From Candidatus Saccharimonadota bacterium (GTDB taxonomy: Bacteria; Patescibacteriota; Saccharimonadia; Saccharimonadales; JACQNP01): a DNA stretch of 24,000 bases. How positions within the stretch are numbered: position 1 is the first letter of the stretch; each line of letters opens with the position of its first letter. Shown here piece by piece: positions 1 through 24,000 of the stretch. The notes below the pieces were generated by a model, which did no database searches, was not told the DNA's origin, and saw nothing but the letters and a program-made list of their open reading frames with translations. The translations under genes and the position numbers were made by a program. Location of the stretch: assembly GCA_020428005.1 (NCBI GenBank), contig JAGQNP010000005.1, forward strand, positions 1-24,000. Direction: 5' to 3'.

Positions 1-65
1 AAAGTCTTGCTGACTTTTTCTACCTCATCACTAAGTTCACTAATTTTTTTTGCCAACTCCTGCAT
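1..65 (-). CDS. 5' end of an unidentified gene that runs off the window (MQELAKKISELSDEVEKVSKT...)
   Basis: A minus-strand ATG at 65..63 opens a frame that stays open to position 1. A TATAAT hexamer (minus strand 78..73) lies exactly 7 nt upstream of the ATG, and no SD is visible. Only 21 codons are visible, so this call is weak. Confidence 0.3.
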   Translation of the reverse strand, partial: MQELAKKISELSDEVEKVSKT

Positions 66-93
66 TGATAAAATTATATCAGCGATTAATGGA

Positions 94-423
94 CTATGTT
101 AGCCAACTATCATCATCACCTAGCATTTTAATTTTCTTCATAAGATGTCTTAACCAAGAAGAAAGACCCATAACTATACCTAAAATTGCAATAATTGGTA
201 ATATATATCGCCATATCTGGCCCTGATACATAACAAATAACATGAAAGATAGACAGATAATAAATATTGACGCTAAGATTAGGGCAAATATTTTTGGAAC
301 ATAGTGTCTAAGTAGTGCTCCAAGAAAAAATGGTACAACGTAAACTACTGGAATAATAAATTCAATATCTATGCTAACCATGAAAGTTTCTGGCGAAACA
401 GCCTGAGCAATTAATCCAATCAT
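94..423 (-). CDS. Small 3-TM membrane protein with a basic amphipathic stretch and an acidic C-terminal GDDDSWLT tail (paralog of 1249..1593)
   Basis: 109-aa ORF with three hydrophobic helices. It shares ordered motifs with ORF 1249..1593: LIAQ, IPV-Y-VP, H-Y-PKI, IW-Y--PI-AILG, W-R-L-KK-K--GDDDS. Its ATG overlaps the upstream stop as ATGA (420..423). Confidence 0.75.
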   Translation of the reverse strand: MIGLIAQAVSPETFMVSIDIEFIIPVVYVVPFFLGALLRHYVPKIFALILASIFIICLSFMLFVMYQGQIWRYILPIIAILGIVMGLSSWLRHLMKKIKMLGDDDSWLT

Positions 424-1211
424 AGTGAAACCTCGCCCTTTATAACAACCGGCTTACCGTTGTACGTAAATCCTTTTTTTTCATAGACGAGAGAGACCGG
501 TGACTCGGACTTTTTGATCTCAAATATTACCCAGCCATGACGTTGTTGTTCGCCTGAACTAAGTTTTGATATAAGTGGGTCATAAAGTATGTTATTGGTC
601 GCATATTCACTCTTGAGCTGGTAGACTTTTACTTTTTCGCCTCCACTATTACGTAGATAAAAGTCGTCAGTTGTAACCTCTTTTGGTCCCTGAACTCCTC
701 TATAGCCTATTTCGAGTACAACCATTAAAAATTCATTTCCTTGTGCTGGTCTTGAACTAATATCAGGGTTCGACCAGTTAGGTACTATTTCTGGAACCAT
801 AAAGCTAACACCATCTGACATGTTAAGTTGATTCTTTTTGACAGTATTTATATCTTGCTGCCTTATGGAAAGATTGGTGTCTATTATTTGACTTAAGTCT
901 AATGCATTATCTGATAGCTCAATTACTTCTGGTTTTGATTTTTCAATCTCCTTCTCGGCAAAACTATCAATATTTTTTGATATATAAGCTGGGTCAGCCT
1001 TTTTATTTACATTCATTACCCAAATACCCGAAACAACAAAAATTAACGAAAATACTAAGATAACAAAGGCTAGAACATAAGAAGAAATCTTGCGGTTGTT
1101 AGATCTATTATTGTGCAGAAGCTTATCGGGCGCCACATCCGCTTCGATTTCCGACAACAGTTTATTGGAAAAATCTTCACTGGGTTGGTTATTATTGTAA
1201 TTTGATGTCAT
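420..1211 (-). CDS. Single-pass membrane protein with a C-terminal DUF4352-like (Ig-like beta-sandwich) ectodomain
   Basis: 263-aa ORF with a short polar N-terminus and one TM (SSYVLAFVILVFSLIFVVSGIWV). The C-terminal pattern GNEFLMVVLEIGYRG...DDFYLRNSGGEKV...GEQQRHGWVIFEI...SLVYE is typical of DUF4352 proteins. Paralog of 1590..2762. Confidence 0.8.
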   Translation of the reverse strand: MTSNYNNNQPSEDFSNKLLSEIEADVAPDKLLHNNRSNNRKISSYVLAFVILVFSLIFVVSGIWVMNVNKKADPAYISKNIDSFAEKEIEKSKPEVIELSDNALDLSQIIDTNLSIRQQDINTVKKNQLNMSDGVSFMVPEIVPNWSNPDISSRPAQGNEFLMVVLEIGYRGVQGPKEVTTDDFYLRNSGGEKVKVYQLKSEYATNNILYDPLISKLSSGEQQRHGWVIFEIKKSESPVSLVYEKKGFTYNGKPVVIKGEVSL

Positions 1212-1248
1212 CGGTTGTCATTAGACCTTTCAATAATAAGCAACGGTA

Positions 1249-1593
1249 CTAGCCGAAATAAGAATCGTCATCTCCAATATTCTTAACTTTTTTGAGAAGA
1301 AACCTCACCCAACCAGACATACCTGAGAGCCCACCTAGAATAGCGACAATTGGCATAACATACTTCCAAATCGCATAATCATAATAAAGAACGTAAGACA
1401 AATAGGCTGTACTGAGGGTAAATACAACACTTGCAATTGTGCCTAAAATTTTTGGAGAATAACGATGCATAAGTACGCAAACTACTAGAGGTACTAAGTA
1501 GAAAACAGGAATCACAAACTGGGGATCAATATCAACCTTATATGTTGTATATTTTGGTGCAGACTGAGCTATTAATATATAGAGATGTTTCAT
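1249..1593 (-). CDS. Small 3-TM membrane protein ending in GDDDSYFG (paralog of 94..423)
   Basis: 114-aa ORF with the same helix layout and conserved motifs as ORF 94..423. Its ATG overlaps the upstream stop as ATGA (1590..1593). Confidence 0.75.
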   Translation of the reverse strand: MKHLYILIAQSAPKYTTYKVDIDPQFVIPVFYLVPLVVCVLMHRYSPKILGTIASVVFTLSTAYLSYVLYYDYAIWKYVMPIVAILGGLSGMSGWVRFLLKKVKNIGDDDSYFG

Positions 1594-2762
1594 TGCTTGA
1601 TATCCACGCTTACTTTCATCGAAAATTCCTTACCGCTACTATCATAATCATACCCTTTGTCTTCATATATCAATGTAACGGCCTCACCCTTATCAACTTC
1701 AAAAACAAGGTATCCAACAAGCTTGTCGCCAGGATTCAGACTTCCACTATTCTTGAAGCCATCATCTCCTAGACTGTCAGTATTAACAAATCTAGTATCT
1801 TGAAGGCCGCCTTTAGAATTTAATAACTGGAAACTACCTGTCGACATATACTTCGAGCCACTTTTTGCACGATTACCTACAGCTACTTTTATTAATATAT
1901 ACTCTTTGCCTGATGCAGGCTTTGAGTACTTGTCTCCATTATCCCATCCTCTTTTAGACTCAAGCACAGCTAAAGTGGCTCCATTAGACAGGTTAACCTG
2001 TTTATTATATTCCGGTTTAATATCTTGTGGACGCTGTGCTAGTGTACCGTCGAATAACTTCGAGACATCGAGCTGACCATCATTTAAATCTTGTATCTCT
2101 GTTTCACTATCCTTTAATGCTTGTTTTTTATCCTTTTCTCTTTGGGCTGCATTTGGGTTTGAATACTCCTTCAAGGCTTGCCTAGAACTTGCAACATGCC
2201 TGGCTGCATATATATTCACACCAGAACCAGCGAATGCAATTACTACAAAAATAATACCTAATAATTTTGTCAGTTTAGTTTGAGGAACATTATTGTTATC
2301 ACCACGAAAAGTAAGTTTTGCTACCAGTGTAACTAAGGGTGTTTTCTTATTTTGTGGCATTGGATTCTGCATCTGTGGCTGTCCCTGCATAGGCGCCATT
2401 CCAGGTTGTTGTGGGTATGCTGATGGCTGTGGCGTCTGAGGTTGAATAGGTGGTTGTGCAACTTGCTGTCCTGTAACTTGCGGTTGAGGTGTTACCTGTT
2501 GCTGTGCCATTTCAGGTTGAATTGGCTGCTGTTGTACAAAGTTGGCATCAACCTGCTGTGGAGGCATTGTTTGCTGAGGTGTAGGTGTAACTTGTGGTTG
2601 AATTGGCGATTGAGGCTGTAGTGGTTGTTGTGGAGATAGTGATGAATTTGGTTGCTGGATGGGGTCTATTGGTGCTTGTGGTTGGACATTGTTAGGCGTA
2701 GTAATACCAGGACTGTCATTGGGATTAAAATTAGTGTTTGTTGGGTTTTGATTATTATCCAT
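1590..2762 (-). CDS. Single-pass membrane protein with a long Pro/Gln-rich N-terminal region and a C-terminal DUF4352-like ectodomain
   Basis: 390-aa ORF. About 120 aa are P/Q-rich low complexity, followed by one TM (LLGIIFVVIAFAGSGVNIYAA). The C-terminal pattern GKEYILIKVAVGNRA...GSFQLLNSKGG...LNPGDKLVGYLVFEV...TLIYE is DUF4352-like. Confidence 0.8.
   Translation of the reverse strand: MDNNQNPTNTNFNPNDSPGITTPNNVQPQAPIDPIQQPNSSLSPQQPLQPQSPIQPQVTPTPQQTMPPQQVDANFVQQQPIQPEMAQQQVTPQPQVTGQQVAQPPIQPQTPQPSAYPQQPGMAPMQGQPQMQNPMPQNKKTPLVTLVAKLTFRGDNNNVPQTKLTKLLGIIFVVIAFAGSGVNIYAARHVASSRQALKEYSNPNAAQREKDKKQALKDSETEIQDLNDGQLDVSKLFDGTLAQRPQDIKPEYNKQVNLSNGATLAVLESKRGWDNGDKYSKPASGKEYILIKVAVGNRAKSGSKYMSTGSFQLLNSKGGLQDTRFVNTDSLGDDGFKNSGSLNPGDKLVGYLVFEVDKGEAVTLIYEDKGYDYDSSGKEFSMKVSVDIKQ
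2346..2690 (-). repeat. Low-complexity Pro/Gln-rich coding tract within CDS 1590..2762
   Basis: The translation is dominated by QP, PQ, QQP and IQPQ units. On the plus strand the DNA is locally G/T-rich, with recurring ggttg / tggttgaattgg strings (for example near 2511-2534 and 2592-2614). I could find no exact periodic unit. Confidence 0.6.
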
Positions 2763-2830
2763 ATGGAATTAGGTCCAATTTCATAGATTATTGTATCTGG
2801 TGGAAGTTATAAGCACAAGTGGTAAGTATA

Positions 2831-4120
2831 TCAAGACTGCCAAAGTGGCAATAATTGCGTTTGATGATCATCGACAAATTGTGAGCCACAATTTCCAAGA
2901 ACTCCAAGCCCCCATACATTTTCAGCAAACAATGCTTTAGATATATCAACAATTCTGTTTCTTGTTACTGCCTCAATACGCTCAGGTATCTTGTAGTAGT
3001 CATCAATGATTTCTTCGAAAAAATATCGATTCGCATATCCATAGGCTGTGCCACTAACGGTTTGACCACTCCTTTGGTATCGACCAAGTGCATATTGCTT
3101 TGCGGCCTTTATGTCTTTTTCTGATATCTTATCTTCAAATACTTGCATCAGTTCTTTAATCATAATATTGAATAGCTCTGTGGAATTTTTTGGCAAAACC
3201 TGAGCACCAAACCACCAGTTACTGCTTTTGTATGTTTGCCCGATGCCAGAGCTCATGTGATACACGAGACCCTTTTCTCTAGCGGCACCTAAAATTTTTG
3301 AGTGTAATGTTTCACACATCATATTATTTATGAGATTTAGTGAATCATTTTCGTCATCACTCATTCTTCGATTCATGAATGTATCAACATAGAAGTATAT
3401 ATTATCAATGGTTTTGTTCTCTATATAAACAGGGGCATTTAGTCTTCGGGGTTTCTCATTGGGTAATTCAAAACGTCCATCACCTTTAGGTAGTTCTATA
3501 GATTGTAATAACTGCTTAAGTACTTTTTTTCGTTCTAATGGCAACTTACCCGCAATTACAAACCTCATATTTGAAGTCATGTGCGTTTTTTTGTAATGAG
3601 TAACAATATCACTAATTATTACGTTATTAATAAGAGCTAGTCGTTCGTGATCAGTCAAAACCTTAAATCCAAAACTATTCCTAAGAGTTAGGCTCAGCTC
3701 GCGGAAGTGGTTATTTGATCTAGCGTTGAGCTCCTCAACAACGTTACCGAATTCTGCCTGAAATTCTTCTTCTAAAAATAATGGTTTTGATATAGCAATC
3801 ATGAGCAAACTCGCTATTCTGTCCCACTCAAAATCAGCACACTCGGCTTCATAAGTAATATCATACGTTCCGGTACTTGCATTAGAGTAGGCTCCATTTT
3901 TTTCAAACTCAGCCTGAAAATTGCGAGCTTTTGGAATCATTTCGTTTGCACCAAGAAGAACATGTTCCATTAAGTGTGGTGTTTCCCACTTATCACGTTC
4001 AACTAAATACTCACCAGCACGAAAATTAATTTGAAAACTAACAACCGTTGCATCTGGAATATGAATAAACAGACCTTTTGAGCCATTAGCTAACGATACT
4101 TCACTGACAGTATGCTTCAC
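2831..4120 (-). CDS. M16 family (pitrilysin/insulinase-like) zinc peptidase
   Basis: 429-aa ORF. It has the inverted zinc motif HxxEH (ETPHLMEHVLLG) near the N-terminus, a downstream NASTGTYDITYEAE segment, and a two-lobed length typical of M16. It starts at GTG only 12 nt after the secA stop. Confidence 0.85.
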   Translation of the reverse strand: MKHTVSEVSLANGSKGLFIHIPDATVVSFQINFRAGEYLVERDKWETPHLMEHVLLGANEMIPKARNFQAEFEKNGAYSNASTGTYDITYEAECADFEWDRIASLLMIAISKPLFLEEEFQAEFGNVVEELNARSNNHFRELSLTLRNSFGFKVLTDHERLALINNVIISDIVTHYKKTHMTSNMRFVIAGKLPLERKKVLKQLLQSIELPKGDGRFELPNEKPRRLNAPVYIENKTIDNIYFYVDTFMNRRMSDDENDSLNLINNMMCETLHSKILGAAREKGLVYHMSSGIGQTYKSSNWWFGAQVLPKNSTELFNIMIKELMQVFEDKISEKDIKAAKQYALGRYQRSGQTVSGTAYGYANRYFFEEIIDDYYKIPERIEAVTRNRIVDISKALFAENVWGLGVLGNCGSQFVDDHQTQLLPLWQS

Positions 4121-4132
4121 TTTATTTTTTAC

Positions 4133-6733
4133 CTATTTACGACTTCGACGCTTACTTGCCTTTTTACGATTGCGTTCAGCTTTACGAGCTTTTTTAATTT
4201 TGTTATGTGATACCTTTTTTGTAGCCTTTTCTGACTGAATCGGAATAAAGTCAGTTTCATGAAATTCCTCTGCCTCAATAATCTTGTCTGCGTTACTAAC
4301 AGATTTTCTTGCAGCTTTAGTAAGCTCGGTTTCAATTGGATCATCCAAGTCTACTGGTTCAGCATTAAATATTGCTCTAATAACTTCACTTCTTAACGAA
4401 CTTTGCATTTCTTCAAACATTCTTTGAGCTTGTCTTCTATATTCAACCAGCGGATCACGTTGACCAACTGATATCCAATGTATACCTTCGCGCATATGGT
4501 CCATGTTTTCTAGATGCTGCATCCATAAGTTATCCAAAATCTGTAGATAAATATCTCTCTCTACTTTCCGCATAACTTCCTTACCAAATGCAGCTTCTCT
4601 TGCCTCGTAAATTTCTAAAACTTCAGTCTTTAGTACATCACCAAACTTTGTGGCATCACTATCAAATAATCTATCCAGCGTCGCCTCATCAAATGGAAAC
4701 GCTTCTTTAACTAAAGTGTCGAATTTGTCACTTAGTAACATGGGTGATTTTGATAACAGATCACACTCTTCTTCTATGAAAGTTTTTACCCTTTTACTTA
4801 TATCACTTTGCTTAAGCATTTCTTTTCGCATAGAATATGTTGCTTTTCGATGACGATTCATAACATCGTCGTATTGAACAACATTTTTCCTAGAATCGAA
4901 GTTATATCCCTCAACCTTTTTCTGTGCGGCTTCAAGTGATTTTGAAATTACTCTATTTTCAATTGGCGTTTCATCATCTACACCAAGTCTTTCCATGACT
5001 GAGCCTATTCGTTCACCGCCAAATATTCTCATCAAATCATCTTCTGTGCTAACAAAGAACTGCGTTACACCAGGATCTCCCTGTCTACCAGATCTACCAC
5101 GTAACTGATTGTCGATTCTTCTTGACTCGTGGCGCTCTGAACCCAAAACAAATAATCCACCAGCTTCTTTTACCCCCTTGCCCAAAACAATATCAGTACC
5201 ACGACCAGCAATATTTGTGGCTAAAGTAACGGCGCCCTTTTCGCCTGCTTTTTCTACAATCGATGCTTCTCTTTCATTATTTTTGGCATTTAATACTTGG
5301 TGCGGAACTTTTGCTTTATTAAGAAGGTTGCTAAGTAATTCATTCTTTTCGATCGAAACCGTACCAATTAGAACTGGCTGCCCCTTTTGATGTAAGGTTT
5401 TAATCTCACGGACAATTGCCTTAAATTTGCCAAGTTCAGTTTTGTAAATACGGTCTGGCCTGTCATCACGTACTACTGGTTTATTAGGTGGTATCTGAAT
5501 TACGTCAAGCTTATAAATTTGATGAAACTCTTCACTCTCTGTCTCGGCCGTACCTGTCATTCCAGATAGTTTTTCATAAAGTCTAAAGTAATTCTGGAAA
5601 CTAATTGTTGCCAAGGTCATTGACTCCTCTTGAACTTCAACACCTTCTTTCGCTTCTATCGCTTGATGCAATCCCTCGTTGTATCGTCTACCAGGTAACA
5701 GCCTACCTGTAAATTCATCGACGATTACCACTTCGCCATCAGCAGTAACAACATAATCCTTATCACGCTTAAAAAGTGCTTCGGCCTTCAGTGCTTGTTC
5801 GAGATGATAAATAGTTCTTATGTTGTCTGTTCCATATAAAGAATCAATACCAAGAATTTTTTGAACATGTTCTATTCCATCATCGTTCAGTACTACTGAT
5901 TTTTTCTTCTCGTCAACCTCGTAATCTGTATCTTTTTTTAATTGACGTACAACTTTTGAAAACTGAGAGTAGGCATTTCCACTAGTTACTGATGGTGCGG
6001 AAATAATAAGTGGTGTACGTGCCTCATCAATCAAGATTGAGTCAACTTCGTCCACAATGGCATAGTGAAGATCTCGTTGTCTCAACTGGTCAACTTCACG
6101 AACCATATTATCGCGCAAGTAATCAAACCCAAATTCGTTATTAGTTCCATAAGTTATATCTGCAGCGTATGCTTCTTGTCTAGTGCACGGCTTTAAATGC
6201 TTAAGGCGCTTATCGTCATGTTTTTTGTTCTCAAAGCTTTTATCATAAATATAGGACTCATCAGCAATAATCACACCAGTTGTAAGTCCTAAAAAGTCAT
6301 AAACCTCACCCATCCAACCTGCATCGCGTTGAGCAAGATAATCGTTAACTGTTACTAGATGAGCGCCCTTCTCAGTCAAGGCGTTTAGATACATAGGTAG
6401 AGTTGCTACCAAAGTTTTTCCCTCACCTGTCTTCATTTCAGCAACGTTGCCTTCATGCATCGCCATACCGCCAACAAGCTGGACATCGTAGTGTCGCTGT
6501 CCTAGAGTACGTGTAGCCGCTTCACGAACAACAGCAAAAGCATCAGGCAGAATCTTGTCGAGTGATTCCTTTTTCAGCCTTTTTTTAAGTAAGTCTGTCT
6601 GTTCTCTAAGTTTTTTGTCAGATAACTTCTTATATTTTGGCGCCAACTTATTAATGTCATTAACCCTTTTAGTAAGACGCTTTAGTGTTCGAACTTGCGG
6701 ATCACCTAATACTTTCTTAAGAACTTTTTTCAC
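4133..6733 (-). CDS. secA: Preprotein translocase ATPase SecA
   Basis: 866-aa ORF with canonical SecA strings: MKTGEGKTLV (Walker A), IVDEVDSILIDEARTPLIIS (DEAD-like), TNIAGRGTDI, LRGRSGRQGDPG. GTG start with a GAGGG SD about 6 nt upstream. The C-terminus is poly-basic and has no Cys-rich zinc finger. Confidence 0.97.
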   Translation of the reverse strand: MKKVLKKVLGDPQVRTLKRLTKRVNDINKLAPKYKKLSDKKLREQTDLLKKRLKKESLDKILPDAFAVVREAATRTLGQRHYDVQLVGGMAMHEGNVAEMKTGEGKTLVATLPMYLNALTEKGAHLVTVNDYLAQRDAGWMGEVYDFLGLTTGVIIADESYIYDKSFENKKHDDKRLKHLKPCTRQEAYAADITYGTNNEFGFDYLRDNMVREVDQLRQRDLHYAIVDEVDSILIDEARTPLIISAPSVTSGNAYSQFSKVVRQLKKDTDYEVDEKKKSVVLNDDGIEHVQKILGIDSLYGTDNIRTIYHLEQALKAEALFKRDKDYVVTADGEVVIVDEFTGRLLPGRRYNEGLHQAIEAKEGVEVQEESMTLATISFQNYFRLYEKLSGMTGTAETESEEFHQIYKLDVIQIPPNKPVVRDDRPDRIYKTELGKFKAIVREIKTLHQKGQPVLIGTVSIEKNELLSNLLNKAKVPHQVLNAKNNEREASIVEKAGEKGAVTLATNIAGRGTDIVLGKGVKEAGGLFVLGSERHESRRIDNQLRGRSGRQGDPGVTQFFVSTEDDLMRIFGGERIGSVMERLGVDDETPIENRVISKSLEAAQKKVEGYNFDSRKNVVQYDDVMNRHRKATYSMRKEMLKQSDISKRVKTFIEEECDLLSKSPMLLSDKFDTLVKEAFPFDEATLDRLFDSDATKFGDVLKTEVLEIYEAREAAFGKEVMRKVERDIYLQILDNLWMQHLENMDHMREGIHWISVGQRDPLVEYRRQAQRMFEEMQSSLRSEVIRAIFNAEPVDLDDPIETELTKAARKSVSNADKIIEAEEFHETDFIPIQSEKATKKVSHNKIKKARKAERNRKKASKRRSRK

Positions 6734-6826
6734 CTATTTCCCTCTCAATTTGACTGTAACAAAATATTCTTACCTATTGTACATTAGTAGGGCTAAATAT
6801 GCAGAGTAATTTTACCAACGTTTTAC

Positions 6827-7186
6827 TTATTGGTTCCTCATAAATTTAGATATTACTCGACGATGTAGGCCACGTGTTCCATGAGTGTCCTTGTATTTTT
6901 TTATCTGATTTTTTAGTTTTGCTTCAACAATATCAATTGCAGCGTACATATTGATGGTTGATTCTTTTGTAGTTAATTGCTCATGAGGCAAATATAAGAT
7001 AACTTCACAAGTACACACTTTTTTTGTTTTTATCTTCGATTCTTTCAGAATAATTTCTGCGTGAGCACTTTCGCGAGAATTACGTGGAATATATTTATCA
7101 AGTTTGCCTATTTTGCTTCTGGCATACTTCTTAAGATCATTGTCCAAGGTCGTGCGAATTCCGGTTATTTCTAGTTTTTTTATCAT
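6827..7186 (-). CDS. hpf: Ribosome hibernation promoting factor / RaiA family (short form)
   Basis: 119-aa ORF with LEITG...L..Y...K..KLDKY...AHAEIIL...CEVILYLP....TKESTINMYAAIDIVEAKLKNQIKKYK, matching the HPF/YfiA fold pattern. Its ATG overlaps the serS stop as TAATG. Confidence 0.9.
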   Translation of the reverse strand: MIKKLEITGIRTTLDNDLKKYARSKIGKLDKYIPRNSRESAHAEIILKESKIKTKKVCTCEVILYLPHEQLTTKESTINMYAAIDIVEAKLKNQIKKYKDTHGTRGLHRRVISKFMRNQ

Positions 7187-8487
7187 TATATTCTATCCTT
7201 TCCATTCATATATGATCTTAATATTTCTGGTATAACTACATCTCCCTGCTCTGTCTGAAAGTTTTCAATAATAGCTATAAGTGGTCTTTGGGACAAAGCT
7301 GTAGCATCGTTATTATGCACAAGTGCAGTTGAGCCATCTTGATGGCGACGATATTTCGTGTTCATGCGTCGAGCTTGATAGTCAGTTATTAGGTCTGCAG
7401 TGTGAGTTTCTCGGTATTTTCCCTGACTTGGAAGCCAAACATCAATATCAACTCCACGTGCATTGGGTCCTCCGATATCAGCTGTACACTTTGTAACAAC
7501 TTGATAAGGCAACCCTAGCTCTTGCATAAGACTTTCCTGAATTGCAATCATCAGAAAATGTTCGTTCAATGAGGACTCCGGTGTAGTAAAACTCTCCATT
7601 TCCAGCTTATTGAACTGGTGCATCCGTAAGAAGCCTTCCATATCTTTGCCATATGTACCAGCTTCACGCCTGAAAGCGGTGGTATAGCCTACATATCGAA
7701 TCGGTAATTTTTCTTCGTCAATGATCTCGTTCAAATACATAGGTGCCAATACATGTTCAGCGCTAGCATTTAGCCATAAATCATCATCGGCTAATTTATA
7801 TGTTTGTTGTTCTTTATCTAATCTACCTGTAGCTTCATATACTTCAGTTTTGGCAACTGCTGGTGGTTGCACAGCTACAAAAGGCTTGGTATCAAGTTGC
7901 AGATCATTCTCACTGATAATTTTAGATATGAAATCTTGGTCAGTAAGACGAGATAAAGCAAACATATTAAGAGCCCAATCAAGGATTACAAGGTCTCCCT
8001 TTAAATATGCAAATCTTGAGCCCGCAACTTTGGCAGCACGTTCCTTATCTAGCCAACCTTTTGCTATGGCAATTTCAGAGTGATTTTTTGGTTTAAATTC
8101 AAAATCTGGCTTATCTCCAACAGTTTTTGTGATTACGTTTTCATCTTCACTTGCACCTACCGGGACGTCATCAAGCGGCATATTTGGTATGGATTTAAGT
8201 ATTTGTAGTCTTTTTTTGTCAATTTCGTCGAATTTTGACTCTAAATCCGAAAGTTCAGATTTAATTTGAGAACCTATTTCAATCTGTTCCGGAGTAGGTT
8301 TTCCTTGCCTCTTAATTGTCTCAGCATGTTCATTTCGGCGTGCTCTTATAGTGTCAATCTCTGATTGGAGTTGGCGATGTTGCTTATCCAGATACAAAAG
8401 ATTATCAATATCGACTGAGTACCCTTTTTGCTCAGATTTTTGTTTTACTAAATCAGGATTGTCTCTTATATATTGAATATCTAGCAT
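7186..8487 (-). CDS. serS: Seryl-tRNA synthetase
   Basis: It has the class II SerRS N-terminal coiled coil and catalytic-core strings TAFRREAGTYGKD, RMHQFNKLE and class II motif 3. I place the start at the ATG at 8487 (MLDIQYIRDNP, the usual SerRS N-terminus). The longest ORF extends to 8511. Confidence 0.95.
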   Translation of the reverse strand: MLDIQYIRDNPDLVKQKSEQKGYSVDIDNLLYLDKQHRQLQSEIDTIRARRNEHAETIKRQGKPTPEQIEIGSQIKSELSDLESKFDEIDKKRLQILKSIPNMPLDDVPVGASEDENVITKTVGDKPDFEFKPKNHSEIAIAKGWLDKERAAKVAGSRFAYLKGDLVILDWALNMFALSRLTDQDFISKIISENDLQLDTKPFVAVQPPAVAKTEVYEATGRLDKEQQTYKLADDDLWLNASAEHVLAPMYLNEIIDEEKLPIRYVGYTTAFRREAGTYGKDMEGFLRMHQFNKLEMESFTTPESSLNEHFLMIAIQESLMQELGLPYQVVTKCTADIGGPNARGVDIDVWLPSQGKYRETHTADLITDYQARRMNTKYRRHQDGSTALVHNNDATALSQRPLIAIIENFQTEQGDVVIPEILRSYMNGKDRI

Positions 8488-8534
8488 TGTGTTTATAGTA
8501 TAACCCAGCATCTGGTATTTGGACTAGGGACTTA

Positions 8535-9524
8535 TTAAAGGCTAGCAGAACCCAAAGTTGACACTATAACTCCTAGTAACAGGAAAAAAATAAAAGGTAA
8601 CAAAGCTACTATCATTATGGCTAGAGACAAATTATTTTGAACGTTATTAATTGAACCGAAAGATTTTGATGCAACTTGTGTCAATATCCTTTCTTGCTCA
8701 TTAAGAGTTGGCTTATATCTTATGGTTTTTTGTTTATGCTTTATCTCATCGGCAACTTTATCAACAGAATAAAGTACCCTTTTTATATCTTCAGCATTTC
8801 TTTTATCAGCATGAATAATAAAGAAAAGATTGTTGTCTATAATCTCAATGTCATGTTCCATGCTTACTTCTAAAACATCACTCATGACATCAGGCGTAAT
8901 TACACTAAGCGCATCAATATGTTCACCTTTTTTGTAATACAATCCAAAGTGCTTAGGAAACTCACCCTCTAATTTAACACTTTGATCTGCATCGCCTCTT
9001 CTTGATAGTGCGTAGCAATGTTTACTATCCAATATTAAATGCGGAAATGGCTTAACCAAATCTACTCTGGCAATAGTATAATAATGAACTGTTCTGCTTT
9101 TTCCGCTACCGGTTGTAAACTCATACAGGAATAGATCACACTCATGTCCTTCAAATTCCGCATGAACAACTGGACTCATTTTTGGGTCTTTACCAACACC
9201 GTAAATACCTGGTGGTACATAGCGCGGATCGGTTGCCATAGGGTGGAAAACTGGCCAGTCATTTGAATGAGCAAATTCTGACCAAAGGTTATTCTTCTTT
9301 TTTGAAAGAATACTTGCAAATCTTGCGTAAAAAAATGCCATCAGAAAAAATCCAGCCATTGGATATAAGAAAAAAACGCCTACAACCAGGAATAAGACAA
9401 CTGTGCCACTTATGTATGGATTAATAAAACTGCCTATACCTAGCGTTTCTTTTAGAGCCTGAGAACTAATATCCTTTACTCCGAATAGGACACTGTAATT
9501 TATATCTTTTAGTTGCTTGTTCAT
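8535..9524 (-). CDS. Membrane protein of unknown function (2 N-terminal TM, soluble core, C-terminal TM); resembles the DUF3137-type family
   Basis: 329-aa ORF. The layout and strings (SNDW..., FEGHECDLFLYEFTTGSGKSRTVHYYTIARVDL..PFPHLIL, VKLEGEFPKHFGLY....ALSVITPDVM) recall a widespread uncharacterised bacterial family. The family name is from memory only. Confidence 0.65.
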   Translation of the reverse strand: MNKQLKDINYSVLFGVKDISSQALKETLGIGSFINPYISGTVVLFLVVGVFFLYPMAGFFLMAFFYARFASILSKKKNNLWSEFAHSNDWPVFHPMATDPRYVPPGIYGVGKDPKMSPVVHAEFEGHECDLFLYEFTTGSGKSRTVHYYTIARVDLVKPFPHLILDSKHCYALSRRGDADQSVKLEGEFPKHFGLYYKKGEHIDALSVITPDVMSDVLEVSMEHDIEIIDNNLFFIIHADKRNAEDIKRVLYSVDKVADEIKHKQKTIRYKPTLNEQERILTQVASKSFGSINNVQNNLSLAIMIVALLPFIFFLLLGVIVSTLGSASL

Positions 9525-10318
9525 GATGATTTATTATTTAGATGGTTCAGTGTTAATTCTGTTCTTCTTTTGGCATATGTACAATAGTCGCAATCGCCAC
9601 CCATTGCAGCCTTGCCTACTTTTGGCATATCGTCACTATCCATACATGACTTCATTTCTAGTAATGTGTTATCGACCCATTTATCTGATCCAACATGGGG
9701 GAATACGTGAGTAGTAAACTGCACTGTGTCATTGAATTCAGCTGCGTTAATATCACCGGTTGCGTAGACAAAATAACCTGTGTCACTTACTTTAAAACCA
9801 TTTTGACGAAGTAACCATTGATAAATTTCCATCTGCCTACGATAGCTATCGTGCCATGTGCCTTCAGCACCTAGAGATTTAACTGGCTCAGCCTTGGCAG
9901 TTGCTTTATAGTCGACGACTATTAGTTTTTCATCTTCATCAATCCAAACGTCATCAACTGCACCAAATATATATAAGTTTGTTTTCGCGTGTACAGTTGA
10001 GACACCTGTAAAATTGTGACGCCATTTATCCATATTTTCGTGTGCAAACGGCTTGGCGTTGATATTGAATTTCTCCTGCAATGGATGTTTAGTGCCAGCC
10101 TCTCTATGTGTGTCAAATTCTTTTTTAAATAGCTCATCGATAGCTTTATTTATGTTAAACGGTGGTCCGTCAGGACGCTTTATCTTGATCCGTACGTCTA
10201 GCCAAAAACATCGAGGACACTGCATGAAAAGCTCAATCTTGCTACGACTAAGTTTGTATGGTGCGTTTTGACCGGGCTCGTACGGTTTATTACGAGTAGT
10301 CCAATAACTCTGTGACAT
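9521..10318 (-). CDS. PD-(D/E)XK nuclease superfamily protein, Cas4/RecB-like with putative Fe-S cysteines
   Basis: 265-aa ORF. N-terminal LSRSKIELFMQCPRCFW, core GAVDDVWIDEDEKLIVVDYKAT (D...D/E-x-K), QMEIYQWLL (QxxxY), and C-terminal Cys cluster SCM...GGDCDYCTY. It overlaps the downstream gene as ATGA. Confidence 0.8.
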   Translation of the reverse strand: MSQSYWTTRNKPYEPGQNAPYKLSRSKIELFMQCPRCFWLDVRIKIKRPDGPPFNINKAIDELFKKEFDTHREAGTKHPLQEKFNINAKPFAHENMDKWRHNFTGVSTVHAKTNLYIFGAVDDVWIDEDEKLIVVDYKATAKAEPVKSLGAEGTWHDSYRRQMEIYQWLLRQNGFKVSDTGYFVYATGDINAAEFNDTVQFTTHVFPHVGSDKWVDNTLLEMKSCMDSDDMPKVGKAAMGGDCDYCTYAKRRTELTLNHLNNKSS

Positions 10319-10324
10319 TAAAGA

Positions 10325-11011
10325 TTATTGTAACAGTTTAGTCGCTACGGCGACACATGCGGTTTCTGCTCGTAATGTGAAATCGTGTAAATTTATATGC
10401 TCTATACTGTTTGACTCAAAAATTTTACGCTCATTATCTGACCATCCACCTTCTGGGCCTACCAATACTGCAACTCTGCCTAGACTTGTATCTATGCTTT
10501 CAGAGGCCTGTTCACATACAAAAAGTGGTATCTTTTTATAAAATTCTGTAATGGCTGTTTTTATGTTTATTGGCTCGCGTACATTTGGTATATCGCTACG
10601 CCCACATTGCTCGGAAGCTTCAATAATAATTTTTTGTGCCCTTTCAATATTAAATCCAGTTTTTTCTGAACGATCCGCCAATATTGGAACAAAGTGACTA
10701 ACTCCGAGTTCGGTGCACTTTTGTAATACCCAATCGTTTTTGTCTTTCTTTAGGAGTGACCATAACAGATATATTTCTTTAGCGGGAATTTGTCTTTTGA
10801 GTTCCGTGGTCATAGCTAAATGTGCTTCGGTTGTAGATAGTTCTTTAATTTCGTACAGTCTATCTTCACCAATTCCGTCAAAAAGAATTACTTTTTGTCC
10901 GGGTCTGAACCTTAACACTTTGTTCCATTGATTGAGTATTTCATTGTTGTGTAGCCAGAAATTACTAGTCAATTCAACATTGTCACTCACGTAGAATCTA
11001 TGAAGCTTCAT
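10325..11011 (-). CDS. rsmE: 16S rRNA (uracil1498-N3)-methyltransferase RsmE
   Basis: 228-aa ORF starting with the MKLHRFYV N-terminus. LLKKDKNDWVLQKCTELGVSHFVPILADRS and VLVGPEGGWSDNE are characteristic of the RsmE SPOUT family. Confidence 0.9.
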   Translation of the reverse strand: MKLHRFYVSDNVELTSNFWLHNNEILNQWNKVLRFRPGQKVILFDGIGEDRLYEIKELSTTEAHLAMTTELKRQIPAKEIYLLWSLLKKDKNDWVLQKCTELGVSHFVPILADRSEKTGFNIERAQKIIIEASEQCGRSDIPNVREPINIKTAITEFYKKIPLFVCEQASESIDTSLGRVAVLVGPEGGWSDNERKIFESNSIEHINLHDFTLRAETACVAVATKLLQ

Positions 11012-11020
11012 TACTAAAAC

Positions 11021-11815
11021 CTAGTTTGAAATTGTTGATTTCTTGTAAATTTTAACTGTATCCACGGTCACATTATTACTGTTGTAGTTAAGGGTTGATT
11101 CCTTAGAATACACGTCAATTTCATCTCCCACACTTAGATCATCAAGGCTAATTTCTTCACAATTGTTTGATAATATTTTGGCATCTTTTGCTTTGTAGGT
11201 GTATCTGTAGTCTTTGCCTGACGTGTAAGAGTATCCAACAGTTATAGTCCCAGATTCACTGTCAATTTCCTTAATAGATCTAGAAACAATGCTACTCTTA
11301 TAGTTGTCATTACATGCTTTAAACTTGTATAAATATTCGGTCTTGAGTTGATATGGTTCATAAACAATACAGCTATATCCTTCGTCATGTTTTTGGAAAC
11401 TCTTGTCACCGTCAACGAATTTAGTATTTACCGATTGGGCAGAATCTAGATTTATTCCTCCACCTCCTAATAGTGGGTCATCAGGCTGGACAGTATACTT
11501 TGGTTGATAGCCGTCACTTTTTGTCTTGAAATCGGCACATAGCATATATTTTGAATCAGATATCTTATTGTATTCAACACCCTTAGTTTCGGTGATTTTA
11601 GCGTCTAATGGCGTATCTGGTAGTTTTTTGTTCTTATTTATGTATGAGTCAATCTTTGCTTTCTGGTCACGAATAGCGGTTTCTAGTTTCGCATCATGTT
11701 TACGGTTAGCGTTGCCGAAAAGATTAAGAAACACTATCGCTATAACGACCACTGATATGCCAAGCAGAAGTGCATAATTATCGCGCATTCGGGGATCAAT
11801 ATTGATTTTAGGCAT
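11021..11815 (-). CDS. N-terminally anchored extracytoplasmic protein of unknown function, with a pilin-like proximal segment
   Basis: 264-aa ORF with one N-terminal TM (YALLLGISVVVIAIVFLNLF). The next segment, RDQKAKIDSYINKNKKLPDT...YNKISDSKYMLCADF, resembles the alpha-beta head start of type IV pilin-like proteins. No G/FTLIE prepilin cleavage motif is present. The C-terminal half is beta-rich and contains 4 Cys. Confidence 0.65.
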   Translation of the reverse strand: MPKINIDPRMRDNYALLLGISVVVIAIVFLNLFGNANRKHDAKLETAIRDQKAKIDSYINKNKKLPDTPLDAKITETKGVEYNKISDSKYMLCADFKTKSDGYQPKYTVQPDDPLLGGGGINLDSAQSVNTKFVDGDKSFQKHDEGYSCIVYEPYQLKTEYLYKFKACNDNYKSSIVSRSIKEIDSESGTITVGYSYTSGKDYRYTYKAKDAKILSNNCEEISLDDLSVGDEIDVYSKESTLNYNSNNVTVDTVKIYKKSTISN

Positions 11816-11820
11816 AAAAT

Positions 11821-12519
11821 CTAATCTCCCTTTTTACGATCATCTCGCCAAAGATATATGAATATTCCACCAGCAATAATAATCGTGACTAGCATATGAA
11901 GAAAATATTGAGCAGTGTCCTCTGATGATCCATCTGGCGTAATCAGTGAATAAACAAACCAGATTATGTAGCCAATTCCAACAATAAAGGTGACGAGCTC
12001 GGTGAATTGGACCCATTTCCTTCTAGATGGATCCTTTCTGAGTGTCGGGTCATCAATTTCAGCCTTCTTAAGCCTAATAAACATGTATGCAAATATGGGA
12101 AAACAAACCAGCAATATTGTAACGAGAAAAGCACTGAAGTTATCTGTGCCACCATATGAATAACCCGATGAGGTCTTTGCAAACATATCATATATTGCCT
12201 TGTGAGCTAAGGCTCCAACCGCGAAGGCTGAGGCTAACAAACTTATAAACATAATTGCGTACTCAAAACCACGAATACTCAAGTTTGCTACAACCGCCAC
12301 TGGTCGATCATGTTGCATAGAATCGCTATGTTTCTCAACTAGTTGATTTGATTCCTTTTTGTTTGAATTTTTAGGTGGAGGTGGCGCTATTAGATCATCC
12401 AGCGCTTCATCAATCTCTTCATTACTCCATCCTGCTCCACTCAATTTTACGCGAATCTGGTCTTCTGAAAGACCCTTTTTCTTAGCTTTTTCTAAAAATT
12501 CGTCTAAATCACCTGACAC
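11821..12519 (-). CDS. Membrane protein with an N-terminal helical KKGLS..QI...L...GWS.EEI..AL module and a 4-TM DUF5671-like domain
   Basis: 232-aa ORF with a soluble N-terminal module, a PPPP linker and four TM helices. The RRKWVQFTELVTFIVGIGYIIWFVY segment is typical of DUF5671-type proteins (from memory). Confidence 0.7.
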   Translation of the reverse strand: MSGDLDEFLEKAKKKGLSEDQIRVKLSGAGWSNEEIDEALDDLIAPPPPKNSNKKESNQLVEKHSDSMQHDRPVAVVANLSIRGFEYAIMFISLLASAFAVGALAHKAIYDMFAKTSSGYSYGGTDNFSAFLVTILLVCFPIFAYMFIRLKKAEIDDPTLRKDPSRRKWVQFTELVTFIVGIGYIIWFVYSLITPDGSSEDTAQYFLHMLVTIIIAGGIFIYLWRDDRKKGD

Positions 12520-12564
12520 AAGTACCCCCTTTTTAGATAGAATACCACAACTCCAAAACGACCA

Positions 12565-13488
12565 CTATTTAGTCATTAAGCCTATGATAAGAATAGACGC
12601 AAAAGCTAATCTAGTCAGCAAGCTATAAAGTGCATATTTTTGCTCTACGACATTGTAATCTTTGAGCTTGCCTAAGCCTTTCATACTCTCAAGTTGATGC
12701 TTTCCGATGAAGCTTGCAGCTACAATAAGAACTACATAAATAGCATACACAAACCAAGCAGTTCTTAGTTCACCAAATATATATGTTGAAATTGCATACA
12801 TTGCGATTAATAACCATGGTAGCAGTCCTGTGACCATGCTTAGATAATATTTTGCAGTTGCTGGTTTTCCATCTTGCGCTGTCCTCTTTTCAGCCATCCA
12901 ACCGAGAACCATTGTTACCAACATTAATCCACCGACTAACTTAAGTGTTCCTAGATCCAAAACACCGCTCAAAATTGCAGCTGTTTCAACCATTATCATC
13001 GAAGCAATAGCCATATCTAGCCAACGCAATGGTAATACTTTGTTCTTCAATCCATCAGCGTGATAGCTCTTAAGCTTTGTTAGATAAAGAGCTGGAATGA
13101 TAATCGATGTAATAGCTAGTGCCATTACAATCCACTTGACCTGAATATCAAGCAAGCCTTGAGTTGCAGGAGCAAACTGAGTACCATTTACACTTGCCAA
13201 ATCATCCTTTGCCCAATAACCTACACTTAATTGATAGCTCGTGCTATTCATGAGCATATAGGCAGCACCGATCACAGCAATATAAGCAGCAATGCTTAAC
13301 GCATATATTTTTTGAAGCATAGTCATTTGACTATTATTTGATTGTTGTTTTGTTTGCTTTGAACTTGCCTTAGTTGATGTAGCAGAAACTTTTGTGGTTT
13401 TCGTTGATTTCCTAGATGATGTTGCTTTTGATTTTGTGGTCTTTGTCTTAGCCTTGGTTGATTTCTTGGTAGTTGCCATGCCAAACAC
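12565..13488 (-). CDS. Heliorhodopsin-family 7TM protein, apparently lacking the Schiff-base lysine, with a Lys/Ser/Thr-rich N-terminal tail
   Basis: 307-aa ORF with a 54-aa basic tail, then 7 TM and a long TM1-TM2 loop. Ordered matches to remembered heliorhodopsin 48C12 motifs: LRWLDMAIASMIM (FRWVEYSLSSSVM), GWMAEK (GWLQEK), LLPWLL (IVPWIG), FVYAI (FVYGI), KGLGK (KGKGK), EQKYALYSLLTRLAFA (ERAYIVLSLVAKSALA). The start is GTG at 13488 or ATG at 13479. Confidence 0.75.
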   Translation of the reverse strand: MFGMATTKKSTKAKTKTTKSKATSSRKSTKTTKVSATSTKASSKQTKQQSNNSQMTMLQKIYALSIAAYIAVIGAAYMLMNSTSYQLSVGYWAKDDLASVNGTQFAPATQGLLDIQVKWIVMALAITSIIIPALYLTKLKSYHADGLKNKVLPLRWLDMAIASMIMVETAAILSGVLDLGTLKLVGGLMLVTMVLGWMAEKRTAQDGKPATAKYYLSMVTGLLPWLLIAMYAISTYIFGELRTAWFVYAIYVVLIVAASFIGKHQLESMKGLGKLKDYNVVEQKYALYSLLTRLAFASILIIGLMTK

Positions 13489-13535
13489 TATATCATAACC
13501 TGTTATAATCGTTTGCCGTTTTATTGTCTACGTTG

Positions 13536-14063
13536 CTATTTTAGCTTGTTAGCAAATTTTGATTTCAATTTTTGAAGCTTTGGGTTAATTACTAATTGAC
13601 AATACGCCTGCTCTGGATGATTCTGAAAATAATTGTGATGATATGCTTCAGCTTCATAAAATACATCAAGTTTTTTCACTTCTGTAACAATTGGCCTATC
13701 CCATAATCTTTGAGCATCGATTAGCGATTTATCGATAACTCTTTTTTGTGTGTCATCGCTCCATAAAATGACAGACCTATATTCAGAACCGACATCATTG
13801 CCTTGCCTGTCCTTGGTAGTCGGATCATGTATTACCCAAAATATTTCTAGAATGTCAGCTAAATTAATAATAGTTGGATTAAAAGTAACTTCAACAACCT
13901 CAGCGTGGCCAGTATCCTCAGAGTGTAAATTGTCATAGCTTGGGTTTTTCTTTGTGCCTCCTGCATAGCCTGGTAGGACTTTGTCTACACCTCTTACCAA
14001 TTGAAATGTGGCTTCAAGACACCAAAAGCACCCACCACCAATAACAATTGTTTCCATGCCCAT
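13536..14063 (-). CDS. msrA: Peptide methionine (S)-sulfoxide reductase MsrA
   Basis: Contains GGGCFWCLEATF, GYAGG...NPSY, TGHAEVVEVTFNP, HDPTT.DRQGNDVGSEYRS. The start is probably the ATG at 14063 or 14057 (MGMETIVIGGGCFWC). The longest ORF extends to 14120 with a non-conserved extension. Confidence 0.92.
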   Translation of the reverse strand: MGMETIVIGGGCFWCLEATFQLVRGVDKVLPGYAGGTKKNPSYDNLHSEDTGHAEVVEVTFNPTIINLADILEIFWVIHDPTTKDRQGNDVGSEYRSVILWSDDTQKRVIDKSLIDAQRLWDRPIVTEVKKLDVFYEAEAYHHNYFQNHPEQAYCQLVINPKLQKLKSKFANKLK

Positions 14064-14084
14064 ATTGTACGATATTATGTATTT

Positions 14085-14774
14085 GTGAACATTGTTGAAA
14101 TTGTAATCGTATTTTTGCAACTTAGTTTCTTTGGGATCTTTGTAGCGTTCAATCCTATGCTATTAGTTTCAGAGTTATTAATAATTTTGCGATCCAAACG
14201 ACCTTTGTTATTTTCGTTGGTTTTTATCATGGGTGCAAGCATACCTTTGATAGTAATAGCGGCCATTGGCGCAGCTATTTTTAAGGAAGATACTGTAATT
14301 CGGCCATTCGGTTCAGATATTAAACTGTCACCATTTCTAAATGTATTAATTGGGGTCATTCTGTTACTAGTTTCAGTTCGACTATTCTTTAATGGCAAGA
14401 TTTCAACAGCCCACAAAGTGTCCAAAAACTCTGCAAATAATATGTCGATTTGGGCACTATTTTGGTTTGCTTTCTTTCGTTCTGCCTTAAGTTTTACCAG
14501 TATTATTGGAATTGTTGCGGCAGCAAAAGTCATCAAAGATTACACAGACAATTATTTTGTATCACTTCTCGGATTATTTTGGACAATATTAATTGGTATG
14601 CTACCTTTTTGGGGACTACTTGGTTATTCAATCAAGAGGCCAGAGAGTATCAAAGTAATTGAGAATAAAATAGACCCTATTCTAAATATCAACTACAAGA
14701 ATAGTATTCGGTGGGTATTGTTAATTGCAGGGGTATTTTTTATCTTTCGAGGATTGATAAATATATCAAACTAG
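14085..14774 (+). CDS. Polytopic membrane protein, GAP/Sap-like family (function unknown)
   Basis: This is the only plus-strand gene. It has six hydrophobic helices. The pattern FNPMLLVSELLIILRSKRP...GVILLLVSVRLFF...ALFWFAFFRSALSFTSIIGIVAAAKVI...IRWVLLIAGVFFIFRGL resembles GAP family proteins (from memory). The start is uncertain: GTG 14085 keeps TM1 intact, and ATG 14157 is the alternative. The ATG at 14001 would be antisense to the conserved msrA core. Confidence 0.6.
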   Translation: MNIVEIVIVFLQLSFFGIFVAFNPMLLVSELLIILRSKRPLLFSLVFIMGASIPLIVIAAIGAAIFKEDTVIRPFGSDIKLSPFLNVLIGVILLLVSVRLFFNGKISTAHKVSKNSANNMSIWALFWFAFFRSALSFTSIIGIVAAAKVIKDYTDNYFVSLLGLFWTILIGMLPFWGLLGYSIKRPESIKVIENKIDPILNINYKNSIRWVLLIAGVFFIFRGLINISN

Positions 14775-15950
14775 AACTTCTTTAGCATTAGGATAGGAAT
14801 TATATCCGTGTGCCGACATACTGGCACAGTAGGCACCTACTCCACCAATAACTACCAAGTCACCAATTGCTGGTACTGTCAGTTTTCTAACCTGTAAAAC
14901 CTCGGGGTCTCCGGGTACAGGCGTCAATAAATCACCGGATTCACAGTTATGACCCACGACGACATATTCTCCAATTTCATCCATATCACTCAACACGGCA
15001 ATCGGATGTTGGGCTCCATAGAGACTTGGCCTTAAAATATCATTCATACCAGTGTTGAGTTTTATGAACTTATAGCCATCTTTACCTGTATCTACTAAAT
15101 CTTCGACTTTTGCTACTAATAATCCAGCATTAGCGACCAAAAATGTTCCTGGCTCTAGCTCTAGATGTAATTTGCGACCATACGAGTTAGTAAAATCTTG
15201 CAACTCGTCCACCAACATCTTGCCAATGACTTTCATGTCGGCTTCCTTTTCACCATCAACACGTGCAACTTTAAATCCGCCTCCTAAGTTTATAGTGGTT
15301 GCATTCTCGAAATGTTTGAGTAGTTCAAGACTAATTGCAAGTGATTGTTGCCAAACCTGAGGATCGGCTCCTGAACCAATATGAGTATGTAATCTACAGA
15401 TTTTTAAGTTGTGTCTGTCAATCAATTTATATATTTCGTCTATGTATTCGTGCCAAATTCCAAAGCTACTGGTTAAGCCACCTACGTTTGTTTTTGCTGA
15501 ATGTCCTGAACCAACACCGGGATTTATTCGAACACTTATGTTAGAAAACTGTTTTACGCCTCCAAATAATTTACCGTAAGTTTCGAGTTGATGAAGTGAA
15601 GTGGCGTTATATTGAACGCCCTGTTCGACTAGTGACTTTAAATTATCTCGGATTTGCTGTGAAGTTAAAAGTATATCCTCTGGCTGATAGCCAGCTGCGA
15701 TTGCTAGCTCAGCCTCATATCCAGAACTTGCATCAATTTTTATTGTGATTTTCTGTAAAGTCTTGAGTATTTCAGGATACGGATTAGCCTTCATAGCATA
15801 CCTAATTGTGAGTCCAAAGGGTGCTGAGATTGAAAGCATAGCTTGAGCAGATTCAATGATTGTTTTTGAACTATATACAAATAGCGGTGTTCCATAATTA
15901 TTTGCAAGTTGCACTGCAGTTTCTTTATCTAAAAAGTTTGTTTTAAACAT
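14766..15950 (-). CDS. lysA: PLP-dependent group IV decarboxylase, diaminopimelate decarboxylase-like
   Basis: 394-aa ORF with YGTPLFVY, the PLP-lysine motif YAMKANP, HTHIGSG, the GGGF glycine loop, ELEPGTFLV and CESGD. Its 3' end overlaps the convergent plus-strand gene by 9 nt. Confidence 0.8.
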   Translation of the reverse strand: MFKTNFLDKETAVQLANNYGTPLFVYSSKTIIESAQAMLSISAPFGLTIRYAMKANPYPEILKTLQKITIKIDASSGYEAELAIAAGYQPEDILLTSQQIRDNLKSLVEQGVQYNATSLHQLETYGKLFGGVKQFSNISVRINPGVGSGHSAKTNVGGLTSSFGIWHEYIDEIYKLIDRHNLKICRLHTHIGSGADPQVWQQSLAISLELLKHFENATTINLGGGFKVARVDGEKEADMKVIGKMLVDELQDFTNSYGRKLHLELEPGTFLVANAGLLVAKVEDLVDTGKDGYKFIKLNTGMNDILRPSLYGAQHPIAVLSDMDEIGEYVVVGHNCESGDLLTPVPGDPEVLQVRKLTVPAIGDLVVIGGVGAYCASMSAHGYNSYPNAKEVLV

Positions 15951-15951
15951 A

Positions 15952-17325
15952 CTATTCGGTTCTTAGTGCTTCAATTGGATCAAGTTTCGTTGCCTTACGT
16001 GCTGGTAATAATCCGGCAAATATGGCTACCAATACTAGTAGAAAAATTAATACTACTATCTGCTTGATATCAAAAACAAGTAGACTATCATCGCCAAGTT
16101 CAAGCTTTTTTGTAATCCATGGGTTCATTAGCGACCCAATAACGAAGGCCAATAAAGATCCGATAGCCCCGCCGATAAAACCAATCCATGCTGCTTCAAA
16201 TCTAAATAGCCTTCCAACATCTCGTTTACGCATACCTAACGCCTTCATTAGGCCAATCTCTCTGGTGCGTTGAAGTACGCTAATATACATAGTATTTATT
16301 ACTCCAAATACTGAAGCAATTAGAGCAATCAATCCAAAAGTTATTACAATACCACGCAATACGCCAATAATCTGGTTAAGAAATTCTTGTGTGTCCTTAA
16401 CACTTTGCGCCTCATAACCCATATCTTTTAACTTATTCTGAACCTCAATTAGTTTTGATTCATTCTCGCCATCTTTGACTCTAACGAAAATATAGGAATA
16501 CTTTTGGAATCCTGGAGTACCCTCTTTAATAATGTCATTTAGCCTTTTTGTGTCTTCTATGCCTGCATACATATATAACTCCGTACCCGGCTGTGATGTT
16601 ACTGGTTTTTTAAGCACAGCTACTATTGTAAAATCCTCACTAAACTCAACCTCTTTTTGGAATTCCATTAATGATTCTTGGCTGATATTAATGCCTTGTT
16701 CCGACTGTGCTTGCGCTAATAAAGAACTCCCTGTAGATTTATTCATAACTAATCTTACCGTTTTACCAACCGCATCTTCTGGATTAACAAAACCTAGGGA
16801 GCTTAGATATCCTTCAGGCAATAATATCTGTCTGTTGCCTAAACTTTCCGGTATTTCTCCCGCCAATAAATCTGGTTTTTGATATGGGCTAAATGTGCCG
16901 ACAACACCAACGTACTTCTTTTGACCCTCGCGAGTTAAATATTTTAGACTGACCGACACACCTTCTCTAACGGAATCGACTCCATCAACCTGTGAAATCT
17001 TTTCAATATCTTCAGCATCTATTTGTTTGATCTGAGTAGTTGCTCCAGCTTGTGATGCTATCTCTCCAAATGATTCGTCATATTCCTGTGGCTTACTAGT
17101 ATCAACTCGATTAAAAACTGCTTCGTCTGCAGATACTATAAGCTCGGCAGGATCAAAGTTATCACTGACTATTTGATTAACAAATCTTTCTGCCCCATTG
17201 CTCGCAGATAGAGTTAATGTTAGAGCAAATGCACCGACACCAATTGCAAGAGCAGTAAGTATAGTCCTAGCTTTTGCGCTTAGTAAAGATCTATTAGAAC
17301 GTCTAAGTGTATCTATTACTTTCAT
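15952..17325 (-). CDS. ABC transporter permease, MacB/FtsX type (1 TM + large extracytoplasmic domain + 3 TM)
   Basis: 457-aa ORF with an N-terminal TM, a roughly 270-aa external domain, and a C-terminal FtsX-like domain. It ends in the typical LPARKATKLDPIEALRTE. Confidence 0.9.
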   Translation of the reverse strand: MKVIDTLRRSNRSLLSAKARTILTALAIGVGAFALTLTLSASNGAERFVNQIVSDNFDPAELIVSADEAVFNRVDTSKPQEYDESFGEIASQAGATTQIKQIDAEDIEKISQVDGVDSVREGVSVSLKYLTREGQKKYVGVVGTFSPYQKPDLLAGEIPESLGNRQILLPEGYLSSLGFVNPEDAVGKTVRLVMNKSTGSSLLAQAQSEQGINISQESLMEFQKEVEFSEDFTIVAVLKKPVTSQPGTELYMYAGIEDTKRLNDIIKEGTPGFQKYSYIFVRVKDGENESKLIEVQNKLKDMGYEAQSVKDTQEFLNQIIGVLRGIVITFGLIALIASVFGVINTMYISVLQRTREIGLMKALGMRKRDVGRLFRFEAAWIGFIGGAIGSLLAFVIGSLMNPWITKKLELGDDSLLVFDIKQIVVLIFLLVLVAIFAGLLPARKATKLDPIEALRTE

Positions 17326-18068
17326 TTCTTTTTCGCCTTTTTGGTAGAACTTTTTGTCACTGTCTTAACAGCTTTTCTCTGAATTAAATCGATAATTTCG
17401 CCATCTTTAATTACTACTTTCATACTGCAACGTTTTGCCAACTCTTCATCATGAGTAACAATACAGATAGTGCAACCGAGAGTTTTATTTAATTCAAATA
17501 GTAAATCTACAATTCTATCACCAGTGACTGAATCAAGGTTGCCAGTAGGTTCGTCTGCAAAGATTATCTTAGGCTGATTAACAATTGCTCTTGCGATGGC
17601 TAGACGTTGTTTTTGACCACCAGATAAATCCCTTGCCTTTGAATCAATTTTGTCACCAAGCTCAACTCTACCCAAAGCTTTTTCTACTAGAGTTCGTCTT
17701 CTACGTAAAGGTATCTCTGCTATTTCGAGAGGTAATGCAACATTCTGATAACAAGTCTGGTTAGCTTCTACAAAAAATGCCTGGAATATAAAGCTCATCT
17801 CCTCGGCACGGAACTTATCCATTTCCTTCCGTTTCATAGAGTGTAGATCTTTTCCGCTAATTAATACTTGACCGTCATTAGGGTGGTCAATGCCACTCAT
17901 AACGTGCATTAGTGTACTTTTACCACTACCACTTTTTCCTGTTATTGCTACCGTTGCACCTTCTGGGATAATGAGATTTACATCTTTAAGAGCTATAAAG
18001 AGATTATCTTTTTTGCCATATATCTTGGTAACGCCTTTAACTTCTATCAAAACCACTTCCTTTGGCAT
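17322..18068 (-). CDS. ABC transporter ATP-binding protein (MacB/LolD-like)
   Basis: Walker A GKSGSGKST, signature LSGGQKQRLAIARA, Walker B IIFADEPTGNLD and an H-loop THD. A Lys-rich C-terminal tail is present. ATGA overlap with the permease gene. Confidence 0.93.
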   Translation of the reverse strand: MPKEVVLIEVKGVTKIYGKKDNLFIALKDVNLIIPEGATVAITGKSGSGKSTLMHVMSGIDHPNDGQVLISGKDLHSMKRKEMDKFRAEEMSFIFQAFFVEANQTCYQNVALPLEIAEIPLRRRRTLVEKALGRVELGDKIDSKARDLSGGQKQRLAIARAIVNQPKIIFADEPTGNLDSVTGDRIVDLLFELNKTLGCTICIVTHDEELAKRCSMKVVIKDGEIIDLIQRKAVKTVTKSSTKKAKKK

Positions 18069-18144
18069 TAATTGTATATTATTATCACGTCTGAAGCGTA
18101 AGTTTTTTGGACAACATATTTATTCACGTATATTCGATAGTAGC

Positions 18145-19011
18145 TTATTTTAGAGTTATTATTATAAGTCCGACTATCCCCAAAATAGCACCTGAAATCT
18201 TAAATACAATGTGTGAAGTTTCTTTAAGTATGAAGTATGCTGATACAACAACGACAACCGACATAAAATCTGTTGCAGCACCAATTATTGAAGCACTCCC
18301 ACTTATCTTGAGAGCTGATATAAAACTCGCCGATTTTAATGAGTTGGTTGCCCCATACCAAAACAAGACATTTTTTGTATTTTTATCCCTGGCTAGTTTA
18401 GGTAGTTGATGTAGTTCTCTTCTTGCCAAGAAAACCGACCAAGCAATTTGAGCACCCCAGCCAAAAATTAGATAAGTTCCGAAATCTACTCGACCTAACA
18501 TAAACTTTTCGTAAGCTACGGCTACACCTAGAATTGCAGTGCTCAATACACATAGTAATATTCCCTCTATGTCAGCTTTATTTTTCGAAATAAGCTGTGG
18601 CAATGCAACAATCAAACCCGAAAAAATTAGCATAAAAATACCTATGCATTGAGCAACTGTAAGTTTTTCATCAAGAAAAGTTAAAGCAATAGCCAGAGTG
18701 AACACAGGACTAAGGTTGTTGATAACAGTGTAGATGCCAACATCAACATGTTTGTTAGCGCTATAAGCAGTAATGTTAAATACTGGCCAGATAATACTGC
18801 CACCAAGTAATAATATGAGGTTTACTGCTCCAACGTTAAGATTGTGTGGGAAGAAAAAACTCATAACTAAGCCTAGAGGAAACAGGAAGAAAATAAAAAA
18901 TGTTGCATTTATCAGCCGATTATTTTCTGGAAATCTTTTTGCAATTACTCTTCTAAGTAAATAGCTGCTTGCCCCAAAGACAAAATAAAACAATAAAAAT
19001 ATCTGCCACAT
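18145..19011 (-). CDS. DMT superfamily (EamA-like) transporter
   Basis: 288-aa ORF with about 10 TM helices arranged as two 5-TM halves. Its length and hydrophobic periodicity are typical of EamA-domain transporters. Confidence 0.75.
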   Translation of the reverse strand: MWQIFLLFYFVFGASSYLLRRVIAKRFPENNRLINATFFIFFLFPLGLVMSFFFPHNLNVGAVNLILLLGGSIIWPVFNITAYSANKHVDVGIYTVINNLSPVFTLAIALTFLDEKLTVAQCIGIFMLIFSGLIVALPQLISKNKADIEGILLCVLSTAILGVAVAYEKFMLGRVDFGTYLIFGWGAQIAWSVFLARRELHQLPKLARDKNTKNVLFWYGATNSLKSASFISALKISGSASIIGAATDFMSVVVVVSAYFILKETSHIVFKISGAILGIVGLIIITLK

Positions 19012-19032
19012 GTATTTGAAATTATATATTAA

Positions 19033-20991
19033 CTATTTATAGAGCTGGAAGTTTTTAGTTAATCGATTAACATTGTCGTTATCACCAAAGATTGCTAAGC
19101 CGTAAAAAGTAGTATCCTTTTCTGTTTGTCTACGGAGTATGTCAACAATTTCTTGATCATTGGTTGTATCTTGCATTTCTTTTATAAACACGTGGTGTCT
19201 CAAGCGTGATTCTCTAACTTTGACAAGTACTTTGTGAAGCTCTTTTTCTTCTGCTCTCTTTATAATAATTGGGTACTGGCTATTTCTAGGTAACTTTTGA
19301 CCGTCATGGGTTAGGAAATAATCACCAGTATCAAACTGATCTTTGCTAAGCTGATTACCCATGTATGCACTCATGTGCGCGACTGAGTTTGCCATTTTCC
19401 ATGGTTCTAGCTCTTTATTTACTAATATCACAACCCTCCTACCAAAGTCCTGAGGCCGTGAATTATGAGCTTTAGTATCCATAGCAGCATAAACTTCAGG
19501 ATAAGTTGATTTCGTTACATCATCAACTTCAGATCTTAACTGAGGAAATGGTACCCCTTCTCTAGCAGTAACACCTTCAAAAAACCAAAAATATCGTTCA
19601 GAGTAACTATAGCCACAAGTAGGTGGCATGCCGTATTCCAACATCTCAACAAAATCTATATCTAACATCTGTGCTTCAGCATCGCCAGCGTCACGCATCT
19701 CCTGCTGTTCCAGGAAACGATTAAGTTGATCTATAGGATCATTAAGCTCAGAATAGCCATTACCAAGTTCTGAGCCTGCAATAACAGGGTGAAAACGCTG
19801 TGTAACACGCGGATCATCTGGATCCTGCTTAGCTAATGGTGAGATAGAAAGTGGTTCATTAATAAGCCAAAAAGGACCAGCAGATTCCTTGCGAATTATT
19901 TTCCAGACACTATCCATCGCACGATTAGTATTTATCTCACCATCAAGATTAACCTTGTGGTCTGACAATATCTTTTTTAATTGTTCTAGGTCTGGATTAA
20001 ATACATCAACACCAAATTTTTCTTTCATTATGTCTGGGTAGCGAACTACTGGCCATTTTGGTTCGAGGTCAATATCAAAACCATGAACATTTTTGAACTT
20101 AAGAGTTCCCCAAGTTTTTAAAGCCACTTCTTTCATCATTCGCTCATAGAGCTCCATTCCCTCTGTATAGTCCTGATAAGCAGAATAACTTTCGAAAGCA
20201 ATGTGTTCTGGAAGGTGTTCGTCTGAATAATTTTCATTGCGGAAGCGTGGACCAATGTCATAAACCTTCTCATAGCCTGCACCAATTAAGCGCTTAAGTG
20301 GTAATTCATGACTGATCCTGAGATAAAAGTCTTCATCTATTGCATCCATATGTGTAACAAAAGGGTTAGCATCAGCGCCCCCAGTTGTGTGTTCCAGTAC
20401 CGGAGTATTGATTTCTATAAACCCTTCATTGTTTAGAAAATCACGAGTTGCCTGCCAAAACTTACTACGTCTAATAAATCGCTGCTTGACATCATCATTA
20501 ACATTTATGTCTACGTAGCGTCTACGTAGTCTTTCTTCTTTGTTAGTAAAACCATCTTGTTTGTTTGGCATTGGACGGAGTGACTTTGTCAGTAAACGAA
20601 GCTTGGCTACTTCTACAGAAATCTCACCTGTTTGTGTTTTTATTACTTCGCCTTCACATTGAACAAAATCACCAGTATCTAGTAAGCTTATGTGTTCTAG
20701 CCCAACTTCACTGTTTTTAGTATCAACTTCATCTTCTTTTTCTTTCCAGAAAAGTTGTAGTTCGCCAGTATTATCTTTTATGACAACGAAGGCAATTTTT
20801 CCAAATTTTCGAATTGAAATAATTCGACCAACCACAGTAACTTGTTTACCCTCAAGTTGTGAAAAATTATCAATGATTTGAACATTATTATGGGTACGCC
20901 TCGAAGAAGCAGGATATGGATTAATTCCGAGTTTTTTAAGATCTTCGAGCTTGCGTAATCTCTCGTCACGCAGTTCTTTTAGATTAGCCAT
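19033..20991 (-). CDS. lysS: Lysyl-tRNA synthetase (class II) fused to a C-terminal DUF2000-like domain
   Basis: Residues 1-487 form the class IIb LysRS: an N-terminal OB anticodon-binding domain (VTVVGRIISIRKFGKIAFVVIKDNTGELQLF), motif 2 region FRNE, and HPVIAGSELGNGYSELNDP. Residues about 517-652 (19036..19443) are extra: RRVVILVNKELEPWKMANSVAHMS...DGQKLP...YPIIIKRAEEKEL...FIKEM.DTTND...FYGLAIFGDNDNVNRLTKNFQLYK. Confidence 0.93.
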   Translation of the reverse strand: MANLKELRDERLRKLEDLKKLGINPYPASSRRTHNNVQIIDNFSQLEGKQVTVVGRIISIRKFGKIAFVVIKDNTGELQLFWKEKEDEVDTKNSEVGLEHISLLDTGDFVQCEGEVIKTQTGEISVEVAKLRLLTKSLRPMPNKQDGFTNKEERLRRRYVDINVNDDVKQRFIRRSKFWQATRDFLNNEGFIEINTPVLEHTTGGADANPFVTHMDAIDEDFYLRISHELPLKRLIGAGYEKVYDIGPRFRNENYSDEHLPEHIAFESYSAYQDYTEGMELYERMMKEVALKTWGTLKFKNVHGFDIDLEPKWPVVRYPDIMKEKFGVDVFNPDLEQLKKILSDHKVNLDGEINTNRAMDSVWKIIRKESAGPFWLINEPLSISPLAKQDPDDPRVTQRFHPVIAGSELGNGYSELNDPIDQLNRFLEQQEMRDAGDAEAQMLDIDFVEMLEYGMPPTCGYSYSERYFWFFEGVTAREGVPFPQLRSEVDDVTKSTYPEVYAAMDTKAHNSRPQDFGRRVVILVNKELEPWKMANSVAHMSAYMGNQLSKDQFDTGDYFLTHDGQKLPRNSQYPIIIKRAEEKELHKVLVKVRESRLRHHVFIKEMQDTTNDQEIVDILRRQTEKDTTFYGLAIFGDNDNVNRLTKNFQLYK

Positions 20992-21259
20992 TACTACTAG
21001 TATCTCCTATGCTTTCTCTGTTGGCAAGCTGTTTGTAGTTATCTTGAACATCCATCATAACCCAGACCGCTGTTGCCGCCATTACACGAGCCCGGGGATC
21101 TTCATCATTCAGCTCAACTAGCCACTTATTTATTCTATCTATACCTAGTTGTTGATGTTCGTTTATTAATCGTTCAATTGCCTTTCTACGAAATGTTTTC
21201 TCCTTTTCTTCGTTTATTTCTGGTGGTGTATTAATCCCACTATGATCAACTTTTTCCAT
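20984..21259 (-). CDS. Small helical protein of unknown function with one HEAT-like repeat
   Basis: 91-aa ORF with a strong SD (AAGGAG, 21270..21265) 5 nt upstream of the ATG. It overlaps the lysS start by 8 nt. The segment WLVELNDEDPRARVMAATAV resembles a HEAT / PBS-lyase repeat. Confidence 0.6.
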   Translation of the reverse strand: MEKVDHSGINTPPEINEEKEKTFRRKAIERLINEHQQLGIDRINKWLVELNDEDPRARVMAATAVWVMMDVQDNYKQLANRESIGDTSSNG

Positions 21260-21279
21260 ATATACTCCTTTATTAATTA

Positions 21280-21307
21280 AAAACTGCTCCTAGAGAGGAG
21301 CAGTTTT
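21280..21307 (-). terminator. Rho-independent (potentially bidirectional) terminator downstream of greA
   Basis: Perfect inverted repeat aaaactgctcc(t) / (a)ggagcagtttt with a 4-6 nt loop. On the minus strand the hairpin is followed by TTTTTAATTAA. It lies 95 nt after the greA stop. Confidence 0.7.
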
Positions 21308-21332
21308 ATATGGGTAAAAAATAACCAATCAA
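21305..21332 (-). promoter_or_regulatory. Candidate sigma-70-type promoter for the ORF91-lysS operon, overlapping the greA terminator
   Basis: On the minus strand, TTGATT (21332..21327), a 16-nt spacer and TATAAA (21310..21305). The predicted start falls inside the 5' arm of the terminator hairpin. This rests on hexamer matching only, in AT-rich DNA. Confidence 0.3.
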
Positions 21333-21402
21333 CAATAACTACTCCACAGGAGCATTTGGTAGAAGTAACGCTTGTTGATTAAATTATTCATCACTAATCT
21401 AA

Positions 21403-21861
21403 TTAAGTTATATTGACAATCTTGTAAGCTGCAGTTTCGGCTGGTGTAACAATCTCCACAGCATCACCAACTTTTTTTCCCATTAATGCTTGGCCTATCG
21501 GCGACTCATCAGAAATCTTGCCATGCAAAGGGTCAGCCTCTACAGTACCAACAACCTGAAATTCTTTTGTAGTACCATTTTTAAGTTTTACTGTGGAACC
21601 TAGCTGAACAACAGCATTTGCCCCCCCAGACTTTTTGATGACTTCGCCGTTTTGAAGAATATGCTCTATCTCAGCAATTCGACTTTCAACGCGTTCTTGT
21701 TCTTGGCGGGCCGAACTATACTCAGCATTTTCACTTAAATCACCAAATTCACGTGCTGTTTTTATTCTCTCTGCGATTTCAGGACGTTGCCCAACCAAAT
21801 CATGCAGCTCGTCTTCTAGTTCTTTTATTCCCTCTTTAGTTAAATGAAACTGTTTGTTCAT
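21403..21861 (-). CDS. greA: Transcription elongation factor GreA
   Basis: 152-aa ORF with LTKEGIKELEDEL, AREFGDLSENAEYSSARQEQ (acidic coiled-coil tip) and a C-terminal FKBP-like domain ending ISDESPIGQALMGKKVGD. Confidence 0.93.
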   Translation of the reverse strand: MNKQFHLTKEGIKELEDELHDLVGQRPEIAERIKTAREFGDLSENAEYSSARQEQERVESRIAEIEHILQNGEVIKKSGGANAVVQLGSTVKLKNGTTKEFQVVGTVEADPLHGKISDESPIGQALMGKKVGDAVEIVTPAETAAYKIVNIT

Positions 21862-21897
21862 ATTGCTCCTTTCAACCTATGTCACCTTGGTTCATGA

Positions 21898-23601
21898 TTA
21901 TTTTAATATCTGAAAAAACTCTTCCTCATTCATTAACTTCGCTTCCCTGTCACTTCGCCGCTTGTACTCTATTTTGTCGGCTTGAATGGTCTTGTCACTT
22001 ATGACGACTCTATGTGGTATGCCCATCAGGTCAGCATCAGCAAATTTTTCACCTGGACGCATATCACGGTCATCATAAATTGTTTCAATACCTTTATTAA
22101 CTAGCTTCTTATAAATACGGTCGGCATATTTAACTGTCGTACCCGAATCACCAAGTCTGACCAAATAGACTTGTGCTGGTGCAATATTTTCCGGCCAGAC
22201 TAAACCCTTATCATCTGAAAAATACTCTGCCAACAATCCAGCCAACCGACTCACGCCTATTCCATAACAACCCATGACTATGGACTGACGTTTTCCTGAC
22301 TCGTCTATATAATACAAGTTAAGCGCATCAGAATACTTACTCTCTAACGGGAAGATGTTGCCTACCTCTACCGCTCTTTTAGTCTCATAAACCTTACCTG
22401 ATTCTGGGTCACTATCTCCTAGTTTTGCTACCTTTATATCATAGAATTCTTTTGGCATAGGGATGTCTCTGTCCCAGTTAACATTGATTGTATGAAAGTT
22501 GGTTTTGTTAGCACCAGTTTCAAAGTTAGTACGATTTGAGCAAGACTCGTCAACAATTAGTCGAACCTCTTTTGGTAAGTTTAGTAATCCGGCATAGCCA
22601 ATCTCCGCCTTTGTGACTCGTTTGACTGTGGCTTCGTCAGCCAATTTAACACCTTTAGTACCTATAACTTTACGAAGTTTTATCTCGTTAACTTCATATC
22701 CACCCCTAACTGCGGCAGCTATAATTTCACCACTATCAGTTTGGTATATCATCGTTTTAGTTGTCTTCTCAACAGGTATGTTGAGGAATTTCGCCAAAGC
22801 CTCAACACCAACTATCCCTTTTCCTTCTACATCTTCAATTGGTAGTTTCTTTTTATCTACTGATATTTGTGGCGCATTAGAGGGCGCAACTTCTTCATTG
22901 AAGAATTTATCTGTTCCCGGAACATTAAATAGCGTATCTTCACCTATTGGACTGATTGTTTGGTATTCATCACTGTACTTGTCAGTAAATATACCTCCAT
23001 CAGCTTTAACACGGTAGGTAACTTTCCCAATACCCAAACGATCATAAACCCTACTGTATGCCTTTGCTGCTTGTTCATATAGCTCATCATGTTCCTTTTG
23101 CGACCTGGCAAACGAGTACATATCCTTCATTATGAATTCGCGACCACGTAGTAAGCCACTTTTAGCGCGCAATTCATTTCTAAACTTGCTTTGAATTTGA
23201 TATACAAAAATGGGTAAATCTTTATACGAGCTCAGGTAATCTTTGAGCAAATCCACGATTGGCTCTTCGTGAGTCAGACCAACACCAAGTTCAGTTCCAT
23301 TGGCCAATTTAGTCTTAAACCAATTATCAACTTTACTGTCATCCCATCTATCCGTTTTTTCCCATATTTCCTTAGGTTGTAATACGGTCATTTGAACTTC
23401 TTGACCGCCAATTGAATTCATTTCTTCACGAACAATTTGCTTAATATTCTCTAACACCTTAAGTCCAAGCGTTGTATAAGAATAAACCCCAGCCATTTCC
23501 TTATGAATGAATCCAGCCTGAATCAACAGCTTGGCATTTTTTGCTGTTTCATCCGATGGAACTTGTTTTCTAGTCTTGATAAAAGACTGTGATAATCTCA
23601 T
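21898..23601 (-). CDS. proS: Prolyl-tRNA synthetase, bacterial type with INS editing domain
   Basis: 567-aa ORF with the MRLSQSFIKTRKQVP N-terminus and class II motifs (FRNELRAKSGLLRGREFIMKDMYSF; GCYGIGVSRL). It has an inserted YbaK-like domain and a C-terminal anticodon-binding domain. Confidence 0.95.
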   Translation of the reverse strand: MRLSQSFIKTRKQVPSDETAKNAKLLIQAGFIHKEMAGVYSYTTLGLKVLENIKQIVREEMNSIGGQEVQMTVLQPKEIWEKTDRWDDSKVDNWFKTKLANGTELGVGLTHEEPIVDLLKDYLSSYKDLPIFVYQIQSKFRNELRAKSGLLRGREFIMKDMYSFARSQKEHDELYEQAAKAYSRVYDRLGIGKVTYRVKADGGIFTDKYSDEYQTISPIGEDTLFNVPGTDKFFNEEVAPSNAPQISVDKKKLPIEDVEGKGIVGVEALAKFLNIPVEKTTKTMIYQTDSGEIIAAAVRGGYEVNEIKLRKVIGTKGVKLADEATVKRVTKAEIGYAGLLNLPKEVRLIVDESCSNRTNFETGANKTNFHTINVNWDRDIPMPKEFYDIKVAKLGDSDPESGKVYETKRAVEVGNIFPLESKYSDALNLYYIDESGKRQSIVMGCYGIGVSRLAGLLAEYFSDDKGLVWPENIAPAQVYLVRLGDSGTTVKYADRIYKKLVNKGIETIYDDRDMRPGEKFADADLMGIPHRVVISDKTIQADKIEYKRRSDREAKLMNEEEFFQILK

Positions 23602-23630
23602 TTTAGACCTTAATTTTTAAGTTTAAAGTT

Positions 23631-23666
23631 TTTATAAAAAACCCCTCTCGTTTATTGGAGGGGTTC
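23631..23666 (-). terminator. Rho-independent terminator between the CPBP gene and proS
   Basis: On the minus strand, AACCCCTC (23665..23658), a 10-nt loop and GAGGGGTT (23647..23640), followed by TTTTTATAAAAA. It sits 38 nt upstream of the proS ATG. Confidence 0.65.
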
Positions 23667-23778
23667 AGATTTCGTTTTGTTGTTTTTATGCAAAAACCAA
23701 GTAACCCCTTTTAGGAATACTTTGGTACCACGATCATGAGGCATTTTTGCATGCCACTAGTATAGCATGTGTTTTTTG

Positions 23779-24000
23779 TCATGCAACATGAAAAATAAAT
23801 AGTGCTAAAAAGGCCATAAAATTTTTAATCATGTGAAGCCCGATTGCTGGATAAATACTTCCTGTTTTCTCCCTAAGATATATAAGAACCCATGACAAAA
23901 TAAAGGTATCTATTGCCGCAGCCCATAGTAAGGGCGCATCGCCACCCCACTGAAGATGAGCTGCAGCAAAAATTATGCTTGTTATCATACCCGACCACAG
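23779..24000 (-). CDS. CPBP family intramembrane metalloprotease (CAAX protease/Abi-like), 3' part; the gene continues beyond the window
   Basis: The frame is open to position 24000 (LWSGMITS...). It contains CPBP motif 2 (IIFAAAHL) and motif 3 (GLHMIKNF) within hydrophobic helices. TGA stop at 23781..23779. Confidence 0.8.
   Translation of the reverse strand: MWSGMITSIIFAAAHLQWGGDAPLLWAAAIDTFILSWVLIYLREKTGSIYPAIGLHMIKNFMAFLALFIFHVA

Follow-up and report, generated by a model that had tools for sequence, protein, structure and literature searches.

A heliorhodopsin-like membrane protein from Saccharibacteria with arginine in place of the retinal-binding lysine

Introduction

Since 2018 the function of heliorhodopsins has been under debate, and they have been suggested to bind glutamine synthetase or photolyase in a light-regulated manner or to signal in oxidative stress. 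In the heliorhodopsin 48C12 the retinal Schiff base forms direct hydrogen bonds with E107 and S237 (Kovalev, 2020; PMC7049168). For TaHeR, the counterion mutant E108D is available as a crystal structure (7CLJ). Published surveys require the SxxxK motif of TM7 for a protein to be counted as a heliorhodopsin (PMC8612252, PMC9166423, PMC9601134), with the consequence that lysine-less members are discarded by design.

Rhodopsin homologues without the TM7 lysine are already a known phenomenon. The Rh-noK proteins (Yamauchi et al., 2019), haloarchaeal opsins (Becker et al., 2016) and the freshwater FArhodopsins are encoded by intact, conserved genes of the rhodopsin fold, and are presumably chromophore-free and functional. 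These are type-1 proteins, usually paralogues found beside a working pump. The data set of the 2019 Rh-noK census, as quoted in PMC7714340 and PMC10730872, took in heliorhodopsins. Heliorhodopsin-like proteins of betachloroviruses that carry Asn at the Lys position have been noted, but not characterised (PMC12390592). In animal opsins, a K-to-R substitution in Drosophila Rh1 leads to loss of light sensitivity while the chemoreceptor work of the protein is kept, and the nematode nemopsins have a natural Arg at K296 (PMC9368030).

Results

A gene of the heliorhodopsin family

The gene described here lies on a 24,000-nucleotide stretch of contig JAGQNP010000005.1 (hereafter the window). An initial annotation, made from the DNA alone, had raised the possibility of a CPR lineage, and the DNA is indeed of Saccharibacterial origin. 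The gene and its two parts are as follows.

12565..13479, minus strand: heliorhodopsin-like gene, 304 aa from ATG 13479, stop codon at 12565-12567
13321..13479, minus strand: cytoplasmic N-terminal tail, Lys/Thr/Ser-rich, predicted to be disordered from pLDDT and charge count
12571..13320, minus strand: 7TM core with a long AB β-hairpin, from the AlphaFold2 model and Foldseek

The maximal open reading frame, 12565..13488 on the minus strand, encodes 307 aa from GTG 13488. The initial annotation had used this frame, which exists, but ATG 13479 rather than its GTG is most likely the true start, because the N-terminus MATT(T)KSTKAKTKT is common to all relatives and the NCBI protein has 304 aa. 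This deposited twin (MCA9332501.1, 304 aa, 100% identical, Candidatus Saccharibacteria bacterium) is annotated as 'hypothetical protein'. Residues are numbered here on the 307-aa frame, so that Arg293 and Asp158 correspond to R290 and D155 of the deposited protein. The N-terminal tail contains 14 Lys and Arg residues and no Asp or Glu, and residues 1–55 have pLDDT values of 48–65. The motif at its head, MATTKKSTKAKTKT, is invariant or nearly so in the A2 alignment of the clade that carries Arg293 (the Arg clade), and a start of the form MA[TKS][TKS] is present in 148 of 213 family members.

A search with the Pfam Heliorhodopsin model (PF18761), as the initial annotation had proposed, gave a significant match of 93.4 bits (cut-off 26.7; E 1.8e-26), which extends over residues 66–303 and 234 of the 242 profile positions. 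In addition, a family profile built from 63 sequences matched the PDB heliorhodopsins with E values of 1e-48 to 1e-59. On the NCBIfam equivalog NF038020 ('heliorhodopsin HeR') the window protein scored 91.2 bits, below the curated cut-off of 100 bits, and the Arg clade as a whole lies under this cut-off, whereas the Lys-bearing orthologues P0033 and P0043 scored 115.2 and 122.3 bits, respectively. The 48C12 motifs listed in the initial annotation are present and in the expected order, namely RWLD (155–158), GWMAEK (196–201), LPW (223–225), WFVY (245–248), KGLGK (270–274) and SLLTR (289–293).

The AlphaFold2 model has a mean pLDDT of 89.5, with the core at about 97 and its individual blocks at about 93–98, and places helices at residues 57–79, 117–136, 153–173, 179–206, 211–239, 245–270 and 278–306, and strands at 84–94 and 105–116. 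In Foldseek the top matches of the model were the TaHeR structures 6is6 and 7u55 (TM 0.87–0.90 by target, rmsd 2.1–2.3 Å). The 48C12 structures gave TM values of 0.80–0.84, and the type-1 rhodopsins only about 0.5–0.7; a fold search of BFVD returned three viral matches only. Under the heliorhodopsin topology, the segments on the cytoplasmic side contain 28 Lys and Arg residues and those outside contain four, and this positive-inside count predicts the inverted topology with a cytoplasmic N-terminus. The Pfam match, the profile comparison with the PDB and the structural model all agree with the original identification, and the gene product is a real heliorhodopsin-family membrane protein with the heliorhodopsin fold.

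Arginine occupies the Schiff-base position

Four sites in TM3 and TM7 are central to the comparison with the retinal-binding heliorhodopsins.

12610..12612, minus strand: Arg293 codon AGA, equivalent to the retinal Schiff-base Lys (K241 of 48C12, K238 of TaHeR), from sequence and alignments
12622..12624, minus strand: Ser289 codon, the Ser of SxxxK (S237 of 48C12), kept as SxxxR, with 21 of the 24 clade members having Ser
13015..13017, minus strand: Asp158 codon GAT, equivalent to the Schiff-base counterion (E107 of 48C12), from sequence and alignments
13021..13026, minus strand: Arg155-Trp156 codons, the family-wide TM3 RW motif (R104 and W105 of 48C12), invariant in the A1 and A2 alignments

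In a phmmer comparison with PDB chains, the segment EQKYALYSLLTRLAFA of the window protein was placed opposite ERAYIVLSLVAKSALA of 48C12, which sets R293 on K241, and RWLDM opposite RWVEY, which sets D158 on E107. The same register was obtained when the 63-sequence profile was compared with the PDB using hmmsearch and in two MAFFT alignments. The TM7 motif of the window protein is thus SLLTR, without the retinal-binding Lys of SxxxK, and the TM3 carboxylate is provided by Asp158. Codon 293 is AGA (12612..12610, with c at plus-strand position 12611), exactly as first read, and the assignment of Arg293 to the Schiff-base position holds in all of these comparisons. None of the alignments places a Lys in this column, on which basis a shifted register that would bring in K284 or a different Lys was rejected; in the Arg clade the K284 position is mostly Asn. 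Furthermore, the clade alignment contains no other conserved Lys within the TM core, and the conserved residues K140, K148, K183 and K201 lie in loops or at helix ends.

The initial annotation had presented the replacement of the counterion Glu by Asp158 (GAT, 13017..13015) together with the loss of the Lys. The replacement itself is correct, but a link between the two is not borne out, as Asp is the majority state at this position in the Lys-bearing close relatives (80 of 133). An Asp counterion is ordinary for this branch and not linked to Lys loss.

The arginine form is conserved under purifying selection

The window protein is one of 24 sequences (53–67% identity) that form a clade in which the Arg is invariant. 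At the related loci of this clade the residue is encoded by AGA, AGG and CGT, which indicates synonymous turnover, and across all Arg lineages by AGA, AGG, CGT, CGG and CGC. Beyond the 24-member clade, Arg is fixed in about a dozen further lineages. The survey of orthologues for K versus R that had been suggested at the outset thus finds the Arg to be both clade-wide and recurrent.

The rate of change of the protein was compared with that of the product of the adjacent gene.

13536..14063, minus strand: msrA (peptide methionine-S-sulfoxide reductase), immediately upstream of the heliorhodopsin-like gene; Pfam PMSR 191.9 bits, TIGR00401 174 bits

Arg-Arg pairs had a heliorhodopsin-to-MsrA ratio of protein divergence of 1.0 and Lys-Lys pairs one of 1.09, and dN/dS was 0.01–0.16 for pairs with a computable dS. 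The Arg is fixed under purifying selection. That the gene might instead be a decaying relic, a pseudogene in the making, or that the Arg codon might be a sequencing or assembly error, is brought to mind by the single transition that separates AGA from AAA, by the NF038020 score of 91.2 against a cut-off of 100 and by the 'hypothetical' label at NCBI. This is scarcely credible given the remaining data. Sequencing error is ruled out by the presence of Arg in 24 clade members and about a dozen lineages, in all 49 independent sequences from different assemblies, using five codons. A pseudogene is ruled out, to the extent that sequence data can do so, by clade open reading frames that are all intact and full length, by the lack of acceleration relative to MsrA and by dN/dS values of at most 0.16; the highly confident AlphaFold model also speaks against decay.

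Arg-type and Lys-type genes are found in the same chromosomal slot, with the shared order aspS .. HeR – TRAM methyltransferase – rsmE – PD-(D/E)XK – serS. This slot is occupied by Arg-type genes at loci L001, L002 and L004, by Lys/Asp-type genes at L005 and L006, and by a canonical-like Lys/Glu-type gene at L022, and the Arg- and Lys-bearing forms are therefore orthologues. Horizontal acquisition of the window gene was rejected, as GC content is uniform (0.36–0.39) and the locus is syntenic with Lys-bearing loci.

Loss of the lysine is recurrent, and arginine goes with an acidic counterion

The Schiff-base column was tallied over 212 aligned sequences, comprising the query, two reference heliorhodopsins and 209 relatives. 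Arg was found in 49 and another non-Lys residue in 18, and in a rough neighbour-joining tree the Lys-less sequences form about 20 clades. An acidic counterion accompanies 46 of the 49 Arg-type sequences, compared with three of the 18 with uncharged replacements (Fisher p 1.6e-9, a value that ignores kinship). These alignment data show that loss of the Lys is recurrent across Saccharibacteria and that Arg is coupled to an acidic counterion. Candidate convergent co-substitutions accompanying K-to-R were also considered: the best, Q216 to Ser, occurs in only five of 13 lineages, position 142 is variable, and neither is robust.

It is tempting, though doubtful at present, to go further and propose that the single ancestral Saccharibacterial heliorhodopsin locus was converted about 10–20 times from a retinal photoreceptor to a chromophore-free protein, with Lys changing first to Arg, which would imitate the protonated Schiff base and preserve the buried ion pair, and with both charges being lost later in some lineages. 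If true, heliorhodopsins would have a light-independent core function, which might be the scaffolding or regulation of a cytoplasmic partner, possibly tied to MsrA and the repair of oxidative damage, and natural Lys/Arg orthologue pairs would be a tool for finding it.

Several residues of the retinal pocket are retained

Conservation is higher at sites that match the retinal pocket and Schiff-base cavity (0.835) than elsewhere in the TM segments (0.732; permutation p 0.014). This difference fits a structural core as well as a ligand site, since interior residues exceed lipid-facing ones in conservation anyway. Of the 27 pocket-equivalent positions, 16 are at least 95% conserved within the Arg clade. 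W156, P224-W225, Q265 and M166 are retained, and W156, W225 and Q265 are invariant in the clade. The cavity residues H23, H80, N101, Y108 and S111 of heliorhodopsins are replaced (by Y, P, L/M, M and V/T/A, respectively), M141 is replaced by Thr, and F206 is Ala or Gly in the query clade. As judged from the residues involved, the F206 replacement enlarges the pocket and does not fill it.

The retained pocket residues, together with the F206 change, leave room for a reading in which the protein is not an empty scaffold: a hydrophobic ligand might be bound non-covalently in the kept pocket, making the protein a chemoreceptor, a ligand-gated regulator or conceivably a weak photoreceptor. Retinal, retinoic acid or another carboxylate pairing with the Arg, a carotenoid and a host lipid are candidate ligands. 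The strong conservation of the pocket, its invariant aromatic and polar residues, and the space left by the substitutions at F206 and M141 are consistent with such a role; K-to-R animal opsins are regarded as chemoreceptors (PMC9368030), and a 2025 preprint describes a fenestration in heliorhodopsins and proposes a site for a carotenoid (10.1101/2025.11.27.691015). However, the occurrence of Arg with Asp or Glu in 46 of 49 sequences is explained most simply by a self-neutralising ion pair, which would leave no free charge for a ligand. In addition, no retinal is bound by those Rh-noK proteins and FArhodopsins that have been tested, conservation of buried residues is common to all 7TM proteins, and the gene context suggests no ligand. 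Binding of a ligand is thus considered unlikely.

Discussion

The explanation that best fits these observations, and in which moderate confidence is placed, is that the gene product is a functional orthologue of the Saccharibacterial heliorhodopsin that is blind to light, with an Arg-Asp ion pair that would take the place of the protonated Schiff base and counterion. Because the Lys-to-Arg change has been maintained and has arisen many times over, the Arg versions are probably selected, light-blind forms of the photoreceptor. The heliorhodopsin fold and the predicted inverted topology are kept, with the N-terminus inside, seven TM helices and the AB β-hairpin, while Arg in place of the TM7 Lys would prevent retinal attachment through a Schiff base. 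The absence of any chromophore would follow from chemistry, as a guanidinium group forms no stable retinylidene Schiff base. The Arg293 guanidinium would be a buried cation in place of the protonated Schiff base, paired with Asp158 of TM3 and adjoining Ser289, an Arg293-Asp158 contact that is suggested by the aligned positions of the two residues. With such a pair the charges within the bundle would be balanced, and the bundle would be held in one state with no need for a chromophore. Whatever activity heliorhodopsin has at its cytoplasmic face, which here includes the N-terminal tail, conserved and basic, along with loops BC, DE and FG, would then run constitutively and without light control, and we infer that a cytoplasmic partner may be engaged in this way.

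A chromophore-free transport-type activity, such as lipid scrambling or leakage of protons or ions, for which opsin, bacteriorhodopsin and one proteorhodopsin provide reported cases, would be a different outcome of losing the Lys. Saccharibacteria depend on their hosts for many building blocks, which gives this idea some appeal, and some viral heliorhodopsins conduct protons, whereas we know of no ion transport by heliorhodopsins of the 48C12 type. Light-independent scramblase activity has been described for a proteorhodopsin (PMC10730872), but two heliorhodopsins were without it (Shihoya, 2019, as quoted in PMC10730872), the extracellular half of heliorhodopsin is hydrophobic (PMC7049168), and no pore-like feature was found in the sequence of the window protein. 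A transport role is accordingly judged improbable, more so than ligand binding.

The proposed light-blind orthologue shares with 48C12 and TaHeR the sequence family, the 7TM fold with its long AB β-hairpin, the N-in topology, the TM3 RW motif and carboxylate, the E149 equivalent, the PW of TM5 and the Ser of the TM7 SxxxK motif; with the Lys-bearing Saccharibacterial heliorhodopsins it also shares its chromosomal slot. It differs from heliorhodopsins in the Schiff-base Arg, the 50-residue basic N-terminal tail, the cavity substitutions described above and a score below the NCBIfam equivalog cut-off. Like Rh-noK and related proteins, it is the product of an intact, conserved rhodopsin-fold gene without the TM7 Lys, and it belongs with Rh-noK in this broad sense. 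However, it is neither a type-1 protein nor a paralogue adjacent to a pump, but a heliorhodopsin orthologue at the locus of the Lys form, and no second rhodopsin gene was detected in a Pfam scan that covered 21 of the 28 window open reading frames with 100 aa or more. Unlike the type-1 lysine-less homologues, the replacement is specifically Arg and is coupled to the counterion.

The initial annotation was aware of no characterised lysine-less heliorhodopsin. This is right as to characterisation, but the betachlorovirus proteins had already been noted as heliorhodopsin homologues that naturally lack the Schiff-base Lys (PMC12390592). Those proteins are viral, eukaryote-associated and distant, have Asn rather than Arg, and were reported with no analysis of counterion coupling or recurrence. 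The nemopsins and the Rh1 K-to-R variant resemble the window protein in that Arg stands in for the Schiff-base Lys of a 7TM retinal protein; their family, the animal GPCR opsins, is unrelated in sequence and has another signalling mode, and the likeness is one of analogy only. Since lysine-less rhodopsin homologues are already known, the present findings extend a known theme to a third rhodopsin family and do not introduce a new one.

Selected, recurrent Lys-to-Arg orthologues at the locus of the Lys form indicate that the heliorhodopsin scaffold is worth keeping without a covalent chromophore. The Arg forms could serve as natural 'light-blind' controls in functional studies, and they offer the structural idea of an Arg-carboxylate pair as a mimic of the protonated Schiff base with its counterion. 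Saccharibacteria do not have blh and must scavenge retinal (PMC9296517), and the Arg or Lys state might be a read-out of the access of a given lineage to host-derived retinal.

The position of msrA was considered in the same context. Besides the window, 17 of 21 distinct related Saccharibacterial loci have msrA within 2 kb upstream of the heliorhodopsin or heliorhodopsin-like gene. No terminator-like site was detected in the 47-nt gap between msrA and the heliorhodopsin-like gene, a promoter and terminator scan of this region gave counts at or under shuffle expectation, and Rfam and tRNA scans of the window gave no matches. Enrichment of Met as a link to MsrA was discarded as too weak, the core Met content being 4.3% in the query clade, 2.5% in the Lys sisters and 3.5% in canonical heliorhodopsins. 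The adjacency of msrA may be plain inherited synteny, because the surrounding genes are housekeeping genes and the region as a whole tends to be syntenic.

Family assignment and predicted fold

The reading frame described in the initial annotation (12565-13488, minus strand) is present and encodes 307 aa from a GTG codon; as claimed, its codon 293 is AGA (12612..12610) and its codon 158 is GAT (13017..13015), both on the minus strand. The product is 100% identical to NCBI MCA9332501.1, a 304-aa 'hypothetical protein KDA00_01365' of Candidatus Saccharibacteria bacterium. Because the N-terminus MATT(T)KSTKAKTKT is conserved across all relatives, the true start is almost certainly the ATG at 13479; Arg293 and Asp158 are R290 and D155 in the deposited 304-aa numbering.

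The proposed heliorhodopsin kinship was borne out by the Pfam model PF18761 (Heliorhodopsin), which matched residues 66-303 with 93.4 bits (E = 1.8e-26; cut-off 26.7 bits). Searching PDB sequences with phmmer returned heliorhodopsins only (48C12 and TaHeR, E about 1e-13), and a profile of 63 relatives matched the same chains over nearly their full length (E 1e-48 to 1e-59). Against the NCBIfam equivalog model NF038020 the query scores 91.2 bits, below the cut-off of 100, which explains why PGAP labels the whole Arg-bearing clade 'hypothetical protein'; the Lys-bearing orthologues P0033 and P0043 exceed it (115 and 122 bits).

AlphaFold2, supplied with the 63-relative alignment, predicted a heliorhodopsin fold (mean pLDDT 89.5, pTM 0.80; 93-98 throughout the membrane core), comprising seven helices and the long AB β-hairpin typical of heliorhodopsins. 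The first Foldseek matches in the PDB were TaHeR (TM 0.87-0.90 normalised by target, rmsd 2.1-2.3 Å) and 48C12, with type-1 rhodopsins ranking far behind. Under heliorhodopsin topology, Lys and Arg number 28 in the cytoplasmic-side segments versus 4 in the outer segments, a distribution that agrees with a predicted N-in orientation.

The N-terminus forms a separate feature:

13321-13479, minus strand, N-terminal tail of the query, predicted to be disordered, rich in Lys, Thr and Ser

Nearly all Saccharibacterial heliorhodopsins carry such a disordered Lys/Thr/Ser-rich tail of 50-70 residues (for example, those of related loci L001-L019 and relative proteins P0056-P0064). It is common to Lys-type, Arg-type and canonical-like SLVAK forms, contains no acidic residues and opens with the same conserved head motif; 148 of 213 family members start MA[TKS][TKS]. 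In contrast, 48C12 and TaHeR have no tail of this type. The tail could be partner-, nucleic-acid- or lipid-binding.

Arginine at the Schiff-base position

In the phmmer alignment the query segment EQKYALYSLLTRLAFA is paired with ERAYIVLSLVAKSALA of 48C12, and RWLDM with RWVEY. The profile alignment and two MAFFT alignments (68 and 212 sequences) gave an identical register, and therefore Arg293 lies on the Schiff-base lysine Lys241, Asp158 on the counterion Glu107, both as proposed, and Ser289 on Ser237. In 48C12 the Schiff base hydrogen bonds directly to Glu107 and Ser237 (PMC7049168). No other conserved lysine is present within the membrane core of the 24 query-clade sequences; K284, raised earlier as an alternative Schiff-base lysine, is mostly Asn in relatives.

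The aspartate counterion is not special to lysine-less forms, as Asp is the majority state among Lys-bearing relatives (80/133). For TaHeR, a crystal structure of E108D, a counterion mutant, is also in the PDB (7CLJ). Compared with the 48C12 cavity, the query clade has H23 replaced by Tyr, H80 by Pro, N101 by Leu/Met, Y108 by Met and S111 by Val/Thr/Ala; N16 of 48C12 is also replaced by Tyr. Most of its replacements of polar Schiff-base cavity residues are common to Lys-bearing Saccharibacterial sisters. Changes specific to the clade are F206 to Ala/Gly, position 142 to Met/Cys, Y92 to His and L227 to Glu, and R155, W156, M166, E200, P224, W225, Q265, Y278, E282 and S289 are kept.

Conservation and selection

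A search of 5.8 billion proteins yielded 65 relatives, and an exhaustive HMMER search found 572 matches (E up to 1e-3) among 1.84 billion cluster representatives; the top 150 of these were collected. The query, two reference heliorhodopsins and 209 relatives were then aligned together (212 sequences); in the Schiff-base column, 143 have Lys, 49 have Arg and 18 have another residue (Leu, Gln, Val, Thr, Ala, Ile, Tyr or Ser). A neighbour-joining tree places the query in a clade of 24 sequences, all bearing Arg and 53-67% identical to the query, whose nearest relative is the Lys-bearing P0066.

At the seven clade loci with DNA the Arg codons are AGA (four), CGT (two) and AGG (one), and CGG and CGC occur at two more remote Arg-type loci, so Arg has been kept despite synonymous codon turnover; Lys-type loci have AAA or AAG. 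Where computable, dN/dS was 0.01-0.16, with dS saturated. Moreover, with the MsrA neighbour in the same genome pairs as a clock, heliorhodopsin-core divergence gave no sign of relaxed constraint in Arg-Arg relative to Lys-Lys pairs (core/MsrA ratios of 1.0 and 1.09). As far as sequence data go, a sequencing error or a relic gene is excluded by the 49 Arg sequences together with the codon turnover, the dN/dS values and this calibrated ratio, and the gene is under normal purifying selection. Within the Arg clade, conservation is higher at the counterparts of the retinal-pocket and Schiff-base-cavity residues listed by Kovalev et al. than at other transmembrane positions (0.835 versus 0.732, permutation p 0.014), and the Lys set behaves likewise.

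Orthology, recurrence and counterion coupling

The 15 loci detected in GTDB species genomes, all from Saccharibacteria, Saccharimonadales or Patescibacteria MAGs, are in keeping with the supposed CPR lineage. The common gene order is (proS-greA-)aspS/lysS .. heliorhodopsin - TRAM/tRNA-U5 methyltransferase - rsmE - PD-(D/E)XK - x - serS - hpf - secA, which the window follows apart from local replacements. This slot holds Arg-type genes at loci L001, L002 and L004, Lys/Asp-type genes at L005 and L006, and a canonical-looking Lys/Glu gene with an SLVAK motif at L022. The shared slot and the uniform GC content (0.36-0.39) show that these genes are orthologues at one ancestral locus, with Lys replaced in situ.

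Fitch parsimony placed Lys at the root and required at least 22 changes, with about 20 maximal clades lacking Lys, about 13 of which are Arg-bearing lineages; because the tree is a rough neighbour-joining tree on Kimura distances, the count of independent events is only approximate. An acidic counterion (Asp/Glu) accompanies 46 of 49 Arg residues versus 3 of 18 uncharged replacements (Fisher p 1.6e-9, without phylogenetic correction). Some small clades unite one Arg/acidic sequence with sequences in which both charges are gone (for example, P0162 with P0185, P0138 and P0168; P0087 with P0049), which suggests a path from Lys through Arg to a neutral pair. A single step from a Lys codon can reach six other amino acids; Arg makes up 49 of the 67 replacements, and Glu and Asn are absent from the column across the 212 aligned sequences. 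This points to selection to keep a buried cation beside the carboxylate.

In the same alignment, the 18 relatives with neither Lys nor Arg mostly have a non-acidic counterion too. Of 142 Lys-bearing relatives, 33 likewise have no acidic counterion (instead Gly, Tyr, Phe, Ala, Leu, Val or others), an arrangement that would be atypical of a protonated Schiff base.

Type-1 homologues without the lysine are already established, among them Rh-noK, haloarchaeal opsins and freshwater FArhodopsins. Asn takes the place of the lysine in the heliorhodopsin-like proteins of 23 betachloroviruses (PMC12390592). A 2019 census, as quoted in two papers, counted about 600 of 5,558 microbial rhodopsins, heliorhodopsins included, as lysine-less. 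The TM7 lysine is an inclusion criterion in all the heliorhodopsin surveys consulted (explicitly SxxxK in PMC8612252 and PMC9166423), and sequences lacking it were also left out of an ancestral-reconstruction data set. Full-text literature searches returned no description of bacterial lysine-less heliorhodopsins, a Lys-to-Arg clade or the counterion coupling.

A proposed model for light-independent function

Guanidinium forms no stable retinylidene Schiff base, so on chemical grounds the query cannot be a conventional retinal pigment. In the simplest model, for which we infer an Arg293-Asp158 contact and the absence of ligand, Arg293 would act as a buried cation instead of the protonated Schiff base and pair with Asp158, given that Arg293 is fixed and coupled to an acidic counterion and that Ser289 is retained. 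This pairing would keep the helix bundle stable, in one state. Normal purifying selection implies that the protein is useful without light, and we infer a cellular role in which the light-independent part of heliorhodopsin function is carried out, probably via the cytoplasmic face. By analogy, Drosophila Rh1 with a K-to-R mutation is blind to light yet still functional, and nematode nemopsins naturally have Arg at the Schiff-base lysine position (PMC9368030), both of which would fit a light-blind, functional protein. Saccharibacteria have no blh, and retinal must come from hosts (PMC9296517), so that dependence on the chromophore could plausibly be lost where supply fails.

Gene context

Other annotated features of the window are:

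420-1211, minus strand, DUF4352 protein, scoring just below the Pfam cut-off
1590-2762, minus strand, neighbouring DUF4352 protein
11021-11815, minus strand, 264-aa protein with no Pfam match, following the DUF5671 protein
11821-12519, minus strand, DUF5671 membrane protein with an acidic soluble N-terminal domain, after the heliorhodopsin-like gene
13536-14063, minus strand, msrA, directly upstream of the heliorhodopsin-like gene on the same strand
14001-14774, plus strand, SfLAP-family membrane protein ORF, between the ornithine/DAP decarboxylase gene and msrA
19033-20991, minus strand, aspartyl/asparaginyl-type class II tRNA synthetase with C-terminal DUF2000, 652 aa

The 47-nt gap between msrA and the heliorhodopsin-like gene contains no terminator-like site. 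Among 21 distinct related loci other than the window, 17, with Lys and Arg types both represented, have an MsrA homologue no more than 2 kb upstream of the heliorhodopsin(-like) gene, sometimes in divergent orientation; msrA is absent from the canonical-like L022. The arrangement agrees with published proposals linking heliorhodopsins to photo-oxidative stress responses (PMC8612252; PMC9166423). The msrA link is a lead only, since the region consists throughout of syntenic housekeeping DNA, and the heliorhodopsin gene is often translationally coupled to downstream RNA methyltransferases. No paper in the literature searched names heliorhodopsin together with methionine sulfoxide reductase.

The window differs from most related loci at 11021-12519 (minus strand), as the TRAM/tRNA-U5 methyltransferase gene usually follows heliorhodopsin directly. 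The SfLAP-family ORF is missing from the corresponding place in L001 and L002. Its maximal form overlaps the maximal, TTG-start msrA ORF (13536-14120, minus strand), so both genes probably start further in, msrA at the ATG at 14063. The tRNA synthetase-DUF2000 fusion recurs in the related Saccharibacteria loci L001, L005 and L022.
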